64,000 nt of DNA, taken from NCBI RefSeq assembly GCF_036568425.1, contig NZ_DATCSO010000101.1, positions 29,624-93,623 of the forward strand, read 5' to 3'. Below, in pieces: positions 1 to 64,000 of the stretch (position 1 is the stretch's first letter; the number at the start of each line of letters is the position of its first letter). A program made the translations under genes and the position numbers. The stretch is from Salegentibacter sp. (lineage in GTDB: Bacteria; Bacteroidota; Bacteroidia; Flavobacteriales; Flavobacteriaceae). The notes below the pieces were generated by a model. The model had not been told where the DNA came from and did not search any database. It saw only the letters and a program-made list of their open reading frames with translations.

Positions 1-345
1 CCCATCATAAACGTGTTGAAATAATTCAAGAGAATTTAAAACCGATCCCAAAGGGATTGGCATTAAATAGCCTTTTTCATCGGTAATATAATTAATCACA
101 TCTGAAGAAAGCTTAGGTTTAGCGCTCTTTAGATTGAGGTATTGTTCCTCCTGGATTTTAAGAAATTGTTTATTACTAATCCAAGCCTCATAATTATCGA
201 ATGCAACACGAATTCTGCTCCATTGGGCACGTTCTTCTAAAATTTTAAAATATTCTCCATAAAGAATTTGAGTTACCATTTCACTTTCATCTGAAGCTGA
301 ACTGCGAAGCGGTACTATGCTTAGGTGGCAAACTCCGTATTGCAT
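1..345 (-). CDS. NlpC/P60 (C40) family peptidase, N-terminal 115 codons only; gene continues beyond the left window edge
   Basis: Absent from the ORF track. Minus-strand ATG at 345-343, frame open to base 1: MQYGVCHLSIVPLRSSASDESEMVTQILYGEYFKILEERAQWSRIRVAFDNYEAWISNKQF... This SH3-like N-terminus is what I recall for bacteroidete C40 peptidases. The catalytic domain is outside the window, so the family call is tentative. Confidence 0.45.
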   Translation of the reverse strand, partial: MQYGVCHLSIVPLRSSASDESEMVTQILYGEYFKILEERAQWSRIRVAFDNYEAWISNKQFLKIQEEQYLNLKSAKPKLSSDVINYITDEKGYLMPIPLGSVLNSLELFQHVYDG

Positions 346-365
346 CCAATATTTTTTTCTAAATC

Positions 366-1544
366 TTAAGCGTTTCTTTCGATTACCATTGCAGAGGCAC
401 CACCGCCACCGTTACAAATGGCTGCTGCACCAATTTTCGCATTATTCTGCTCCAGGACATTGAGTAATGTAATTAGAATTCTCACACCACTACAACCTAA
501 TGGATGTCCAAGTGAAACGGCTCCACCATTAACATTGGTTTTATCTGCACTTATATCTAAAATTTTCATATTAGCAAGACCTACAACCGCGAAAGCTTCG
601 TTAAATTCAAAATAATCTACGTCATTTTTAGTAATTCCTGCTTTATCAAGGGCTAAAGGTAACGCCTTAGCCGGTGCAGTAGTAAACCATTTTGGTTCCT
701 GTGCAGCATCCGCAAAGGATTTTATTGTAGCCAATACTTTTAACCCTAACTCTTCAGCTTTTTCACGACTCATTAGAATCATTGCTCCAGCACCATCGTT
801 TATGGTAGAAGCGTTTGCAGCAGTTACAGTACCATCTTTACTAAAGGCAGGTCTAAGAGAAGAAATTTTATCCATTCTTACATTCTTAAACTCCTCATCT
901 TCTTTTACTATTACAGGGTCTCCTTTGCGTTGTGGTACTTCTACAGGAACTACTTCATTGTCAAATTTTCCTTCGGCCCATGCTTTTGCTGAGCGCTCGT
1001 AAGATTCTCGAGCGAAATCATCCTGGTCTTCTCTGGAGAAATCATATTCTCTAGCACAAAGGTCACCACAAACTCCCATTGCATTTTGATCGTAGGCATC
1101 TACCAGACCATCGCGTTGCAAACCGTCGATCATAGTAACAGGGCCAAATTTTTGACCTTTGCGCATAGGTACATAATGCGGAATTAAACTCATATTTTCC
1201 ATTCCACCGGCAACAATAATAGAACTATCTCCAAGCATAATAGATTGTGCTGCCTGCATGACAGCTTTCATTCCGCTGGCACATACTTTATTAACAGTAG
1301 TGCAGGGTACGGTATCGGGAATTCCGGCGCCAAGTGCAGCCTGTCTTGCGGGAGCCTGGCCAACATTGGCCTGTACCACATTTCCCATTAGTACTTCTTC
1401 AACCAGCTCTGGCTTAAGCTTAATCTTATCCATAGCACCTTTTATGGCAATAGATCCTAATTTTGTGGCCGGAACCGTAGATAGGCTGCCAAGAAAACTA
1501 CCTATAGGTGTACGTGCGGCACTTACAATAACAACTTCTTTCAT
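366..1544 (-). CDS. Acetyl-CoA C-acetyltransferase (thiolase II)
   Basis: 392 aa with thiolase signatures VNKVCASGMKAV (active-site Cys), GHPLGCSG and CNGGGGASAMVIE. Confidence 0.92.
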   Translation of the reverse strand: MKEVVIVSAARTPIGSFLGSLSTVPATKLGSIAIKGAMDKIKLKPELVEEVLMGNVVQANVGQAPARQAALGAGIPDTVPCTTVNKVCASGMKAVMQAAQSIMLGDSSIIVAGGMENMSLIPHYVPMRKGQKFGPVTMIDGLQRDGLVDAYDQNAMGVCGDLCAREYDFSREDQDDFARESYERSAKAWAEGKFDNEVVPVEVPQRKGDPVIVKEDEEFKNVRMDKISSLRPAFSKDGTVTAANASTINDGAGAMILMSREKAEELGLKVLATIKSFADAAQEPKWFTTAPAKALPLALDKAGITKNDVDYFEFNEAFAVVGLANMKILDISADKTNVNGGAVSLGHPLGCSGVRILITLLNVLEQNNAKIGAAAICNGGGGASAMVIERNA

Positions 1545-1637
1545 ATTTTGTTTTGTTTTTAGTTTTTCCTTCTATGCGAATTTAGTGATTTTAATAGGAA
1601 CTTGACCAACTGCTAAGCATTCACGCCTATTTTTTAG

Positions 1638-1645
1638 TACATTTG
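1638..1645 (+). promoter_or_regulatory. Candidate Bacteroidota sigma-A -7 element TAnnTTTG (TACATTTG)
   Basis: Exact motif match, 18 nt upstream of ATG 1664. The ORF-track TTG start at 1643 is the TTG of this motif. Confidence 0.45.
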
Positions 1646-1663
1646 AACTATAGTACTTTTTGT

Positions 1664-3709
1664 ATGACAAGATTCGTAAATGGCCTTTATAAAAATCAGG
1701 CTTTATTTTACAAAGTATTTTTATTTGCACTTACCGCGATTTTAATTGTGTATCTCTTACCCAAAGGCGGGAAATTTAAATATGAGATTCCTAAAGGTAA
1801 GCCCTGGCAATATGAAAATCTCTATGCTCCCTTCGATTTTGCTATTCTGAAGACTGAAGAGGAGATCAAAGCCGAACGCCAGGAAATCACGCGAAATCAT
1901 ACCCCTTATTTTCAGCTGGATGAGTCCAAATTTCCTGAAATAAAAGAACAGGCTCAGTCAGAAATCGGGCTTATCTTTACTGATAGTATCTTAAATATTC
2001 ATGAGCAACAAATCAGGAATTTTGTAGACGAGAATCTCAATGATTTGTATGAGAATGGTATTTTGCAGGAAAGCAATCGTCTTGATCCAGATCAGCTGGT
2101 ATATCTGCGCCGCGGTAACGAAGCCTTTGAAGTTCCATATAATAGAATTCTAAAGTTAAACCAAGTTAGGGATTTCCTTGCCGGGAAAATCGAAAATTCT
2201 AATCTCACATTTCTAAAAGATGGTCTACTGGAGGTTTTCTTTAATTCAGTAGAACCCAATGTGGAATTTGACAATGAGCTCACGCAGCGGGAACTTGAGA
2301 GCAAACTGAACAATATTTCCTACACCCGCGGAAATGTGGAGCAGGGTAGCCGCGTGATCGCTAAAGGAGAGGTGGTAGAAGGTAATAAGTACGATATTCT
2401 AAGGTCCCTTAGAACCGAATATGAATCCCAGGTATGGACCGGTAGCAATTATGTTTGGGTTTTGGTTGGATACAGTACTCTCGTGGCTCTTGCCTTACTA
2501 ATGCTACTGCTTTTTATAAGAAAGTACAGATATGATATTTTTGAAAATAATGTGAAAGTTACTTTTATTTTCTTCAATATCCTGTTTATGGTTATGCTCA
2601 CCACTTTGGTGGTTAGGTTCAATATAGATTACGTATACGTTGTGCCTCTGGCGGTTCTACCGCTTACCTTAAAGGCTTTCTTCGATTCGCGCCTGGGACT
2701 TTTTACTCATGTGGTAACAGTACTTCTTCTGGGCTTTATAGTCCCCAATAGTTATGAATACATGTTCCTTCAAATTATTGCGGGAATCGTTACCATTCTC
2801 ACGGTTTCTGAATTGTATAAACGAGCAAATTTATTTATCTCGGTTGGAGAGATTACCCTGGTCTATATTATTAGTTATTTTGCTTTTACGATAATTCAGG
2901 AAGGAAGTATTGCAGAAATTGAAGCCGAAGTTTTTCTCACTTTTTTACTGGGTGGCCTGGCAACGCTTTTTGTCCAGCCACTTATTTATATTTATGAAAA
3001 AATCTTCGGTTTGGTTTCTGATATGTCTCTACTGGAACTTTCAGATACCAATTCAAAATTATTGAAAGAAATGGCCGAAAAGGCACCGGGGACTTTTCAT
3101 CATTCCCTCAATGTTGCAAACCTCGCTGAGGCAGCAGCTAATGAAATAGGTGCAAATGCAATGCTTGTGAGGGTTGGGGCACTTTATCACGATATTGGAA
3201 AAATGGATAATCCTACTTATTTTTCTGAAAATCAAACCAGTAATGTGAATACGCACGATGATTTGGATCCGCAAGAGAGTGCCCAGATTATTATTGAACA
3301 TGTGATTAAGGGAATCGAAATTGGCAAGAAGAATAATTTACCAGACCGGGTAATCGACTTTATTAGAACACATCATGGTACCAGTACAGTTTATTTCTTC
3401 TATAAAAAAGCAAAGGAAAAAGACGAAAATGTTCCTACAGATGCTTTTAGTTATCCCGGGCCCATCCCCTTTAGTAAAGAAACTGCAATTTTAATGATGT
3501 GCGATGGGGTAGAAGCAGCCAGTAAGAGCCTTAGAGAACCTACTGCCGGCCTTATAGATAATTTTGTAGAGAAGATTGTAAATAAACAAATGGAAGAAGG
3601 ACAATTTCTAAATGCAAATATCACCTTTAAGGAAATTCAACTTATCAAGAAAATTCTTAAACGAAAACTTAAAAATATATACCATCTAAGGGTGGAATAT
3701 CCTGAATAA
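1664..3709 (+). CDS. 7TM-HD membrane phosphohydrolase (HDIG / PgpH-like)
   Basis: Multi-TM core followed by an HD domain, HHSLNVANLAE...VGALYHDIGK...RTHHGTS. I moved the start from the track TTG 1643 to ATG 1664 (MTRFVNGLYK). Confidence 0.85.
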   Translation: MTRFVNGLYKNQALFYKVFLFALTAILIVYLLPKGGKFKYEIPKGKPWQYENLYAPFDFAILKTEEEIKAERQEITRNHTPYFQLDESKFPEIKEQAQSEIGLIFTDSILNIHEQQIRNFVDENLNDLYENGILQESNRLDPDQLVYLRRGNEAFEVPYNRILKLNQVRDFLAGKIENSNLTFLKDGLLEVFFNSVEPNVEFDNELTQRELESKLNNISYTRGNVEQGSRVIAKGEVVEGNKYDILRSLRTEYESQVWTGSNYVWVLVGYSTLVALALLMLLLFIRKYRYDIFENNVKVTFIFFNILFMVMLTTLVVRFNIDYVYVVPLAVLPLTLKAFFDSRLGLFTHVVTVLLLGFIVPNSYEYMFLQIIAGIVTILTVSELYKRANLFISVGEITLVYIISYFAFTIIQEGSIAEIEAEVFLTFLLGGLATLFVQPLIYIYEKIFGLVSDMSLLELSDTNSKLLKEMAEKAPGTFHHSLNVANLAEAAANEIGANAMLVRVGALYHDIGKMDNPTYFSENQTSNVNTHDDLDPQESAQIIIEHVIKGIEIGKKNNLPDRVIDFIRTHHGTSTVYFFYKKAKEKDENVPTDAFSYPGPIPFSKETAILMMCDGVEAASKSLREPTAGLIDNFVEKIVNKQMEEGQFLNANITFKEIQLIKKILKRKLKNIYHLRVEYPE

Positions 3710-3736
3710 AAAAGGTGCATTTAATGCACCTTTTTT
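3708..3736. terminator. Bidirectional rho-independent terminator between convergent genes
   Basis: AAAAAAGGTGCAT-TTA-ATGCACCTTTTTT. The perfect stem is flanked by A6 and T6. The loop TTA is the stop codon of the minus-strand gene. Confidence 0.75.
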
Positions 3737-4170
3737 ATTTCCATCTTCTTGTCGTTGAAACTGAAGCTGTCTCCGGCTTTTTTGTCTTTCATTTCCTGAT
3801 AAATAGGAGCTTCAGTTGAAATTGAATAAACCTTGCTACCGTCCTTAAGCAGAAGCTCTCCAACCGGTACAGCTACAAAATATAAATCTGTATTTGTTTC
3901 TACTACACTACCAAAATTTACGGTTTCACTGTAATGCTCCAGATCTAAATTAGCCAGTTTTTCTTTCATTTCCTGGGCTTGGCTCAGGTATTTGGCGTAT
4001 TTTTCAAAATCTCCCAGTAACTGACCTTTATTATCCTCGTCGTAATCGGTTTTTACATCATTCGCATCCATGGACTCTTTAATCATATCCATTTCCTTTT
4101 CATATTTTTCAATTCTCCGGTCTACAGCTTCAAGGCTATTGTAGTAAATTTCTTTTTTATTAATCGCCAT
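3721..4170 (-). CDS. Conserved hypothetical protein (coiled-coil N-terminus; C-terminal half loosely GreA/B C-domain-like)
   Basis: 149-aa ORF with a clean start and a terminator. Charged heptad-like N-terminus and beta-rich C-terminus (VNFGSVVETNTDLYFVAVPVGELLL). The domain call is only an impression. Confidence 0.55.
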   Translation of the reverse strand: MAINKKEIYYNSLEAVDRRIEKYEKEMDMIKESMDANDVKTDYDEDNKGQLLGDFEKYAKYLSQAQEMKEKLANLDLEHYSETVNFGSVVETNTDLYFVAVPVGELLLKDGSKVYSISTEAPIYQEMKDKKAGDSFSFNDKKMEIKKVH

Positions 4171-4366
4171 TTTTTACTTTTTTGGTGTTTGTTTAAAATT
4201 AAGTATCGGAATTTCCCTAAAAGAATATTTAGCAAAAATTTAATATCAGAAAACACATCCAATTTAAGTTATATAAGCTTAGTAGCTTAAAATAATTTAA
4301 TATAAGCTAATAGACTAATATTTGCATATTATAAGTTTTTATACTAATATTTTGTATATTTGAATT

Positions 4367-5014
4367 ATGATAGCAGTACTAACAGCAGATCTTATAGATT
4401 CTACACATTATTCGGAACCGCTGATGAGCAGGGTAATGACTGTCTTAAAAGAGGAGTTTATCGATATTGAAAAAACTCAGCCTTCCTCAGACTTTAATAT
4501 CTATAGGGGCGATAGTTTTCAGGGAGTATTAAAAGATCCCGCAGAGGCCCTTGTTGTCATGCTGCAACTTAAAACAGCTATCTTAAGAATCTCTACAACC
4601 AAAAAGGGAAAATTAAGGGAAGCCGATCTTAGAATAGCTATTGGGATTGGGAGCCTGGATTACCGGGGCAATACCATCGAAGAATCGAATGGCCAGGCTT
4701 TTCAATTTTCAGGGAGATCTTTGGATAAAATGAAATATGAGAGCCGTAAAACCCGTTTAAAAACTCCAAATGAGCATATAAACGGGGAGTTTGATGCGAG
4801 TCTTTTTCTTTTCGATGAAATTACCGATAGATGGAGTACAGCTTCTGCGGAGGTCATTTATTTTCTTCTGAAAGGCTTAAAGGAAAAGGAAATTGCCACG
4901 GCATTAGGCATCAGCCAATCGGCAGTGAATCAGCGCAAAAAAGCAGCCGGTTGGGAAGCTGTAAATGCACTTTTAGTACGTTACCATCATATAATTTCCA
5001 AAACCTTTACTTAA
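4367..5014 (+). CDS. SatD-family-like protein: N-terminal nucleotidyl-cyclase-like domain plus C-terminal HTH
   Basis: 215 aa. N-terminus MIAVLTADLIDST and YRGDSFQGV resemble the two metal-Asp motifs of class III cyclases. C-terminus KEKEIATALGISQSAVNQRKKAAGWEAV looks like a sigma-70 region 4 / LuxR-type HTH. Confidence 0.6.
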   Translation: MIAVLTADLIDSTHYSEPLMSRVMTVLKEEFIDIEKTQPSSDFNIYRGDSFQGVLKDPAEALVVMLQLKTAILRISTTKKGKLREADLRIAIGIGSLDYRGNTIEESNGQAFQFSGRSLDKMKYESRKTRLKTPNEHINGEFDASLFLFDEITDRWSTASAEVIYFLLKGLKEKEIATALGISQSAVNQRKKAAGWEAVNALLVRYHHIISKTFT

Positions 5015-5745
5015 TGCACCAGGAAATAATCATTTTACTTCAGCTGTTGCTGGCTCACGTATTGACAGATTTCGTACTACAGCCTACCAGGTTTATTAAA
5101 CATAAGCAAGGCTTAGTTCTGAGATCCTGGTTTTTGTATGTACACGCATTTTTGGCCGGTTTCCTAAGTTTGCTATTTCTCCAGGATCCAGAACTGTGGC
5201 ACATTGCGGTATTTATTGGAGTTACCCATTTTTTCATTGATTACTGGAAGCTTAAGCAGAAAAAAGATAATTTTAAAATTTTTCTTTTCGACCAGTTTCT
5301 TCATTTAGTGGTAATATTTCTGGCCTGGTTATACATTGTAAATGGTTTTGTTGAAATTTTTCCGACCTTACAAAACTTACTCACGAACACCTATTTCCTT
5401 GCGGTATTAATAGGCTATCTTCTAATAATTTTCCCTGCAGGATTTCTTATTGGGAAAGCCACTCAGCGCTGGCAGGAGGAAATAGAAGTAGCTCACAAAA
5501 ATAATAGCCTTGAAGCTGCCGGGCGCTACATAGGTATTTTTGAAAGAATTTTGGTGCTTACCTTTATTCTTACTGATAACTTTTCGGCCATAGGCTTTTT
5601 AATCGCTGCAAAATCGATTCTCCGTTTCAGCGATAAAAGCGAGACAGGCGCCCGTAAACAAACCGAATACGTTCTAATAGGTACTTTAATGAGTTTCGCG
5701 ATAACTATTCTTATAGGCTTGCTAATACGCCAGTTCGCGCTCTAA
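5014..5745 (+). CDS. DUF3307 (SatC-like) polytopic membrane protein
   Basis: The ATG overlaps the upstream stop (TAATG at 5012-5016). MHQEIIILLQLLLAHVLTDFVLQP carries the HxxxDFxxQ motif I associate with DUF3307, followed by several TM helices. The track ORF start at 4831 is an out-of-gene extension inside satD. Confidence 0.65.
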   Translation: MHQEIIILLQLLLAHVLTDFVLQPTRFIKHKQGLVLRSWFLYVHAFLAGFLSLLFLQDPELWHIAVFIGVTHFFIDYWKLKQKKDNFKIFLFDQFLHLVVIFLAWLYIVNGFVEIFPTLQNLLTNTYFLAVLIGYLLIIFPAGFLIGKATQRWQEEIEVAHKNNSLEAAGRYIGIFERILVLTFILTDNFSAIGFLIAAKSILRFSDKSETGARKQTEYVLIGTLMSFAITILIGLLIRQFAL

Positions 5746-6129
5746 TAACTGAATTCTTCCCTGGAGATTCTGTTTTACGATATTCATCATCCGCTTGTTC
5801 AGCGCAGATGAGTTTAAAATATACTTCCGGTATTCTTCAAGGCTAAATTGACCTATAATAATCCCTTTTAAACTATTGCGGAACTTAATGTCTTTATGAA
5901 TTGCATTCTCGATGTAATCGAGCCTCTTCTCCAGATTTAGTTCATAAAACGAATTTTTATGTTTTACGATGTAATTTCTAAAAACTTCCAGGATAAGGTC
6001 TTCCTGGAGTTTAGTAATGGGGCGTAGAGTTTGGTTTTGAAAGCATTCATCCGAACTCATTTTCTCTGAAACTTTAGCCGAAGCAATTTCGGGTCTCATT
6101 TCAACCACTTGTAGATCTCGTAGGTTCAT
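5722..6129 (-). CDS. Hypothetical protein
   Basis: 135-aa ORF. Its 3' end overlaps the convergent DUF3307 gene by 24 nt. I recognised no motif. Confidence 0.5.
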   Translation of the reverse strand: MNLRDLQVVEMRPEIASAKVSEKMSSDECFQNQTLRPITKLQEDLILEVFRNYIVKHKNSFYELNLEKRLDYIENAIHKDIKFRNSLKGIIIGQFSLEEYRKYILNSSALNKRMMNIVKQNLQGRIQLLERELAY

Positions 6130-6309
6130 AACTAATAGAGTTTCTTAAATTTAAGTAATTAAGAGTAGGATTTTTATATAACTTTGAAAGACTTGTAAAC
6201 CACTTATAAACAAGAGCATTTCCGTTAAAATCCTCTTAATCGCCCCAGTGGGGCGCTAACTTCTTTTTATCTTTATTTCTATCCACCCATTAAATTGAAC
6301 TAACTAAAA

Positions 6310-7662
6310 ATGATAATTTCCAAAAATCCTTACAACGGAGAAGAGATCTTCAAAATAAAGGAATTTACTAAAAAAGATATAGATAATGCCCTGGCTAATG
6401 CTGAAGAGAGATTTAATTCCTGGAAATCCATAAGTTTTGGCGAAAGAGCAGAGCTTTTACAAAACCTGGCTAAAGAACTTAAAAGGAATTCCAGGGAGTA
6501 TGCTACAGATATGAGCCTTGAAATGGGGAAACCCATTTCACAGAGTATTGCCGAGATCGAAAAATGCGCCTGGGTTTGTGAGTATTATGCCGAAAATGCC
6601 GAAAACCAGCTGTCAAATGAGGTTATAAAAACAGATGCCTCAGAATCTTATGTAAGTTTTGAACCCCTTGGCGTAATTCTGGCCATAATGCCTTGGAATT
6701 ATCCCTTTTGGCAAGTATTCAGGTTTGCTGCCCCGGCATTAATGGCCGGAAATATTGCTGTTCTCAAACATGCCAGCAATGTGATGAAATCTGCTGCGAA
6801 TATTCAAAAGGCTTTTGAAAGAGCAGGTTTTCCAGGAGGTTGTTTTCAGAATTTATCTATTGGTAGTGATAAAGTAGAAGCTATAATCAGGGACCCGAGA
6901 GTAAAAGCTGTTACCCTTACCGGTAGTAATCCTGCAGGAAGCGCTGTAGCTTCTGTTGCGGGAGAAGAGATCAAAAAAACAGTTTTGGAATTGGGTGGGA
7001 GTAATGCCCTGGTTGTATTTGAGGATGCTAATCTTGAAGAAACGGTAAAAACCTGTGTAATGGCGAGATTTCAAAATACAGGGCAAAGCTGTATTGCCGG
7101 GAAACGTCTTCTGCTCCAAAAAAATATAGCTGAAGATTTCCTGGAAGAATTTACCAGGCAGGTACGGGAACTTAAAAGTGGAGACCCAATGGATGAAGAA
7201 ACTTTTATTGGGGTTCTTGCACGAGAGGATCTGGCCGAAGATATAGAAGAGCAGGTTCAGAAATCATTGGATATGGGGGCAGAGATTATCCTGGGGGGAA
7301 ATCGGGATTCGGCTTATTATGAACCCAGTATTTTAATAAATGTGAAGCCCGGGATGCCCGTTTTTGATGAAGAAACCTTTGGACCGGTAATAGGAGTGAC
7401 AACCTTTAAAGACGAAAACGAAGCTGTAGAGCTGGTTAATCTTTCTAAATTTGGGTTGGGTGTTTCGGTTTTTACCGGTAATCTGGCCCTTGCTAAAAAA
7501 ATAATTCCTCGGTTTGAGGATGGGGCGGTTTTTATTAATGATCTTGTAAAGAGTGATCCTCGTTTACCCTTTGGAGGTACCAAAAGTTCTGGTTATGGAA
7601 GAGAATTATCTGAACACGGAATTAGAGAATTTGTTAATCGTAAAACAGTATATTTTAAATAG
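6310..7662 (+). CDS. NAD(P)-dependent aldehyde dehydrogenase (succinate-semialdehyde dehydrogenase-like)
   Basis: 450 aa with the ALDH catalytic motifs VLELGGSNA (Glu) and FQNTGQSCIAGKR (Cys). Confidence 0.85.
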   Translation: MIISKNPYNGEEIFKIKEFTKKDIDNALANAEERFNSWKSISFGERAELLQNLAKELKRNSREYATDMSLEMGKPISQSIAEIEKCAWVCEYYAENAENQLSNEVIKTDASESYVSFEPLGVILAIMPWNYPFWQVFRFAAPALMAGNIAVLKHASNVMKSAANIQKAFERAGFPGGCFQNLSIGSDKVEAIIRDPRVKAVTLTGSNPAGSAVASVAGEEIKKTVLELGGSNALVVFEDANLEETVKTCVMARFQNTGQSCIAGKRLLLQKNIAEDFLEEFTRQVRELKSGDPMDEETFIGVLAREDLAEDIEEQVQKSLDMGAEIILGGNRDSAYYEPSILINVKPGMPVFDEETFGPVIGVTTFKDENEAVELVNLSKFGLGVSVFTGNLALAKKIIPRFEDGAVFINDLVKSDPRLPFGGTKSSGYGRELSEHGIREFVNRKTVYFK

Positions 7663-7667
7663 AAATT

Positions 7668-8078
7668 ATGGAACAAGAGATAGCTGTAACAGTAGATATA
7701 GTTGCATTTTGCAATTCGAATAATAAAATAAATGTATTATTGATCAAACGAAAAAATGAACCTTTTAAGGGGCAATGGGCCATTCCCGGTGGTTTTGTTG
7801 ATGAAGATGAAGATCTAGAAGATGCCGCTAAACGGGAATTCACTGAAGAAACCGGTATAAAAGTGAAAACTATAGAGCAGGTAAGGGCTTTTGGAGCCCC
7901 AGGACGAGACCCGCGGGGGCGCATCATTTCCATCGCTTTTTTAAGTTGGATAAATTGTGACGAAAATCCTTTAGCCGGAGATGATGCCGCAGAGGCTAAA
8001 TGGTTTACCCTTGACCAGCTTCCTGATCTGGCCTTTGACCATGCCGAAATTATTAATGCAGCTGAGATTTATTTGTAG
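7668..8078 (+). CDS. NUDIX hydrolase
   Basis: Nudix box GGFVDEDEDLEDAAKREFTEETGI. Lies 5 nt downstream of the ALDH stop. Confidence 0.85.
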   Translation: MEQEIAVTVDIVAFCNSNNKINVLLIKRKNEPFKGQWAIPGGFVDEDEDLEDAAKREFTEETGIKVKTIEQVRAFGAPGRDPRGRIISIAFLSWINCDENPLAGDDAAEAKWFTLDQLPDLAFDHAEIINAAEIYL

Positions 8079-8207
8079 TACGAATCCAAAATTAATTGGT
8101 GCTAAAATTTATTTTTCTTTATTTTCCTGAGACATAATATGGAATTTCGTAAAAATGAAAGAAGGTTCTTTCAGTCAGGATTATGTTTTTTACCTTTAAA
8201 ATAAAAA

Positions 8208-8603
8208 ATGAGATTTCATACCAGGAAATGGGTAAAACCTCAGGATTTAAATCCAAATGGAACCCTGTTTGGGGGTAGGGTTTTAGAATGGATCGATGAA
8301 GAATGTGCTCTTTACAGCATCATTCAGTTGGAAAATCCGAGAACAGTAACCAAATATATTAGCGAGATCAATTTTCAAAATTCTGCTCATCAGGGCGATA
8401 TTGTTGAAATAGGAATTGATGTCTTGAAATTTGGGAGTACTTCTTTGAGTTTACGATGCGAGGTTAGGAATAAAATGACCCGCGCAGTTATTATTACCAT
8501 TGAAAAAATAATTATGGTCACTCTTGGTAAAGATGGCAAACCAATGAAACATGGAAAAACAAAGATTGAATTTGTAAAAGACAGGCTTAATCAAAATGAT
8601 TAG
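8208..8603 (+). CDS. Acyl-CoA thioesterase (hotdog fold, YciA-like)
   Basis: 131 aa. NGTLFGGRVLEWIDEE is typical of hotdog thioesterases. Confidence 0.7.
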   Translation: MRFHTRKWVKPQDLNPNGTLFGGRVLEWIDEECALYSIIQLENPRTVTKYISEINFQNSAHQGDIVEIGIDVLKFGSTSLSLRCEVRNKMTRAVIITIEKIIMVTLGKDGKPMKHGKTKIEFVKDRLNQND

Positions 8604-9697
8604 TTTTCTTCTTTAGCTTCTTTGGCTTTTTCAACATTTTCTTCTTCCTCTTCCTTTATTTGCTCTTTCGCCCTTTTTAATTGATTTTCATTAGGGGCCT
8701 CAGCTTCTTGTTCTTTAGCCCTGTCCGGTTCAAGACTTAGGCTCACATAAAAAGGAAAATGATCAGAGCCGGTGTTTTCCCCGGTATTAATATCTTTTAA
8801 TCTAAATTCTTCCGAAGTTAAAATATGGTCTAGTGGCCACCTAAGAAGAAGGTTGTTAGCATTAAAAGTGTTGTAAAATCCGCGGCCAACCCTAACATCC
8901 AGAAGTCTTCCTACACTCTGGAAAAGGGAGGTGGTTTCAGACCAGGCGACATCGTTAAAATCTCCAATTACAATTACCGGAAGTTCTCGTTCCAGGCTCA
9001 TTTTTGCGATTTTCATCATTTCAGCATCGCGATCGGAGGAACTTGGATTATGTTGTGGCATTGGTGGAGTAGGATGAATGGCATAGAGTTGTACCAAATT
9101 CCCTTCGGGCAATTTTATTCGGGTGTGGATTGAAGGAATACTATCGTGTACAAGATATCGTACCTGTGGGTCGATCAGTTCAAACTTTGAATACAACAGC
9201 ATCCCGTAGGTGTTTTGTAAAGGAACTTCTACATTATAACGATAAGACTCCTCCAGATTTTCAGAAATTTCATTTTTCCATTTTGTATTGGTTTCAGTAA
9301 AAACCATAACGTCAGGATTTATTCGATCTATTTCGCTTATTAATTTTTCGTATTTTTTATTCTCTTGAAGAACATTAGCAGTTAAGATTTTTAATTGAGG
9401 AGCCTCAGCCTTTGTGCTTTCTCCAATTTCATAAGCTGAAAAAGGGGTGTATGGATAAATTTTTCCAAACTGAAAGATAAAACACGCCAGAAGTATTATC
9501 ATAAAAATATAATCCTGTCGCAATTTTATATCGAAGCGAATGAAATAGGCGGCAATGGCTGTTAAGGTTAAAAGGCTTAATTGTATATGCGGAAAGTCGA
9601 ATACCCGAATCCACCAGAAATCGGCTGCGATTAAAGGAATTAAGGTTAGGAGCACGGCGATGGCCCCAAATATCTGAAGAAAAGTTTTTAATTTCAT
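8600..9697 (-). CDS. Endonuclease/exonuclease/phosphatase (EEP) family membrane protein
   Basis: N-terminal TM helices followed by an EEP domain ending in GSDHFPF. The C-terminal tail is K/E-rich. Confidence 0.7.
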   Translation of the reverse strand: MKLKTFLQIFGAIAVLLTLIPLIAADFWWIRVFDFPHIQLSLLTLTAIAAYFIRFDIKLRQDYIFMIILLACFIFQFGKIYPYTPFSAYEIGESTKAEAPQLKILTANVLQENKKYEKLISEIDRINPDVMVFTETNTKWKNEISENLEESYRYNVEVPLQNTYGMLLYSKFELIDPQVRYLVHDSIPSIHTRIKLPEGNLVQLYAIHPTPPMPQHNPSSSDRDAEMMKIAKMSLERELPVIVIGDFNDVAWSETTSLFQSVGRLLDVRVGRGFYNTFNANNLLLRWPLDHILTSEEFRLKDINTGENTGSDHFPFYVSLSLEPDRAKEQEAEAPNENQLKRAKEQIKEEEEENVEKAKEAKEEN

Positions 9698-9730
9698 TGG
9701 TTAGGTTTATACGGACTAAATATAGCAGAT

Positions 9731-11026
9731 TTAGTCTTTCGCAGGTTCAGAAAGATGCTGAAAATATTTTGTGATATCGTCTCCAGATGGGGATTCGAAA
9801 AGCTGGAGCCCAAAATAGGGGATTGCAGCAATGATGTGATCGAAGATATCGGCGGAGATATATTCAAAGTTTTCCCAGCGTTTATCACGACTAAAACAAA
9901 GTATTTCCACCGGAATTCCTTGTGGAGTAGGTGCAAGATGTCTCACAATAATATAGAGCTCTTTATGTACTGCCGAATGGTTTTGGAGATAGGTGTCCAC
10001 ATATTTCCTAAAGATTCCCAGGTTGGTTTGGTTCCGTCCATTGATAGGTAAGGAGCGATCAATTTTTTGAGATTCGTTATAGGAATTGATTTCATTTTGG
10101 CGGGTCTCCAGATATGACTCTATGAGCTGGATTTTTTTGAGTTTTTCCAGATCAGCATTGGTCATGAATTTTACTGAATTCTGCTTAATAAATACGGCTC
10201 TCTTAATTCTTCTTCCTGGAGATTCCTGCATTCCCCGCCAGTTCTGAAAGGAATCCGAGATCAGGCTATAAGTTGGAATTGTTGTGAAAGTATTGTCAAA
10301 GTTCTGCACCCTCACAGTTGAAAGGTTGATTTCGGTAACAGTTCCATCAGCACCATATTTGCTGAATGTGATCCAGTCGCCAATTCTAACAATATCATTT
10401 ACAGTTACCTGAATAGAAGCTACAAATCCTAAAATAGTGTCTTTAAATACCAGTAGTAAAATAGCTGAAGCTGCACCAAGAGAAATTATAAATTTCACTA
10501 CTGATTCCCCGGTGATTTCAGCAAAAATAAAGAGCAGGGCGATGGTCCAAATTACGATCATCACCACCTGAATATAGCTTTCTACAGGTTTATCCCTAAA
10601 TGACTCCTGGGTTTTCAAATAAGCCTTCAGAGTTCGCATGAAGCTTCGGAAGATCCAAACTACCAGGATAATGACATAAATATTGAAAACGAAATCAAAT
10701 ACTTTAATTACCAGAGGAAAGTCAATAAATATAAATGGTACAAGATAATAAAGGATAAATAACGGAACTATCCGCCCAATATATTTTGGGAATTTGGTTT
10801 TGATTAGAAAATCATCAAAGGTAGTCTTGGTTTTATTAGTAAAGGTCTTAAAAGCCTCTATTACAAAGGTCTTAATGAGATGATTTACCCCTATAATAAG
10901 GAGGATCAGGACAAGGATATTAATCGTTAAATTGATGTACTGGGCTGCTGTGGGATCTAAACCATATTCTATTAGTAAATCTTCAACAAGACAAACCAGG
11001 TTTTTTAACCAGCCATCAAATTCCAT
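9731..11026 (-). CDS. Mechanosensitive ion channel (MscS family)
   Basis: 431 aa with multiple TM helices, then the MscS beta domain IGDWITFSKYGADGTVTEINLSTVRVQNFDNTFTTIP. Confidence 0.82.
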   Translation of the reverse strand: MEFDGWLKNLVCLVEDLLIEYGLDPTAAQYINLTINILVLILLIIGVNHLIKTFVIEAFKTFTNKTKTTFDDFLIKTKFPKYIGRIVPLFILYYLVPFIFIDFPLVIKVFDFVFNIYVIILVVWIFRSFMRTLKAYLKTQESFRDKPVESYIQVVMIVIWTIALLFIFAEITGESVVKFIISLGAASAILLLVFKDTILGFVASIQVTVNDIVRIGDWITFSKYGADGTVTEINLSTVRVQNFDNTFTTIPTYSLISDSFQNWRGMQESPGRRIKRAVFIKQNSVKFMTNADLEKLKKIQLIESYLETRQNEINSYNESQKIDRSLPINGRNQTNLGIFRKYVDTYLQNHSAVHKELYIIVRHLAPTPQGIPVEILCFSRDKRWENFEYISADIFDHIIAAIPYFGLQLFESPSGDDITKYFQHLSEPAKD

Positions 11027-11028
11027 AA

Positions 11029-11307
11029 TTATAAATATTTTCTTTCAACATAAAAGGGTCCAAAAGGAACCAGTGAGCATACCAGAATAACAGAAAGTTC
11101 CTTGAAGTTCCAATTCATTGGTTTAAAAAGATAAATAGCCCCTAAAACATAGGCAATAAATAGCAGTCCGTGCGCCATCCCAATATTTTCAACCATTGCA
11201 GGTTTATCCAACATATATTTTAAAGGCATGGCGATAAATAACAATAATAGAAAGGAAAGTCCTTCTAAAAAACTCACCCATTTAAAAATTTTCTTTTTCT
11301 TTTCCAC
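11029..11307 (-). CDS. DUF3817 family membrane protein
   Basis: 92 aa, FLEGLSFLLLLFIAMPLKY...GMAHGLLFIAY. GTG start. Ends 2 nt upstream of the MscS gene start, so probably co-transcribed. Confidence 0.65.
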   Translation of the reverse strand: MEKKKKIFKWVSFLEGLSFLLLLFIAMPLKYMLDKPAMVENIGMAHGLLFIAYVLGAIYLFKPMNWNFKELSVILVCSLVPFGPFYVERKYL

Positions 11308-11327
11308 AGTAAATAATTTAAACAGCG

Positions 11328-11335
11328 CAAAGATA
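11328..11335 (-). promoter_or_regulatory. Candidate -7 element TAnnTTTG (TATCTTTG on minus strand)
   Basis: CAAAGATA on the plus strand, 20 nt upstream of the DUF3817 start. Confidence 0.4.
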
Positions 11336-11473
11336 GTTTTTATGCGAGATTTATACAGAGAGTAGCCCTCTATTTTTGAAAATTAGAGGTATAACCAAAA
11401 TCAAATTAGCGTTTCGTTAACGGCTGCTTGTTTAACATTTTTCTTAATTTGCATCACTAACAAAAAATATTAA

Positions 11474-12514
11474 ATGAACTCTAAAATATTGGTCACCGGG
11501 GGTCTCGGGTTTATAGGATCGCATACAGTGGTGGCCCTGCAGGAAAAAGGTTTTGATGTAGTAATTATAGATAATCTTTCTAATACGAGCATTGACGTAT
11601 TGGGAGGGATTACAAAAATCAGTCAGAAGACTCCGGTTTTTGAAAATTTTGATCTCAGGGATAAGGGGAAAGTGATGGAATTTTTTGAGAAATATCCCGA
11701 CATAGATGGAGTGATACATTTTGCTGCATCAAAAGCAGTAGGCGAGAGTGTTATAAACCCTTTACTATATTATGAAAATAACCTGGCCAGCCTGATCTAT
11801 TTGATGAAAGAACTCAATAAGAAAGAAAACCCCGGATTTATTTTTAGTTCCTCCTGTACCGTTTACGGGCAGGCCGATGAACTGCCAATTACCGAGGATG
11901 CTCCGGTTAAGAAAGCTGAATCCCCATACGGAAATACCAAACAAATAGGAGAGGAGATTATTGCAGATACTTGTAAAGCAAACCCTGGATTCAGGGCAAT
12001 TTCCCTACGTTATTTTAATCCAATTGGAGCGCATCCCAGTGCAGAGATTGGAGAACTGCCAATAGGTACTCCCCAGAATCTTATTCCGTATATCACACAA
12101 ACCGCTATTGGCGAAAGAGAGGAATTATCGGTTTTTGGAGATGATTATCCAACACCAGATGGAACCTGCATTAGGGATTATATTCACGTAATGGATCTCG
12201 CCCGGGCACATGTTGTGGCATTAGAGCGCCTTATAGAAAATAAGGAAGAAGCTAACTACGAAGTTTTCAATCTAGGAACCGGACAAGGAAATTCTGTTCT
12301 GGAGGTGATTGAAAGTTTCGAGAAAGTTAGTGGCGAGAAGCTACCATATACAATTACCAATAGGCGGGAAGGTGATATAACCGCTGCCTATGCCAATACC
12401 ACCAAAGCAAATAATGTACTTAACTGGAAAGCGAAGCTTAGCCTTGACGAAGCTTTAAAAAGTGCCTGGGATTGGCAAAATGAGGTGAAAAGAAGAGCCG
12501 AGAGCGAAAATTAA
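11474..12514 (+). CDS. galE: UDP-glucose 4-epimerase
   Basis: VTGGLGFIGSH Rossmann motif, the SPYGNTK YxxxK motif, and typical length of 346 aa. Confidence 0.9.
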   Translation: MNSKILVTGGLGFIGSHTVVALQEKGFDVVIIDNLSNTSIDVLGGITKISQKTPVFENFDLRDKGKVMEFFEKYPDIDGVIHFAASKAVGESVINPLLYYENNLASLIYLMKELNKKENPGFIFSSSCTVYGQADELPITEDAPVKKAESPYGNTKQIGEEIIADTCKANPGFRAISLRYFNPIGAHPSAEIGELPIGTPQNLIPYITQTAIGEREELSVFGDDYPTPDGTCIRDYIHVMDLARAHVVALERLIENKEEANYEVFNLGTGQGNSVLEVIESFEKVSGEKLPYTITNRREGDITAAYANTTKANNVLNWKAKLSLDEALKSAWDWQNEVKRRAESEN

Positions 12515-12537
12515 GTGTTGTTATAATAGTATAAAAA

Positions 12538-12574
12538 AAGCGCCTCGGTCTTTTGTACCGGGACGCTTTGTTTT
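12538..12574 (+). terminator. Rho-independent terminator after galE
   Basis: AAGCGCCTCGGT / ACCGGGACGCTT forms a 12-bp stem with one mismatch and one G-U pair. The loop is 7 nt and is followed by TTTGTTTT. Confidence 0.55.
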
Positions 12575-12589
12575 CTGATGGTTTTACCT

Positions 12590-12748
12590 TTATCTAGTTC
12601 CATTCACAAGAAAAGCATGAATTACACCTGGAATCCATCCCAGGGCAGTAAGTATCAAACTTATAACAAATGTTCCACTTAAACCGTGTTTTAAGAAAAC
12701 CGCCAGAGGAGGTAAAAGAATATTCAGAATTATAGTTAATAAGGACAT
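12590..12748 (-). CDS. Pmp3/YqaE (UPF0057) family small membrane proteolipid
   Basis: 52-aa ORF below the track cut-off: MSLLTIILNILLPPLAVFLKHGLSGTFVISLILTALGWIPGVIHAFLVNGTR. LPPLAV...LGWIPGxIHA is the family hallmark. Confidence 0.8.
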   Translation of the reverse strand: MSLLTIILNILLPPLAVFLKHGLSGTFVISLILTALGWIPGVIHAFLVNGTR

Positions 12749-12844
12749 AATAGAAGTTTTAATTGATTAGTAAACCTGAAGATATATAATCTCAAAGAAT
12801 TAAATTTCTCCTTTAAGATGGATTTGAGATAGTTTAACAGCGAC

Positions 12845-13639
12845 TTAAGTTCTGAACTTCCTGTATTTAACCATCATAAAGATATAGATGGAATAGCAAA
12901 TCATTCCTGCGGCTACAATTCCCATCAACCAGGAACCCATGGGCGATTCATGTAAAAATGCAAACGCATCTGTAGTACTCTTTATATCGGAGGTGTTATG
13001 GGCTATTGCTGCCCGAATAAAGAAATAAGCAAGAATAGCGAAGATAATTCCACGAGCAATTAAGCCAAGATACCCCGTATTTTTTATTGTCCTTCTGCGT
13101 TTTTCTTCTGAAATAGATTTGTAATCAAATTTCTCCAGAAAATCTTTATTAACAGCCTTTTTAAACTGAAAAAAACTAGTGGCTACTAGACCTATTCCTA
13201 TCGCAGCGAAAACATAAACCCCGGCATCACCGGTTAAAAACGAAGACAACATTCCCTTTTGTCCAGAACCTGATTGGGATGAAGTTCCTGTATTTAAAAG
13301 TTTCATAACCGCATAACCTGCGATGCTTAAGTAAATTAAGGCACTAATAAAAAAACCAAATCTCTTAGCTTTACCTTTCTTATCCTGTCCTATATTCTCT
13401 GGATCTTTTATCGCTTGATAGAATCTCCAGCCTGAATAGCAAAGTAAGCCAAGAGCGATTAAAACCAGTAGAACATTACCAAAAGCCTGTTTTTCCAAAA
13501 AATCGATTACCTGCATTTGGCCCGCAGTTTGACCACCCATATTAAAAGCAGCCATCAAAGTAAGGATTCCAATTAATCCATATACAACTGCCTTAGCGGC
13601 ATAACCAGTACGCGCCACCTTCTTTAATTTAGAATTCAT
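12845..13639 (-). CDS. DUF1206 domain membrane protein
   Basis: 264 aa with repeated TM-pair modules beginning GYAAKAVVYGLIG. Confidence 0.65.
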   Translation of the reverse strand: MNSKLKKVARTGYAAKAVVYGLIGILTLMAAFNMGGQTAGQMQVIDFLEKQAFGNVLLVLIALGLLCYSGWRFYQAIKDPENIGQDKKGKAKRFGFFISALIYLSIAGYAVMKLLNTGTSSQSGSGQKGMLSSFLTGDAGVYVFAAIGIGLVATSFFQFKKAVNKDFLEKFDYKSISEEKRRRTIKNTGYLGLIARGIIFAILAYFFIRAAIAHNTSDIKSTTDAFAFLHESPMGSWLMGIVAAGMICYSIYIFMMVKYRKFRT

Positions 13640-13743
13640 AAAATTGAGTTTTTGATTGGTTTTTATTAAAACTAACTCAATTATAGCGAAAAGAAAGGGC
13701 TGTTGGGAAAATTTTAGAATTTTAGAAATAGAGAAAAGCAGAT

Positions 13744-14364
13744 TTATACCATTTCAAAAATGACCAGGGCATAAAGGTAAAAGCGCACAAAACGCAGCAA
13801 GCCAAACATCAAAAAGCTAGGGAAAGGAAATTTAATTATTCCTGCAGCAATACTGGTCATTGCAAAGGGAATAGGTAATAAGGCACCTACAATAATTAAG
13901 AATCCACCCCATTTACGGGTGTTTTTAATATGATCAGCCATTTTTATCTCAATGTCTTCATGGACTGCTGGAATTTTGGTAATAGCCCTTCCTATGTAGT
14001 AGGAGATAATTCCTCCTAAATAAGAGGCGAGGGCAAGCAGTGAAAGGTAAAGAATAGGGCTGGAGGATTTTCCAGACCAGGCTATAAAGAGTTCCGGTGG
14101 TATTAGGCCCAATAAAGATTCAGAGAGAAAAAATACTCCCAGGATTCCAGGTGGGGAATAAGTTTCAGTAACCGTGATTAACATCTGGTCGATATCCAGA
14201 AAGTATCTGTCTAATGCAAATATGGCAGCGAGGAATAGCACAATGGGTATTATCGCCTTTTTTACGCTTCGCCATACAAATTTGTAGAAACCTGTATAAC
14301 TATAATACTGGTGCAATAAACGTATGCGCGACTTCTTTCTTTTAGATTTCGCTTCTTTTTTCAT
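13744..14364 (-). CDS. VTT-domain (DedA/YqaA-like) membrane protein
   Basis: 206 aa, polytopic, with FFLSESLLGLIPPELF and a C-terminal re-entrant-like segment. Family call is tentative. Confidence 0.5.
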   Translation of the reverse strand: MKKEAKSKRKKSRIRLLHQYYSYTGFYKFVWRSVKKAIIPIVLFLAAIFALDRYFLDIDQMLITVTETYSPPGILGVFFLSESLLGLIPPELFIAWSGKSSSPILYLSLLALASYLGGIISYYIGRAITKIPAVHEDIEIKMADHIKNTRKWGGFLIIVGALLPIPFAMTSIAAGIIKFPFPSFLMFGLLRFVRFYLYALVIFEMV

Positions 14365-14453
14365 TTAAAAAAAGTGTTTTAGTGTTTTGGTGGTAGGGCA
14401 CCAAAAAAAGCGCAGCTATTTCAAATTCCGGACCTAAAGAGAATTTTACAGAA

Positions 14454-14831
14454 TTAATTTTCTTCTGCATAAGTATTCAGAGCATTTACATACTCTCTTA
14501 ATTCTATTTTATTGACCTTGTTCTCAGGGTCTGCCATTAAAGACAAAAGATAATCAAGACTTTCTTGCCCGGTTTCAGCGGTGTTTTCAGGTATTTCTTC
14601 CCCTTCTTCCATCGGTTCATCATCGGGAACAGCAATTTCAAAGCCTTCAAAATTCTCAATATGTTCATAGGTTAACCTTAAAGCTTTTGCAAGCAAAGGG
14701 TTGCCCTCTTCGTCAACAATAATAGTTCTTAGCTCTTTCAGATCCTTAACCAAAGTATTAATGATAATACCATTGCGCATAAGATCACGTTGGATTTTAT
14801 TGAGTAACTGCTGTGCCTTTATATTTTTCAA
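14454..14831 (-). CDS. Hypothetical acidic protein
   Basis: 125-aa ORF with an acidic central stretch (PDDEPMEEGEEIPEN). No recognised motif. Confidence 0.5.
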   Translation of the reverse strand: MKNIKAQQLLNKIQRDLMRNGIIINTLVKDLKELRTIIVDEEGNPLLAKALRLTYEHIENFEGFEIAVPDDEPMEEGEEIPENTAETGQESLDYLLSLMADPENKVNKIELREYVNALNTYAEEN

Positions 14832-15037
14832 AAGAAAGATTTTATTCTGATTAAACTTTTCTAATACCCTTCTGCGGCTATTAATTTTTGCAAAGTTACT
14901 TCTTTCAGTCTTTTCTGAAACATTTTAACACAGAATTATTGTCGCTTTTCAGGCTTAAAATTAACAATATCTTAGTCTCCTAAATTTTAATGAAGCTTCA
15001 ATCTTTAGTAGTTTTAGATTGAAAAATTAATAAAAAT

Positions 15038-15757
15038 TTGAAAATGAAATCATTAGAAAACAAAGTAGCATTTATTACCGGTGGGAGCAAAGGAATAGGT
15101 TTTGGTGTGGCAAAATCCCTTTTGGATTTGGGAATGAGAGTAGCTATAACAAGCCGCTCTTTAGAAAATGCTAAAAATGCTGCTTCCAAATTAGGCAGCA
15201 AGGATAAAGTTATGGGCCTTGAAGCCGATGTACGTGATTACGAAAGTCAACAAAAGGCGGTAGATTCGTTAGTCCGGGAATGGGGGCAGTTGGATGTACT
15301 AATCGCTAACGCAGGAATTGGCCACTTTGGAAATATCGATGAGCTTTCCGTCAAACAATGGCAGGAAACTTTAGATACTAATTTAAGTGGGGTATTTTAC
15401 AGTATTAAATCTTCCCTGGAAGCTTTAAAAAAGTCTAAAGGTTATGTAATCACCATATCCAGTCTTGCAGGAACAAATTTCTTCTCTGGAGGGGCAGCTT
15501 ATAATGCGAGTAAATTTGGGGTAACAGGGTTTACTCAAGCGGTTATGCTGGATCTTAGAGATAAAGGAATAAAAGTAAGTACAATTATGCCCGGTTCGGT
15601 AGCAACTTATTTTAATGATCATACCCCAACTGAAGAAGATGCCTGGAAAATCCAACCCCAGGATATTGGAGAATTAGTGGTAGATCTTTTAAAAATTAAC
15701 CCCCGGACGTTGCCAAGTAAAATTGAAGTGCGACCTTCGCAACCACCCAAAAAATAA
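15038..15757 (+). CDS. SDR family oxidoreductase
   Basis: TGGSKGIG cofactor motif, NAG motif and YNASK catalytic motif. Confidence 0.88.
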   Translation: MKMKSLENKVAFITGGSKGIGFGVAKSLLDLGMRVAITSRSLENAKNAASKLGSKDKVMGLEADVRDYESQQKAVDSLVREWGQLDVLIANAGIGHFGNIDELSVKQWQETLDTNLSGVFYSIKSSLEALKKSKGYVITISSLAGTNFFSGGAAYNASKFGVTGFTQAVMLDLRDKGIKVSTIMPGSVATYFNDHTPTEEDAWKIQPQDIGELVVDLLKINPRTLPSKIEVRPSQPPKK

Positions 15758-15783
15758 GGAATACCCTAAAAAAATTATCTAAA

Positions 15784-15811
15784 GCAGTTCGTGATTCGAA
15801 CTGCTTTTTTT
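15784..15811 (+). terminator. Rho-independent terminator
   Basis: GCAGTTCG-TGATT-CGAACTGC followed by T7. Confidence 0.8.
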
Positions 15812-15906
15812 ATGGATATAGAAAAAAATTTTACATTAAATTATAATTAGAAAATAATATATCTCCTTCAAATTCATTAACTTATACATCTAATGTCAGT
15901 GGGCTT

Positions 15907-16314
15907 ATGAAGGAGAAAATTATTTATATCGTATTAATAATATTGTTATCACTTACTGCCTGTAATAAACTTTCGGGTCCGGGACAAGAGAAGCAATTTG
16001 AGGGCAAATCCTATGTTAGGTTATTTTTTAATTCTGAAGAAGAATGTTTGGATGCCCAACCCCCGGACTTTTTCATCAATTGCCATCAACAGGTCGATTT
16101 CCTAAAAAATAATGATGCAGAAATTATGGTTTCTGATATTATTTGGAGGGGAACCTATGAAGTGATAAATAAAAAGATCATTCTTTCAATGGAACCCAAT
16201 TTTGAAATCCCTTCGGGGGAGGTGATTTTTGAGGTGAAAAATAACACTCTTCTTATTAAAACCGATGATAAGACAGAATGGAGGAAAATGAAGGGGAATT
16301 CTATCTGGAATTAA
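15907..16314 (+). CDS. Hypothetical lipoprotein
   Basis: Signal peptide with lipobox LSLTAC. 135 aa. Confidence 0.5.
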   Translation: MKEKIIYIVLIILLSLTACNKLSGPGQEKQFEGKSYVRLFFNSEEECLDAQPPDFFINCHQQVDFLKNNDAEIMVSDIIWRGTYEVINKKIILSMEPNFEIPSGEVIFEVKNNTLLIKTDDKTEWRKMKGNSIWN

Positions 16315-17306
16315 ACCTCTACGATCATTTTACCCTTGTTCTTTCCTTCAAAAAGATCCAGGAAGGCCTGGGGTGTATTTTCAAATCCTTTTTTTATTGT
16401 TTCCTCATATTCTAATTTTCCTTCTCCCAACCAGGTTGCAAGTTGATTAATAGCCGGACCAAAATCTTTGACGTGATTCCTCACCAGAAATCCCTGCATT
16501 AAGGCACTTTTCTTTATTAAAATACCTTCTACACGAGGGCCGGTGGGCATTTCTTCTTTATTGTAAAGTGAGATCGCCCCACAATTGATTATACGTGCAA
16601 AGTCATTTATATTCTGCATTACCGCATCCAGGATTTCCCCACCTACATTATCGTAATAAACATCAATACCGTTAGGGCATTTTTCGGCGAGTGCCTTCTT
16701 CATATTTGATGTTGTTTTATAATTTATCCCTGAATCAAAACCAAACTTGTCTGTAATTTCCTCGATTTTTTCATCGCTGCCAGCTATCCCTATCACTTTA
16801 CAGCCTTTTATTTTTCCGATCTGTCCTGCCACGCTCCCAACGGCTCCCGCAGCCCCGGAAACTACCATGGTCTCTCCTTCCTTAAGATCGGCAATTTTAT
16901 CCAGGGCTATATAGGCCGTTAGACCAGTAAGACCGAGAATGCCTAAATATGCAGAAAGCGGTGCCTTGTCCTTATTTATTTTATTAAGTCCTTTTCCCTG
17001 GGAAATTTGAAATTCTTTCCATTGAAGCATTCCGCTTACAAAATCACCTTTCTTGAAATTGGAATTATTGGATTTTATTACTTCAGCAATTATCATTGAT
17101 TCCAATGGCATTCCTACCTCAAAAGGTGGAATATATGATTCCTCATCTCGCATTCTTCCACGCAAATAAGGGTCTACGGAGATATACTTTGATTCAAGTA
17201 ATAATTCCCCTTCTCCCGGTTCGGGCTTCTGCTCTTCAGTAATTTTAAAATTTTTAAGACTGGGGGTCCCTTTTGGTCTGGAATTAAGAAGTATAATTTT
17301 ATTCAT
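16311..17306 (-). CDS. NADP-dependent oxidoreductase (MDR superfamily, YncB/CurA / alkenal reductase-like)
   Basis: 331 aa with the GAAGAVGSVAGQIGK nucleotide-binding motif and the characteristic N-terminus LxxRPxGxPxxxxF. Confidence 0.85.
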   Translation of the reverse strand: MNKIILLNSRPKGTPSLKNFKITEEQKPEPGEGELLLESKYISVDPYLRGRMRDEESYIPPFEVGMPLESMIIAEVIKSNNSNFKKGDFVSGMLQWKEFQISQGKGLNKINKDKAPLSAYLGILGLTGLTAYIALDKIADLKEGETMVVSGAAGAVGSVAGQIGKIKGCKVIGIAGSDEKIEEITDKFGFDSGINYKTTSNMKKALAEKCPNGIDVYYDNVGGEILDAVMQNINDFARIINCGAISLYNKEEMPTGPRVEGILIKKSALMQGFLVRNHVKDFGPAINQLATWLGEGKLEYEETIKKGFENTPQAFLDLFEGKNKGKMIVEV

Positions 17307-17445
17307 AGGTTTATTTCATTAAGCGGTGAAGCTTTAATTTACTACCTATAACAAATGTGAACAAGCTTTTACTGCTAATTTATCCTTAAAAAAATCCTTT
17401 GGTTAAAACCTGTAGAATCATACCTTCTAAGATTTAAATTGCTTG

Positions 17446-17453
17446 TACTTTTG
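17446..17453 (+). promoter_or_regulatory. Candidate -7 element TAnnTTTG (TACTTTTG)
   Basis: Exact match, 20 nt upstream of the TTG start at 17474. Confidence 0.4.
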
Positions 17454-17473
17454 TACTGTTAATCAACACCAGT

Positions 17474-19717
17474 TTGGATAGAATAAAAAACTATTTTGAG
17501 GACCTTCTTAAGTTTTTCCGCAGTCCGGATTTTTCCAAGGCTGTAATACTTAGTATTGCGATTAGTGTACCTATTGCTGTCTTTAGTTATTTGGGGAATT
17601 ATGAGATAGGTGCGGCGCTGGCTATAGGGTGTTTGCTTAGTTCTCCCAGCGATATTCAAGGAAGTTTTAGCCATAAGATTATTGGAGTTTTCCTGGCTGC
17701 TGTTCTCGCTGGATTGGTTTCGCTAATTTTCGGTTATGCTTCAGTGGAACTTTGGATACTGCTGCCGGTTTTGGCTCTTTTGGTTTTCGGGATTGCATAC
17801 CTGGCCGTCTTTGGGTTCAGGGCTTCCCTGGTTGCTTTTTCGGGTTTGTTTGCTATTGTATTGAGTTTTGCCAATATTTCCACAGCCCTTGAAATTTGGG
17901 AACGTGCCCTATTAATAGTTTTAGGAGGATTATGGTATTTACTATTAAGTGTTTTCTGGCATTATTTAAATCCGAAAAGGGCTACAGAACAGCTTCTGGC
18001 GCAAGCGATGGAGCTTACCGCTTTGTATTTAAAAACCCGTGCAGAATTATTAACCGAGACGGAAAAAAGGGAAAGCCTGAAGAAGGATCTTTTCAGGATA
18101 CAAGGGGAATTAAATGAGAAACATGAAAGTTTAAGAGATACGCTTATAAGGTCAAGATTAAATTTCGGGAATTCTAATTATGCCCGAAAAAGATTGCTCA
18201 TTTTTATTGAACTCGTCGATGTTTTGGAATTGGCTATAGCTAACCCGGTGGATTACGATAAAATGGATGAAGTTTTTGGAGCTAAATCTGCAGTGCCTCA
18301 AAAACTTAGTTCACTTGTAGAAAGCCTGGCGCTGCAGTTAGACGAAATCTCTATCTCACTTCAGAAGAATTCTAATTATACCCAAAAGGAAATTCGGGAA
18401 AATCTGGAGAAAATTCAAACCGGCTTTAATAACTTTAGAAAAAACCTTGACTTCAATGATAATAAGGAACATATGTTCCTGCTTCAGAATCTTTTCGACT
18501 ATCTGAATAGGCAAGCTCAAAAAATAAATACGATTATAAGAATTCTGTATAATCTTGAAGACAGGAAAAGGGTTTTTCCGAAGAAAAAAGAGGTGCTCAG
18601 GTTTATAACGCCTCAGGATTATGACCCAAAGATATTACTTGAAAACCTAAATTTGGATTCTACTATTTTCAGACATTCCTTGCGTCTGGCAGTGGTGGTT
18701 CTGGTAGGTTTTTCAATTGGAGCTTATTTTTCGCTGGACAATGCCTATTGGATTCTGTTAACCATTATTGTGATTATGAGACCCAATTACGGGCTTACAA
18801 AAGAACGCTCGAAACAAAGAATAATAGGTACACTTATAGGTGGGGTTATCGCTATTGGGATCGTCTTTTTTGTAAAGAACCAGGTCGTATATGCGATTTT
18901 AGGCCTGCTTTCCTTAACCCTGGCTTTTTCATTGGTCCAGAGAAATTATAAAACGGCGGCGGTATTTATTACACTAAGTATAGTTTTTATCTACTCCTTA
19001 TTGCAGCCAGATGTATACAATGTAATTCAGTATAGAATTATCGATACCCTGGTAGGAGCAAGCCTGGCCGCATTTGGAAACCTTGTCTTATGGCCGGCCT
19101 GGGAAGTTAAAGGGATTAAAAATGTTATGCTGAAAAGCATCGAGGCAAATAAAATTTATCTGGAAGAAATTGCCCGGTTTTATAAGGAAAAGGGAAGCTT
19201 ACCGATTTCTTATAAACTTGCCAGAAAGAATGCTTTTCTTGAAACCGGAAACCTTAATACAGCTTTTCAACGAATGACCCAGGAGCCCAGGTCGAAACAG
19301 AAAGAAATAAGTGGAGTTTACGAAATCATAGGGATTAATCAAACTTTTCTTGGAGCTCTGGCCTCCCTGGGGACATACATTAGAAACCATAAAACTACCA
19401 GTGCTTCTGAGCACTTTGATATTTTGGTGCAACATATAATTCAAAATCTAAGAAATACCGAAAATATTCTTTCTGAACAGAAAATAAAGAGGTTACCAAA
19501 TCAGGAAATCACTCTTAAAGCTGAGAAGGCCCTTAACCAAAATTTCGAAGATTTACTTCAGCGAAGTGAAACCAGGATAGAAGAGGGAAATTCCCAGGCA
19601 GGTGAAAATCTCCAGGAGCAACTCAGGGAAGCGCACTTGGTTATTAATCAACTAAACTGGCTTTTGGAACTTTCAGAAAAACTGCAGAAAAACATTACAA
19701 AAACAAGACTTTACTAA
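17474..19717 (+). CDS. FUSC / YccS-YhfK family membrane protein
   Basis: 747 aa. Two blocks of about 5-6 TM helices are separated and followed by long helical cytoplasmic regions, the typical FUSC architecture. Confidence 0.7.
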   Translation: MDRIKNYFEDLLKFFRSPDFSKAVILSIAISVPIAVFSYLGNYEIGAALAIGCLLSSPSDIQGSFSHKIIGVFLAAVLAGLVSLIFGYASVELWILLPVLALLVFGIAYLAVFGFRASLVAFSGLFAIVLSFANISTALEIWERALLIVLGGLWYLLLSVFWHYLNPKRATEQLLAQAMELTALYLKTRAELLTETEKRESLKKDLFRIQGELNEKHESLRDTLIRSRLNFGNSNYARKRLLIFIELVDVLELAIANPVDYDKMDEVFGAKSAVPQKLSSLVESLALQLDEISISLQKNSNYTQKEIRENLEKIQTGFNNFRKNLDFNDNKEHMFLLQNLFDYLNRQAQKINTIIRILYNLEDRKRVFPKKKEVLRFITPQDYDPKILLENLNLDSTIFRHSLRLAVVVLVGFSIGAYFSLDNAYWILLTIIVIMRPNYGLTKERSKQRIIGTLIGGVIAIGIVFFVKNQVVYAILGLLSLTLAFSLVQRNYKTAAVFITLSIVFIYSLLQPDVYNVIQYRIIDTLVGASLAAFGNLVLWPAWEVKGIKNVMLKSIEANKIYLEEIARFYKEKGSLPISYKLARKNAFLETGNLNTAFQRMTQEPRSKQKEISGVYEIIGINQTFLGALASLGTYIRNHKTTSASEHFDILVQHIIQNLRNTENILSEQKIKRLPNQEITLKAEKALNQNFEDLLQRSETRIEEGNSQAGENLQEQLREAHLVINQLNWLLELSEKLQKNITKTRLY

Positions 19718-19744
19718 ATGTTTTTTCGCTGAAAGGAGTATTAA

Positions 19745-19752
19745 TAACTTTG
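19745..19752 (+). promoter_or_regulatory. Candidate -7 element TAnnTTTG (TAACTTTG)
   Basis: Exact match ending 6 nt before ATG 19759. It contains the track TTG start at 19750. Confidence 0.4.
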
Positions 19753-19758
19753 CACCGA

Positions 19759-21618
19759 ATGAAATATCTATTCCTTTTTGCATTTTTTATAACCACATAT
19801 TCGGCTTTTTCCCAATTAGGATCGTGTAAGGGAAGCAAAGGTGAGCCTATCTTTCACGAAGATTTCACCGGTGGAGGACCATTGCTACCCGGAACCACAA
19901 ATTATAATTTTGTAGATGGTCATGATCCCTACGATGGTGAGTATACTATTTCTAATGAAATTGGTAAAGAAATAGGGGGGTGGTTTTCTTATCTCCCAAA
20001 CACTACGATCTCCAATGGAAATGCACTCATCATAAATGCTGAGTATACTGCAGGCCAATTTTATGAATACAAGGTTTCCGGGCTGTGTGAAAATACCAGT
20101 TATGAATTTTCTGCCTTCCTTATCAATATTTTGAGTCCCACCAGTATCTGTGAGGATGGAGGCATTCCAATAAATGTAAAGTTTCAAATTTGGGATCAAA
20201 CAGATACAGAAATACTGGCTGAAGGAAGTACTGGTGATATTCAATCTAAGAGTGTCCCTCAATGGGAAGAATATGCCCTAACCTTTAAGAGTGAACCGGG
20301 ACAGGCTTCGGTTATTTTAAGAATGTATAATAATTCTGATGGAGGCTGCGGAAATGACCTGGCCATAGACGATATTATTTTCAGGTCTTGTGGAGATCTA
20401 ACTGAAGTCTCAACTTCCATGTCAGATACTTCAGAATTATTCCTTTGTGAAGAAAATGCACCTATAAGTCTTGATTTAACTGCAACTCCGGATTTCTCAG
20501 CTTACGATGATCATTATTTTCAGTGGCAGGAGAGCACCAATAAGGAAGATTGGGACGATATTCCTGGGGAAATTACAAATGAATATACAACTCCCCAACT
20601 CAGTAGCTCCAGATTTTACAGGGTAAAGGTTGCTGAAGATCCGGTGAATCTGGTTAATAATTTGTGCAGCACGGTTTCTGAACCTTTCTTAATAAATATC
20701 GTTGAAACGCCCAAAGCCCCGGTTAGTCTCGGAGATAAATCAATTTGCAGAGACGAAGAAATCCCCTCGCTTAGCGTAGAAATCGAGGATGATGAAACCG
20801 TGAATTGGTATGCTTCAGAAACCGGTTCAGATCTCTTGCAAGAAAATTCCAGAAGTTTCATTCCGCCAGAGGAGGGAGTTTATTACGCTGAAGCAATTAA
20901 AACTGGTTTTGAGTGCGCCGCCAGCAAACGAACTCCGCTAAAATTGGAAATCTATGAATTACCGGAAGCCGAAGAAGAAGAGCTTCAGATTTGTGCACAG
21001 GGAGTACTGGAACTTGATGCCGGACTTGATGTTTCGGCTTATGAATGGAGTACGGGGGAGACCACCAGAAAGATAAGTGTGAGTACGCCTGGAAATTACA
21101 AGGTTGCCCTTATTAATTCCAATGGGTGTTCGGCCATAAAGAATATTGAGGTTACGACGGTAGATTTAGTAGGAATAGAGAAGATAATTTCAGAAGAAAG
21201 AAAGTTAATTATTAATCCTCTGGAAAATGGCGAATTTGAATATTCCATTGACGGAGATAGTTTTCAGGATTCCAGGGAGTTCGATCTTCCAGGAGGGGTT
21301 TATACTATTTATATGAGAGATAAATCGGGTTGTAGTACAATTTCGCAGGAATTCCCTCATCTTGTATTTCCGAGGTTTATAACGCCGAATGGCGATGGTT
21401 ATAATGATGTTTTTAGAGTTAAAGGACTTGAGTTTTTTAGTAGATCAAGGATAAGTATCTACGATCAATATGGAAAATTGTTAAAATCAGGTAAGGGACA
21501 AAACTTTAGTTGGGAAGGAAAACTTGATGGTCGTGAGCTACCGTCTACCGATTACTGGTACACGATAAAGATTGAAAACTTCCCGGTGCAAAAAGGCCAT
21601 TTCAGCCTCATACGTTAA
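19759..21618 (+). CDS. T9SS type-B sorting domain (gliding-motility C-terminal domain) secreted protein
   Basis: Signal peptide MKYLFLFAFFITTYSAFSQ. The C-terminus FITPNGDGYNDVF...DYWYTIK is the CHU_C / type-B T9SS sorting domain. Confidence 0.85.
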   Translation: MKYLFLFAFFITTYSAFSQLGSCKGSKGEPIFHEDFTGGGPLLPGTTNYNFVDGHDPYDGEYTISNEIGKEIGGWFSYLPNTTISNGNALIINAEYTAGQFYEYKVSGLCENTSYEFSAFLINILSPTSICEDGGIPINVKFQIWDQTDTEILAEGSTGDIQSKSVPQWEEYALTFKSEPGQASVILRMYNNSDGGCGNDLAIDDIIFRSCGDLTEVSTSMSDTSELFLCEENAPISLDLTATPDFSAYDDHYFQWQESTNKEDWDDIPGEITNEYTTPQLSSSRFYRVKVAEDPVNLVNNLCSTVSEPFLINIVETPKAPVSLGDKSICRDEEIPSLSVEIEDDETVNWYASETGSDLLQENSRSFIPPEEGVYYAEAIKTGFECAASKRTPLKLEIYELPEAEEEELQICAQGVLELDAGLDVSAYEWSTGETTRKISVSTPGNYKVALINSNGCSAIKNIEVTTVDLVGIEKIISEERKLIINPLENGEFEYSIDGDSFQDSREFDLPGGVYTIYMRDKSGCSTISQEFPHLVFPRFITPNGDGYNDVFRVKGLEFFSRSRISIYDQYGKLLKSGKGQNFSWEGKLDGRELPSTDYWYTIKIENFPVQKGHFSLIR

Positions 21619-22807
21619 TAGATTTAATGCGCTGATTATTAAGTGCCACCATAGCCATTATTCCGAAAATCATCAGCATAATATAGGTGAAGTCTATATT
21701 TAAATCCATTAGGAACCCTACCAGAAGAGGGCCCAGGGCGGTACTAATAACCATAAACATTGTGAAGACACTCCTTATAGCTCCCATTCTCTCTGTTCCA
21801 TACATTTCTGCTATAAGGGAAGTTTGTACAGTTCCAGACATACCTACCGTTATTCCGGCAAGAATGAGAAAAATAAGTGCCCCTATTATACTTTCCATTA
21901 ACGCAAAAGGAACAAGGCCAATTATCATAGGAATTAAAAACCAGCGGAACATTTTTTTTGCGGTGAATCTATCTACCCACATTCCTCCGAAAATAGAAAA
22001 CAGCAGTCTGGTTATTGCATAAACCGTAAAGAAGCTGGCGTACAACTGCACCGACCAACCTTTATTTTCAACAAAAACATATTGATAGAAGAAGATTGCA
22101 GTAATAGAAAAACTCAGGATAAAACTTGCAGGCATCATTATGCCAAATCGTTTTTCTAAAACCACAGTCTTATAATCTTTAAGCAGGGTCCAGGTTGATG
22201 CTCTTTTTTGCGTGGAAAGCTGTTTGTCAAATTCGCTTAAATCGGTGAAACGTAACCTAATAAGATAAAGTAATAAGCCTATTCCACTAGCGATAATAGC
22301 TATTCGCCAGTCAAACCAGGAAATCAGTAACGCGATAATCACCGGAAAGATAGCTTCTCCAATTGAATAACCAAGAGAGGAGATACTCAGGGCTTTACCT
22401 CGATTCTTATCGAAATATTTCGAGATTATTGTCATACTAATATGACTTAGTAATCCTTGCCCCATAAGTCTTAGTCCCATCAATGCGATAAAGAGTAAAA
22501 AGATATTGAAAGAAAAACCTAAAAGAATAGCCGATAAAGCCAGGCCCAGGACCGTGTAAGCAGTGACTTTTTTCGCCGGTTTATGATCTACGTTGTGTCC
22601 CACGGTGAGCATTATTATGGAAGCCCCCACAGTGCATCCGGCATAAAGGGCTCCAAAAGAACCTTCAGTTAGACTAAAGTCTCTAATGATCTCGGGAACG
22701 TAAAGCGATATAAGAAAGGTTTGTCCAAAACTGGAAAGAAAGGTCAGTAACCAACCAAAACTTACTTTTGTAAAATGTTCTTTTGCGAAATAATAAAACT
22801 CCTTCAA
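21608..22807 (-). CDS. MFS transporter
   Basis: 399 aa, about 12 TM helices, with an MFS-like loop motif (GHNVDHKPAKK). Apparent TTG start. Confidence 0.8.
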   Translation of the reverse strand: MKEFYYFAKEHFTKVSFGWLLTFLSSFGQTFLISLYVPEIIRDFSLTEGSFGALYAGCTVGASIIMLTVGHNVDHKPAKKVTAYTVLGLALSAILLGFSFNIFLLFIALMGLRLMGQGLLSHISMTIISKYFDKNRGKALSISSLGYSIGEAIFPVIIALLISWFDWRIAIIASGIGLLLYLIRLRFTDLSEFDKQLSTQKRASTWTLLKDYKTVVLEKRFGIMMPASFILSFSITAIFFYQYVFVENKGWSVQLYASFFTVYAITRLLFSIFGGMWVDRFTAKKMFRWFLIPMIIGLVPFALMESIIGALIFLILAGITVGMSGTVQTSLIAEMYGTERMGAIRSVFTMFMVISTALGPLLVGFLMDLNIDFTYIMLMIFGIMAMVALNNQRIKSINV

Positions 22808-22834
22808 ATTCGATTTTAATTTAAGTTAGGCTAA

Positions 22835-22842
22835 CAAAGGTA
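22835..22842 (-). promoter_or_regulatory. Candidate -7 element TAnnTTTG (TACCTTTG on minus strand)
   Basis: CAAAGGTA on the plus strand, 27 nt upstream of the MFS start. Confidence 0.35.
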
Positions 22843-22948
22843 GAAGCTATAACTCAAAGTTTATTATTAATTCCGGCAATTTCGAAATCATTTCTGTGCT
22901 CCTGGAAGTATTTAAGGAAATATCAAGAAAATTTGTTTTTCTATTGAT

Positions 22949-22956
22949 TACTTTTG
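22949..22956 (+). promoter_or_regulatory. Candidate -7 element TAnnTTTG (TACTTTTG)
   Basis: Exact match, 31 nt upstream of the cysE ATG. Confidence 0.4.
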
Positions 22957-22987
22957 AATGAGTACCTAACAATCAATTATTATGTAG

Positions 22988-23776
22988 ATGATAGAAAAAA
23001 AGGTAATAGCCGATATTCAGAAGCAAAAGCGTCTTCCCAACTTAAAGTTAAGTATTAAAGAAAAAACGGAAGCTTTTGTTAATAAGCTCTTTTACACCCT
23101 TTTTGATGCCGATATCCGGGTGGAGGATAATATTGAACAACTGGAAAAAGATTTTTCTGAATTGGCTGAACTCGTATGCTGGCAACCAGAGAAATCCTGC
23201 CATGAAATTTGGTGTGGTTATCTAAGACTTCTTCCGGAAATCTTAACCAAATTGAATAAGGATGCCAGTGCTATAGCCCAGAATGATCCTGCTGCAAATT
23301 CTGTTGAAGAGGTATATTTATCATACCCTGGATTTTTTGCCATTGCCATCTACCGGTTAAGCCATGAATTCTATAAAATTGGATTTCCCCTGGTACCACG
23401 ATTAATGACCGAATGTGCACACACTCTAACCGGAACAGATATTAACCCCGGGGCAGAAATTGGAGTTCCCTTTTTTATAGACCACGCCACTGGAGTTGTG
23501 ATAGGTGAAACTGCCGTAATAAAAAACAATGTGAAGATCTATCAGGGAGTTACCCTTGGAGCCCTTTATGTAGACAGGAACTTAAGGGATACCAAAAGAC
23601 ATCCTACGATTGAAGATAATGTGACCATATACGCCAATGCCACCATTCTTGGTGGAAAGACGATAGTGGGGGCCAATAGTATGATTGGTGGGAATGTATG
23701 GTTAACAAAATCGGTTCCGGAGAATTCTATCGTCACCCATAATCCGCAGATTAACATTAAAAACAGCATGGAATAA
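22988..23776 (+). CDS. cysE: Serine O-acetyltransferase
   Basis: Left-handed beta-helix hexapeptide repeats, GAEIGVPFFIDHATGVVIGETAVI. Immediately followed by cysteine synthase. Confidence 0.85.
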   Translation: MIEKKVIADIQKQKRLPNLKLSIKEKTEAFVNKLFYTLFDADIRVEDNIEQLEKDFSELAELVCWQPEKSCHEIWCGYLRLLPEILTKLNKDASAIAQNDPAANSVEEVYLSYPGFFAIAIYRLSHEFYKIGFPLVPRLMTECAHTLTGTDINPGAEIGVPFFIDHATGVVIGETAVIKNNVKIYQGVTLGALYVDRNLRDTKRHPTIEDNVTIYANATILGGKTIVGANSMIGGNVWLTKSVPENSIVTHNPQINIKNSME

Positions 23777-23777
23777 T

Positions 23778-24665
23778 ATGAATGATTCTATATTAAATCT
23801 AATAGGAAACACTCCTCTTGTAAAAGCCCATAGATTGAATAAAAATCCTAATGTTCAACTTTATTTTAAGCTTGAGGGCCAGAATCCAGGCGGTAGTGTT
23901 AAGGACCGGGCCGCTTACCATATGATAAAAAACGCTTTAGAGAGGGGTGAAATTAATAAGGAGACCAGGTTAATTGAGCCTACAAGTGGAAATACAGGAA
24001 TTGCCCTGGCGATGATAGCTGGTATTTTTCACCTGAACCTGGAACTTGTAATGCCAGAGAATTCCACAATAGAACGCGTGCAAACAATGAGAGCCTATGG
24101 AGCGACCGTAACTTTAACAGATGCCGAAGGGGGCATTGAGGGAGCCCGCGATTATGCTGAATCCAAGTTAAAAGATGGTGATCACTATATGTTCAACCAA
24201 TTTGCTAACGACGATAATTGGAAAGCACATTATAACAGTACAGGCCCAGAGATCTGGAACGATACTCACCATAAGATAACTCATTTTGTTTCATCTATGG
24301 GTACCACAGGTACAATTATGGGAACTTCAACCTATTTAAAAGAAAAAAATAAAGATATTCAAATTGTTGGGGTGCAGCCTACTGATGACTCCAGGATTCC
24401 CGGGATTAGAAAATGGAAAGAAGAATACCTTCCTAAAATATTTAAAAAAGAAAAAGTAGATCGTATTCTGGAAGTTAGTGAAGAAGAGGCAAAACTAACA
24501 ACTATAAAACTGGCCCGTCAGGAAGGCATATTTGCTGGAATGAGTAGTGGTGGGGCAGCGGCAGCTGCAGTTCGTTTATGTGAAGAGTTGGAAAGCGGTT
24601 TGGTGGTAAGTATAATTTGCGATAGGGGCGATCGCTATTTATCGTCTGATCTATTTGATGTATAA
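23778..24665 (+). CDS. cysK: Cysteine synthase (O-acetylserine sulfhydrylase)
   Basis: PLP-lysine motif GGSVKDRAA and the SSMGTTGTIMG loop. Starts 1 nt after the cysE stop. Confidence 0.9.
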   Translation: MNDSILNLIGNTPLVKAHRLNKNPNVQLYFKLEGQNPGGSVKDRAAYHMIKNALERGEINKETRLIEPTSGNTGIALAMIAGIFHLNLELVMPENSTIERVQTMRAYGATVTLTDAEGGIEGARDYAESKLKDGDHYMFNQFANDDNWKAHYNSTGPEIWNDTHHKITHFVSSMGTTGTIMGTSTYLKEKNKDIQIVGVQPTDDSRIPGIRKWKEEYLPKIFKKEKVDRILEVSEEEAKLTTIKLARQEGIFAGMSSGGAAAAAVRLCEELESGLVVSIICDRGDRYLSSDLFDV

Positions 24666-24696
24666 AAAAACACGGCCTTAACCAAGGCCGTGTTTT
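24664..24696. terminator. Bidirectional rho-independent terminator
   Basis: A-run, then AACACGGCCTT-AACC-AAGGCCGTGTT, then a T-run. Lies between convergent genes. Confidence 0.8.
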
Positions 24697-24713
24697 CTAC
24701 TGAAAAACTAAAA

Positions 24714-25271
24714 CTACATTCCTGCAATCTTACCCATTCCTGATCTATCCAGATTAATCTTGATATTTTTGTTTTTAGAACCGTTTTTAAGTTTAATTTT
24801 ATAATACTCTTTATTCAAAGTCCAGCTGTTTTTGGAGGAAGCGATATGCTTATTCCCTATTATAGAGTAATTTGGGTTTTGTTTTAAAATACTTACAGCA
24901 GTTGCATAAGGCATTTTTACATTTTTAAAAACCTGGTAACTGGATAAAAGATCTCCTTTCTTATTAAACCTAACTTTTAGATCTCCTTTGTTGGTTTTAA
25001 AGTAGACATCGAAGTGGTCGTAATCTGAATCTCGGTTAGCAACGATAAACTTTTGAATATCAAAATTTTCACGTACAAACCTTAAAGGGTTTTCACTAAA
25101 GTGCCCGGTGTATTTTTCGGGCAGTTTCACAATTAAACTTTGTGAATCAGGATTCAATTTGAGTGCTTCAGAGCTTAGCTCCATTGTTACTTCATCCAAA
25201 GGGATGACCGTTTGCGCATAGCTGGAGAATACGATCCCCATCAATACTATGCTGAAAATTAACTTTTTCAT
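24714..25271 (-). CDS. Hypothetical secreted protein
   Basis: I start at the internal ATG giving the signal peptide MKKLIFSIVLMGIVFSSYAQ. The track start at 25349 adds 26 non-signal residues. Confidence 0.5.
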   Translation of the reverse strand: MKKLIFSIVLMGIVFSSYAQTVIPLDEVTMELSSEALKLNPDSQSLIVKLPEKYTGHFSENPLRFVRENFDIQKFIVANRDSDYDHFDVYFKTNKGDLKVRFNKKGDLLSSYQVFKNVKMPYATAVSILKQNPNYSIIGNKHIASSKNSWTLNKEYYKIKLKNGSKNKNIKINLDRSGMGKIAGM

Positions 25272-25378
25272 GACAGTATATTTTTTAGATTGAGGTAAAG
25301 ATATCCCAGGCTCAGAAAAATTAATACTACGTAAGTAGCACTTAATCAATATTGTATATTATTTAACTCTTGTTGTAC

Positions 25379-26077
25379 TTATCCCGGAAAGTGATTTTTT
25401 TCGGCTTGCTTTAAAAGTAATTCCAGGTTTTTGATTTCAACTTTTTTTCGGCTAATTTTTAGAATACCATCTTTTTTAAATTGCTGTAGATGCCTGTTCA
25501 CCACAGCCCGTGTGGAACCAATAAGATTAGCCAGTTCGTCATGGGAAAGATCATTGATAAGTTCAAGCTTTTTGGATTTCTTATTGATGTGAGTCAATAT
25601 TAGTTTGGCCAACCTACTGGAAATATCTGCCAGGACCACATTGGAAGTGTACTCCTCGAGTATGCGAATTTGTCTGCCCATATAAGGTAAAAGTGATTTA
25701 TTTATCTGCGGAAATTTTACTATCCATTCCCGCATCGTTTTAATGGGAACAGAGAGTAAGGTCGCTTCATCCAGGGTTTCATAAAAAACCCGGTGTTCAC
25801 AGTTTTCCAGAAGACATAAAATATCAAATACATCATTTTTGCTAAGGAGAAATAAAGTGAATTCCCTGGCGCTTTCGGGGTCTACACGGTAAATTTTCAC
25901 TCTTCCTTGAGCGATAATGTAGAATTTATATAATGTAGGAGTCTTCGTAATATTACAGGTATTTTTTGGCCAGACTTCTTCCTGAAATGCAGCTAAAAAC
26001 TCTGGATATTTTTCCTCCTCCAAGTCCTGGAAAAGTATATTTTCCCTTAATAATTCGATATAATTTTCCCCTATCAT
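25379..26077 (-). CDS. Crp/Fnr family transcriptional regulator
   Basis: cNMP-binding beta-roll followed by the C-terminal HTH ELANLIGSTRAVVNRHLQQF. Confidence 0.85.
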   Translation of the reverse strand: MIGENYIELLRENILFQDLEEEKYPEFLAAFQEEVWPKNTCNITKTPTLYKFYIIAQGRVKIYRVDPESAREFTLFLLSKNDVFDILCLLENCEHRVFYETLDEATLLSVPIKTMREWIVKFPQINKSLLPYMGRQIRILEEYTSNVVLADISSRLAKLILTHINKKSKKLELINDLSHDELANLIGSTRAVVNRHLQQFKKDGILKISRKKVEIKNLELLLKQAEKNHFPG

Positions 26078-26234
26078 AAAAAAGGTTTTATGTGTATGTT
26101 ATTTCAGAAAACCAGGGGGAAATGAGGAATTTTTCAATTTGTGGTTAACCAAGGTATTTCTATAAAAATATAAAAAAGGAAAATTCAAATTCTTATTTCC
26201 TACATAAATATTTTCCTAAACTTAAGAAATCAGC

Positions 26235-26242
26235 TATTTTTG
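26235..26242 (+). promoter_or_regulatory. Candidate -7 element TAnnTTTG (TATTTTTG)
   Basis: Exact match, 26 nt upstream of ATG 26269. The track TTG start at 26248 sits only 5 nt after it. Confidence 0.4.
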
Positions 26243-26268
26243 CAAAATTGGAGTTCTTAAAAGATATT

Positions 26269-27783
26269 ATGGAGGTTGAAACATTTGGAATTGAAGACAA
26301 AAAAGTAGATAAGCAACTATATGATTATCAGCAGGAAGATATTGAAAAAATCTTCAAGGTAATAGATAAACACCCTGAACATTATAATTTGCTTTATCAG
26401 TTACCTACTGGGGGAGGAAAGACTGTGATTTTTTCCCAAATGGTGAGGGAATATATTCAGCGCACCCAAAAGAAGGTGTTAATTCTTACTCACCGCATTG
26501 AATTGTGTAAGCAAACCTCAACAATGCTTACCGACTTTGGAGTGCGTAATAAGATAATTAACAGCAAAGTTAAAGAACTACCCGACCAGGAAGATTATAT
26601 GTGTTTTGTAGCGATGGTGGAAACACTAAATAATCGTCTTAATGATGAAAAACTGGAGATGGAGGATATCGGGATGGTGATTATCGATGAGGCCCATTAC
26701 AACTCTTTCAGAAAACTTTTCAAATTTTTTGAAAAATGTTTCATTCTTGGTGTTACAGCTACTCCCTTAAGCTCCAACATCAAGTTACCTATGAAGGATA
26801 ATTACCGGGAACTTATCGTTGGGGATTCAATTGCCTCACTTATTGAGAAAGGCTTTCTTGCCAAAGCAAATACCTACAGCTATAATGTAGGCTTAACCAG
26901 TCTTAAGGTAGGAATGAACGGGGATTACACAGTAAAATCTTCCGAAGAACTTTATACAAATTACAGCATGCAGGAAAAACTCCTGAATGCTTATTACGAT
27001 AAATCAAGAGGCAAGAAAACCTTAATTTTCAATAACGGTATTAATACCTCTATTGAGGTCTACGAGACTTTTAAGAATGCCGGGTTGCCTATTCGCCACC
27101 TGGATAATACCACCGGGAAACAAGACCGTAAAGATATTCTTAGATGGTTTAAACATACCCCCGGTGCTATTGTTACATCGGTAAGTATTTTAACTACAGG
27201 TTTTGATGAACCAACTGTGGAAACTATTATTTTAAATCGTGCTACCAAATCGCTTACGCTGTATTTTCAAATGATAGGAAGAGGGTCCCGGGTGTTACCA
27301 GGAAAATCTGAATTTACTGTTTTAGATCTGGGAAATAATCTTTCCCGTTTTGGGGAATGGAGTGCCCCGGTAGACTGGCGCCAAATTTTTAGAGCTCCAG
27401 ACTTCTATTTTGAAAACCTGCTTAGTGATGAGGAGATTGAGAGAGAATTTAAATATGAAATGCCTCCAGAAATAAGGGAGAAATTTGCTAAAACCGAAGT
27501 TGTAGATTTTGATGTGGAAGCGGCCTATGATAAGGTAATCAAACAAGGGCTTAGATCTAAAGCAGTGTTGGAATGGTCTATGGAACAACACGTGAAAATG
27601 TGTGTAGAGAACAGCGAAGATGTATTTGATGCCAGGCTGCTTATAAAGGAATTAAAGGATGATATCTCGTCCAGAATTAAACAATATTCTTACTGTATAA
27701 GTAAGAGTACTCAAAATTACAGAGATTGGCTGCAGGAAGATTATTCCCGAAAATTAAGACTGGCCATAAATAAAGAATTTTAA
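26269..27783 (+). CDS. SF2 DEAD/DEAH-box helicase (type III restriction Res-subunit-like) with an uncharacterised C-terminal extension
   Basis: Motif I LPTGGGKT, motif II IIDEAHY, motif III GVTATP, motif VI QMIGRGSR. About 120 aa at the C-terminus carry no motif I recognise. Confidence 0.8.
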   Translation: MEVETFGIEDKKVDKQLYDYQQEDIEKIFKVIDKHPEHYNLLYQLPTGGGKTVIFSQMVREYIQRTQKKVLILTHRIELCKQTSTMLTDFGVRNKIINSKVKELPDQEDYMCFVAMVETLNNRLNDEKLEMEDIGMVIIDEAHYNSFRKLFKFFEKCFILGVTATPLSSNIKLPMKDNYRELIVGDSIASLIEKGFLAKANTYSYNVGLTSLKVGMNGDYTVKSSEELYTNYSMQEKLLNAYYDKSRGKKTLIFNNGINTSIEVYETFKNAGLPIRHLDNTTGKQDRKDILRWFKHTPGAIVTSVSILTTGFDEPTVETIILNRATKSLTLYFQMIGRGSRVLPGKSEFTVLDLGNNLSRFGEWSAPVDWRQIFRAPDFYFENLLSDEEIEREFKYEMPPEIREKFAKTEVVDFDVEAAYDKVIKQGLRSKAVLEWSMEQHVKMCVENSEDVFDARLLIKELKDDISSRIKQYSYCISKSTQNYRDWLQEDYSRKLRLAINKEF

Positions 27784-27802
27784 TACTGAAAAAAATATAC
27801 TG

Positions 27803-27831
27803 AGCCGGAAAGACCATCTTTCCGGCTTTTT
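27803..27831 (+). terminator. Rho-independent terminator
   Basis: AGCCGGAAAGA-CCA-TCTTTCCGGCT followed by TTTTT. It abuts the stop of the convergent gene. Confidence 0.8.
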
Positions 27832-27833
27832 GT

Positions 27834-28322
27834 TTATTCGTTTTCAGCATCAGCCGATTTTAGGTCTTGTTCTACGAATTCTCTTTCCCTGACTGAGCCA
27901 CCGGCAACTATAGCCGCCGCGATTATCACGAGATTTTTAATGATGTATTGCCCCTCTGTGGTAAGCACAAAAGGAAATTCTTCAAAACAAATTTCGGGTA
28001 AAACAATCAAAGGCAGAAATGTGCCGGGGATCTGTAAAAACAATAAAATAACGGCTATCCTTAATGTCTTTCGAAAAAGCATTAGTAGCCCTATAAGCAC
28101 CTCCCATATTCCAAGCGCAGGAATAAATATTTCGGGATCAAACCAGAATACCGTTGCGGCAATGAGTTCCTGGGCAGGGCTGTCAAAAAAAATCTTTAGT
28201 GCCCCAAACCATATAAAAACAATAGCGATAGAAAGCCTTAGTAAAGGTTTCCCGTATTTATACATCCATTTGGTTACCTGGTAATCTATCTTTCCTAATT
28301 TCTGTGATTTATCTACTTCCAT
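27834..28322 (-). CDS. Small polytopic membrane protein (DoxX / DUF417-like)
   Basis: 162 aa with 4 predicted TM helices (LRLSIAIVFIWFGALKIF...). Family call is tentative. Confidence 0.5.
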   Translation of the reverse strand: MEVDKSQKLGKIDYQVTKWMYKYGKPLLRLSIAIVFIWFGALKIFFDSPAQELIAATVFWFDPEIFIPALGIWEVLIGLLMLFRKTLRIAVILLFLQIPGTFLPLIVLPEICFEEFPFVLTTEGQYIIKNLVIIAAAIVAGGSVREREFVEQDLKSADAENE

Positions 28323-28714
28323 TTCTTCTTTTTAGCTGAATAACAAGTTGAAAAAATTATTTTAACCTATTGATATTCGGAATTAATTATAAGATTAATT
28401 TAACAAGGCCAAATTTTCCGATGTACACTTTATCTTTGGAATTAGTGAGACTTGAATTCTAATGATTTTATAGAGAAATAAATCAGATGAGAAAAATGAA
28501 TGCAGGGAGATTTGGAATTCAAAATTAAAAACAGGAACCATTAGAAATCATCCATAAAATTCCGGGAGAGTAGGCCGGTCCCCATTAAAAGAAGCGCCAA
28601 AAACCTGAGGTCAAAAATATTTAAAAATCAGCGGAAATCCATATAATAGTTCCGACGGGTTATAGAAAGAAGCAGGAAGATTGGGGTTGAAAGGGTTTTG
28701 GTTTTTAAAAACCT

Positions 28715-31030
28715 TTAATTGTTCTTTTTTCCACCAAACAGCCTTTTAAAGAATCCCTTTTTTTCTTTCTTTTCTTCTTGTTTCTGTGTGCGCTTCTTTT
28801 CTTCCTCGTTCCTATCCTTTTTACCAAAGAGTCGCTTAAAGAAACCATCACGTTTTTCGGGTTCACAATCCAGCATTGCAATTACATCAGCTGAAACCGG
28901 GAAGCGCGCCTGGGTTATCTCTTTAAAATGAGGTTCAGCATTCATTTTTTGCATCAGTTTTCCGAAAACCGGCAGGGCAGAATTCGCGCCCTGGCCTATA
29001 TAGGTATTTCTGAATCCAATACGATGATCGTCGCTACCTACCCAGGTTACGGTAACCAGGTTTGGGGTCATCCCTACAAACCAACCGTCTTTATTGTCTT
29101 GAGTTGTTCCGGTTTTCCCCGCGATGTCGTTTCTTAAACCATACGTGCTCCTAAGCCTGTATGCAGTGCCTTCATTAACCGTAGCTTTCATCATTTCTAC
29201 CATAACCTGTCGGTTGGTTTCTGAAAGAGCAGGAGTGGTGCCGTTTTTTGGTTTAAATTCGGTCAGGAGATTTCCGTTACCATCTTCAATTTTGGTGATA
29301 TAGAAAGGCTCGCTGTACCTACCTCCATTTGCGAAAGGCGTGAAGGCAGTTGTAAGTTCGGCCAGGCTTAGTGAAGCCGTGCCAAGGGCAATTGAAGGCA
29401 CCGATGGGATATCAGACTCGATTCCCATTCTCCTGGCCTGCTTGATAACATTTTCAATCCCGGCCTCCATTAAAACCTTTACGGCAATGGTATTCATAGA
29501 TTTGCTAAGGGCCTCCTTCATATTATAATTCATATGGGGATCGTCCTCAACACTACCGGAGTTAGAGGGTGTCCAACCACCTTTATAAGTTACTTCCCGG
29601 GCAGAGAAGTAGGTGCAGGGTTCTATGCCGTTTTCCAGGGCAGCTGAATATACTATCGGCTTAAAAGTGGAGCCTACCTGGCGTCTACTCTGTGAAACGT
29701 GATCGTATTGGAAATAACGGTAGTCAATCCCTCCAACCCAGGCCTGGACAGCTCCGGTGCTCGGTTCTACTGCCAGCATTCCCGAATTTAGAAACTTCAG
29801 GTAGTGCTCAATACTGTCTTTTACACTAGCAGTTTTGGTAACAGTACCATTGTATTCAAAAAGCTCCATTGGCCGGGTTTTATCCAACTCATCCATAATT
29901 TGATCTTCAGACAAACCTCTGTTCTTAAGGTTTTTATATGGTTTGGAGCTCTTTATGGCATCCTGTAGAATTTTAGGATTCCGTTTCCATGGAGTAGCTT
30001 TACCATAGGATTTTTCATGTTGCTCCTGTAGGGCTGCCATATGTTCCTGCATAGCCTCCTCGGCCAACTGCTGCATTCTGTAATTTAAGGTGGTGTGAAC
30101 AATAAGTCCGTCGCGGTAAATATTATATTTTTTCCCATCTTTATTTTTTAAAGTATCCAGGATCTTGCTTACATCCTTACGAACCTGTTCTCTAAAATAC
30201 GGGGCCAGGCCTTTGTCGTGGCCGTAATTCTTATAATTCAGGACCAAATCTGCAGCCTGGACTTCTCTTTCTCTTTCTTCTGAAATAAAACCATACTTTT
30301 CCATCTGGGAAAGCACTACATTTCGCCTTTCTTTACTGCGCTCAGGGAAGATACGGGGATTGTAATAATGTGAAGCTTTAAGCATTCCCACCAATACTGC
30401 TGATTCTTCAATATTTAATTCTGAAGTATGTTTTCCGAAGAACTTCATCGAGGCACTCTCTATTCCGAAGGTATTATCGCTAAAGGGAACGGTATTGAAA
30501 TAAAGCCTGATAATTTCTTTTTTATTATAAGTTTCTTCCAGTCTTTTTGCAATCACAACCTCCTGGAACTTATTCACAACAATTCCCAGGAAACCATAAT
30601 CTTTTCTGCCGTAGATATTTTTGGCGAGCTGAAGCGTGATGGTGCTTCCACCTCCCGCAGATTCATCCTGGAGTAAAATAGATTTGAAAAACACCCGCAT
30701 AAGGCTTCGGGAATCAATACCACTATGGTTATAAAAACGAACATCTTCAGTGGCGATAAGGGCATCTATTAGATGCTGTGGAAATTCGTTATATTTTACC
30801 GGTTGCCTGTCGTGTATATAAAATTTCCCAATTAATTCACCTTCCGAAGAAAGCACTTGGGTGGCACGGCTTTGTTGAAGTTCACTTAATTCTTTAGAGG
30901 AGGGAAGTTTGCCCCAGGCACCAAAATAGATACTTGCCAAAAACAGGATTCCAAGTGCAAATAAACTCCCTATTATAATTAACCCCAACTTAAGTTTGGG
31001 TGATTTTTTAATCTTTAATAACAATGACAT
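28715..31030 (-). CDS. Bifunctional class A penicillin-binding protein (PBP1A-type glycosyltransferase/transpeptidase)
   Basis: GT51 motif ATEDVRFYNHSGID. Transpeptidase motifs STFKP, SKSMN and KTGTT. N-terminal TM anchor. Confidence 0.92.
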   Translation of the reverse strand: MSLLLKIKKSPKLKLGLIIIGSLFALGILFLASIYFGAWGKLPSSKELSELQQSRATQVLSSEGELIGKFYIHDRQPVKYNEFPQHLIDALIATEDVRFYNHSGIDSRSLMRVFFKSILLQDESAGGGSTITLQLAKNIYGRKDYGFLGIVVNKFQEVVIAKRLEETYNKKEIIRLYFNTVPFSDNTFGIESASMKFFGKHTSELNIEESAVLVGMLKASHYYNPRIFPERSKERRNVVLSQMEKYGFISEEREREVQAADLVLNYKNYGHDKGLAPYFREQVRKDVSKILDTLKNKDGKKYNIYRDGLIVHTTLNYRMQQLAEEAMQEHMAALQEQHEKSYGKATPWKRNPKILQDAIKSSKPYKNLKNRGLSEDQIMDELDKTRPMELFEYNGTVTKTASVKDSIEHYLKFLNSGMLAVEPSTGAVQAWVGGIDYRYFQYDHVSQSRRQVGSTFKPIVYSAALENGIEPCTYFSAREVTYKGGWTPSNSGSVEDDPHMNYNMKEALSKSMNTIAVKVLMEAGIENVIKQARRMGIESDIPSVPSIALGTASLSLAELTTAFTPFANGGRYSEPFYITKIEDGNGNLLTEFKPKNGTTPALSETNRQVMVEMMKATVNEGTAYRLRSTYGLRNDIAGKTGTTQDNKDGWFVGMTPNLVTVTWVGSDDHRIGFRNTYIGQGANSALPVFGKLMQKMNAEPHFKEITQARFPVSADVIAMLDCEPEKRDGFFKRLFGKKDRNEEEKKRTQKQEEKKEKKGFFKRLFGGKKNN

Positions 31031-31115
31031 AGGTTAAATTAACTGCTACAAATTAACGAAGACTTGAAATAAGTAGTTCACTATTTATGCCAACTTTAAG
31101 GTTTATTTTAGGATA

Positions 31116-31151
31116 GTAAAAAAGCCGGTCACAAATTAAATTGTGCCGGCT
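31116..31151 (-). terminator. Rho-independent terminator closing the micro-ORF cassette
   Basis: The minus strand reads AGCCGGCACAA-TTTAAT-TTGTGACCGGCT (one bulged base) followed by TTTTTT. Confidence 0.7.
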
Positions 31152-31182
31152 AATTAAAGGCAAAGTTCATAAGGCTTGGTTT

Positions 31183-31326
31183 TTATGGTTCTATGACAAA
31201 GCTTTTGTGATGCTTCCAGGCTGATGTAAATAGATTGTTTTTAATTACACGGAAATGTTTCCGGCGTTTTAAGAACCCTGCCTTGCGTTGTCCTATTTCC
31301 ATCATCATGTTCTCCAGGGTTTTCAT
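31183..31326 (-). CDS. Micro-ORF C, 47-aa basic peptide (unknown family)
   Basis: MKTLENMMMEIGQRKAGFLKRRKHFRVIKNNLFTSAWKHHKSFVIEP. It is preceded by the same 27-nt spacer type as ORF B. It shares R[RK]A(G)FL[NK] and SxW with ORFs A and B. Confidence 0.45.
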   Translation of the reverse strand: MKTLENMMMEIGQRKAGFLKRRKHFRVIKNNLFTSAWKHHKSFVIEP

Positions 31327-31353
31327 AATCTAAAAATTTAAAGGGTTGAATTA

Positions 31354-31449
31354 TTAACTTAAATAACGTCTTTGGTTGTCCCAGCTGCTACGGCTGTTTG
31401 TTTTCTCGGTGTTTAAAAATGCTCTGCGATTGACTTTTGAAGGTTTCAT
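31354..31449 (-). CDS. Micro-ORF B, 31-aa basic peptide (paralog of A)
   Basis: MKPSKVNRRAFLNTEKTNSRSSWDNQRRYLS. Across codons 8-31 it differs from A in 5 codons, 4 of them synonymous. Confidence 0.6.
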   Translation of the reverse strand: MKPSKVNRRAFLNTEKTNSRSSWDNQRRYLS

Positions 31450-31475
31450 AATTTAAAATTTTAATGGTTATACTA

Positions 31476-31571
31476 TTAACTTAAATAACGCCTTTGGTTG
31501 TCCCAGTTGCTACGGCTATTTGTTTTCTCTGTGTTTAAAAATGCTCTTCTGGTGGTTTTAAAAGTTTTCAT
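31476..31571 (-). CDS. Micro-ORF A, 31-aa basic peptide (unknown family)
   Basis: MKTFKTTRRAFLNTEKTNSRSNWDNQRRYLS. See ORF B for the synonymous-substitution argument. Confidence 0.6.
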   Translation of the reverse strand: MKTFKTTRRAFLNTEKTNSRSNWDNQRRYLS

Positions 31572-31717
31572 CTGTTTAAGTTTTATTGTTTACCTAATAG
31601 ACTTTTTATTTTTTAATTTGTTACAGTACTATGTATAAAATAGTACTAAATTAACATGATATTAACTATTATACTGGTTTTCAGCAGGAAAGGATAGTGA
31701 GGGGGAGTGGTGTTAAA

Positions 31718-31749
31718 TAAAAAATGCGAACCAAAGAGTTCGCATTTTT
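31718..31749. terminator. Bidirectional rho-independent terminator after the dipeptidase gene
   Basis: AAAAAATGCGAAC-CAAAGA-GTTCGCATTTTT, with symmetric A and T runs. Confidence 0.8.
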
Positions 31750-31773
31750 CTATAAGTAATAAAGAATTGTGAT

Positions 31774-33060
31774 TTAACTACTCTGAATATCTTCAGCGAC
31801 AGCTTGTACCTCATCCAAGACTCTAAGCAGATTTTCACCCCATAACTTAGCGATTTCTTCTTCGGTATAGCCTCTTTTAACAAGTTCTGCCGTTACATTA
31901 AGGGTTTCAGAGGCATCCTGCCAGCCATCAATTCCTCCGCCACCATCAAAATCGGAGCTAATGCCTACATGGTCTATACCTATTAGATCTACCATATAAT
32001 CTATATGGTCCACAAAATCACTAACGTCTACCGGTTGTATCTCCTCTTTAAGCTTTGCCACCTCAGCTTCAGCAGCAGTTCTGATCTTTTGAAATTCGGC
32101 ATAATAAATATCTCTGTCTTCCTGGGGCAGGTTTCTAATGCTGTCCCGCTCCAAAATAGAAAAATTCATTTCTTCAGCTTTCTTCTCGTATACTTTGTTT
32201 CTTGCTTCAGAAAAAGCTTTGTGTTTTTCGGTATTTACATATCCACTGAAAGCAACAGTTTGAACAACTCCGCCATGTTCTTTAAACAATAATAATAATT
32301 CGTCATCTAAATTCCTGCTGTGGTCACATAATTCCCTGGCCGAGGAATGAGAAGCTATAAGAGGTGCTTTGGAAAGTTCGAACATTTGTTTAATAGATTC
32401 CTTTGAGGGATGAGAAACGTCTATCATCATTCCGTATTTATTCATTTCAGCGATAACCTCTTTTCCCAGATCGCTTAGTCCGTTGTGAAGCCAAACATCA
32501 TTTTCTTCCCCTGTATTAGAATCGCAAAGCTGGCTGTGACCCTGGTGGGAAAGAGACATATAGCGGGCACCCAAATCATAGAATTTCTTAACGTTGCCAA
32601 TATTTTTACCAATTGGATATCCGTTTTCAACTCCAATCATCGCTACTTTTTTACCTGAGGCATGTATTTTTCTAACCTCATCTGATGTAGTTGCGAGCCC
32701 AACCTTATCAGGAGCGAGTTCATTTACCAGTTTATGGATAGCAATAAATTTTTGCATGGCATTATTATAGGCTGCCTTAAAGCCTTCTTCATTCATATCA
32801 TCCTGGCCGGTATAAACAATAAGCCATGCAACATCCAGGCCGCCGGCTTCCATTTTTGGAAGGTTCACCTGGGTGTCCAGGTTCATGCTGTAGTTGCTTT
32901 CATCGGTAAAATTATTGATGTTGATATCGGCATGGGTATCAATTGTGATAATTTTATCCTGAATTGTTTTGGCTTTATCCAGCGTCTCCTGGTTGTAGTT
33001 TTGAGCTTGTAAACTAAAGGCACCTAACAGCAGTATTAAAGAGGTTTTAAAAATTTTCAT
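31774..33060 (-). CDS. Membrane dipeptidase (peptidase family M19), secreted
   Basis: Signal peptide MKIFKTSLILLLGAFSLQAQ. M19 motifs IDTHADI, HQGHS, IDVSHPS and SSDFDGGGG. Confidence 0.85.
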   Translation of the reverse strand: MKIFKTSLILLLGAFSLQAQNYNQETLDKAKTIQDKIITIDTHADININNFTDESNYSMNLDTQVNLPKMEAGGLDVAWLIVYTGQDDMNEEGFKAAYNNAMQKFIAIHKLVNELAPDKVGLATTSDEVRKIHASGKKVAMIGVENGYPIGKNIGNVKKFYDLGARYMSLSHQGHSQLCDSNTGEENDVWLHNGLSDLGKEVIAEMNKYGMMIDVSHPSKESIKQMFELSKAPLIASHSSARELCDHSRNLDDELLLLFKEHGGVVQTVAFSGYVNTEKHKAFSEARNKVYEKKAEEMNFSILERDSIRNLPQEDRDIYYAEFQKIRTAAEAEVAKLKEEIQPVDVSDFVDHIDYMVDLIGIDHVGISSDFDGGGGIDGWQDASETLNVTAELVKRGYTEEEIAKLWGENLLRVLDEVQAVAEDIQSS

Positions 33061-33222
33061 GATAGCATTTTATTAATAATTGTTGAAAATAGGAATATTT
33101 TTTCAATAGGCATCATATCTACCTTGCTTCATTATGAATAATAAGCATTTATGGGCTTTTTATGTGGGAATTAATTTTTTATAGCCTGTAAATAATTTTG
33201 TTTTTTCATTAAGATTTTCAAC

Positions 33223-33230
33223 TACATTTG
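33223..33230 (+). promoter_or_regulatory. Candidate -7 element TAnnTTTG (TACATTTG) for the ATP-grasp operon
   Basis: Exact match, 20 nt upstream of ATG 33251. A second exact match (TAATTTTG) is at 33193-33200. Confidence 0.4.
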
Positions 33231-33250
33231 GTGTTCTTTTAGTCTAATTA

Positions 33251-34702
33251 ATGGAAAAATTTATTGTAGTTGATCAACCTGAAACCTGGAATTTTGAACT
33301 GAAGAATGTTCAAATAATTTCAGCGCAGGCTTATCTAACCAATCCCGAATATGCCAAAATTAAAAAGGCCCGAATATTTAATCTGTGTAAGGATTATTCT
33401 TATCAATCCCGGGGATATTATGTTTCGCTTTTAGCTGAAGCCCGTGGGCATTTGGCAATTCCTACCGTAACAAATCTAGTGGACCTTCGTGAGCCTAAAC
33501 TTGTGAAAATCGTTTCTGAAGAATTTGATGACCTCATTCAAAAAAGTCTGAAGAATATTAAAAATCAGGAATTCACGCTCAGTATTTACTTTGGTCAAAA
33601 TGTTGCTCAAAAATATCGGGAATTAAGTGCAATGTTTCACCGCCATTTTCAAATACCATTTCTACGGGTGAAATTCAATTACACTACCAAATGGAATATA
33701 AAGAGTATAAAAGCAATTTCTGAAGCTGAAATTCCCACAGAACATAAGGAAAATATGCGGGATTTTGCCGGGCAGTATTTTTCTAAAAAACGATATGATA
33801 CTCCGCGCCCGGCAAATGCCGATTATGACCTGGCAATCCTGGTTAACCCGGAAGATCCTGCGCCCCCAAGCAATACAAAGGCGATCAAGAAATTCATTGA
33901 GGTTGGGGAGAAAATGGGTTTTTATGTTGAAGTGGTATTCCCAAAAGATCTTTCCCGCCTGTCTGCTTTTGATGCATTATTCATAAGGCAAAGTACCGAG
34001 GTCAACAACGATGCCTATGCTTTCGCCCGAAAAGCCCAACAGGAAGAACTCGCAATTATAGATTATCCTGAGGCGATCTTAAAATGCTGTAATAAAGTAT
34101 TTATGGCCGAAGCGCTTCAAAATGCCGGCATTCCTACACCAAAAACGGTGATCGTGCACAAGGAAAATAAAAACACAGTACTTGAAATCACAGGCCTTCC
34201 GGTGGTTTTGAAGTCTCCGGATTCCACTTTTTCTTTCGGTGTAAAAAAAGCAAGCACGAAAAAAGAATACCAGGACATGGTGAATGCAATGCTTAAAAAA
34301 TCTGACCTCGTTATCGCACAGGAGTTTCTCCCTTCAGAATATGACTGGCGTATTGGTGTTTTAGATAATAAGGTGTTTTTTGCCTGTCGCTATTATATGG
34401 CGAAAGACCATTGGCAGATATACAATTGGGACGCTGCCGAGAAGGACAATCAGGACGGGAATGCAGATAGCTTACCTATAGAAGATATTCCGAAAAAAGT
34501 AAAGGAAGCTGCCTTGAAATCGGCTAGAATTATGGGAAAAGGATTATACGGAATAGACGTGAAAGAGATTAATGGCCGGGCTTTGGTTATAGAAATAAAT
34601 GACAACCCGAATATAGATGCCGGAGTGGAAGATGCCCATTATGGCGATCAGGTTTATGTTGAAATTCTGGGTGCTTTGAAAAGCAGACTTGAAAAAAAAT
34701 AA
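33251..34702 (+). CDS. RimK-like ATP-grasp ligase with a long N-terminal (RLAN-type) domain
   Basis: 483 aa. The C-terminal ~280 aa have ATP-grasp features (VVLKSPDSTFSFGV, VIAQEFLPSEYDWRIGVL, GLYGIDVKEINGRALVIEINDNPN). The N-terminal ~200 aa match what I recall as the RimK-like ATP-grasp N-terminal domain. Confidence 0.75.
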   Translation: MEKFIVVDQPETWNFELKNVQIISAQAYLTNPEYAKIKKARIFNLCKDYSYQSRGYYVSLLAEARGHLAIPTVTNLVDLREPKLVKIVSEEFDDLIQKSLKNIKNQEFTLSIYFGQNVAQKYRELSAMFHRHFQIPFLRVKFNYTTKWNIKSIKAISEAEIPTEHKENMRDFAGQYFSKKRYDTPRPANADYDLAILVNPEDPAPPSNTKAIKKFIEVGEKMGFYVEVVFPKDLSRLSAFDALFIRQSTEVNNDAYAFARKAQQEELAIIDYPEAILKCCNKVFMAEALQNAGIPTPKTVIVHKENKNTVLEITGLPVVLKSPDSTFSFGVKKASTKKEYQDMVNAMLKKSDLVIAQEFLPSEYDWRIGVLDNKVFFACRYYMAKDHWQIYNWDAAEKDNQDGNADSLPIEDIPKKVKEAALKSARIMGKGLYGIDVKEINGRALVIEINDNPNIDAGVEDAHYGDQVYVEILGALKSRLEKK

Positions 34703-34704
34703 TC

Positions 34705-35925
34705 ATGAAGTATCATCTTTTTGAAGTTTTTGGCATTGAGTTGGAATATATGCTGGTGCGAAAGCGCAGTCTTAAGGTAAACCCGATCGTAGATCAACTG
34801 CTTACTAAAAAAAACGGGAGTTTGACCGCTGATATTGATAATGGTCAAATTGAATGGAGCAACGAGCTGGTCGCGCATGTGCTGGAATTAAAAACCAATG
34901 GCCCAACGGCAAAGCTGAAAGATCTGGATAAGCTTTTTGCTGAAAATATTCAGGAGATCAATTCCCTGCTCGAAGAGTTTGATACGCTGCTCCTGCCATC
35001 GGCTTCTCACCCGTTAATGCAGCCAGAAAGAGAAACTCAACTGTGGAAACATAGTTATAGCAAGGTCTACGCCCTATACAACCGTATTTTTGATTGTAGT
35101 GGTCACGGGTGGAGCAATGTGCAAAGCATGCATATTAATCTACCATTTTACAATGATGCTGAATTTGAAAGACTACATGCAGCCGTTAGAATCCTGCTAC
35201 CTATTATTCCGGGCTTAAGTGCGAGTTCCCCAATTTTTGAAGGAAAAACAACAGGTTTTAAGGATTCCCGCCTGGAAGTTTATAAAACCAACCAGAAAGA
35301 GATCCCACAAATGACGGGAAAAGTTATTCCGGAGCAGGTGTTCAGTAAAACCGATTATTATCAGCGAATCTTTAAACCTATTAATGCCGCTATAAAACCC
35401 TTCGATACTGAAAATATCCTGGATCATCACTTTCTCAATTCAAGGGGAGCCATTGCACGATTTGACAGAAGTGCCGTTGAAATTCGTGTAATAGATATTC
35501 AGGAGTGCCCGGCGGCCGATATCGCCATAGCAGTTATAATTATTGAAAGCCTGAAATTGCTGATAAGTGGAGAGTGGATCGCTCTGGAAGAACTTAAGAA
35601 ATGGCATGAGGATGATCTTTTCGAAATTTTTAATTCGGTTATTCGGGATGCTGAAGAAACCAAAATTAAGAATGGATATTTTTTAGCGATCTTCGGAATT
35701 AAAGAAGACACCAGTGTTAAGCAAATTTGGAAAAAACTATACGAAAGAGTTCAATCCCAAATTTCAACAAAACATCAGCATACCATTGAATATATATTAA
35801 TGAACGGTAGCCTTTCAACCCGGATTCTCCATAAACTCGAAGGGAATTTTTCAGAAGAAAAGATAAAGAAGGTATATGCTGAGCTTGGAGTATGCCTGGC
35901 TAAGAATCAATTATTTAAAGTGTGA
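34705..35925 (+). CDS. Glutamate-cysteine-ligase family 2 (GCS2) carboxylate-amine ligase
   Basis: The N-terminus FGIELEYMLV is the hallmark beta-strand of GCS2/YbdK-type ligases. 406 aa. Starts 2 nt after the upstream stop. Confidence 0.72.
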   Translation: MKYHLFEVFGIELEYMLVRKRSLKVNPIVDQLLTKKNGSLTADIDNGQIEWSNELVAHVLELKTNGPTAKLKDLDKLFAENIQEINSLLEEFDTLLLPSASHPLMQPERETQLWKHSYSKVYALYNRIFDCSGHGWSNVQSMHINLPFYNDAEFERLHAAVRILLPIIPGLSASSPIFEGKTTGFKDSRLEVYKTNQKEIPQMTGKVIPEQVFSKTDYYQRIFKPINAAIKPFDTENILDHHFLNSRGAIARFDRSAVEIRVIDIQECPAADIAIAVIIIESLKLLISGEWIALEELKKWHEDDLFEIFNSVIRDAEETKIKNGYFLAIFGIKEDTSVKQIWKKLYERVQSQISTKHQHTIEYILMNGSLSTRILHKLEGNFSEEKIKKVYAELGVCLAKNQLFKV

Positions 35926-36605
35926 TGTTAATTTTAAGCTGTGAACACGCCTCTAATGAAATCCCGAAAAAATATCAGTACTTATTTTCTCAAAACCGGG
36001 ATATTCTTAACAGCCATCGCGGTTACGATCCCGGGGCCAAGGACTTATTTGAGTATCTTAAAGTTTTAGGGGATTTTTATAGTAATCTTAATATTAGCAG
36101 ATTGCTGGTGGAGGTTAACCGTTCGATCCCTCATCCTCATTTATTTTCCGAATTTACCAAAGGACTTCCTTCAGTAGAAAAAAATAAAATAATCGCCTCC
36201 TGGTATAAGCCATACAGGGCTGAAGTGGAAGACCGAATTAATAAGTTCATTGATAAAGGGGAGAAGGTGATGCATCTTTCAGTTCATACTTTTACGCCAA
36301 TTCTAAACGGCGAAACCCGGAATGCAGATATAGGTCTGCTTTATGACCCATCCAGTAAAGTGGAAAAAGTATTTTGTAAAGATTTAAGATCAAACTTAAA
36401 AGAAGCAAATCCCGATTTAAAAATAAGGTTTAATTATCCTTACTTAGGAAAGGCTGATGGATTTACAAGCTATTTGAGAAAGAAATTACCGGAGGATTAT
36501 GCTGGGATAGAATTGGAGATAAATCAGAGCTTTGTTAAGCATAACAGGATGAACGAAAATTTGAAAGAAGCCGTCTTTAACGCCCTTCAAAAAACTTTAA
36601 AATAA
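35922..36605 (+). CDS. N-formylglutamate amidohydrolase family protein
   Basis: LILSCEHASNEIP and LSVHTFTP resemble FGase family motifs. GTG 35922 or ATG 35925 overlaps the upstream TGA (GTGATG). Confidence 0.7.
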   Translation: MMLILSCEHASNEIPKKYQYLFSQNRDILNSHRGYDPGAKDLFEYLKVLGDFYSNLNISRLLVEVNRSIPHPHLFSEFTKGLPSVEKNKIIASWYKPYRAEVEDRINKFIDKGEKVMHLSVHTFTPILNGETRNADIGLLYDPSSKVEKVFCKDLRSNLKEANPDLKIRFNYPYLGKADGFTSYLRKKLPEDYAGIELEINQSFVKHNRMNENLKEAVFNALQKTLK

Positions 36606-36685
36606 TATAAGCGTATAAATTTTCCCGCAATTAGGTAACCGGAGAATTGCCGAATATTTCATAAATTGAATAAATTTTTTAAAAG

Positions 36686-36859
36686 ATGAAATTTATAGAA
36701 GTCCAGGACCTTAACGATGATTCGTTCTATCTTAACAAATCACATATCATGTATGTTGCCTTTCAGGAAGATTCAGGATGTCATATTGGCCTAAGCAATG
36801 GCTTACAAATTAAGACCAATGCCAATTACCAGGATTTAAAAGACCTGATAGACGATTGA
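36686..36859 (+). CDS. Small acidic protein, 57 aa (unknown family)
   Basis: Below the track cut-off: MKFIEVQDLNDDSFYLNKSHIMYVAFQEDSGCHIGLSNGLQIKTNANYQDLKDLIDD. Same strand as the ATP-grasp operon and upstream of the only strong hairpin. Confidence 0.45.
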   Translation: MKFIEVQDLNDDSFYLNKSHIMYVAFQEDSGCHIGLSNGLQIKTNANYQDLKDLIDD

Positions 36860-36870
36860 TTAAGTCAAAT

Positions 36871-36905
36871 AAAAACCCCTGAAACCAAAAAGACTTCAGG
36901 GGTTT
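36871..36905. terminator. Hairpin terminator shared by convergent units
   Basis: AAACCCCTGAA-N11-TTCAGGGGTTT. The A-run on the left gives a T-run for the minus-strand FKBP gene. The T-run on the plus side is weaker. Confidence 0.65.
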
Positions 36906-36925
36906 AAAATATTCAAAAGATAAGA

Positions 36926-37357
36926 TTACTTGATCTCCACCACTTCAAGGTCAAATACCAGATCTTTACCTGCTAATGGGTGATTTCCATCAACTACGAT
37001 AGATTCATCCTTTACTTCCTTTACTACAAGATTCATTTCCTGTCCATCAGGAGTTTTAGAAACAAGTCCCATACCAACTTCTGGCTTTATCTCTTCCGGA
37101 AGTTGAGATTTTGGCACCTCCTGGATAAGTTCTTCTCTTGGCTCTCCGTAAGCTTCTTCTTTCGGGATATTTATGGTTTTCTTCTCGTTTACTTCCATAT
37201 CGATAAGGCCTTTTTCAAAACCTGGAATTAACTGTCCTTGCCCCATAGTGAACTCAATTGGTTCCCCACGTTCTACAGAGCTATCAAAAACCTGTCCGTC
37301 AGTTAGTTTTCCGGTGTAATGTACCTTAACCGTGTCATTTTGCTTTACTTGACTCAT
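36926..37357 (-). CDS. FKBP-type peptidyl-prolyl cis-trans isomerase (SlyD-like)
   Basis: VHYTGKLTDGQVFDSS and FTMGQGQLIPGFE, with an IF-domain-like insert. 143 aa. Confidence 0.88.
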   Translation of the reverse strand: MSQVKQNDTVKVHYTGKLTDGQVFDSSVERGEPIEFTMGQGQLIPGFEKGLIDMEVNEKKTINIPKEEAYGEPREELIQEVPKSQLPEEIKPEVGMGLVSKTPDGQEMNLVVKEVKDESIVVDGNHPLAGKDLVFDLEVVEIK

Positions 37358-37665
37358 AATAATATTTTTCGAGTTTAAAAATAGGCTAATCTTCAGCCTT
37401 TTAAAGCTGCAAAGGTACAGTTATTAAGGTGAAACCCAAATTATGCCCCAGATAATCCCTTATCTTATGTAAAGATTAACAATGTATTTAAATCAAAGAA
37501 ATACCAAAAACACGGTAAATCACCCGAACCGCAAGAGGTTGATACACAGTATACAAACCGGTTTAATTGGATTTTTGAATATTAAAAGATACATTTATTA
37601 ACTTAAATTTAGAATTTCCTTTAATTAACCCCGGAGGTTTACCCAACTTTAACCTGATCTGTTTT

Positions 37666-38617
37666 ATGAAAAAAGGGCAATCTAATTCCAGAAGGAATTT
37701 CATTCAAAGTACCAACCTTGTTACTGCCGGAATAACAATTATTCCCCGACATGTTCGTCCGGTTTGGCCACAGGGTATACCATGGCCGCAGCAGTCAAAT
37801 GCCACAGTACCTTCAGAACTCGATTGGAATTTGTGGCTGGGAACTGCGCCATATAAGGATTATGTAGATGGTCTTGTTCCTTTTAACTGGCGGGGCTGGT
37901 GGGATTATGGTACCGGAGCCCTTGGCGATATGGGGTGCCATTTAATTGAAGCCCCCTACAGAGTGCTTAATTTGAATTATCCCAAAGATGTACAAAGCAG
38001 CGTAGAGAGTGTTTATGTAGATGAATTTAAACGCGGCTATTTTCCTGAAAGTTGCCCGCCTTCCAGTCATGTTACCATGACCTTTCTAAAAACCGACAAA
38101 ACAGATTCTGATGTCACCCTACACTGGATGGATGGTGGTATAAAACCGATGCGTCCTCTAGAATTAGGACCTAACGAGACTTTTGGCGATGCAGGTAATG
38201 GTACTTTTTATAGGAACCAAAGGTAAAATGATGTGTGGTAGTCATGGTGAGAACCCGCAGTTACTGCCAACTTCTAAAACCAATGAAGTTAGTATTCCTA
38301 AAAAATATGAGAGGGTAGAAGGTGGTTCCAATGGTCATTATGGTCAATGTGTTGAAGCCGCTATTGCCGGGGATGGTAAAAAAGAACTTAGTGCGCCTTT
38401 CGAAATTTCAGGCCCACTAACCGAAAGCCTTCTCATCGCAAATCTTTCCATTAGAGGTATTGATGTGCGTAAGGAGAAGAAACGGGGAAATGTCGACAAA
38501 TACTTTGAATATCCCGGCAAAGATGTGAAAATGCTTTGGGATGCAGAAAATATGAAGGTGACCAATCTGGATGAGGTCAACCAGATCGTGAAACGGGACT
38601 ACCGTACTGATTGGTAA
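37666..38617 (+). pseudogene. Decayed Gfo/Idh/MocA-family (Tat-exported) oxidoreductase: Rossmann domain deleted plus a +1 frameshift
   Basis: The Tat signal MKKGQSNSRRNFIQS...IIPRHV is joined directly to the C-terminal half (RPVWPQG...LDWNLWLG...GALGDMGCH). The frame breaks at the T5 run 38205-38209. Removing one T restores ...GDAGNGTFIGTKGKMMCGSHGENPQLLP... Confidence 0.75.
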
Positions 38618-38684
38618 TATCTTTAATTAATTCTAAAAAGTTTTCATTTAGAAATAAATTTAGTATCTAATATTAATAATCACA

Positions 38685-39125
38685 ATGCGTTTACTGCAAA
38701 TATTTATTTTTTTAACGCTTTTCTCGATGCTTACAGGTTTGTCAGGCTGTAATTTTGAAACCAGGAATTCTTCTGAACCTGAAGTTGTGTGGGATAGTCT
38801 AGTGGTTACGGCATCGGCATATAACTCCTTAAGCTGGCAAACTGCAAGTGGTGACCCCAGGATCACCGCCTGGGGAGATACTTTAAAAACAGGGTTAAAA
38901 GCAATTGCTGTTTCCAGGGATCTAATTAAAAGGGGGCTTGATCATAATACTCCTGTTAAGATTGAAGGTTTTGAAGAGGTTTTTCTTGTAAAAGACAAGA
39001 TGCATTACCGTTGGAAAAATAAAATTGACATTTATATGGATGAAGATGTACAAAAAGCCAGGGAATGGGGAAGACGAAAAGTGAAAATATATTTTCCAAA
39101 AAAACAAGAAGACAGCATTAGATAA
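38685..39125 (+). CDS. 3D-domain (MltA/RlpA-like) lipoprotein
   Basis: Lipobox LTGLSGC. TASGDPRITAWGDTL...IAVSRDL...VKDKMHYRWKNKIDIYM matches the three-Asp pattern of 3D domains. Confidence 0.65.
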   Translation: MRLLQIFIFLTLFSMLTGLSGCNFETRNSSEPEVVWDSLVVTASAYNSLSWQTASGDPRITAWGDTLKTGLKAIAVSRDLIKRGLDHNTPVKIEGFEEVFLVKDKMHYRWKNKIDIYMDEDVQKAREWGRRKVKIYFPKKQEDSIR

Positions 39126-39135
39126 AATTCAAATA

Positions 39136-39891
39136 ATGAAACATTATGTGAGAATAGCACTGGAAAAAATTATTTATTTTTTTAAGGTGCATGTGTCTAA
39201 AAAACATGATGAATTCCCTTACTACCTTTTAATTTTTATTTCGTTTATAGTCTTTATTGCCTGTATAAATATTTTTGTAGAATTAACTGAGGAATTATCA
39301 AGCAAGGCACTGTTAAATTTTGATAACCAGCTAACTGCTTTTATTAGTTCTTTTAGAGATCCTGATTATCATGGTCTTATAAAATTTATTACAGATATAG
39401 GAGATCTTTATGGCTATCTAATAAGTACAATTCTCGCTACCACTTTTCTGTTTTGGAAACTTAAGAATTGGAAATTTATCATTCAGCTGGTAGGGGTGAT
39501 CATCCTGGCTTCTCTTTCAAATATAGGTTTAAAAAAAGCTATAGATCGTGCCCGGCCCGATGCAGAACATCTGGTGGTGGTAGAAAGCTTAAGTTATCCA
39601 AGTGGTCATGCGATGAGTGCAATGGCTTTTTATGGGTTTATAATTTACCTCCTTTTTCAAATTAAAATGTCCCGGTTTTTAAGAGGCTTTCTTGTGGTAT
39701 TTTTTGTCTTGGTTATTCTGGGAATTGGCTTAAGCCGCATTTATCTTGGAGTACATTATCCTTCAGATGTTATTGCCGGTTACCTTGGAGGTTTTATTTG
39801 GGTTACTTTTTGTATAGTGCTTTTTAACCTGATAGATCTTTTGAGAAGAAGAAGAAATAGCAATGAGCGGGAAGAAAACCTGGAAAACTAA
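39136..39891 (+). CDS. PAP2-family phosphatase (undecaprenyl-diphosphatase-like)
   Basis: KKAIDRARP, YPSGHA and SRIYLGVHYPSD are the three PAP2 motifs. Confidence 0.85.
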   Translation: MKHYVRIALEKIIYFFKVHVSKKHDEFPYYLLIFISFIVFIACINIFVELTEELSSKALLNFDNQLTAFISSFRDPDYHGLIKFITDIGDLYGYLISTILATTFLFWKLKNWKFIIQLVGVIILASLSNIGLKKAIDRARPDAEHLVVVESLSYPSGHAMSAMAFYGFIIYLLFQIKMSRFLRGFLVVFFVLVILGIGLSRIYLGVHYPSDVIAGYLGGFIWVTFCIVLFNLIDLLRRRRNSNEREENLEN

Positions 39892-39948
39892 CTCAATCCT
39901 TCTTCCTCAATGCAGTTTAAAATGAGAAATTTAAATGGCTTTTAAACT

Positions 39949-40608
39949 GTGTATCGTTTAATTTTAGACTATCTAATGAACATTAAAAAAATTTATTTTT
40001 CTACACCATTTAAAATTGGAGAACTTCTGATCTTTTTTGGGTTAGCACCATATCTTACCGGTATTTATGTGGAAGGATGGCAAAAGGTTATTCCCTTGAT
40101 AATCATTGCTGTCTTCTTCCTGCTTTTACTTCAACGCTTTACCAATTTTAATAATGCGATCTTCTTTAGGTTCGATTCGGCATATTTCAAAAAAAGTCTT
40201 CCCCGGATGGTTTTTATTACCCTGGTAATAATATTTTTTACTGGATGGATTTTCCCCGACCTGCTATTTGAGTATCCCGCAGAAAATTTAAAGAAATATC
40301 TAATCACCTTCGTTTTCTATCCTTTAGCTTCAGTAGTACCGCAGGAGTTTATTTACAGAGTTTATTTTTTTGAAAGGTACAAGAAACTTATTCCTTCAAA
40401 GTATCTTTTGATGTTTGTCAATGCACTTATTTTTGGCCTTACCCATTTAATTTATGATAATTGGATTGCTCCCATAGCCACCTTCATGGCCGCCTGGATT
40501 TTTATCATCAACTACTTTAATTCCAAAAGTTTCCTGAATGTCTGCCTGGAGCATTATTATTATGGGTTTGTAATTTTTACGGTAGGTTTAGAGCATTTTT
40601 TCACGTAA
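39949..40608 (+). CDS. CPBP-family intramembrane metalloprotease
   Basis: QEFIYRVYFF (EExxxR-like) and FGLTHL motifs in a polytopic protein. The start is GTG 39949 or ATG 39976. Confidence 0.65.
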   Translation: MYRLILDYLMNIKKIYFSTPFKIGELLIFFGLAPYLTGIYVEGWQKVIPLIIIAVFFLLLLQRFTNFNNAIFFRFDSAYFKKSLPRMVFITLVIIFFTGWIFPDLLFEYPAENLKKYLITFVFYPLASVVPQEFIYRVYFFERYKKLIPSKYLLMFVNALIFGLTHLIYDNWIAPIATFMAAWIFIINYFNSKSFLNVCLEHYYYGFVIFTVGLEHFFT

Positions 40609-40906
40609 CCAACTTTCTAAACTCCTAAGTTTCCTAATAACCACCAAAGGATTATAAAAACCACGATCATTCCTTAATACCCGCAATCTCCTCAAAAGTT
40701 TTTTAGCTCCCCATCCGGCCAGTAAAGCTCTTGTTATACTTTTCATAGCATTATATAACTGGTTAGTAATTCTAAAAAAAATGGAGATTAAATTTTATGA
40801 AAATCCGGATTAGGAAAACTTTAAGCAGCGAGCAGAAAACTTTCCTAAAAAATAGAATCATAGGATTTTTCGTATATTGATAGTTCTTAAAATAAAACTG
40901 AATTCT

Positions 40907-41746
40907 ATGAAAAATTTATTACTCTTTGCCATACTTTTTTCTGGCGCTTTTACTTTTGCCCAGCAAAAAGACGCAGAACTAATTAAAAAAATTGATGGTT
41001 TTAGCCATCCTGAGTCAGTGGTTTATGATGAAGATCGCGAACTGGTATATATTTCAAATATTGGGGAGAAAAATCCTGGAGATGGATTTATTTCCAAAAC
41101 AAATCTTGATGGAGAAGTGCTCGAGTTAAACTGGATTACAAATTTGAATGATCCCAAAGGATTGCTTATTCATGAGGATTTACTTTATGTAAGTGATAAT
41201 ACAGATCTAGTAGTTATGGATATAAAAACCGGGAGTATTATAAACCGTATTGAAGTTGAAGGTTCTGAATTTCTTAATGATATAGCAGTAGATGAAGAAG
41301 GTAATATCTATATTTCAGATACAGGAAACAGTAGCATTTATAAATTAAAAAAAGATTCTGATAAGGTTTCTCAATGGATTGTTACAGAAGAACTTGAATT
41401 TCCCAATGGCGTGCTGGTAGTGGGTGATTATATTTATGTTGCTGCATGGGGTAAGGAAGATGGGGGGAATCTTTTAAAAGTAGCTCTTGATAGTAAAGAG
41501 ATTATTAAAATTTCAGAAAAACCAATTGGTAACCTGGACGGGATTCAGTTAACCAATAATGATGATTTTTATATTTCAGATTGGGCAACCGGTAATGTTT
41601 ATAAGGTTGATCTGAAAGGAAAGCACAGCAAAATACTAACTTCAGAAAAAAGTGCTGGAGACATTCTTTATCACGTTGATTCCGGAAAAATGGTTTTGCC
41701 CATGAACCGGCAGAATTCGGTTTGGTGGTATCAGATAAATGAATAA
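40907..41746 (+). CDS. Secreted beta-propeller protein (SMP-30/gluconolactonase/NHL-like)
   Basis: Signal peptide MKNLLLFAILFSGAFTFAQQ. Repeated blade motifs (LVYISNIG, LLYVSD, NIYISDTGNSSIYK, DFYISDWATGNVYK). Start moved from 40877. Confidence 0.6.
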   Translation: MKNLLLFAILFSGAFTFAQQKDAELIKKIDGFSHPESVVYDEDRELVYISNIGEKNPGDGFISKTNLDGEVLELNWITNLNDPKGLLIHEDLLYVSDNTDLVVMDIKTGSIINRIEVEGSEFLNDIAVDEEGNIYISDTGNSSIYKLKKDSDKVSQWIVTEELEFPNGVLVVGDYIYVAAWGKEDGGNLLKVALDSKEIIKISEKPIGNLDGIQLTNNDDFYISDWATGNVYKVDLKGKHSKILTSEKSAGDILYHVDSGKMVLPMNRQNSVWWYQINE

Positions 41747-41762
41747 TCAGATAAATTTTAAA

Positions 41763-41915
41763 ATGCAAATAAGAGACAGGGATGATAGTGATTCTGAAGA
41801 CTATATTCTTCAGGATAATAAAAAAACCAGGTTTGGCACAGTTTTCATCATAATAATACTGGCGATCTTAATTGCAGCGGTGGCCATCACAGGATTCTAT
41901 TTTGATTTCTGGTAA
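41763..41915 (+). CDS. Possible 50-aa single-TM protein
   Basis: MQIRDRDDSDSEDYILQDNKKTRFGTVFIIIILAILIAAVAITGFYFDFW. Acidic N-terminus plus one TM helix. Only ORF logic supports it. Confidence 0.3.
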   Translation: MQIRDRDDSDSEDYILQDNKKTRFGTVFIIIILAILIAAVAITGFYFDFW

Positions 41916-41916
41916 A

Positions 41917-42561
41917 CTATTGTTTAATTTCATTGAGGAGTAAAAATGCCTTGTTTACATATTCTTTCTCCAGGAAAATAGCAAAATAATTAGAGGTAGA
42001 AATCATTTCAAAAACCGGGATTCCTTCATATGCCAGGAGTTTGAACAGGTAGAAATAAAGTCCCACAGATTGGGAACTGTTTTGGGGTAAAGCAATAGTT
42101 ATGGAAGAAAGTTCCTCCTTAACAGAGACCCTCACTTCGTTTTTAAAACAGTCTTGTACCAAATCGGTTAGGCTGGATGAAACCAGAATATTGCTTTCCT
42201 GGTAATTACTGGAATAGTTAAGATAAACCCCGGTCTGGTCTTTTACCGCTTCCAGCAACCTTGCCTTATTAGCAATAATTGTTTTTGAATTAAGAAAAGT
42301 ATATTCTGTTATTCCCGACCGTACAACAATATCCCCAAGTTCCCGTAGTTGTCGCATATTGATTTTGGTTCTGCGGGGTGCATACCTGCGTAGGGCCATA
42401 ATGATTGAGCCCTGTTTTACCGGCTTTTTCATTTCAGCTTCCACTTCAGCCTGGATATCGGCGGCAAGACCACTGAAATTGACGATATCTCTCGCTATCG
42501 CATCATCCAGAAATGGTTGATGCCGTATTATATCATGAACACAGGTTGTGATGGTTTTCAT
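41917..42561 (-). CDS. Hypothetical protein, possibly ACT-domain-like C-terminus
   Basis: 214-aa ORF divergent from lysC. The domain impression comes only from the beta-alpha-beta-like pattern near the C-terminus (SITIALPQ...GIPVFEMISTSNYFAIFL). Confidence 0.45.
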   Translation of the reverse strand: MKTITTCVHDIIRHQPFLDDAIARDIVNFSGLAADIQAEVEAEMKKPVKQGSIIMALRRYAPRRTKINMRQLRELGDIVVRSGITEYTFLNSKTIIANKARLLEAVKDQTGVYLNYSSNYQESNILVSSSLTDLVQDCFKNEVRVSVKEELSSITIALPQNSSQSVGLYFYLFKLLAYEGIPVFEMISTSNYFAIFLEKEYVNKAFLLLNEIKQ

Positions 42562-42655
42562 TGTTAATTATTATACATTTTGTGCAAATGTATATAAAAT
42601 GAAATATAATTTTTGTCTCTTTTCTCCTTAAGCCTAATTATGCACTTTCAAACAA

Positions 42656-43999
42656 ATGATGATGAGGGTTTTAAAATTTGGCGGAACATCGGTGGGGTCG
42701 GTAGCGAGTATCAGAAACGTGAAATCGATAAGTTGTACCGGTAAGGATAAGAAGTTACTGGTTCTTTCTGCAATGAGCGGAGTCACTAATCAACTTGTAA
42801 GTATCACTAAATATATTACATCCGGTAATCTAGCTGGAGTTTCTAAGCTTATTGGGAATCTCGAAACAAAGCATTTTGAGGTGATTGACAATCTTATTCA
42901 GGATGAGTTAGTTCAATTTGAAACAAAAAAAGAAATCTCATTAATCCTTACTGAACTGGAGACGGTTACAAAACTCGAATATTCCGAAGAGGTTAATTCC
43001 AGGATCGTGACTTCAGGGGAAAGAATGCTTAGCTGTATTTTTTCAAAATACCTTGAATCCTGTGGGATCCAGAATAATTTACTCGATGCTCGTGATTTTA
43101 TGCAGGTGAACAACCTGGAAAATCCAGATACAGCTCTTGTAAGTACACTTCTTGAGAATACCCTTTCTTCCCTTCCTGAAACCGATATTTATATCACCCA
43201 GGGATTTGTTCGACGTGATGAACATACTAAAATAAGTACCTTAAGAAGAGGAGGAAGCGATTATACGGCTACCATTCTTGGAGCGGCATTGAATGCAGAA
43301 GAGGTGCAGATCTGGACCGATATAGACGGCTTTCATAACAATGATCCTCGTTATGTGGAAAAAACACATCCCATTGCAGAACTAAGCTTCGAAGAGGCAG
43401 CAGAACTTGCCTATTTTGGAGCAAAAATTCTACATCCCCAAACTGTATCACCGGTTATTAATAAAAACATCCCGGTTTACCTTAAAAATACATTTACCCC
43501 GCATTTACCGGGAACCAGGATCTCCGGAGAATCAACAGGACAAGGTTTAAAAGCAATTTCTGCAAAAGACGGAATCACAGCCATTAAAATAAAATCTAAC
43601 AGGATGCTGATGGCCCACGGATTTTTGCGGAAAATTTTTGAGGTTTTTGACCGTAATCAAACGGCTATAGACATGATCACCACTTCTGAGATTGCCATTT
43701 CACTAACTATAGATGATAACCGAAATCTGGATAAGATTATTGAAGAGATTGGAGATTACGGAGAGATTATCGTGGAGCGGGACCATTCTATTATTTGTCT
43801 TGTTGGAGAAGGGGTGATTGAAGATAAAAAGGCCAGCAGGATCTTTGAACTATTGCATGATACTTCTATTAGAATGATCTCTTATGGTGGTAGTAACAAT
43901 AATATTTCTTTACTGGTGGCTACCAGTAATAAAATAAACGTGCTTCAAAAACTTCATCAAAAAGTGTTCGAGGTGAAGCCTGTTTACGAATATGTTTAA
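42656..43999 (+). CDS. lysC: Aspartate kinase
   Basis: VLKFGGTSVGS N-terminus, amino-acid kinase fold and C-terminal ACT-like repeats. There are three consecutive ATGs at the start. Confidence 0.9.
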   Translation: MMMRVLKFGGTSVGSVASIRNVKSISCTGKDKKLLVLSAMSGVTNQLVSITKYITSGNLAGVSKLIGNLETKHFEVIDNLIQDELVQFETKKEISLILTELETVTKLEYSEEVNSRIVTSGERMLSCIFSKYLESCGIQNNLLDARDFMQVNNLENPDTALVSTLLENTLSSLPETDIYITQGFVRRDEHTKISTLRRGGSDYTATILGAALNAEEVQIWTDIDGFHNNDPRYVEKTHPIAELSFEEAAELAYFGAKILHPQTVSPVINKNIPVYLKNTFTPHLPGTRISGESTGQGLKAISAKDGITAIKIKSNRMLMAHGFLRKIFEVFDRNQTAIDMITTSEIAISLTIDDNRNLDKIIEEIGDYGEIIVERDHSIICLVGEGVIEDKKASRIFELLHDTSIRMISYGGSNNNISLLVATSNKINVLQKLHQKVFEVKPVYEYV

Positions 44000-44043
44000 T
44001 TCTTTCTGTTAGTGAACAGTTTTTCTGTTCCTTTTGTGTAGTG

Positions 44044-44088
44044 AAAACCGTCGGTTTGCTAATAATTAGCCGGCGGTTTTATTTTTTT
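44044..44088 (+). terminator. Rho-independent terminator after lysC
   Basis: AAAACCGTCGG-N15-CCGGCGGTTTT (one mismatch) followed by ATTTTTTT. The right arm overlaps the last codons of the convergent glycosyltransferase gene. Confidence 0.5.
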
Positions 44089-45301
44089 CTTCAATAAACC
44101 GGGACATAAAATAAGTGCTACGATGAAGATGATGCTTTAACATAGCACCGATAAAATTCTTTTCACGATGTTTAACCAGATCGTCCATGAGTTGTAATTT
44201 TTGCTGAAATTTCTTTCGAAAAATTTCAACTGAAAAACGGGAGTTAATTATATCAAAACCACAGGCCTGCGTAGCGTTCCACTTTGATTCATCCCGATAT
44301 AATTTAACAGCAGCATCAGAAAATTTTTCGAGATCATTTTCAATAAAACCATTCCAGGGAAAATCGCCCGGGATTCCTTCGGCTCCTACTTGAGTAGTGA
44401 TAGCGGGCGTACCGCTTTGCATTGCTTGTATTAATTTACCCTTTAACCCGGCCCCAAATTGTAGTGGCGCGAGACATATTCTGGCTTTTTTCATTTCTGT
44501 TACCGCATTATCAGCTCTTCCGTGCACTAAAAATCCATTTTTTTTATCGTTTAATTTGAAGATCTTTTCAGAGGGATAGGCTCCATAAATATGCAAATTA
44601 GCTTCAGGAAGTTGTTTCCTTATTAATGGCCAGATCTTTTCCTTCAAGGTAAATACAGCATTTCTGTTGGGCTCATGAAGAAAATTCCCAATGCTTATAA
44701 AATCTTTTCTTTCATTAAAACCCGGCAGGGAATCACCTTCTTCCGAGGTGATTTTTTTTAGCATAAAAGGTAAATAAAGCAGGAGGCTTTCAGGAATATT
44801 AAATTCACTGATGAGTAATTGGTTTTCAACTTCAGATATGATCAGGCTCAAATCACTGCGATAAATTGAAGCTATCTCCCTTTTTGTAAGATCTGAAGTT
44901 AAATAGATCTCTTTGGGATTCCTTTTTTCTTTGTACGCCTGATGTCGCCCTTTTCTAATAAAATGAAGGTCTTCGGTATCCAGAATCTTAAGGGCACCGG
45001 GACAAAATTTATCAACCCTCCAGCTAAATTGTTCCTCCGTCATAAACCTGTCAAATAACACTATATCAGGTTGTAAGTCTTCAATGTAGCTATCAAAACC
45101 AGAAGAGTTCAGCTGAATGTTTTTTGTTATTAATCCCAGGTTTTCCAGTTGAGGAACAAAGGTAGTTCGGGTTGCAGTGGTGGAAAAATGCACCTCATAG
45201 TTTTCCTTCAGAAAAAAATCAATTAACTGCATCATTCGGGTGCCGGCGGCCGTAGAGGTAGGTTCTGGCCATACATAGCCTATAATGAGCAATTTTTTCA
45301 T
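44066..45301 (-). CDS. Glycosyltransferase (GT-B fold, family 4-like)
   Basis: 411 aa. The C-terminal half carries a GT1/GT4-like motif (FGAGLKGKLIQAMQSGTPAITTQVGAEG). Confidence 0.65.
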   Translation of the reverse strand: MKKLLIIGYVWPEPTSTAAGTRMMQLIDFFLKENYEVHFSTTATRTTFVPQLENLGLITKNIQLNSSGFDSYIEDLQPDIVLFDRFMTEEQFSWRVDKFCPGALKILDTEDLHFIRKGRHQAYKEKRNPKEIYLTSDLTKREIASIYRSDLSLIISEVENQLLISEFNIPESLLLYLPFMLKKITSEEGDSLPGFNERKDFISIGNFLHEPNRNAVFTLKEKIWPLIRKQLPEANLHIYGAYPSEKIFKLNDKKNGFLVHGRADNAVTEMKKARICLAPLQFGAGLKGKLIQAMQSGTPAITTQVGAEGIPGDFPWNGFIENDLEKFSDAAVKLYRDESKWNATQACGFDIINSRFSVEIFRKKFQQKLQLMDDLVKHREKNFIGAMLKHHLHRSTYFMSRFIEEKNKTAG

Positions 45302-45322
45302 AGTTAGATCTTATTTGCAGTG

Positions 45323-45330
45323 CAAAGATA
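45323..45330 (-). promoter_or_regulatory. Candidate -7 element TAnnTTTG (TATCTTTG on minus strand)
   Basis: CAAAGATA on the plus strand, 21 nt upstream of the glycosyltransferase ATG. It sits in the 31-nt gap after the SLC13 gene. Confidence 0.4.
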
Positions 45331-45332
45331 AT

Positions 45333-47138
45333 TTAAATGCTTCCCGCTAATAGCATAGAACCAACAATCCATAATATTAGCGATACTACGCCTCCAATAA
45401 TTAAGAAATGCTTGAAACGGTAAATTCCCATTCCATAGATAATAGTATTGGTTTGATAACCCACAGGAGTAAAGAAACTAAAATTTGCTGCAAACAACAC
45501 GGCAAGAATAAAGGGTTTGGGGTCCATTTTTAAAGCAAGAGCAATGGTAATTGCAATAGGGGTGATAATTATCGCGGTAGCGTTATTAGATACAAATCCA
45601 CTCATAATCATGGTGACCAGAAATAACAACCCAATGGTCACAATATTGGTTCGTTCTGTGAATAGTTCCAGTAATTGATTAGAAAGCCATTGATCAGCCC
45701 CGGTATTACTCATGGCAACGCCCAGCGGTATCATTCCTGCTAAAAGAAATATAATTTGCCAGTTTACCCGGGAATAAATTTTACTCAGATCTATGCATTT
45801 AAAGTAGATCATTAAAAAGCAACCTACCAGGGCGCTTTTAAGGATAGGAAAAAACCCAAAGGCTGATAAAGCAATAACCAACAAAAGAATAAACAGGCTT
45901 AAGTATCTCTTTTTGCGATCGCTTACTTTTATATCCGGGTGTTCCTGGAGTATCGTTACATTTTCTATTTTTATAAGTTCCTCCAGGACACTTTTTGTTG
46001 CCTCTACAAGCAAGCGGTCTCCAACTCTGAGTTCTATCTGGCTGCGGGATTTATCAAAAATCCTACGTCGGGGATTCATAAAATTCCTTCTTTTTCTTAT
46101 AGCAAGAGGCACCGCTCCATATAACTCATGCCTCCCCACATGTTTTAATCTTTTACCCACCAGGGGGGAATTAGGCAGGATTAATAATTCTACTACCTGA
46201 ACATTTTCATCCAGGTCGGTATCCTTTTCATCATCATTTTGGGTGAGTTTTTTATCTTTTATTACTGATATTCCTTTTGTTTTTTTTAGCTTCATTAGGT
46301 ACTGAAGGTTGCAGCGTAACAGAAATTCATCGGCTTCTTTAATGCTGATATCCTTCCCCGGTTTGTCATTTATTATACTTTCTCTCTTTAATCTTAAAAC
46401 TTCAACTTCAGGATTATTTTGAAAGAAGGTATCTTCTATATTTTTCCCTATTAGGTTTGAATCTTTTTGAATGATGATTTTGGTGATAAATTCATCCAGG
46501 TCATATACATCGGTGTAATGAGAAGGTTTTTTATTTGGCAGGAATTTGATCATTAAACTAACCACGACAATAGTTATAGCCATAAAGATTACACCATACC
46601 AGGTGAATTCGAAAAAACTAAAACGCTCTATACCCCGGTCTACAGCTACAGCATTTACAATAAGGTTGGTAGAAGTTCCCATCAACGTGCAACTTCCGCC
46701 AATAATTCCTGCAAAAGAAACAGGTAAGAGTAACTTTGAGGCTGGTATATCGTAACGCAAGGAAAGTTCATTAATGATTTTAATGAAAACAATCACTACT
46801 GCAGTGGTATTTATAAAAGCCGAAATTCCACCTGCAATAAACATAAAAGCCGGAACCATTAGATAAACCGGTAAACCGCGCAACTTCCTTAACCCATTTG
46901 CCAGCCAATCTATTACTCCGTTGGTTTCCAGACCAATAGCCATTATCATAAGTGCTAGTACCGTAATAGTGGCAGGACTGGAAAAACCGGATATAGCTTC
47001 TTCTGGACTAATGATATTGGTTACCAGCAGACTTACCATGATAAAAAAGGCAATTTTATCTACCGGAAATAATTCAAGGGCGAAGAGAACAATAACAATT
47101 CCCAGAATTATAAATAAAAGGAGAATCTCGGTAGTCAT
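45333..47138 (-). CDS. SLC13/DASS-family permease with central TrkA-C domains
   Basis: 601 aa. Two polytopic halves flank a soluble ~200-aa insert (two RCK_C-like segments: IIQKDSNLIGKNIED... and ELLILPNSPLVGKRLKH...). Confidence 0.78.
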   Translation of the reverse strand: MTTEILLLFIILGIVIVLFALELFPVDKIAFFIMVSLLVTNIISPEEAISGFSSPATITVLALMIMAIGLETNGVIDWLANGLRKLRGLPVYLMVPAFMFIAGGISAFINTTAVVIVFIKIINELSLRYDIPASKLLLPVSFAGIIGGSCTLMGTSTNLIVNAVAVDRGIERFSFFEFTWYGVIFMAITIVVVSLMIKFLPNKKPSHYTDVYDLDEFITKIIIQKDSNLIGKNIEDTFFQNNPEVEVLRLKRESIINDKPGKDISIKEADEFLLRCNLQYLMKLKKTKGISVIKDKKLTQNDDEKDTDLDENVQVVELLILPNSPLVGKRLKHVGRHELYGAVPLAIRKRRNFMNPRRRIFDKSRSQIELRVGDRLLVEATKSVLEELIKIENVTILQEHPDIKVSDRKKRYLSLFILLLVIALSAFGFFPILKSALVGCFLMIYFKCIDLSKIYSRVNWQIIFLLAGMIPLGVAMSNTGADQWLSNQLLELFTERTNIVTIGLLFLVTMIMSGFVSNNATAIIITPIAITIALALKMDPKPFILAVLFAANFSFFTPVGYQTNTIIYGMGIYRFKHFLIIGGVVSLILWIVGSMLLAGSI

Positions 47139-47282
47139 ATCTAAATTTAAACATAAAATTAAACTAGAAGGAATAGCTGTAAGAATTCTTTAGAATTATT
47201 TATGGCTTAATTCATTAAGGGTAAATTCTCCATATAGCCTACCCAGAAAAAATTTAGTAACTTGAATTAAAATGAATTAGTT

Positions 47283-47783
47283 ATGAGCAGAGGATTTGTA
47301 AAAGAAGAAGACCAGGAAGAAGCTCCCTTAATACCACCTCGTGCAGCCTTGCCTGATGGGGTCACAAATTATGTGACTCCCCACGGATTTAATTTGTTGC
47401 AGGAAGAAAAAAAAGAACTTGAGCACCAACGCACTTCTATTAAAATTAAAAATGAAGCTGAATCCCGAAGAGCAAAATCGGTTATAGACGGAAAATTAAA
47501 ATTGCTCAATGACCGTATCGCTACAGCCCGAATTCTGGATCCTCAGTCCCAGGCCAAAGATGAAGTGAGGTTTGGCGCCAGGGTGAAATATAAACAGAAA
47601 GAATCTGGGGAAATTCAACAATTTACGATAGTAGGTGTGGATGAAGCCGATGTAAAGAAACAGAAAATTGCTTTTATTGCTCCCATTGCTAAGGCGGTAA
47701 CCGGAAAAAAAGTTGGAGAGTTTGTAAAATTCAGCTTAGGTCCGGAAATCCGTAATCTGGAAATTCTGGAAATTTCTTATTAA
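47283..47783 (+). CDS. GreA/GreB-family transcription elongation factor homolog
   Basis: 166 aa with a coiled-coil N-terminus and a C-terminal Gre domain (FGARVKY...IVGVDEAD...IAFIAPIAKAVTGKKVGE). Confidence 0.72.
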   Translation: MSRGFVKEEDQEEAPLIPPRAALPDGVTNYVTPHGFNLLQEEKKELEHQRTSIKIKNEAESRRAKSVIDGKLKLLNDRIATARILDPQSQAKDEVRFGARVKYKQKESGEIQQFTIVGVDEADVKKQKIAFIAPIAKAVTGKKVGEFVKFSLGPEIRNLEILEISY

Positions 47784-47824
47784 AGTTGTAGCTTGTTATT
47801 TATTAGGTATTTAATTATTTACAA

Positions 47825-48247
47825 ATGAAAAAAACTTACTTAACCACCTTAAACCTTCAGCAGGTTGATATAGGCCTTCTTGTTTTCAGATTGGCTATCT
47901 CTGGTCTAATGTTAACTCACGGAATTCCAAAACTAATTCGGTTTTTTGGTGATGCTCCCATACAATTTGCAGATCCGATAGGAATAGGGGAGGTTACCAC
48001 TTTTACCTTAGCTGTTCTGGCAGAGTTTGTATGTTCATTATTAGTGATTATTGGATTGGGTACCAGGTTCGCGGTAATTCCTTTAATCGCTACAATGGCC
48101 GTGGCGGCTTTAATAGTTCACGTTCCCGATGGTTTTGATAAACAGGAACTACCCCTTTTATTTTTATCGGGATGGATTTTATTGTTTTTCACGGGCGCAG
48201 GAAAATATTCTCTAGATCATTATTTTCTGGCGAAAAAAAGAAAATAA
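47825..48247 (+). CDS. DoxX family membrane protein
   Basis: 140 aa, LLVFRLAISGLMLTHGIPKL, four TM helices, C-terminus GAGKYSLD. Confidence 0.8.
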   Translation: MKKTYLTTLNLQQVDIGLLVFRLAISGLMLTHGIPKLIRFFGDAPIQFADPIGIGEVTTFTLAVLAEFVCSLLVIIGLGTRFAVIPLIATMAVAALIVHVPDGFDKQELPLLFLSGWILLFFTGAGKYSLDHYFLAKKRK

Positions 48248-48277
48248 AAAACGGCTTTCCGGGAAGGAAAGCCGTTT
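48248..48277. terminator. Bidirectional hairpin terminator
   Basis: AAACGGCTTTCC-GGGAA-GGAAAGCCGTTT between convergent genes, with flanking A and T runs. Confidence 0.7.
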
Positions 48278-48296
48278 ATAATTTAGCCAGTACTAC

Positions 48297-49127
48297 TTAT
48301 TGTTCTGAATCCAGCATCGCGAAGAATTTATCCAGGTTTGGAATAATCACAATTCTGGTTCTTCTGTTCTTAGCCATATTCTCAGGAGAATCATTATCTA
48401 CAAGTGGAGAATAACTACTTCTTCCTGCCGCAATAAGTTTTGCAGGATCTACATCATATTTATCCTGTAATAACCTTACAATAGATGTGGCTCTTCGTAC
48501 ACTTAGATCCCAGTTATCTTTTAGGTAAGAACCTTCTACCATTGTACGATCGTCGGTATGGCCCTCAACCATAACTTCCATGCTTGGTTCAGAGTTAATA
48601 ACTTCGGCAAGCTTCTTCAATAGCTTGTTTGCATCGTTTCTAACCCTATAACTACCATCACCAAAGAGGAGTTTGTCAGATACGTTAATCATTACCACGG
48701 TCTTGTCTACGCTAATATCCACATCATCTTCTTCTGATCCTTCAGAAATAGATTGCTTTAAGTTGTGAGATACTGCGAGGTTAATAGAATCTTCCAGGGT
48801 TTCGGCTTCTGCAACTTTTTCCGGATCCATTTTGGCGATCGTTGCCCGCATTTTCGCCTTATTATTATTAGACATCACGGTAAGATCGTTCATTTCCATT
48901 TTTTCATCACTTTCCTCACGTAGGGAATTGATTTTAGCATTGTACTCGGCAACACGAGCTTCAACTTTCGCGTATTTTGCTTCAATTTCTTCCTTTTCTA
49001 CCTGTGTTTTTTGCAGAGTACTTCTGGTATCGTCTAATTCAGATTCCAGTTCCACATATTTTTTCTTTGAAACACAAGATGTCAGCATAGCTGCTGATAA
49101 AACGGTAATTGCTACTGTTTTTCTCAT
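48297..49127 (-). CDS. OmpA-family lipoprotein (coiled-coil plus peptidoglycan-binding OmpA/MotB domain)
   Basis: Lipobox MLTSC. C-terminal motifs VEGHTDDRT and NRRTRIVI. Confidence 0.88.
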   Translation of the reverse strand: MRKTVAITVLSAAMLTSCVSKKKYVELESELDDTRSTLQKTQVEKEEIEAKYAKVEARVAEYNAKINSLREESDEKMEMNDLTVMSNNNKAKMRATIAKMDPEKVAEAETLEDSINLAVSHNLKQSISEGSEEDDVDISVDKTVVMINVSDKLLFGDGSYRVRNDANKLLKKLAEVINSEPSMEVMVEGHTDDRTMVEGSYLKDNWDLSVRRATSIVRLLQDKYDVDPAKLIAAGRSSYSPLVDNDSPENMAKNRRTRIVIIPNLDKFFAMLDSEQ

Positions 49128-49524
49128 AGTTAGTTTATTTTATTTTAAGTCCAATTAAGTGTTAGTTTATATGATTTTTGGACGCACCAAAGAAAACGAG
49201 ACGGATTCCCTTATCGTATTTATTTTTACCGTTTAACGTTTTTTTAAGGGAGATTTATCATTTCGTTGTAAGAAAACACTTTCAATGACAGAGCGGTTTT
49301 TTAGCCTTAATTAAGCTGATAAATAACCCTGGAAGCAATGGCAATGGTTGATGCTAGTGGTTTTATTCTCCAATCTATTCCTCTCCTAATCAACCTCAGT
49401 TAACTAAGAGATAGGTTCCCGGGAAATAAATTCGAGGAGATCTAGCGATTTCTACCTAACAACTTCAAGCGGGCTTTAACAGAAATTTATTGAAAATCTC
49501 TCTGCAAAAACACTTATTATGGGC

Positions 49525-49532
49525 TAAATTTG
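49525..49532 (+). promoter_or_regulatory. Candidate -7 element TAnnTTTG (TAAATTTG)
   Basis: Exact match, 19 nt upstream of the tamB TTG start. Confidence 0.4.
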
Positions 49533-49551
49533 AAGGAAAGCCTTATAAAAA

Positions 49552-52500
49552 TTGAATAAGAAGTCAGGAAAAACAGGATATAAAATTTTAAGAATCCTCG
49601 CAAAAATCTTTGCGGGGGTTCTTGTTTTTATCTTATTGCTTATATTATTCATAAGATCTCCCTGGGGCCAAAACCTTCTCGTAGATAAATTTACTTCCTC
49701 CATTGCAAAAAAAACCAATACCAAAATAGAAATTGATCGCTTGTTCCTAACCTTTTCAGGAAACATCAATTTAGATGGGTTATATCTTGAGGATCAAAAA
49801 GGTGATACTCTTATTTATTCTAAAAGTCTGGAGGCCGATGTTCCTTTTTGGCCTATTATCCGAGGCCAAGGCATTAGCATAAATTACCTTGATTGGAATG
49901 GAGTGACGGCCAATATTCACCGGGAAGATTCTTTGGAAGGCTTCAATTTTGATTATTTGATGGAAGCCCTGGCAGGTTCAGGTACAACAACTAACAACCA
50001 GGATACTACTCAAACTGCTCCAATTCAAATCGAGATCGGGGAAGTATCCCTAAACAATTTTAATCTGAGTTATCATGATAAAGTTTCAGGTATTGATTCT
50101 GAAATAAAGGTAGGTAGTTTAACTCTTGAAATGGATAAAACCGACCTTGAAAGTATGAATTTTCAGATTGCCGATTTGGAAATAGAAAACAGCTTAATCG
50201 ATTACCATCAGAGGAAAGCTTTTCCTGAATCTGATAAGGAAGCGCCACCTTTGCCAAAGCTTTCAGCTAATTCTGTGCGGCTGGAAAATATTGAAGCCAG
50301 GTATAATTCGGTTCCTGATTCTTTGAAAGTCCGGGCCGATATTGGAAGATTTTTATCTTTAAATCCAAACCTGGATCTTCCAAATAATCGAATGGCTGTA
50401 GATCAAATCGACCTGGAGTCTTCACAAATAGCAGTTAATATTCAAACCAACCCGAAGAGAATTAATGCTTCGCCAAAAACTCAGGAAGGTTTTACCTGGC
50501 CGGAATATTATTTAAAACTGAAAGAATTAAACCTGGAAAATAACAGCTTTACTTTTACCCAAAATGCTAAAGATCCTCAGGAAAATATATTTGATCCAAC
50601 GGCTATTGCATTGGAAAATATATATCTACAGGCGACTGATTTTCTTTTTGAAGAGCAAAACGCTCACTTAAACCTTGAAAAGCTAAGCTTTAATGAATCA
50701 ACTGGTTATGAACTCAATGAATTTTCCGGAGAGTTCTTATTATCAGATAGGGAGATGAAGTTTTATGAACTACAACTTCAACTAAATCAGAGTAATCTTC
50801 GGGGGGATTTTTCTGCCCAATACTCCTCTTTAAACGATTTTATTCAAAAGCCGGAGAACTCTAAACTTTCCGTAAACCTACCACAGATCAATTTCGATAT
50901 TAATGATCTTTTTAAATTACAACCTGATTTAAGACAAAATGAATATATCCAGGCTCTCAGCAAGAATATGGTAAACGGCCAGATTCAGGCGCAGGGAAGT
51001 CTTGCTGATCTTTCTGTTTCAACAGCAAAAATATATTGGGGAGAAACTTATATCAATGCAAATGGGCGTATTAAAAATGCCAGCGATCCTGAAAGAATCA
51101 GTTTTAATTTCCCAAATGCAAAGTTGGTTTCAAATAGGCGAGATCTTCAAGGCTTCGTGAATGAAACTGAGTTGGGCTTTAGAATTCCTAATGATGTAGA
51201 TCTTCAGGGACAGCTAAGTGGATCCCCAACAAATATTAGGGCCGATGTTATCCTGAATTCCAGTGACGGAAAGATCGATCTTGAAGGAAATTTCAGAAAT
51301 GATGCAGAGATGGCTTTTAAAGCTGACCTTAGGACCACAGGACTCAATTTGGGAAATCTGCTCAGCAATAAAAGTATGGGCTTAATGAATTTAGACCTTA
51401 CTGCTTCGGGATCGGGGGATAATATGAATTATATGGATGCCGAAGTAGAAGCAATGATCAATTCCTTTACTTATAATGATTATGAAATAAATGACCTGCC
51501 GATTACAGGAGAACTGGAAAATGGACAGGGAATGTTTAATAGTTCTTACCGCGACGAAAACCTTGATGCTACACTAGACGCCTATGTTCAACTCGATTCA
51601 ATAGCTCCCGAGGCCCAAATCGATCTTAATATGGAGGGAGCCGACCTTCAGGCCCTGGGATTCACTTCCAGGCATATTAAAACAGGATTCAAATTAAAAG
51701 GGAATTTTAAAGGTAATGCAGAGAATTATGAGGTAGATGCTCAGCTTACCGATGCAATTGCAGTATATGATAACGAACCTTATTTTGCAGGAGATCTTAA
51801 TCTGGATGCACACGTAACTCCAGATACTACTGCTTTACACATCAATAACAGCATTTTGGAGCTTAGTCTGGAATCAAATTCCGACCCTATTGGTTTTGCT
51901 GAAGCTCTTGAACGTCATTATTTGAGTTATTACACCGATAAGGAAATTGATACGGCTAAAAATCCCGTAAATATCAAAATGAGAGGAGAAATACGTCAGG
52001 ATCCCATCTTAACCGATGTTTTCATTTCAGGCATTGAAGAAATGGATACCATCTCTCTGAATATGGATTTCAGGGAAAAGGAACGTAAATTGACTACAGC
52101 TGTTAATTTTCCTAAACTTCAATATGGGTCCAATGTAATAGATAGTCTTGCTTTCAGAATGAATTCTGATAAGGAAGACCTGGATTTTGAGTTTGGTTTT
52201 AATTCCCTGGAAGGTGGCCCTCTTTTGGTAAAAAAAACTTTCCTTCAGGGAAAAATGCAAGACCAGAAGTTGTATCTGGACTTTGTGGCTAATGATAAGG
52301 ATAGTCTTTTAGTGCATGTGATGACAGAAACCAGCAGGCAGGGAGACAGTGTGATGGTAAGTTTAAATTCTTCTGAATTAATCCTGAATAAAAATAAATG
52401 GGAGGTTCCGGAGAATAACAGCATCGTATATACGCAGGACAATCTTGAATTCAACAATTTCAGAATTAGCAGAAATCAGCAGGAAATAAATATCGATAAT

Positions 52501-54501
52501 GCTTCTGTAAAAACAAATAAGAAAAATATCTCCCTAAATTTTAAGAACTTTAATCTGGCTACTATTTTCAACTATTTTAATCCTGAGCAGGAACTGGCAG
52601 GAGGGAAGATGGATGGAAGTTTGGTTATGGAAGACCCCTTTGGGAGTACCGCGATGCTGGCTGATTTAAAAGTAAGAGATTTCAGAGTAATGGAAGCACC
52701 TCTCGGGGTATTAACTCTTGATGCAAGCGCCAAAGGTGGAGGAAATTATGCTATGGATCTTTCAACAAAGGGAGGAGAATTGGATATGGATCTAACCGGG
52801 GAATATGCGGCAAATGAAAAGGCAGCTCAATTAAACCTGAATCTTCAAATAAATGACCTACAGTTAAGCGTTCTGGAGCGTTTTTCTCAGGGAGAGATTA
52901 AGGAGACCAGTGGAAGTATTACTGGAAATGTAGAAATTAAAGGTACTACCCTGGAGCCCGAGTATTCCGGCACCTTGAATTTTCACAATGCAGGTTTTAA
53001 TGTAGCAAGTTTAAATGCAGCTTTTGAGCTTAGACAGGAAAAAATAGATATTGATAACGATGGAATCTATTTGGATGATTTCACCATAAGAGATAGAAAT
53101 GATAATGAATTCGTGGTTTCAGGGGATATTTTAACAGAAACTTACTTAAACCCGGAATTCGATCTGAGACTGGAAGCAAATAATTTCGATGCCCTAAATT
53201 CTACAAGAGAAGACAATGATCTTTTCTACGGGAAAGCAAATTTTGATGTAGATGCCAGGATAACGGGCGATCTTAAGCTTCCCAGGATAGACGGTAATCT
53301 TAGGGTAAATTCTAATACAGATCTTACTTATATAATGCCTGATGCCGATCTGGAAATGGTGGAAAGGGATGGTATTGTGCGGTTTGTTAATCGTGAAGAC
53401 CCGGATGATATTTTAACAGGAAATACCGAAGAAGCAACGGCAGTTGTATCGGGAATGGTTGTAAATACGCTTATCGAAATAGATGAAGATGCGGTGTTCA
53501 CCATTATTATTGACGATAATACAGGAGATAATTTTAAAGTTGCAGGGGAAGGCGAGCTAACCTTTAACATAGCTTCAAATGGCCGAACCAGTCTTTCCGG
53601 GCGTTATGTGATGAACCGTGGCCATTATGAAATGAGCCTTTATGAATTGGTTAAAAGAGATTTTCAAATCGTATCGGGAAGTAGTATTTCCTGGTCTGGC
53701 GACCCTATGGAAGCAAGGTTGGATATTAGCGCACTTTATGAGGTGGAGACCTCTGCAACTTCTCTTATGACTAGTGGAGCGACCACTGATGTTAGTGGAC
53801 GTTTCAGGCAGGAATTACCATTTCAGGTATATCTTAATGTAGATGGAGAACTTATGCAGCCCGAATTAAGTTTTAACCTTGATATGCCAGAAGCACAGCA
53901 AGGCGCTATTGGTGGACAGGTCTATGGCAGAATTCAACAACTTAACCAGCAAGAAGCTGAACTTAACAAACAAGTATTTTCATTACTTGTTCTGAACAGG
54001 TTTTTCCCTGGAGGAGGAAGTGATGGTAGTCGTGGTGGCACTATAAATATTGCCCGAGATAATTTAAATCAGGCCTTATCAGATCAATTAAACAGATTTT
54101 CAGACCAGTTGGTTGGAGACACCGGAATAGAATTAAACTTTGGAGTAGACAGTTTTACCGATTACCAGGGAGAAAGTCCGCAGGAGCGCACTCAGGTAGA
54201 TATAACCGCCCGCAAGCGTCTTATGGATGACAGATTGATCGTTAGTGTAGGAAGCCAGGTAGATGTCCAGGGAAGTAGTCCTACAGGAGAAAGCACTCCA
54301 ATGATAGGAAATGTAAGCCTGGAATATTTGTTAACTGAAAATGGACGTTTCCGGCTTAAAGGCTTCCGAAGAAATACTTATGAAAATGTTATAGATGGAC
54401 AGATAATCATAAGTGGAATCGCCCTTATTTTCACCCGGGAGTTCAACAAATTCAAAGAATTGTTTGAAAAAGAATTGCAAGAAACTCAGGAAGAAAAATA
54501 A
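49552..54501 (+). CDS. tamB: Translocation and assembly module inner-membrane subunit TamB
   Basis: 1649 aa with an N-terminal signal-anchor and a long beta-rich body. Immediately upstream of, and 2 nt from, an Omp85 gene. Confidence 0.82.
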   Translation: MNKKSGKTGYKILRILAKIFAGVLVFILLLILFIRSPWGQNLLVDKFTSSIAKKTNTKIEIDRLFLTFSGNINLDGLYLEDQKGDTLIYSKSLEADVPFWPIIRGQGISINYLDWNGVTANIHREDSLEGFNFDYLMEALAGSGTTTNNQDTTQTAPIQIEIGEVSLNNFNLSYHDKVSGIDSEIKVGSLTLEMDKTDLESMNFQIADLEIENSLIDYHQRKAFPESDKEAPPLPKLSANSVRLENIEARYNSVPDSLKVRADIGRFLSLNPNLDLPNNRMAVDQIDLESSQIAVNIQTNPKRINASPKTQEGFTWPEYYLKLKELNLENNSFTFTQNAKDPQENIFDPTAIALENIYLQATDFLFEEQNAHLNLEKLSFNESTGYELNEFSGEFLLSDREMKFYELQLQLNQSNLRGDFSAQYSSLNDFIQKPENSKLSVNLPQINFDINDLFKLQPDLRQNEYIQALSKNMVNGQIQAQGSLADLSVSTAKIYWGETYINANGRIKNASDPERISFNFPNAKLVSNRRDLQGFVNETELGFRIPNDVDLQGQLSGSPTNIRADVILNSSDGKIDLEGNFRNDAEMAFKADLRTTGLNLGNLLSNKSMGLMNLDLTASGSGDNMNYMDAEVEAMINSFTYNDYEINDLPITGELENGQGMFNSSYRDENLDATLDAYVQLDSIAPEAQIDLNMEGADLQALGFTSRHIKTGFKLKGNFKGNAENYEVDAQLTDAIAVYDNEPYFAGDLNLDAHVTPDTTALHINNSILELSLESNSDPIGFAEALERHYLSYYTDKEIDTAKNPVNIKMRGEIRQDPILTDVFISGIEEMDTISLNMDFREKERKLTTAVNFPKLQYGSNVIDSLAFRMNSDKEDLDFEFGFNSLEGGPLLVKKTFLQGKMQDQKLYLDFVANDKDSLLVHVMTETSRQGDSVMVSLNSSELILNKNKWEVPENNSIVYTQDNLEFNNFRISRNQQEINIDNASVKTNKKNISLNFKNFNLATIFNYFNPEQELAGGKMDGSLVMEDPFGSTAMLADLKVRDFRVMEAPLGVLTLDASAKGGGNYAMDLSTKGGELDMDLTGEYAANEKAAQLNLNLQINDLQLSVLERFSQGEIKETSGSITGNVEIKGTTLEPEYSGTLNFHNAGFNVASLNAAFELRQEKIDIDNDGIYLDDFTIRDRNDNEFVVSGDILTETYLNPEFDLRLEANNFDALNSTREDNDLFYGKANFDVDARITGDLKLPRIDGNLRVNSNTDLTYIMPDADLEMVERDGIVRFVNREDPDDILTGNTEEATAVVSGMVVNTLIEIDEDAVFTIIIDDNTGDNFKVAGEGELTFNIASNGRTSLSGRYVMNRGHYEMSLYELVKRDFQIVSGSSISWSGDPMEARLDISALYEVETSATSLMTSGATTDVSGRFRQELPFQVYLNVDGELMQPELSFNLDMPEAQQGAIGGQVYGRIQQLNQQEAELNKQVFSLLVLNRFFPGGGSDGSRGGTINIARDNLNQALSDQLNRFSDQLVGDTGIELNFGVDSFTDYQGESPQERTQVDITARKRLMDDRLIVSVGSQVDVQGSSPTGESTPMIGNVSLEYLLTENGRFRLKGFRRNTYENVIDGQIIISGIALIFTREFNKFKELFEKELQETQEEK

Positions 54502-54503
54502 AT

Positions 54504-56786
54504 ATGCTTAACAGAAAAATCATATTAAAAACTTTAGTGCTTGTTATTGCCGGGATTCTTGTGCAAGCCTGTAATGTAAAGCGTTTCATTCCTGAAGATG
54601 AGCTCCTTTATACCGGCGCAGAAATTAAGCTGGAGGCAGAAGACAGTATAAAAGCGCAGAACAGGATAAAAGACGAAATTGAAGCAGTACTAACCCCAGA
54701 CCCAAACACAAAAATTTTGGGAAGCCGTCCCGGATTGTATTTCCATTATAAAGCACAACGGGAAAAACCGGGATTCATCAATAAATTCCTGAATGATAAA
54801 ATAGGAGAGGAGCCGGTTTACACTTCAGATGTAGATTTGAGCCAAACTTCAGATTTAATTAATAACCGCCTTGAAAATCGTGGTTTTTTCTACAGTGACA
54901 TTGGTGCCTCAATTGAAGAGGATTCTACAGCAAAAAAAGCTAAGGCGATCTATAAAGTTAATTTATCCAGGCCCTATAGACTGGAAAATTTTGAACTGGA
55001 TACCGATTCCCTGGATATATATCCGGAAATTAAAAAAAGTCTCAACGATACCTATATCGAACCAGGAATGAGATTTGACCTCACTATCCTTAAAGCCGAA
55101 CGGGAAAGAATAGATAAACATCTAAAAAGCCGTGGTTATTATAACTTTAATCCCTCCTTTTTGATTTTTGAAGCAGATACCAATCAATATGATAACAAAA
55201 AATTCAATCTTTATTTGAAACTCAAGAAAAAGGTTCCGAAGCAAGCTATAATCCCTTATAGAATTGAAAAGGTAAATATCTATGCTAATTACGAAGTAGG
55301 AGCCGATAGTATTCCACGGGATACGCTAAGATATGGGAACAAAAATTTTATTCAGGAGCCGGAATTTTTTAAACCAAAATATCTTGAGCCCTATATTTTG
55401 ATTGAGGAGGGGCAATATTTTAATCCGGATGATTCGCGTAATACCGGCAGAAGGCTTGGTTCAATTGGTGCTTACAAATTCGTGAATATTCGTTATAAAG
55501 AAACAGATACCATAACTAAAGATAGTCTTGGTAATCTGGAAGCCAATATTTATTTATCACCCCTTAATAAAAGATCAATAAGAGCTGAATTACAGGCTGT
55601 AACAAAATCCAATAATTTTGCTGGTCCAGGTCTTGCGATCACTTTTACCAACCGAAATTTATTTCATGGGGGAGAGATTCTCAATATCACAGGGAAATTC
55701 AATTATGAAAAACAGGTTTCCGGGGGAGATCAGCGCGGTTTAAGCAGTACCCAACTTGGCCTTGAAACCGATCTGATATTTCCGCGTTTATTATTTCCTG
55801 TGAAAATAGACCATCATTGGTTTAGATATTCTATTCCTAAAACCAAAGTAAGTTTAGGCGGTGATTATTTAAACCGAAGCAAGCTTTTTAGTATGCTCTC
55901 TGCCTCGGCCAGGTTTGGTTATTATTGGGATGCCAATCGTTATGTTAGTCACGAATTTAACCCTATCTCCCTAAATTACCTGAGATTGGCTAACACTACT
56001 CAAGAGTTTAGAGATATTCTGGATGATAATCCTTATTTGCGCAATAGCTTTAATCAGGAATTTATTTCTGGCTTAACCTATTCTTTTATTTACAACGGGC
56101 ATATAGACCCATGGAAAAAGCATCAGTTTTTCCTGCATTCCACTCTTGATGTCGCGGGAAACAGTGTAGATCTATTAAGCAATAAAGACGATCCCAGGCC
56201 ACGCAATTTTTTAGGTTTGGAATATGCACAATATGCTAAAGCCGATATTGATTTTAGGTACCATTTTCTAATAAAGGGAGAAAGCAAAATAGCAACCAGG
56301 ATATTTGCCGGATATGGAATTCCGTATGGTAATTCTGAAGTTTTACCATTTACCAAGCAATATTTTGCTGGAGGTCCATATAGCGTAAGAGCATTCAGGA
56401 TACGATCTTTAGGCCCCGGAACTTATAATCCGGAAGAAAGTGATGAAAGTTCCTTCTTTGACCAGGCAGGAAACATCCGGCTGGAAGCAAATGCCGAATA
56501 CAGATTTCCTATAGTATCATTTCTGAAAGGTGCTGTTTTTGTAGATGCCGGAAATGTTTGGAACAGTAAATCTAATGAGGAATTGCCGGGAGGAAAATTT
56601 GGTTCAGACTTTTTAAATGAGCTAGGAATTGGCGGAGGAGCTGGCCTAAGAGTAGATATTCAAAATTTCGTTATTCGTTTTGATCTTGCTATTCCCTTTC
56701 ATAATCCCGGCTTAGATAAAGGGGAGCGCTGGACTTTTGCGATAGATGAACCAGTGCTTAATTTTGCGATTGGTTATCCTTTCTAA
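54504..56786 (+). CDS. tamL: Omp85-family outer-membrane protein, lipoprotein TamL-type partner of TamB
   Basis: Lipobox ILVQAC, POTRA-like N-terminal region, and a C-terminal beta-barrel ending in the aromatic IGYPF. Confidence 0.75.
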   Translation: MLNRKIILKTLVLVIAGILVQACNVKRFIPEDELLYTGAEIKLEAEDSIKAQNRIKDEIEAVLTPDPNTKILGSRPGLYFHYKAQREKPGFINKFLNDKIGEEPVYTSDVDLSQTSDLINNRLENRGFFYSDIGASIEEDSTAKKAKAIYKVNLSRPYRLENFELDTDSLDIYPEIKKSLNDTYIEPGMRFDLTILKAERERIDKHLKSRGYYNFNPSFLIFEADTNQYDNKKFNLYLKLKKKVPKQAIIPYRIEKVNIYANYEVGADSIPRDTLRYGNKNFIQEPEFFKPKYLEPYILIEEGQYFNPDDSRNTGRRLGSIGAYKFVNIRYKETDTITKDSLGNLEANIYLSPLNKRSIRAELQAVTKSNNFAGPGLAITFTNRNLFHGGEILNITGKFNYEKQVSGGDQRGLSSTQLGLETDLIFPRLLFPVKIDHHWFRYSIPKTKVSLGGDYLNRSKLFSMLSASARFGYYWDANRYVSHEFNPISLNYLRLANTTQEFRDILDDNPYLRNSFNQEFISGLTYSFIYNGHIDPWKKHQFFLHSTLDVAGNSVDLLSNKDDPRPRNFLGLEYAQYAKADIDFRYHFLIKGESKIATRIFAGYGIPYGNSEVLPFTKQYFAGGPYSVRAFRIRSLGPGTYNPEESDESSFFDQAGNIRLEANAEYRFPIVSFLKGAVFVDAGNVWNSKSNEELPGGKFGSDFLNELGIGGGAGLRVDIQNFVIRFDLAIPFHNPGLDKGERWTFAIDEPVLNFAIGYPF

Positions 56787-57442
56787 TGCTGCACTTTTTC
56801 ACCATAGCAGAGATCTCCAGCATCGCCCAGGCCAGGAACAATATAGCCATGCTCGTTTAGTTTTTTATCTATGGCCGCGATCCATAATTTTGTATTTTCA
56901 GGAAAATTTTGAGAAATATATTCTACTCCTTCCTCGGCGCCAATCACAGAAACAAGATGAATTTGTTTTGGAGTACCCATTTCCTGTAAAGCATTAAAAA
57001 CATTCACAAAAGACCGGCCTGTAGCCAGCATCGGGTCAGCGAGAATAAGGGTTTTTCCTTCCAAAGAAGGGGAGGCGAGATATTCTACTATTATTTCAAA
57101 TCTTTCATCATCAAAAGGATGATGGCGATAAGCAGAAATAAAGGAGTTTTCGGCCTCATCAAAATAGTTAAGTAATCCTTCATGCAATGGCAATCCCGCT
57201 CTCAAAATACTGCAAATCACAATATCTTTTTCGGGAAGATGCATTGATGCAGCGCCCAAAGGGCTATTGATGTCAATCTTATTATAATTTAGGGATTTAC
57301 TTAACTCGTATCCTAGAATTTCTCCCAATCTTTGAATATTTCTTCTGAACCGCATTCTATCCCTTTGAATGCTTACGTCCCTTAATTCGGCTAAAAATTT
57401 GGATGCGATGGAATTTTGTTCCAAAAGGTGTTGAACCTGCAT
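56783..57442 (-). CDS. upp: Uracil phosphoribosyltransferase
   Basis: PRPP-binding loop LILADPMLATGRS and C-terminal YIVPGLGDAGD. Confidence 0.92.
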   Translation of the reverse strand: MQVQHLLEQNSIASKFLAELRDVSIQRDRMRFRRNIQRLGEILGYELSKSLNYNKIDINSPLGAASMHLPEKDIVICSILRAGLPLHEGLLNYFDEAENSFISAYRHHPFDDERFEIIVEYLASPSLEGKTLILADPMLATGRSFVNVFNALQEMGTPKQIHLVSVIGAEEGVEYISQNFPENTKLWIAAIDKKLNEHGYIVPGLGDAGDLCYGEKVQH

Positions 57443-57458
57443 TTTTTATGAATTTTAG

Positions 57459-57466
57459 CAAATATA
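57459..57466 (-). promoter_or_regulatory. Candidate -7 element TAnnTTTG (TATATTTG on minus strand)
   Basis: CAAATATA on the plus strand, 16 nt upstream of the upp ATG. Confidence 0.45.
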
Positions 57467-57532
57467 AGAAATACAACACCCAATTTAGATTAAAATTAAT
57501 TCCCGTAATTTCGTAATCTCTTAATTTGGCTA

Positions 57533-57540
57533 TATTTTTG
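57533..57540 (+). promoter_or_regulatory. Candidate -7 element TAnnTTTG (TATTTTTG)
   Basis: Exact match, 30 nt upstream of ATG 57571. The track start at 57526 lies upstream of it. Confidence 0.4.
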
Positions 57541-57570
57541 ATATATATCGCTCAAATTCAATTCAGTTAT

Positions 57571-58188
57571 ATGAAATCGGGACTACTATTTTTTATTATG
57601 TTATTGGCAGGACTGGGAACTTATGCCCAGATCGAGATTCCCAGGACAACAAATACCGGAGGACTATTAAAAGCCGAACCCGAAGCAAAAACTGGCTTTC
57701 CTATAATTAAGGCTGAGGAACCTAAAGAGAGTAAATATCTTCGCAAGGATAAACCCAAAACAATCGATTTCAGGCAAACTAATGATGAGTTAATTACCGC
57801 CGGGGAAGTGGTTGAAAAGAAATGGGAAAAAGACCGCGATATAAAAAACGCGTATAAAGAAAATCAATATCTGGGGGATTTTACAACTGGAGGAAAATTT
57901 GTGGAATTGTATGCCCGGGATCACGAATATGTTGATGGAGATAAAGTAAGGGTTATTATTAATGGCGTTGAAATACGCAGCATTAGTCTTGGTGCAGGTT
58001 ATTATCCCATCCTTGCGAAACTTGAAAGTGGCTTTAATAATATTGAATTTGAAGCCTTAAACCAGGGTACATCTGGGCCTAATACTGCTGAACTTAAAGT
58101 ATTGGATGAAGATGGTAAACTTGTGACTACCAAGGTCTGGAATCTTCTTACCGGCGCCAAAGCAAGCCTTATTGTTGTAAAAAAATAA
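57571..58188 (+). CDS. Hypothetical secreted protein
   Basis: The start chosen at ATG 57571 gives the signal peptide MKSGLLFFIMLLAGLGTYAQ. No recognised motif. Confidence 0.5.
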   Translation: MKSGLLFFIMLLAGLGTYAQIEIPRTTNTGGLLKAEPEAKTGFPIIKAEEPKESKYLRKDKPKTIDFRQTNDELITAGEVVEKKWEKDRDIKNAYKENQYLGDFTTGGKFVELYARDHEYVDGDKVRVIINGVEIRSISLGAGYYPILAKLESGFNNIEFEALNQGTSGPNTAELKVLDEDGKLVTTKVWNLLTGAKASLIVVKK

Positions 58189-58330
58189 CTACTGGTCTTA
58201 ACAGAATCACCTGTATTTTTACTAACTTTAATAGATGTACAGAAGCTTAGGTAACATTTGTTACACTATGAGTTGTGCAATAATTTTATATTCGGGCGCT
58301 TCACTAAATTAACAGGCTTGCAATTAAATT

Positions 58331-59359
58331 ATGGATAAATTAAACATATTTAAGACTATATCTAAGATTTTTCTTGGATTTATTGTATTTATCGTACTCT
58401 TGTTTGGAGGACTTATTCTCTTTGTTGAATCTCCAGAACTCTTTATTAAGGATAAGATCGCTGCTGCCGATTGGGAGCCCAAAACTGTAGATGAAGATCT
58501 TAAATATAATATTTTAGATAGTGAAGTTGAATATGGGTATCGTTTAGTAGCTGAATCTGCCAAATTCATGGGGCCTGGTGCAGATCAACCCGAAATGCGC
58601 TATGCCGGCAATAATCTGGCTTGTGTAAATTGCCATTTAAAAAATGGTACCCAGGCTGGCTCCGGATCCTGGGTAGGTGTTTTGGAAAGGTTTCCTTATT
58701 ACTCCAATAGGGATGGAAAAGAATCTACAATTCAAGACAGAATAAACGGTTGTATGGAACGCAGTATGAATGGAAGAAAACTCCCCATAGACTCTAAAGA
58801 AATGAGTGCCATAGTTGCTTATATGGATTATATAAGTGAAGGTATACCCGAAGAAAGAAAAGCTGAATTTAAAGGTTATCCTCCTATTGAACTTCCGAAT
58901 TTTCCCGCCGATCCAGAAATAGGTAAAGATTTATATGCTAAAGAGTGTGCGGTTTGTCATGGGGAAGACGGGCAGGGGCAGAGGCTGGCCGAAGCTGAAA
59001 AAGGCTATTTGTACCCGCCACTTTGGGGTGACGATACTTTTAATCACGGGGCAGGTATGCACCGGGTGATTACTGCAGCGGAATTTATAAAAAGCAATAT
59101 GCCCTTCGAACAGGCAACCTGGGATAACCCGAAATTAACAGACGAAGAGGCATATCATATTGCAGCCTATATAAACAGTTTCGATAGACCTCAAAAAGCG
59201 AATACCGAAGAGGATTTTCCTGATAAGAAATTTAAACCGGTTTCAACACCCTATGGCCCCTGGGTGGATGATTTTTCTCCTGAACAGCATAAATATGGAC
59301 CTTTCCCACCAATCATTAATTATTACAAGGAAAAATATGGTATTACAAAAAGTAAGTAA
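58331..59359 (+). CDS. Membrane-anchored dihaem c-type cytochrome (TsdA / SoxA-like)
   Basis: Two CxxCH sites (CVNCH, CAVCH). RINGCMERSMNG resembles the Cys-ligand segment of thiosulfate dehydrogenase TsdA. N-terminal TM helix. Confidence 0.6.
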   Translation: MDKLNIFKTISKIFLGFIVFIVLLFGGLILFVESPELFIKDKIAAADWEPKTVDEDLKYNILDSEVEYGYRLVAESAKFMGPGADQPEMRYAGNNLACVNCHLKNGTQAGSGSWVGVLERFPYYSNRDGKESTIQDRINGCMERSMNGRKLPIDSKEMSAIVAYMDYISEGIPEERKAEFKGYPPIELPNFPADPEIGKDLYAKECAVCHGEDGQGQRLAEAEKGYLYPPLWGDDTFNHGAGMHRVITAAEFIKSNMPFEQATWDNPKLTDEEAYHIAAYINSFDRPQKANTEEDFPDKKFKPVSTPYGPWVDDFSPEQHKYGPFPPIINYYKEKYGITKSK

Positions 59360-59365
59360 GGCGGC

Positions 59366-59842
59366 TTAATCAGCCAGGTCCTCTAGGCGTTGAATTTCCG
59401 AAACTGTTGTCCTTATCTCCTGTAATTGCTTTTCCAGCATTGCTTTGGTTTCTGGAGAAAAGGCCGTTTTCTCTAATTTTTTTTCATATTCCTTCAGGCT
59501 TGCTTTTTCCCCTCGAAGACATTCTTCCAGAACCGCTTCATCATCATCTTTGGTGAATAGGGTTTTAAGGTCTATCCAGGTACGATGTAAATCTGCCGTT
59601 GCGCTACCTTTTTCTTTTGGTTCTGCATTGAGAGCTCTTAATGCCTTATGAATTTCGGTCGCAAACCTATTTCGCCTTACCGCTTGTTTCATTAGAAATT
59701 CTTTTAAATTCTCACTGTCTGCTTCTTCCAAAACTTTTTTATAGCCTTTTTCAGCATCATAGTTTTTCTCTAAAAGTTCTTGCAAACTATGGATTCGCTC
59801 CTTTTGGCTTTCTTCTTTGGCAGATTCTCTTGTGGTTTTCAT
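59366..59842 (-). CDS. PA2169/DUF2383-family four-helix-bundle (ferritin-like) protein
   Basis: 158 aa, all-helical, with NYDAEKGYKKVLEEA...RRNRFATEI typical of DUF2383. Confidence 0.6.
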   Translation of the reverse strand: MKTTRESAKEESQKERIHSLQELLEKNYDAEKGYKKVLEEADSENLKEFLMKQAVRRNRFATEIHKALRALNAEPKEKGSATADLHRTWIDLKTLFTKDDDEAVLEECLRGEKASLKEYEKKLEKTAFSPETKAMLEKQLQEIRTTVSEIQRLEDLAD

Positions 59843-59985
59843 AATTAGTTCATTTTAAAAAGGTTAATACCTTTAAATTTACGACTTCGGTATTTAACAA
59901 CCATTGGTTTTAAATGGGTTTTAACAGAATTTGATTTAAAATATTCTTCTTAAATTTATATCGCTAACCACAATCAACTATAGCT

Positions 59986-60444
59986 ATGAAAAAAGTACTT
60001 ATTGCCATAGACTACCATCCCATTTCTGAAGAAGTTGTAAATGCCGGATATGATTTAGCTAAAAAAATGGGGGCAGAAGTATGTCTTATTCACGTACTGG
60101 CCGATGTGGCGTATTACGGCATGCAATATCAACCTTTTTTGGGTTATGAAGGCTATAATGAAACAGCAATAGATCTAAACGTTGCTTCAGAAATGAGAGA
60201 GGTAGCGGAAGATTATCTGGATAAAGCCGCAGCGCATTTAAATGATGAAAAAGTAGGGAAACATCTTGCTGAAGGAGATACAGCTCGGGCAATCCTGGAT
60301 TATGCCGAAAAATGGCCGGCAGATCTAATTGTAATGGGAACCCATAGTCATTCTTTTCTGGAGAAACTCTTTGTGGGAACAGTGGCGGCACAGGTACTGG
60401 AAAAGACAAAAATTCCTGTTTATATGGTGCCTGTGAAAAAATAA
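59986..60444 (+). CDS. Universal stress protein (UspA family)
   Basis: KVLIAIDYHP, ADLIVMGTHSHS and GTVAAQVLEKTKIPVYMV. Confidence 0.88.
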   Translation: MKKVLIAIDYHPISEEVVNAGYDLAKKMGAEVCLIHVLADVAYYGMQYQPFLGYEGYNETAIDLNVASEMREVAEDYLDKAAAHLNDEKVGKHLAEGDTARAILDYAEKWPADLIVMGTHSHSFLEKLFVGTVAAQVLEKTKIPVYMVPVKK

Positions 60445-60552
60445 ATTGCTTTTCTTTTTTTCTTTAAAGAAAATTTTTCCTTTTAAACCCATAAAAAGTT
60501 GATTTTATGAGTTTAAAATACATTTTAATTAGGATAAGCTGAAGCCAGGCAC

Positions 60553-60560
60553 TAATTTTG
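60553..60560 (+). promoter_or_regulatory. Candidate -7 element TAnnTTTG (TAATTTTG) implying a ~160-nt 5' leader
   Basis: Exact match, 166 nt upstream of the cold-shock-domain gene ATG. It is the only exact match in the 282-nt gap. Confidence 0.4.
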
Positions 60561-60726
60561 CACACTAAGAAATATAATGCAATAGTTGTATTTTCGATTA
60601 TAAAACATTATAATATCCTTATTACATCGCAAAGCAGCTTTCGGGTTAAACCTTACCTGGGAAAAGGCTTTACGGAAGAAAATAAATTTCAAAACAATTA
60701 AATAATCAATAGGTAGTTAAAAACGA

Positions 60727-61167
60727 ATGGCAAAATCGCAACAAACATTTAATAAAATAGAAAAAGAGAAAAAACGTTTAAAAAAGCGGGAAGAGAAAAG
60801 AAAGAAGAAGGAAGAGCGCAAAGCTTCTAATTCTGATAGTCCTGAATTCGCGTATGTAGATCAGTATGGAAATCTTACCGACACACCGCCAGATCCTGAT
60901 CAAAAAGTAGAAGTAGATGCCGAGAGCATTGAAATAGGTGTTCCTAAAAAAGAGGATATGCCAGAAGAAGATCCACAAAGGGAAGGAAAAGTTTCCTTTT
61001 TCGATCATTCTAAAGGCTTTGGTTTCATCCTGGATACTCAAACCCAGGAAAAGTATTTTGTACATATAAGCGGTACTCTTGAAGATATCGATGAAAATGA
61101 CAAGGTGTCTTTTGAACTTGAAAGAGGCATGAAAGGAATGAATGCCGTAAAAGTCAAAAAGATATAA
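60727..61167 (+). CDS. Cold-shock-domain protein with a charged N-terminal extension
   Basis: The C-terminal ~65 aa form a CSD with RNP1 (GKVSFFDHSKGFGFI). The N-terminal ~80 aa are K/E-rich and then acidic. Confidence 0.85.
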   Translation: MAKSQQTFNKIEKEKKRLKKREEKRKKKEERKASNSDSPEFAYVDQYGNLTDTPPDPDQKVEVDAESIEIGVPKKEDMPEEDPQREGKVSFFDHSKGFGFILDTQTQEKYFVHISGTLEDIDENDKVSFELERGMKGMNAVKVKKI

Positions 61168-61180
61168 TTTCAATTCTAAG

Positions 61181-61224
61181 GCTTCGGTATTAAACAGCTT
61201 TTTACCGAAGCTTCTTTATTTTAG
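61181..61224 (+). terminator. Rho-independent terminator
   Basis: GCTTCGGTA-N13-TACCGAAGC followed by TTCTTTATTTT. Confidence 0.65.
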
Positions 61225-61293
61225 GTTATTAAATAGCCTATTACTCTCAGAAGCCGGAATTCACACTTTCCGGTAATTATCATTTTACATCTC

Positions 61294-62616
61294 ATGCAGA
61301 AAACTAAAAAAAATCATCAGGAGATCCTGACTAAGCTCGGTATATCTGAACTTAACCCTATGCAAAAAACAGCGCATAAGGTAATTTTGGAACAAAGAGA
61401 TACTGTTCTTCTTTCTCCAACCGGAACCGGTAAAACCCTTGGGTTTCTTTTACCTTTATTAGAACTGTTGGATCCTGACCTGGATCAGGTGCAAGCCATT
61501 ATTTTGGTGCCCTCAAGGGAGCTAGCCATCCAAATTGAGCAGGTAACCCGGGAAATAGGCTCTGGTTTTAAAACCAATGCTGTTTATGGAGGCCGTGCAT
61601 TTGCTAAAGATAAAGGAGAATTGAATCATCCTCCGGCAATTCTTATTGGAACCCCGGGACGTGTAGCCGATCATATAAGGAGAAATACATTTTCCTTAGA
61701 AGAGATCAAAACTCTAATTCTTGATGAATTTGATAAATCCCTGGAAGTAGGGTTTATGACTGAGATGAGGGAGATTATTGGGAGTTTGATCAGTCTCAAA
61801 AATCGAATTCTAACCTCTGCAACTCAGGAGATTGAAATCCCGGAATTCACCGGAGTTAAGAAACCTATGATACTGAATTTTTTGGAAGGAGGGAGGCCAC
61901 AACTGGAGATTAAAACGGTATCGGTACCAGGGCGTAACAAACTCCCAGGACTGAAAAAGCTTATTAATCAAAATCCTGAATCCACCGGAATAGTTTTCTG
62001 TAATTTTAAAGATAGCATCGCAGAAGTCAGTGATTTTTTCAATAAAAATAAAATTTCTCATGCCTGTTTCTTTGGGGGAATGGAACAAAAAGATAGGGAA
62101 CGGGCCCTGATAAAATTTAGGAATGGAAGTCATAGAATAATAATTGCCACTGATCTGGCTGCACGAGGAATTGATGTGCCTGAGATCGATTTTATAATCC
62201 ATTATCAATTACCTATTAAAAATCAGGAGTTTACACATCGAAATGGAAGAACCGCCCGGATGAATTCCAAAGGTATTGCGTATGTTATGCATGGGGAAAA
62301 TGAAAATTTACCGGATTTTATTCAACCGAACCAGTATAAATGGGATACCGGCACTTTGGTGGGAAGTACAATAAAAACATTCTCAGAACAAACTACCTTA
62401 TTCATTTCCGGAGGGAGAAAAGATAAGATTTCAAAAGGTGATATAGCTGGTTTGTTCCTGAAGCAGGGATTGCTTGAAAAAGATGAACTTGGCCTTATTG
62501 AACTAAAGCAGGATTGCGCTTTTGTTGCTGTACCTGAGCAAAAGGCTGAAGCCCTTATTGCCTCTCTTAATAACTCAAAACTTAAAAAGAAAAAAGTAAG
62601 AATACGTAAAGTTTAA
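61294..62616 (+). CDS. DEAD-box ATP-dependent RNA helicase with a DbpA-type C-terminal RNA-binding domain (motif II is DEFD)
   Basis: Q-motif LNPMQ, motif I SPTGTGKT, Ia PSRELA, Ib TPGR, II DEFD, III SAT, V ARGIDV, VI HRNGRTAR. The C-terminus ISGGRKDKISKGDIAGLF is DbpA-like. Confidence 0.88.
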   Translation: MQKTKKNHQEILTKLGISELNPMQKTAHKVILEQRDTVLLSPTGTGKTLGFLLPLLELLDPDLDQVQAIILVPSRELAIQIEQVTREIGSGFKTNAVYGGRAFAKDKGELNHPPAILIGTPGRVADHIRRNTFSLEEIKTLILDEFDKSLEVGFMTEMREIIGSLISLKNRILTSATQEIEIPEFTGVKKPMILNFLEGGRPQLEIKTVSVPGRNKLPGLKKLINQNPESTGIVFCNFKDSIAEVSDFFNKNKISHACFFGGMEQKDRERALIKFRNGSHRIIIATDLAARGIDVPEIDFIIHYQLPIKNQEFTHRNGRTARMNSKGIAYVMHGENENLPDFIQPNQYKWDTGTLVGSTIKTFSEQTTLFISGGRKDKISKGDIAGLFLKQGLLEKDELGLIELKQDCAFVAVPEQKAEALIASLNNSKLKKKKVRIRKV

Positions 62617-62648
62617 AAGACTTATCTCAAATTTTTCTTAATTGAATT

Positions 62649-62864
62649 ATGGAAAATCACCAGCCAAATAATCCGCTTCACGGGCTTAAGCTTGCTGAAA
62701 TCATGGAATTTCTGGTAAACCAATACGGCTGGGAAGAACTGGGAAAAAGGATAAATATAAAATGCTTTACACAAGATCCTTCAATAAGATCCAGTCTAAA
62801 ATTTCTACGAAAAACGCCTTGGGCAAGAACCAAAGTGGAGAAATTATTTCTCGATTCACATTAG
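62649..62864 (+). CDS. VF530/DUF2132-family small DNA-binding protein
   Basis: 71 aa, [25 protein letters not shown]...[13 protein letters not shown]. Confidence 0.7.
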
Positions 62865-63064
62865 ATATATCACGAAAATTCAATAAAAATCCTAGGTTAA
62901 ATCATGGTGCAGGAAAATCACCCGGAATATCATTTTATTCCAGGTGTACAGTAATAACTTAAAATACAGGGAAATACGTATAAAGTAATAATTAGGATGG
63001 AGCTAACTTGTAGTGTCTTAAGAAAAGTTACTTTGATAATTTTAATTCCTAAAAACCTGTAAAC

Positions 63065-63526
63065 ATGAAAAAATTAATGCGAGTACCTAAAACTAAAAAT
63101 TTACTCTTCTCTTTAATTTTTCTTGCCACGGCATCGCTTTTTGCTCAGGAACCATTTGAAAAATCGGTTGTAATCACTAAAACCGATAAGAGTCTACAAT
63201 GGAGGCCTTGTCCTGAATTTATGCCTGCTGGCTGCGGAATGGCTGTTTTACACGGAGATCCCGGTAAAAAGAATGCTGATATCTTTTTTAAAGTGCCGGC
63301 AAATGCTGAAATACCTATGCATACACATACTTCGGCCGAACGTATGGTATTGGTCTCCGGAGAATTGGAAGTAACTTATGAAGCTGAAGAATCACGAATT
63401 TTAAAAGAAGGAACTTATGCTTACGGGCCGGCTCAAAAAGCTCACAAGGCAAAATGTGGGGATTCGCCCTGTGTTTTATTTATTGCCTTTGAAGAAGCAG
63501 TTGATGTCTTTGCCAGTGATCGGTAA
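63065..63526 (+). CDS. Secreted cupin-domain protein
   Basis: Signal peptide ..ASLFAQ. Cupin-like HTHTSAERMVLVSGELEV. Confidence 0.6.
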   Translation: MKKLMRVPKTKNLLFSLIFLATASLFAQEPFEKSVVITKTDKSLQWRPCPEFMPAGCGMAVLHGDPGKKNADIFFKVPANAEIPMHTHTSAERMVLVSGELEVTYEAEESRILKEGTYAYGPAQKAHKAKCGDSPCVLFIAFEEAVDVFASDR

Positions 63527-63789
63527 GAAAAAAGATTTCCATAAGACAGGTGATAATAATTGTATACCTCTTTTTTAAATTGAATAATCGACATATTGAC
63601 CTATAATTTATATTATGTAAAATAGAATAATTAGAGTCACTACTTTTGTATTCCTTCTTAATTTTTGATCTTCTCCTATAAGTCTAAAGTTTTCTAAAAT
63701 TTGAGCCTAATGCCTATAAGCGCTATTTAATTATTGTAATTTCCTTTTTTCACTGAAATTAATACACAAATAAATTAAATCTGATCTTT

Positions 63790-64000
63790 ATGGCAGGCGG
63801 ATCGAAAATCGCAATCTATGGTGCCATTGGCGCCAATACACTTATAGCAATCAGCAAATTTACAGCATCGTTTTTCACAGGTAGTTCTGCAATGATGGCC
63901 GAAGGAATTCACTCCCTGGTAGATACCGGGAATGGTCTTCTTCTTCTCCTGGGTATAAAACGTTCTAAACAGGAACCAGACGAAATGCATCCATTTGGTT
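63790..64000 (+). CDS. Cation diffusion facilitator (CDF) family transporter, N-terminal 70 codons; continues past the right edge
   Basis: Plus-strand ATG 63790: MAGGSKIAIYGAIGANTLIAISKFTASFFTGSSAMMAEGIHSLVDTGNGLLLLLGIKRSKQEPDEMHPFG. This is the typical CDF TM1-TM2 with the HSLxD metal-site motif. The track's minus-strand ORF 63775-63990 is its shadow. Confidence 0.8.
   Translation, partial: MAGGSKIAIYGAIGANTLIAISKFTASFFTGSSAMMAEGIHSLVDTGNGLLLLLGIKRSKQEPDEMHPFG

Follow-up and report, generated by a model that had tools for sequence, protein, structure and literature searches.

Evidence for an undescribed, lineage-specific family of polycationic micro-protein genes upstream of PBP1A in Salegentibacter and related Flavobacteriaceae

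On the minus strand of the window, the whole stretch of 64,000 nucleotides from Salegentibacter sp. analysed here, three tandem ORFs of 31, 31, and 47 codons (A, B, and C) lie 5' of the PBP1A gene, which raises the question of whether ORFs this short are genes and, if so, what their products might do next to a gene for cell-wall synthesis. The coordinates, strand, and translations of the three ORFs in the first-pass annotation were all reproduced (Table 1), as were the sequences of the spacers between them, the inverted repeat AGTACTA-N9-TAGTACT (31647-31625), and the terminator of the M19 dipeptidase gene (31749-31720). The tandem duplication that had been described for A and B consists of two 122-nt units, 31333-31454 and 31455-31576, in which 101 of 122 bases are identical, and the codon comparison was exact: codons 3, 4, 6, and 7 differ non-synonymously, codons 8 (AGA/CGC), 14, 18, and 27 differ synonymously, and codon 22 differs by an N/S change. 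Both A (E = 9e-14) and B (E = 2e-14) matched the family HMM described below, and the proposal that C is an older paralogue of A and B agrees with profile-profile comparison by hhalign, in which C matched the family profile with a probability of 96.3% (E = 1.8e-9, 44 residues collinear).

Table 1. Features of the micro-ORF array and its flanks (positions in the window).
Feature	Position	Strand	Description
Conserved upstream element AGTTAA..ATGTTAA..AGTAC-N13-GTAC, includes the inverted repeat	31626..31667	-	near-invariant alignment blocks
ECF-sigma-type promoter-like element	31598..31625	-	-35 TGTAAC 31625-31620; 16-nt T-rich spacer; -10 AGTCTA 31603-31598
Micro-ORF A, 31 aa, S subtype, net charge +6	31476..31571	-	MKTFKTTRRAFLNTEKTNSRSNWDNQRRYLS
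Micro-ORF B, 31 aa, S subtype, tandem duplicate of A, net charge +6	31354..31449	-	
Micro-ORF C, 47 aa, divergent L-subtype member, net charge +8	31183..31326	-	
Six-codon mini-ORF MNFAFN	31150..31170	-	TAG stop 31152-31150 coincides with bases 1-3 of the terminator stem
Intrinsic terminator closing the micro-ORF operon	31118..31151	-	stem AGCCGGCACAA / TTGTGACCGGCT, then T6; dG -15.3 kcal/mol
Near-consensus housekeeping -7 box TTAATTTG	31049..31056	-	about 20 nt 5' of the PBP1A start, downstream of the terminator

Judged from sequence comparison, A, B, and C represent a family that is lineage-specific and previously undescribed. Its members, unannotated or labelled only as 'hypothetical' in databases, were found in the Salegentibacter/Christiangramia/Zunongwangia clade of the Flavobacteriaceae and only there, with 105 copies intact from ATG to stop, distributed over 28 of 29 related loci, and 2-6 copies per genome. 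Two subtypes can be distinguished: the S subtype, to which A and B belong, is about 29-37 aa long with the core [RK][RK]xF[LM]N ... RRR[FY], and the L subtype, represented by C, is about 39-47 aa long with an extra N-terminal MxTLxxIIQxFG segment and is always encoded by the last gene of the array. Identity among the S copies is 83% within a genome versus 53% between genomes, a pattern that we read as dosage combined with concerted evolution. The array is always located directly 5' of a class A PBP gene on the same strand, regardless of whether its upstream neighbour is the M19 dipeptidase gene or an NHL-repeat gene, and all six of the family members obtained from a database-wide profile search, which were not ascertained via PBP1A, are also located 5' of PBP1A. 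The minimal version, with two genes, is that of Christiangramia forsetii KT0803 (L083). Annotated S-type genes were limited to two (P0019 and P0020) among 5.8 billion database proteins, and a metagenome scan with the L-type alignment yielded two loci only, both from the same clade. Neither the single peptides nor the family profile had a match in Pfam, NCBIfam, or PDB, and A and B, when concatenated, had no match in a word-indexed protein search; with Rfam likewise without a match, the first-pass statement that the family is not a recognised one holds. Several candidates were rejected: weak PPR and uL22m matches in profile and domain searches were attributed to chance; micro-ORFs 5' of PBP1A in Aquimarina and Tamlana are alternative frames of the large upstream gene, the intergenic regions there being just 3-50 nt; and of the three long matches from the exhaustive profile search, two (P0022 and P0029) are repeat ORFs that were judged spurious and the third (P0040), which contains 'GATRAFLNTAD', belongs to the repeat proteins of the FG-GAP/VCBS type. 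As no relatives are found elsewhere, a de novo origin of the family in the region 5' of PBP1A is conceivable.

The earlier argument that the peptide, and no repeated element at the RNA or DNA level, is the target of selection had been accompanied by the proposal to score relatives for frame conservation, dN/dS, and synteny. Frames were intact in 28 loci, the PBP1A synteny was kept, and in-frame pN/pS was low. When A was compared with its orthologues in L003, L010, and L004, pN/pS was 0.06-0.19, and the ratio was 0.16-0.31 for B versus its orthologues and 0.10-0.37 for C versus four orthologues. Over the whole family, the in-frame ratio was 0.58 for S and 0.46 for L, whereas the control frames gave 0.74-1.18 (shifted sense) and 0.62-1.22 (antisense, where the frames across the array are mostly closed). 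Codon-position entropy was highest at the third position in both subtypes (first/second/third: S, 0.97/1.01/1.26; L, 0.94/0.86/1.36). Furthermore, every family copy has an adenine-rich start context of the Flavobacteria type, with A at -3 in 88% and at -11 to -13 in 85-98%, and with G nearly absent from -20 to -7, in agreement with the positive initiation determinants measured in Flavobacterium johnsoniae (PMC6847099). The predicted fold of the whole transcript was no better than shuffles (z = +0.48), and an Rfam scan at permissive E-values returned nothing at gathering score; the best match, CyaR, reached 25.9 bits against a cut-off of 47, aligned on the terminator hairpin alone, and was rejected. 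One locus (L028) contains a decayed copy with a premature stop, which illustrates how rapidly unselected copies degrade. That A, B, and C are genuine protein-coding genes under purifying selection is thus well supported by these comparisons.

The family peptides have a mean net charge of +5.1, a mean GRAVY of -1.04, and no hydrophobic segment, the highest 12-residue Kyte-Doolittle window averaging -0.09 with a maximum of 1.38. They are hydrophilic throughout, as had been claimed, and with this mean GRAVY and no hydrophobic window they were rejected as type I toxins or small membrane proteins. AlphaFold models of A and of one L-type member were of low confidence (pLDDT 61-65). Membership in DUF1127 (PF06568) was rejected as well, since no Pfam family matched A, B, or C at E up to 10.

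Alignment of the regions 5' of the first micro-ORF revealed a promoter-like element in which the boxes are conserved and the T-rich spacer is variable. The motif GTAAC-N16-(C/A)GTC was found once in each of the 27 array loci that were readable (27 of 27), in none of the array-less loci, and as a single match in the 64-kb window. The -10 box is AGTCTA in the window's own genus and CGTCTA in most other genera. The ECF promoter consensus contains AAC in the -35 and CGTC in the -10 box (PMC5758882), and TGTAAC-N16-(C/A)GTC combines a -35 AAC and a -10 CGT(C) with a variable spacer that falls within the 14-17 nt of such promoters. No TAnnTTTG box of the housekeeping type accompanies the element. 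An ECF sigma gene was not found among the suitably sized genes of the window. The blocks of the element at 31626..31667 are near-invariant over Salegentibacter and Christiangramia, and the element recurs in L085, L088, and L092, which are more distant loci; it is possibly an activator or repressor site, and these conserved 40 nt 5' of the -35 box could signal another mode of control. Inverted repeats of 13-15 nt (I3 and I4) that connect the promoter region with the terminator and with the stretch 5' of PBP1A were set aside as AT-rich chance similarity because they are not conserved outside Salegentibacter.

At the other end of the array, the hairpin and T-run that had been assigned to the cassette are present at 31151-31118, and the description of the cassette as free-standing agrees with the retention of a terminator in 28 of 28 PBP1A-ascertained array loci with a readable array-to-PBP1A gap. 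In 26 of these 28 it is a homologous TAGCCGG...CCGGCTA stem with a T-run, and in L020 and L023 a different hairpin occupies the same place; the dG of the hairpin over the loci is -10.7 to -24, and in the distant loci a terminator hairpin is likewise located 3' of the array. The first-pass annotation overlooked the six-codon mini-ORF that runs into this terminator. The pattern ATG-N15-TAG(CCGG), with variable interior codons and an A-run at -13 to -10, is found in 24 of 27 aligned loci; the start has no A at -3. In-frame 7-codon versions are found in the distant loci L085 and L087, and the length variants known in frame have 7 and 10 codons. The mini-ORF is missing from L020, L023, L088, and L092, and L018 has ATA for ATG. 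A short ORF that overlaps a terminator upstream of a gene on the same strand is the arrangement of a leader-ORF attenuator, and a leader-peptide role, as far as the layout indicates, would fit the mini-ORF better than A, B, or C. Its interior codons vary without a pattern and include no regulatory codons, and the predicted transcript fold contains no competing (antiterminator) helix. Downstream of the terminator, a conserved block (TTTATTTG or TTAATTTG) is found at the same site in all loci. The housekeeping -7 consensus is TAnnTTTG (PMC7366714), of which, as had been noticed for the PBP1A upstream region, no exact copy occurs anywhere from the dipeptidase stop to the PBP1A start; the near-consensus block is probably PBP1A's own putative promoter.

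Our preferred explanation, in which we have moderate confidence, is that the array forms an operon that is induced by stress and encodes small polycationic proteins of the cytoplasm, with read-through into PBP1A perhaps gated by ribosomes on the mini-ORF. An alternative sigma factor of the ECF type would transcribe the operon, and because of this the operon would probably be induced by envelope stress or another stress. The products would be disordered polycations acting in the cytoplasm, with RNA or the ribosome as the most plausible targets, judging from their composition and the analogy with other arginine-rich micro-proteins, and the repeated gene duplication would serve dosage. The end of the mini-ORF lies within the 5' arm of the terminator stem, so that a ribosome positioned there would block hairpin formation, and part of the transcripts from the stress promoter would then read through into PBP1A, which would otherwise be transcribed from its own promoter 3' of the terminator. 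Points against this explanation are the AGTC in the -10 box of the window's genus, the ECF sigma gene that was looked for in the window and not found, the conserved 40 nt 5' of the -35 box, and the mini-ORF's absence from some lineages together with its start without A at -3; in addition, no case of transcription-translation coupling is known to us in Bacteroidota. A more far-reaching version, which we put forward tentatively and consider less probable by far, is that the locus is an unrecognised clade-specific envelope-stress module, in which the ECF-type sigma factor would drive micro-proteins acting on cell-wall synthesis or export (their targets being, for example, PBP1A or its partners, the Tat machinery, or the translation of envelope proteins) and the same transcript would boost PBP1A through the terminator opened by ribosomes.

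Alternatively, the micro-ORFs themselves could encode leader or arrest peptides, whose [RK][RK]xF[LM]N, W, and RRR[FY] residues would stall the ribosome from within the exit tunnel in response to a signal and thereby control termination and read-through into PBP1A, the free peptides being without function. The strictly kept position 5' of PBP1A on the same strand, the length of 28-47 aa, which is about that of the exit tunnel, the terminator between the array and PBP1A, and the most conserved C-terminal residues, which adjoin the stop codon, would all suit such a role. However, a sensor needs one copy, whereas the arrays contain 2-6 tandem, homogenised copies, each with a strong start context, which argues for product dosage; in addition, the last ORF alone is near the terminator, the overlapping position is held by a mini-ORF of variable sequence, and PBP1A retains a conserved promoter-like box 3' of the terminator. 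We regard this explanation as unlikely.

It is more doubtful still that the peptides are RiPP-like precursors or substrates that nearby enzymes modify before export as signals or antimicrobials. RiPP precursors are typically encoded by tandem multi-copy genes whose products are conserved at both ends and vary in between, and genes for a RimK-like/RLAN ATP-grasp enzyme, a GCS2 ligase, an FGase, and the M19 peptidase are located within 0.2-5.5 kb (31774-36605) and are syntenic in the clade. However, Salinimicrobium and Salegentibacter sp. oa5 (L005) have the same enzyme cluster and synteny without the array, in most genomes an unrelated NHL-repeat gene lies between array and cluster, the operon contains no transporter, protease, or maturase, and its putative promoter is of a stress-sigma type. 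The variable region of the L-type peptides usually has no acidic residue, and Cys, which makes up 0.5% of the family residues, is not conserved in position. Assignment as RiPP or graspetide precursors was rejected, as neither the obligate co-occurrence of a maturase nor cross-linkable core pairs (Thr/Ser-Asp/Glu, Lys-Glu, Cys) were found.

The RRAFL string had been described as mimicking a Tat motif with no h-region, and one could imagine that the peptides mimic Tat n-regions, associate with the Tat receptor or with a chaperone of signal peptides, and modulate the export of envelope proteins under stress. T-R-R-A-F-L-N and T-H-R-R-P-F-L-N-L-K do resemble the consensus S/T-R-R-x-F-L-K, and a genuine Tat substrate encoded in the window begins MKKGQSNSRRNFIQST. 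The motif is T/N-R-R-A-F-L-N in A and B and H-R-R-P-F-L-N in the L type. However, many S-type copies have RK, SR, or KK in place of RR, and F[LM] is followed by Asn in at least 90% of copies, as opposed to Lys in the Tat consensus. The ORFs stop 15-22 residues past the twin-arginine-like motif with neither a hydrophobic h-region nor a mature domain as cargo, no 12-residue hydrophobic stretch exists, and the NCBIfam Tat-signal models gave no match at E up to 10. We consider such a role very improbable and the similarity a mere resemblance. Least credible of all is a non-coding tandem-repeat RNA or DNA element with incidental ORFs, which the intergenic tandem repeat and the missing annotation of short copies in almost all genomes might suggest, since it is contradicted by frame-specific purifying selection, intact frames in 105 copies, conserved start contexts, and the lack of both a structure signal and an Rfam family.

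Small proteins are systematically missed in Bacteroidota, and the S-type genes, at 29-37 residues, are almost never annotated. The family described here, validated by comparative genomics, comes with what appears to be an unusually complete regulatory anatomy, comprising a putative promoter, optimal starts, a terminator, and a mini-ORF, and its invariant genomic partner is the gene for the main peptidoglycan synthase. It offers a handle on ECF-sigma promoters and regulons in Bacteroidota, where they are poorly known, on translation-coupled termination in organisms without Shine-Dalgarno initiation, and on how micro-protein genes arise and rapidly duplicate. C. forsetii KT0803 is a marine model that has been studied genetically and physiologically, and its two-gene array therefore makes experiments practical.

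Each part of the locus recalls a known system in some respects and differs from it in others. The peptides carry an n-region-like [ST]-x-R-R-x-F-L that resembles Tat signal peptides, but they have no h-region, c-region, or cargo, and have RK or KK in many copies. The mini-ORF resembles the translation-coupled attenuators of the E. coli pyrBI type and the tnaC and other uORF systems (reviewed in PMC12218461) in being a short ORF on which a ribosome would cover the 5' arm of a terminator, with a same-strand gene downstream, and in that its start, length, and stop are kept and its peptide sequence is not. In contrast to that type, neither regulatory codons nor an alternative antiterminator hairpin was found, the putative attenuator closes a protein-coding operon instead of forming a simple leader, PBP1A apparently has an additional promoter of its own, and the mini-ORF is absent from some lineages. 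The promoter-like element is similar to the envelope-stress promoters of Bacillus subtilis ECF sigma factors (sigma M/X/W type) in its AAC-ending -35 (TGTAAC), its CGTC -10, its 16-nt spacer with a T-tract, and the cell-wall synthesis gene nearby; it differs from the Bacillus consensus in the extra conserved 40-nt upstream block, the AGTC in the window's -10, and the phylum. Finally, the micro-proteins are comparable to the DUF1127 proteins of Alpha- and Gammaproteobacteria, such as CcaF1 of Rhodobacter sphaeroides and the products of the S. meliloti duf1127 genes, in being very small, arginine-rich, and hydrophilic, with several paralogues per genome. DUF1127 proteins respond to stress, RNA binding is reported for one member, and one gene is under a uORF-dependent attenuator (PMC12218461). 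In contrast, the present genes belong to another phylum, have no sequence relationship to DUF1127, and are strictly tandem, fixed 5' of PBP1A, and preceded by a putative ECF-like promoter.

Between the genes for the M19 dipeptidase and the class A PBP (PBP1A; 92% and 91% identical to those of S. flavus and S. sediminis, respectively), the first-pass annotation had described three tandem micro-ORFs on the minus strand, A, B and C, and all three were found at those positions. The tandem duplication spans 122 nt with identity at 101 of 122 bases, and the codon comparison of ORFs A and B was reproduced, with four non-synonymous changes in codons 3-7 and four synonymous changes plus one N/S change in codons 8-31. 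Also present were the terminator hairpin with its T6 run, the inverted repeat 5' of the array and the terminator of the dipeptidase gene. The observation was confirmed, and its core interpretation, selection on the peptides, is supported.

Features of the micro-ORF array and its flanking genes (window positions)
Feature	Position	Strand	Remark
M19 dipeptidase	31774-33060	minus	
TGTAAC (putative -35 box)	31625-31620	minus	
AGTCTA (putative -10 box)	31603-31598	minus	
ORF A	31571-31476	minus	31 aa
ORF B	31449-31354	minus	31 aa
ORF C	31326-31183	minus	47 aa
Mini-ORF MNFAFN	31170-31150	minus	TAG in terminator stem
Near-consensus -7 box TTAATTTG	31056-31049	minus	window version
Class A PBP (PBP1A)	28715-31030	minus	

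Six-frame translations of 80 loci around PBP1A orthologues, one genome per species, were searched with an HMM derived from the first matches, which recovered 105 complete micro-ORFs (ATG to stop, 28-45 aa), each directly 5' of PBP1A and on its strand, in arrays of 2-6 copies per locus. Every locus from L001 to L029 except L005 has an array (Salegentibacter, Christiangramia/Gramella, Zunongwangia and related MAGs); the search found none in the 51 loci of Salinimicrobium, Mesonia, Aquimarina, Tamlana and other genera, and no further match elsewhere in the 64-kb window. The short S type, represented by A and B, follows M.T....TK[NS]R[KR]SFMNTEAN......SRRRF[AIV] (in Salegentibacter, MKT.K..RRAFLNTEKTNSRSSWDNQRRYLS), and the long L type, M[RKT]TL[DE]SIIQDFG..KEGGLTHRRPFLNLK......W[YH]..R..[YF]A, always occupies the last position. 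By profile comparison ORF C is a divergent L-type member (hhalign probability 96.3%, E = 1.8e-9, collinear over 44 residues). Only 21 matches, in Christiangramia and Salegentibacter, were returned by a profile search of 5.8 billion proteins, every one unnamed or a "hypothetical protein" and nearly all of the 44-aa L type; the S type is virtually unannotated in protein databases. Searched exhaustively with HMMER, 1.84 billion cluster representatives yielded only family proteins of 41-47 aa and three spurious long repeat proteins (P0022, P0029, P0040), rejected as chance similarities to RRAFLNTEK: two contain 8-18 near-identical repeats resembling translated tandem DNA repeats, and the third is an FG-GAP/VCBS-type repeat protein with GATRAFLNTAD in its repeat. 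A metagenome scan added two loci, both from the same clade. No curated family covers the peptides, and the motif strings were absent from the searched literature.

The codon-threaded alignments carry a wobble signature: entropy, averaged over columns, was 0.97/1.01/1.26 (S type) and 0.94/0.86/1.36 (L type) at codon positions 1/2/3, and in the conserved F, L, N, T, P and H columns positions 1-2 are nearly fixed and position 3 is free. Between genomes, pN/pS was 0.58 (S) and 0.46 (L) in the annotated frame, 1.18 and 0.74 (S) and 1.02 and 1.05 (L) in the two shifted sense frames, and 0.75-1.22 (S) and 0.62-1.10 (L) in the three antisense frames; against close orthologues, ORFs A, B and C of the window gave 0.06-0.19, 0.16-0.31 and 0.10-0.37. 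Just 40 of the 69 S copies, and 7 of the 33 L copies, are open in the antisense frame also seen in the ORF track; the predicted transcript folded no better than shuffles (z = +0.48) and matched no Rfam family at threshold. Among 85 distinct start regions, A stands at -3 in 88% and at -11, -12 and -13 in 96, 98 and 85%, with essentially no G from -20 to -7; in Flavobacterium johnsoniae, which initiates without Shine-Dalgarno use, these same features were measured as positive determinants of initiation (PMC6847099). We conclude that the micro-ORFs are genes under purifying selection on the protein and most probably translated; a translated, conserved operon is very probable.

Of the family members found in the database and metagenome searches, six were traced to their loci, and each lies directly 5' of a Transgly/Transpeptidase gene. 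The array is preceded by the M19 dipeptidase gene in the window's Salegentibacter group, whereas in C. forsetii KT0803 and most other genomes an NHL-repeat gene of divergent orientation takes that place; since this neighbour differs and PBP1A is constant, the array travels with PBP1A. Synteny is kept without the array in Salinimicrobium and in Salegentibacter sp. oa5 (CP051246.1), whose locus L005 (~3727-4003; 277 nt from dipeptidase stop to PBP1A start) is the sole one with PBP1A identity of at least 70% and no array, which this lineage either lost or never gained. The S copies are 83% identical within genomes versus 53% between genomes, and this difference indicates that duplication and homogenisation are ongoing. 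In locus L028 (~3715-3790), the gap that separates the last L-type ORF from the terminator contains a decayed L-type copy, MALSNLIEAFGPNWHGDLTHRTA, ending in a premature stop, and the long gaps in L012, L016 and L018 probably hold older copy remnants; birth-and-death turnover of copies is suggested. In PBP1A itself, the lysine/glutamate-rich C-terminal tail (28715-28870) carries GFFKRLFG twice, as in L017, a basic amphipathic repeat conserved between genera that loosely resembles GFLKRRKHF of ORF C.

Upstream of the first ORF, several genera share the block AGTTAA-N5-ATGTTAA-N3-AGTAC-N13-GTAC, whose AGTAC/GTACT pair is the inverted repeat noted earlier. TGTAAC comes next without a gap, then a T-rich spacer of 16 nt and variable sequence, and finally (C/A)GTCTATTA. 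GTAAC-N16-(C/A)GTC occurs once in each of the 27 readable array loci, in no array-less locus, and as a single match in the whole window. It agrees with the ECF consensus of Bacillus subtilis sigma M/X/W, a consensus from another phylum: AAC in the -35 box, a T-tract within the spacer and CGTC in the -10 box (PMC5758882). Nowhere in the intergenic region of the window is there a TAnnTTTG, the housekeeping box of Bacteroidota (PMC7366714). Bacteroidota have about 22 ECF sigmas per genome (PMC7826278). We consider ECF-type control of the array rather probable; transcription of the operon by an ECF-type sigma would imply stress induction. Outside the array, the CGTC form was found once in 0.9 Mb of fetched DNA, in Zunongwangia sp. 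H14 (L017, 8016-8060, +; TGTAAC-N16-CGTC), ~90 nt 5' of an ORF (8145-8696) for a 183-aa product that carries a signal peptide; the site resembles the array's beyond the motif as well (CGTCTTTTTAATAGAGAC). The same sigma regulon may include it as another member; a search of this size is also expected to yield one match by chance. Three copies of the string TTAATTTGT(A/G)(A/G)C are present in the window (31128-31140, 31042-31056 and 31612-31627; inverted repeats I3 and I4), in the terminator, just 5' of PBP1A and, as reverse complement, overlapping the -35 box; because it is not conserved outside Salegentibacter, its recurrence is probably chance in AT-rich DNA.

Downstream of the last ORF, 26 of the 28 PBP1A-ascertained loci with a readable gap have a homologous TAGCCGG...CCGGCTA hairpin with a T-run, ending some 80-100 nt short of PBP1A; in L020 and L023 a different hairpin and T-run take this position, and hairpin dG is -10.7 to -24 kcal/mol overall. 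A near-consensus -7 box is conserved 3' of the terminator (TTTATTTG in most loci). Therefore, the array is its own transcription unit, and PBP1A is most likely driven by its own putative promoter. In 24 of the 27 aligned loci, the terminator stem opens with a TAG that has an ATG exactly 18 nt 5' of it, with an A-run at -13 to -10. The five inner codons of this mini-ORF are unconserved (elsewhere MKTIST, MTLHKT, MYLPIS, MKRDLE and others); in-frame variants have 7 codons in the distant L085 and L087 and 10 in L021, the mini-ORF is missing in L020, L023, L088 and L092, and L018 has ATA in place of the ATG. Since start, length and stop position are kept but the peptide is not, it bears the hallmark of a regulatory ORF that would act through its translation, not through its product. 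A ribosome decoding or terminating on it would cover the terminator's 5' arm, and if translation kept pace with transcription, the hairpin would not form and the putative stress promoter would also feed PBP1A. The mini-ORF starts 11-22 nt past the last micro-ORF stop in many loci (12 nt in the window), a short distance that would permit re-initiation. Such gating of read-through is possible, if short of probable.

The family proteins have a mean net charge of +5.1 and a mean GRAVY of -1.04, no hydrophobic segment and no conserved Cys, and AlphaFold gave a weak C-terminal helix alone (pLDDT 61-65). Comparative sequence analysis establishes an apparently translated family of basic, hydrophilic micro-proteins in a predicted tandem operon whose limits at both ends are conserved and which is strictly linked to PBP1A. 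Judging from the models and by analogy with the arginine-rich DUF1127 micro-proteins, which include a reported RNA binder (PMC12218461), they would act in the cytoplasm as disordered binders of polyanions; RNA or the ribosome is a candidate target of low probability.

Among other readings, the resemblance to a Tat n-region is real (compare the window's Tat substrate at 37666, MKKGQSNSRRNFIQST), but h-region and cargo are absent, RR is often replaced by RK or KK, and no Tat model matched. The ORF at 37666-38226 (+; 186 aa) combines a classical Tat signal (MKKGQSNSRRNFIQSTNLVTAGITIIP) with no more than part of a GFO/IDH/MocA oxidoreductase domain; a 144-aa ORF in another frame (38183-38617, +) follows and overlaps it, and the pair suggests either a gene split by a frameshift or an error in sequencing. 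That the micro-ORFs encode arrest or leader peptides is disfavoured by the multiple copies, each strongly initiating, by their dosage-type evolution and by the separate mini-ORF. A role as RiPP precursors modified by the products of the neighbouring genes (RimK-like ATP-grasp, GCS2, FGase and M19) is likewise disfavoured: the enzyme cluster occurs without the array, most genomes have the two separated, and residue patterns suited to cross-linking are absent from the peptides. The genes for the RimK-like ATP-grasp with RLAN domain, GCS2-family carboxylate-amine ligase and N-formylglutamate amidohydrolase (33251-36605, +) are divergent from the dipeptidase gene; synteny of the RimK-like/GCS2/FGase/M19 cluster, which looks like a peptide or amide-ligase pathway, is kept in Christiangramia, Salegentibacter and related metagenomic contigs. 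A non-coding repeat is contradicted by the wobble signature, frame-specific pN/pS, start context, and fold and Rfam results.

Membership in DUF1127, Tat signals, RiPP precursors and type I toxins was tested, and the peptides belong to none of them. They form a new micro-protein family in a new arrangement of probable ECF-type promoter, tandem micro-ORFs, mini-ORF-capped terminator and class A PBP gene, whose nearest functional analogues are the DUF1127 micro-proteins, leader-ORF attenuators and ECF envelope-stress promoters.
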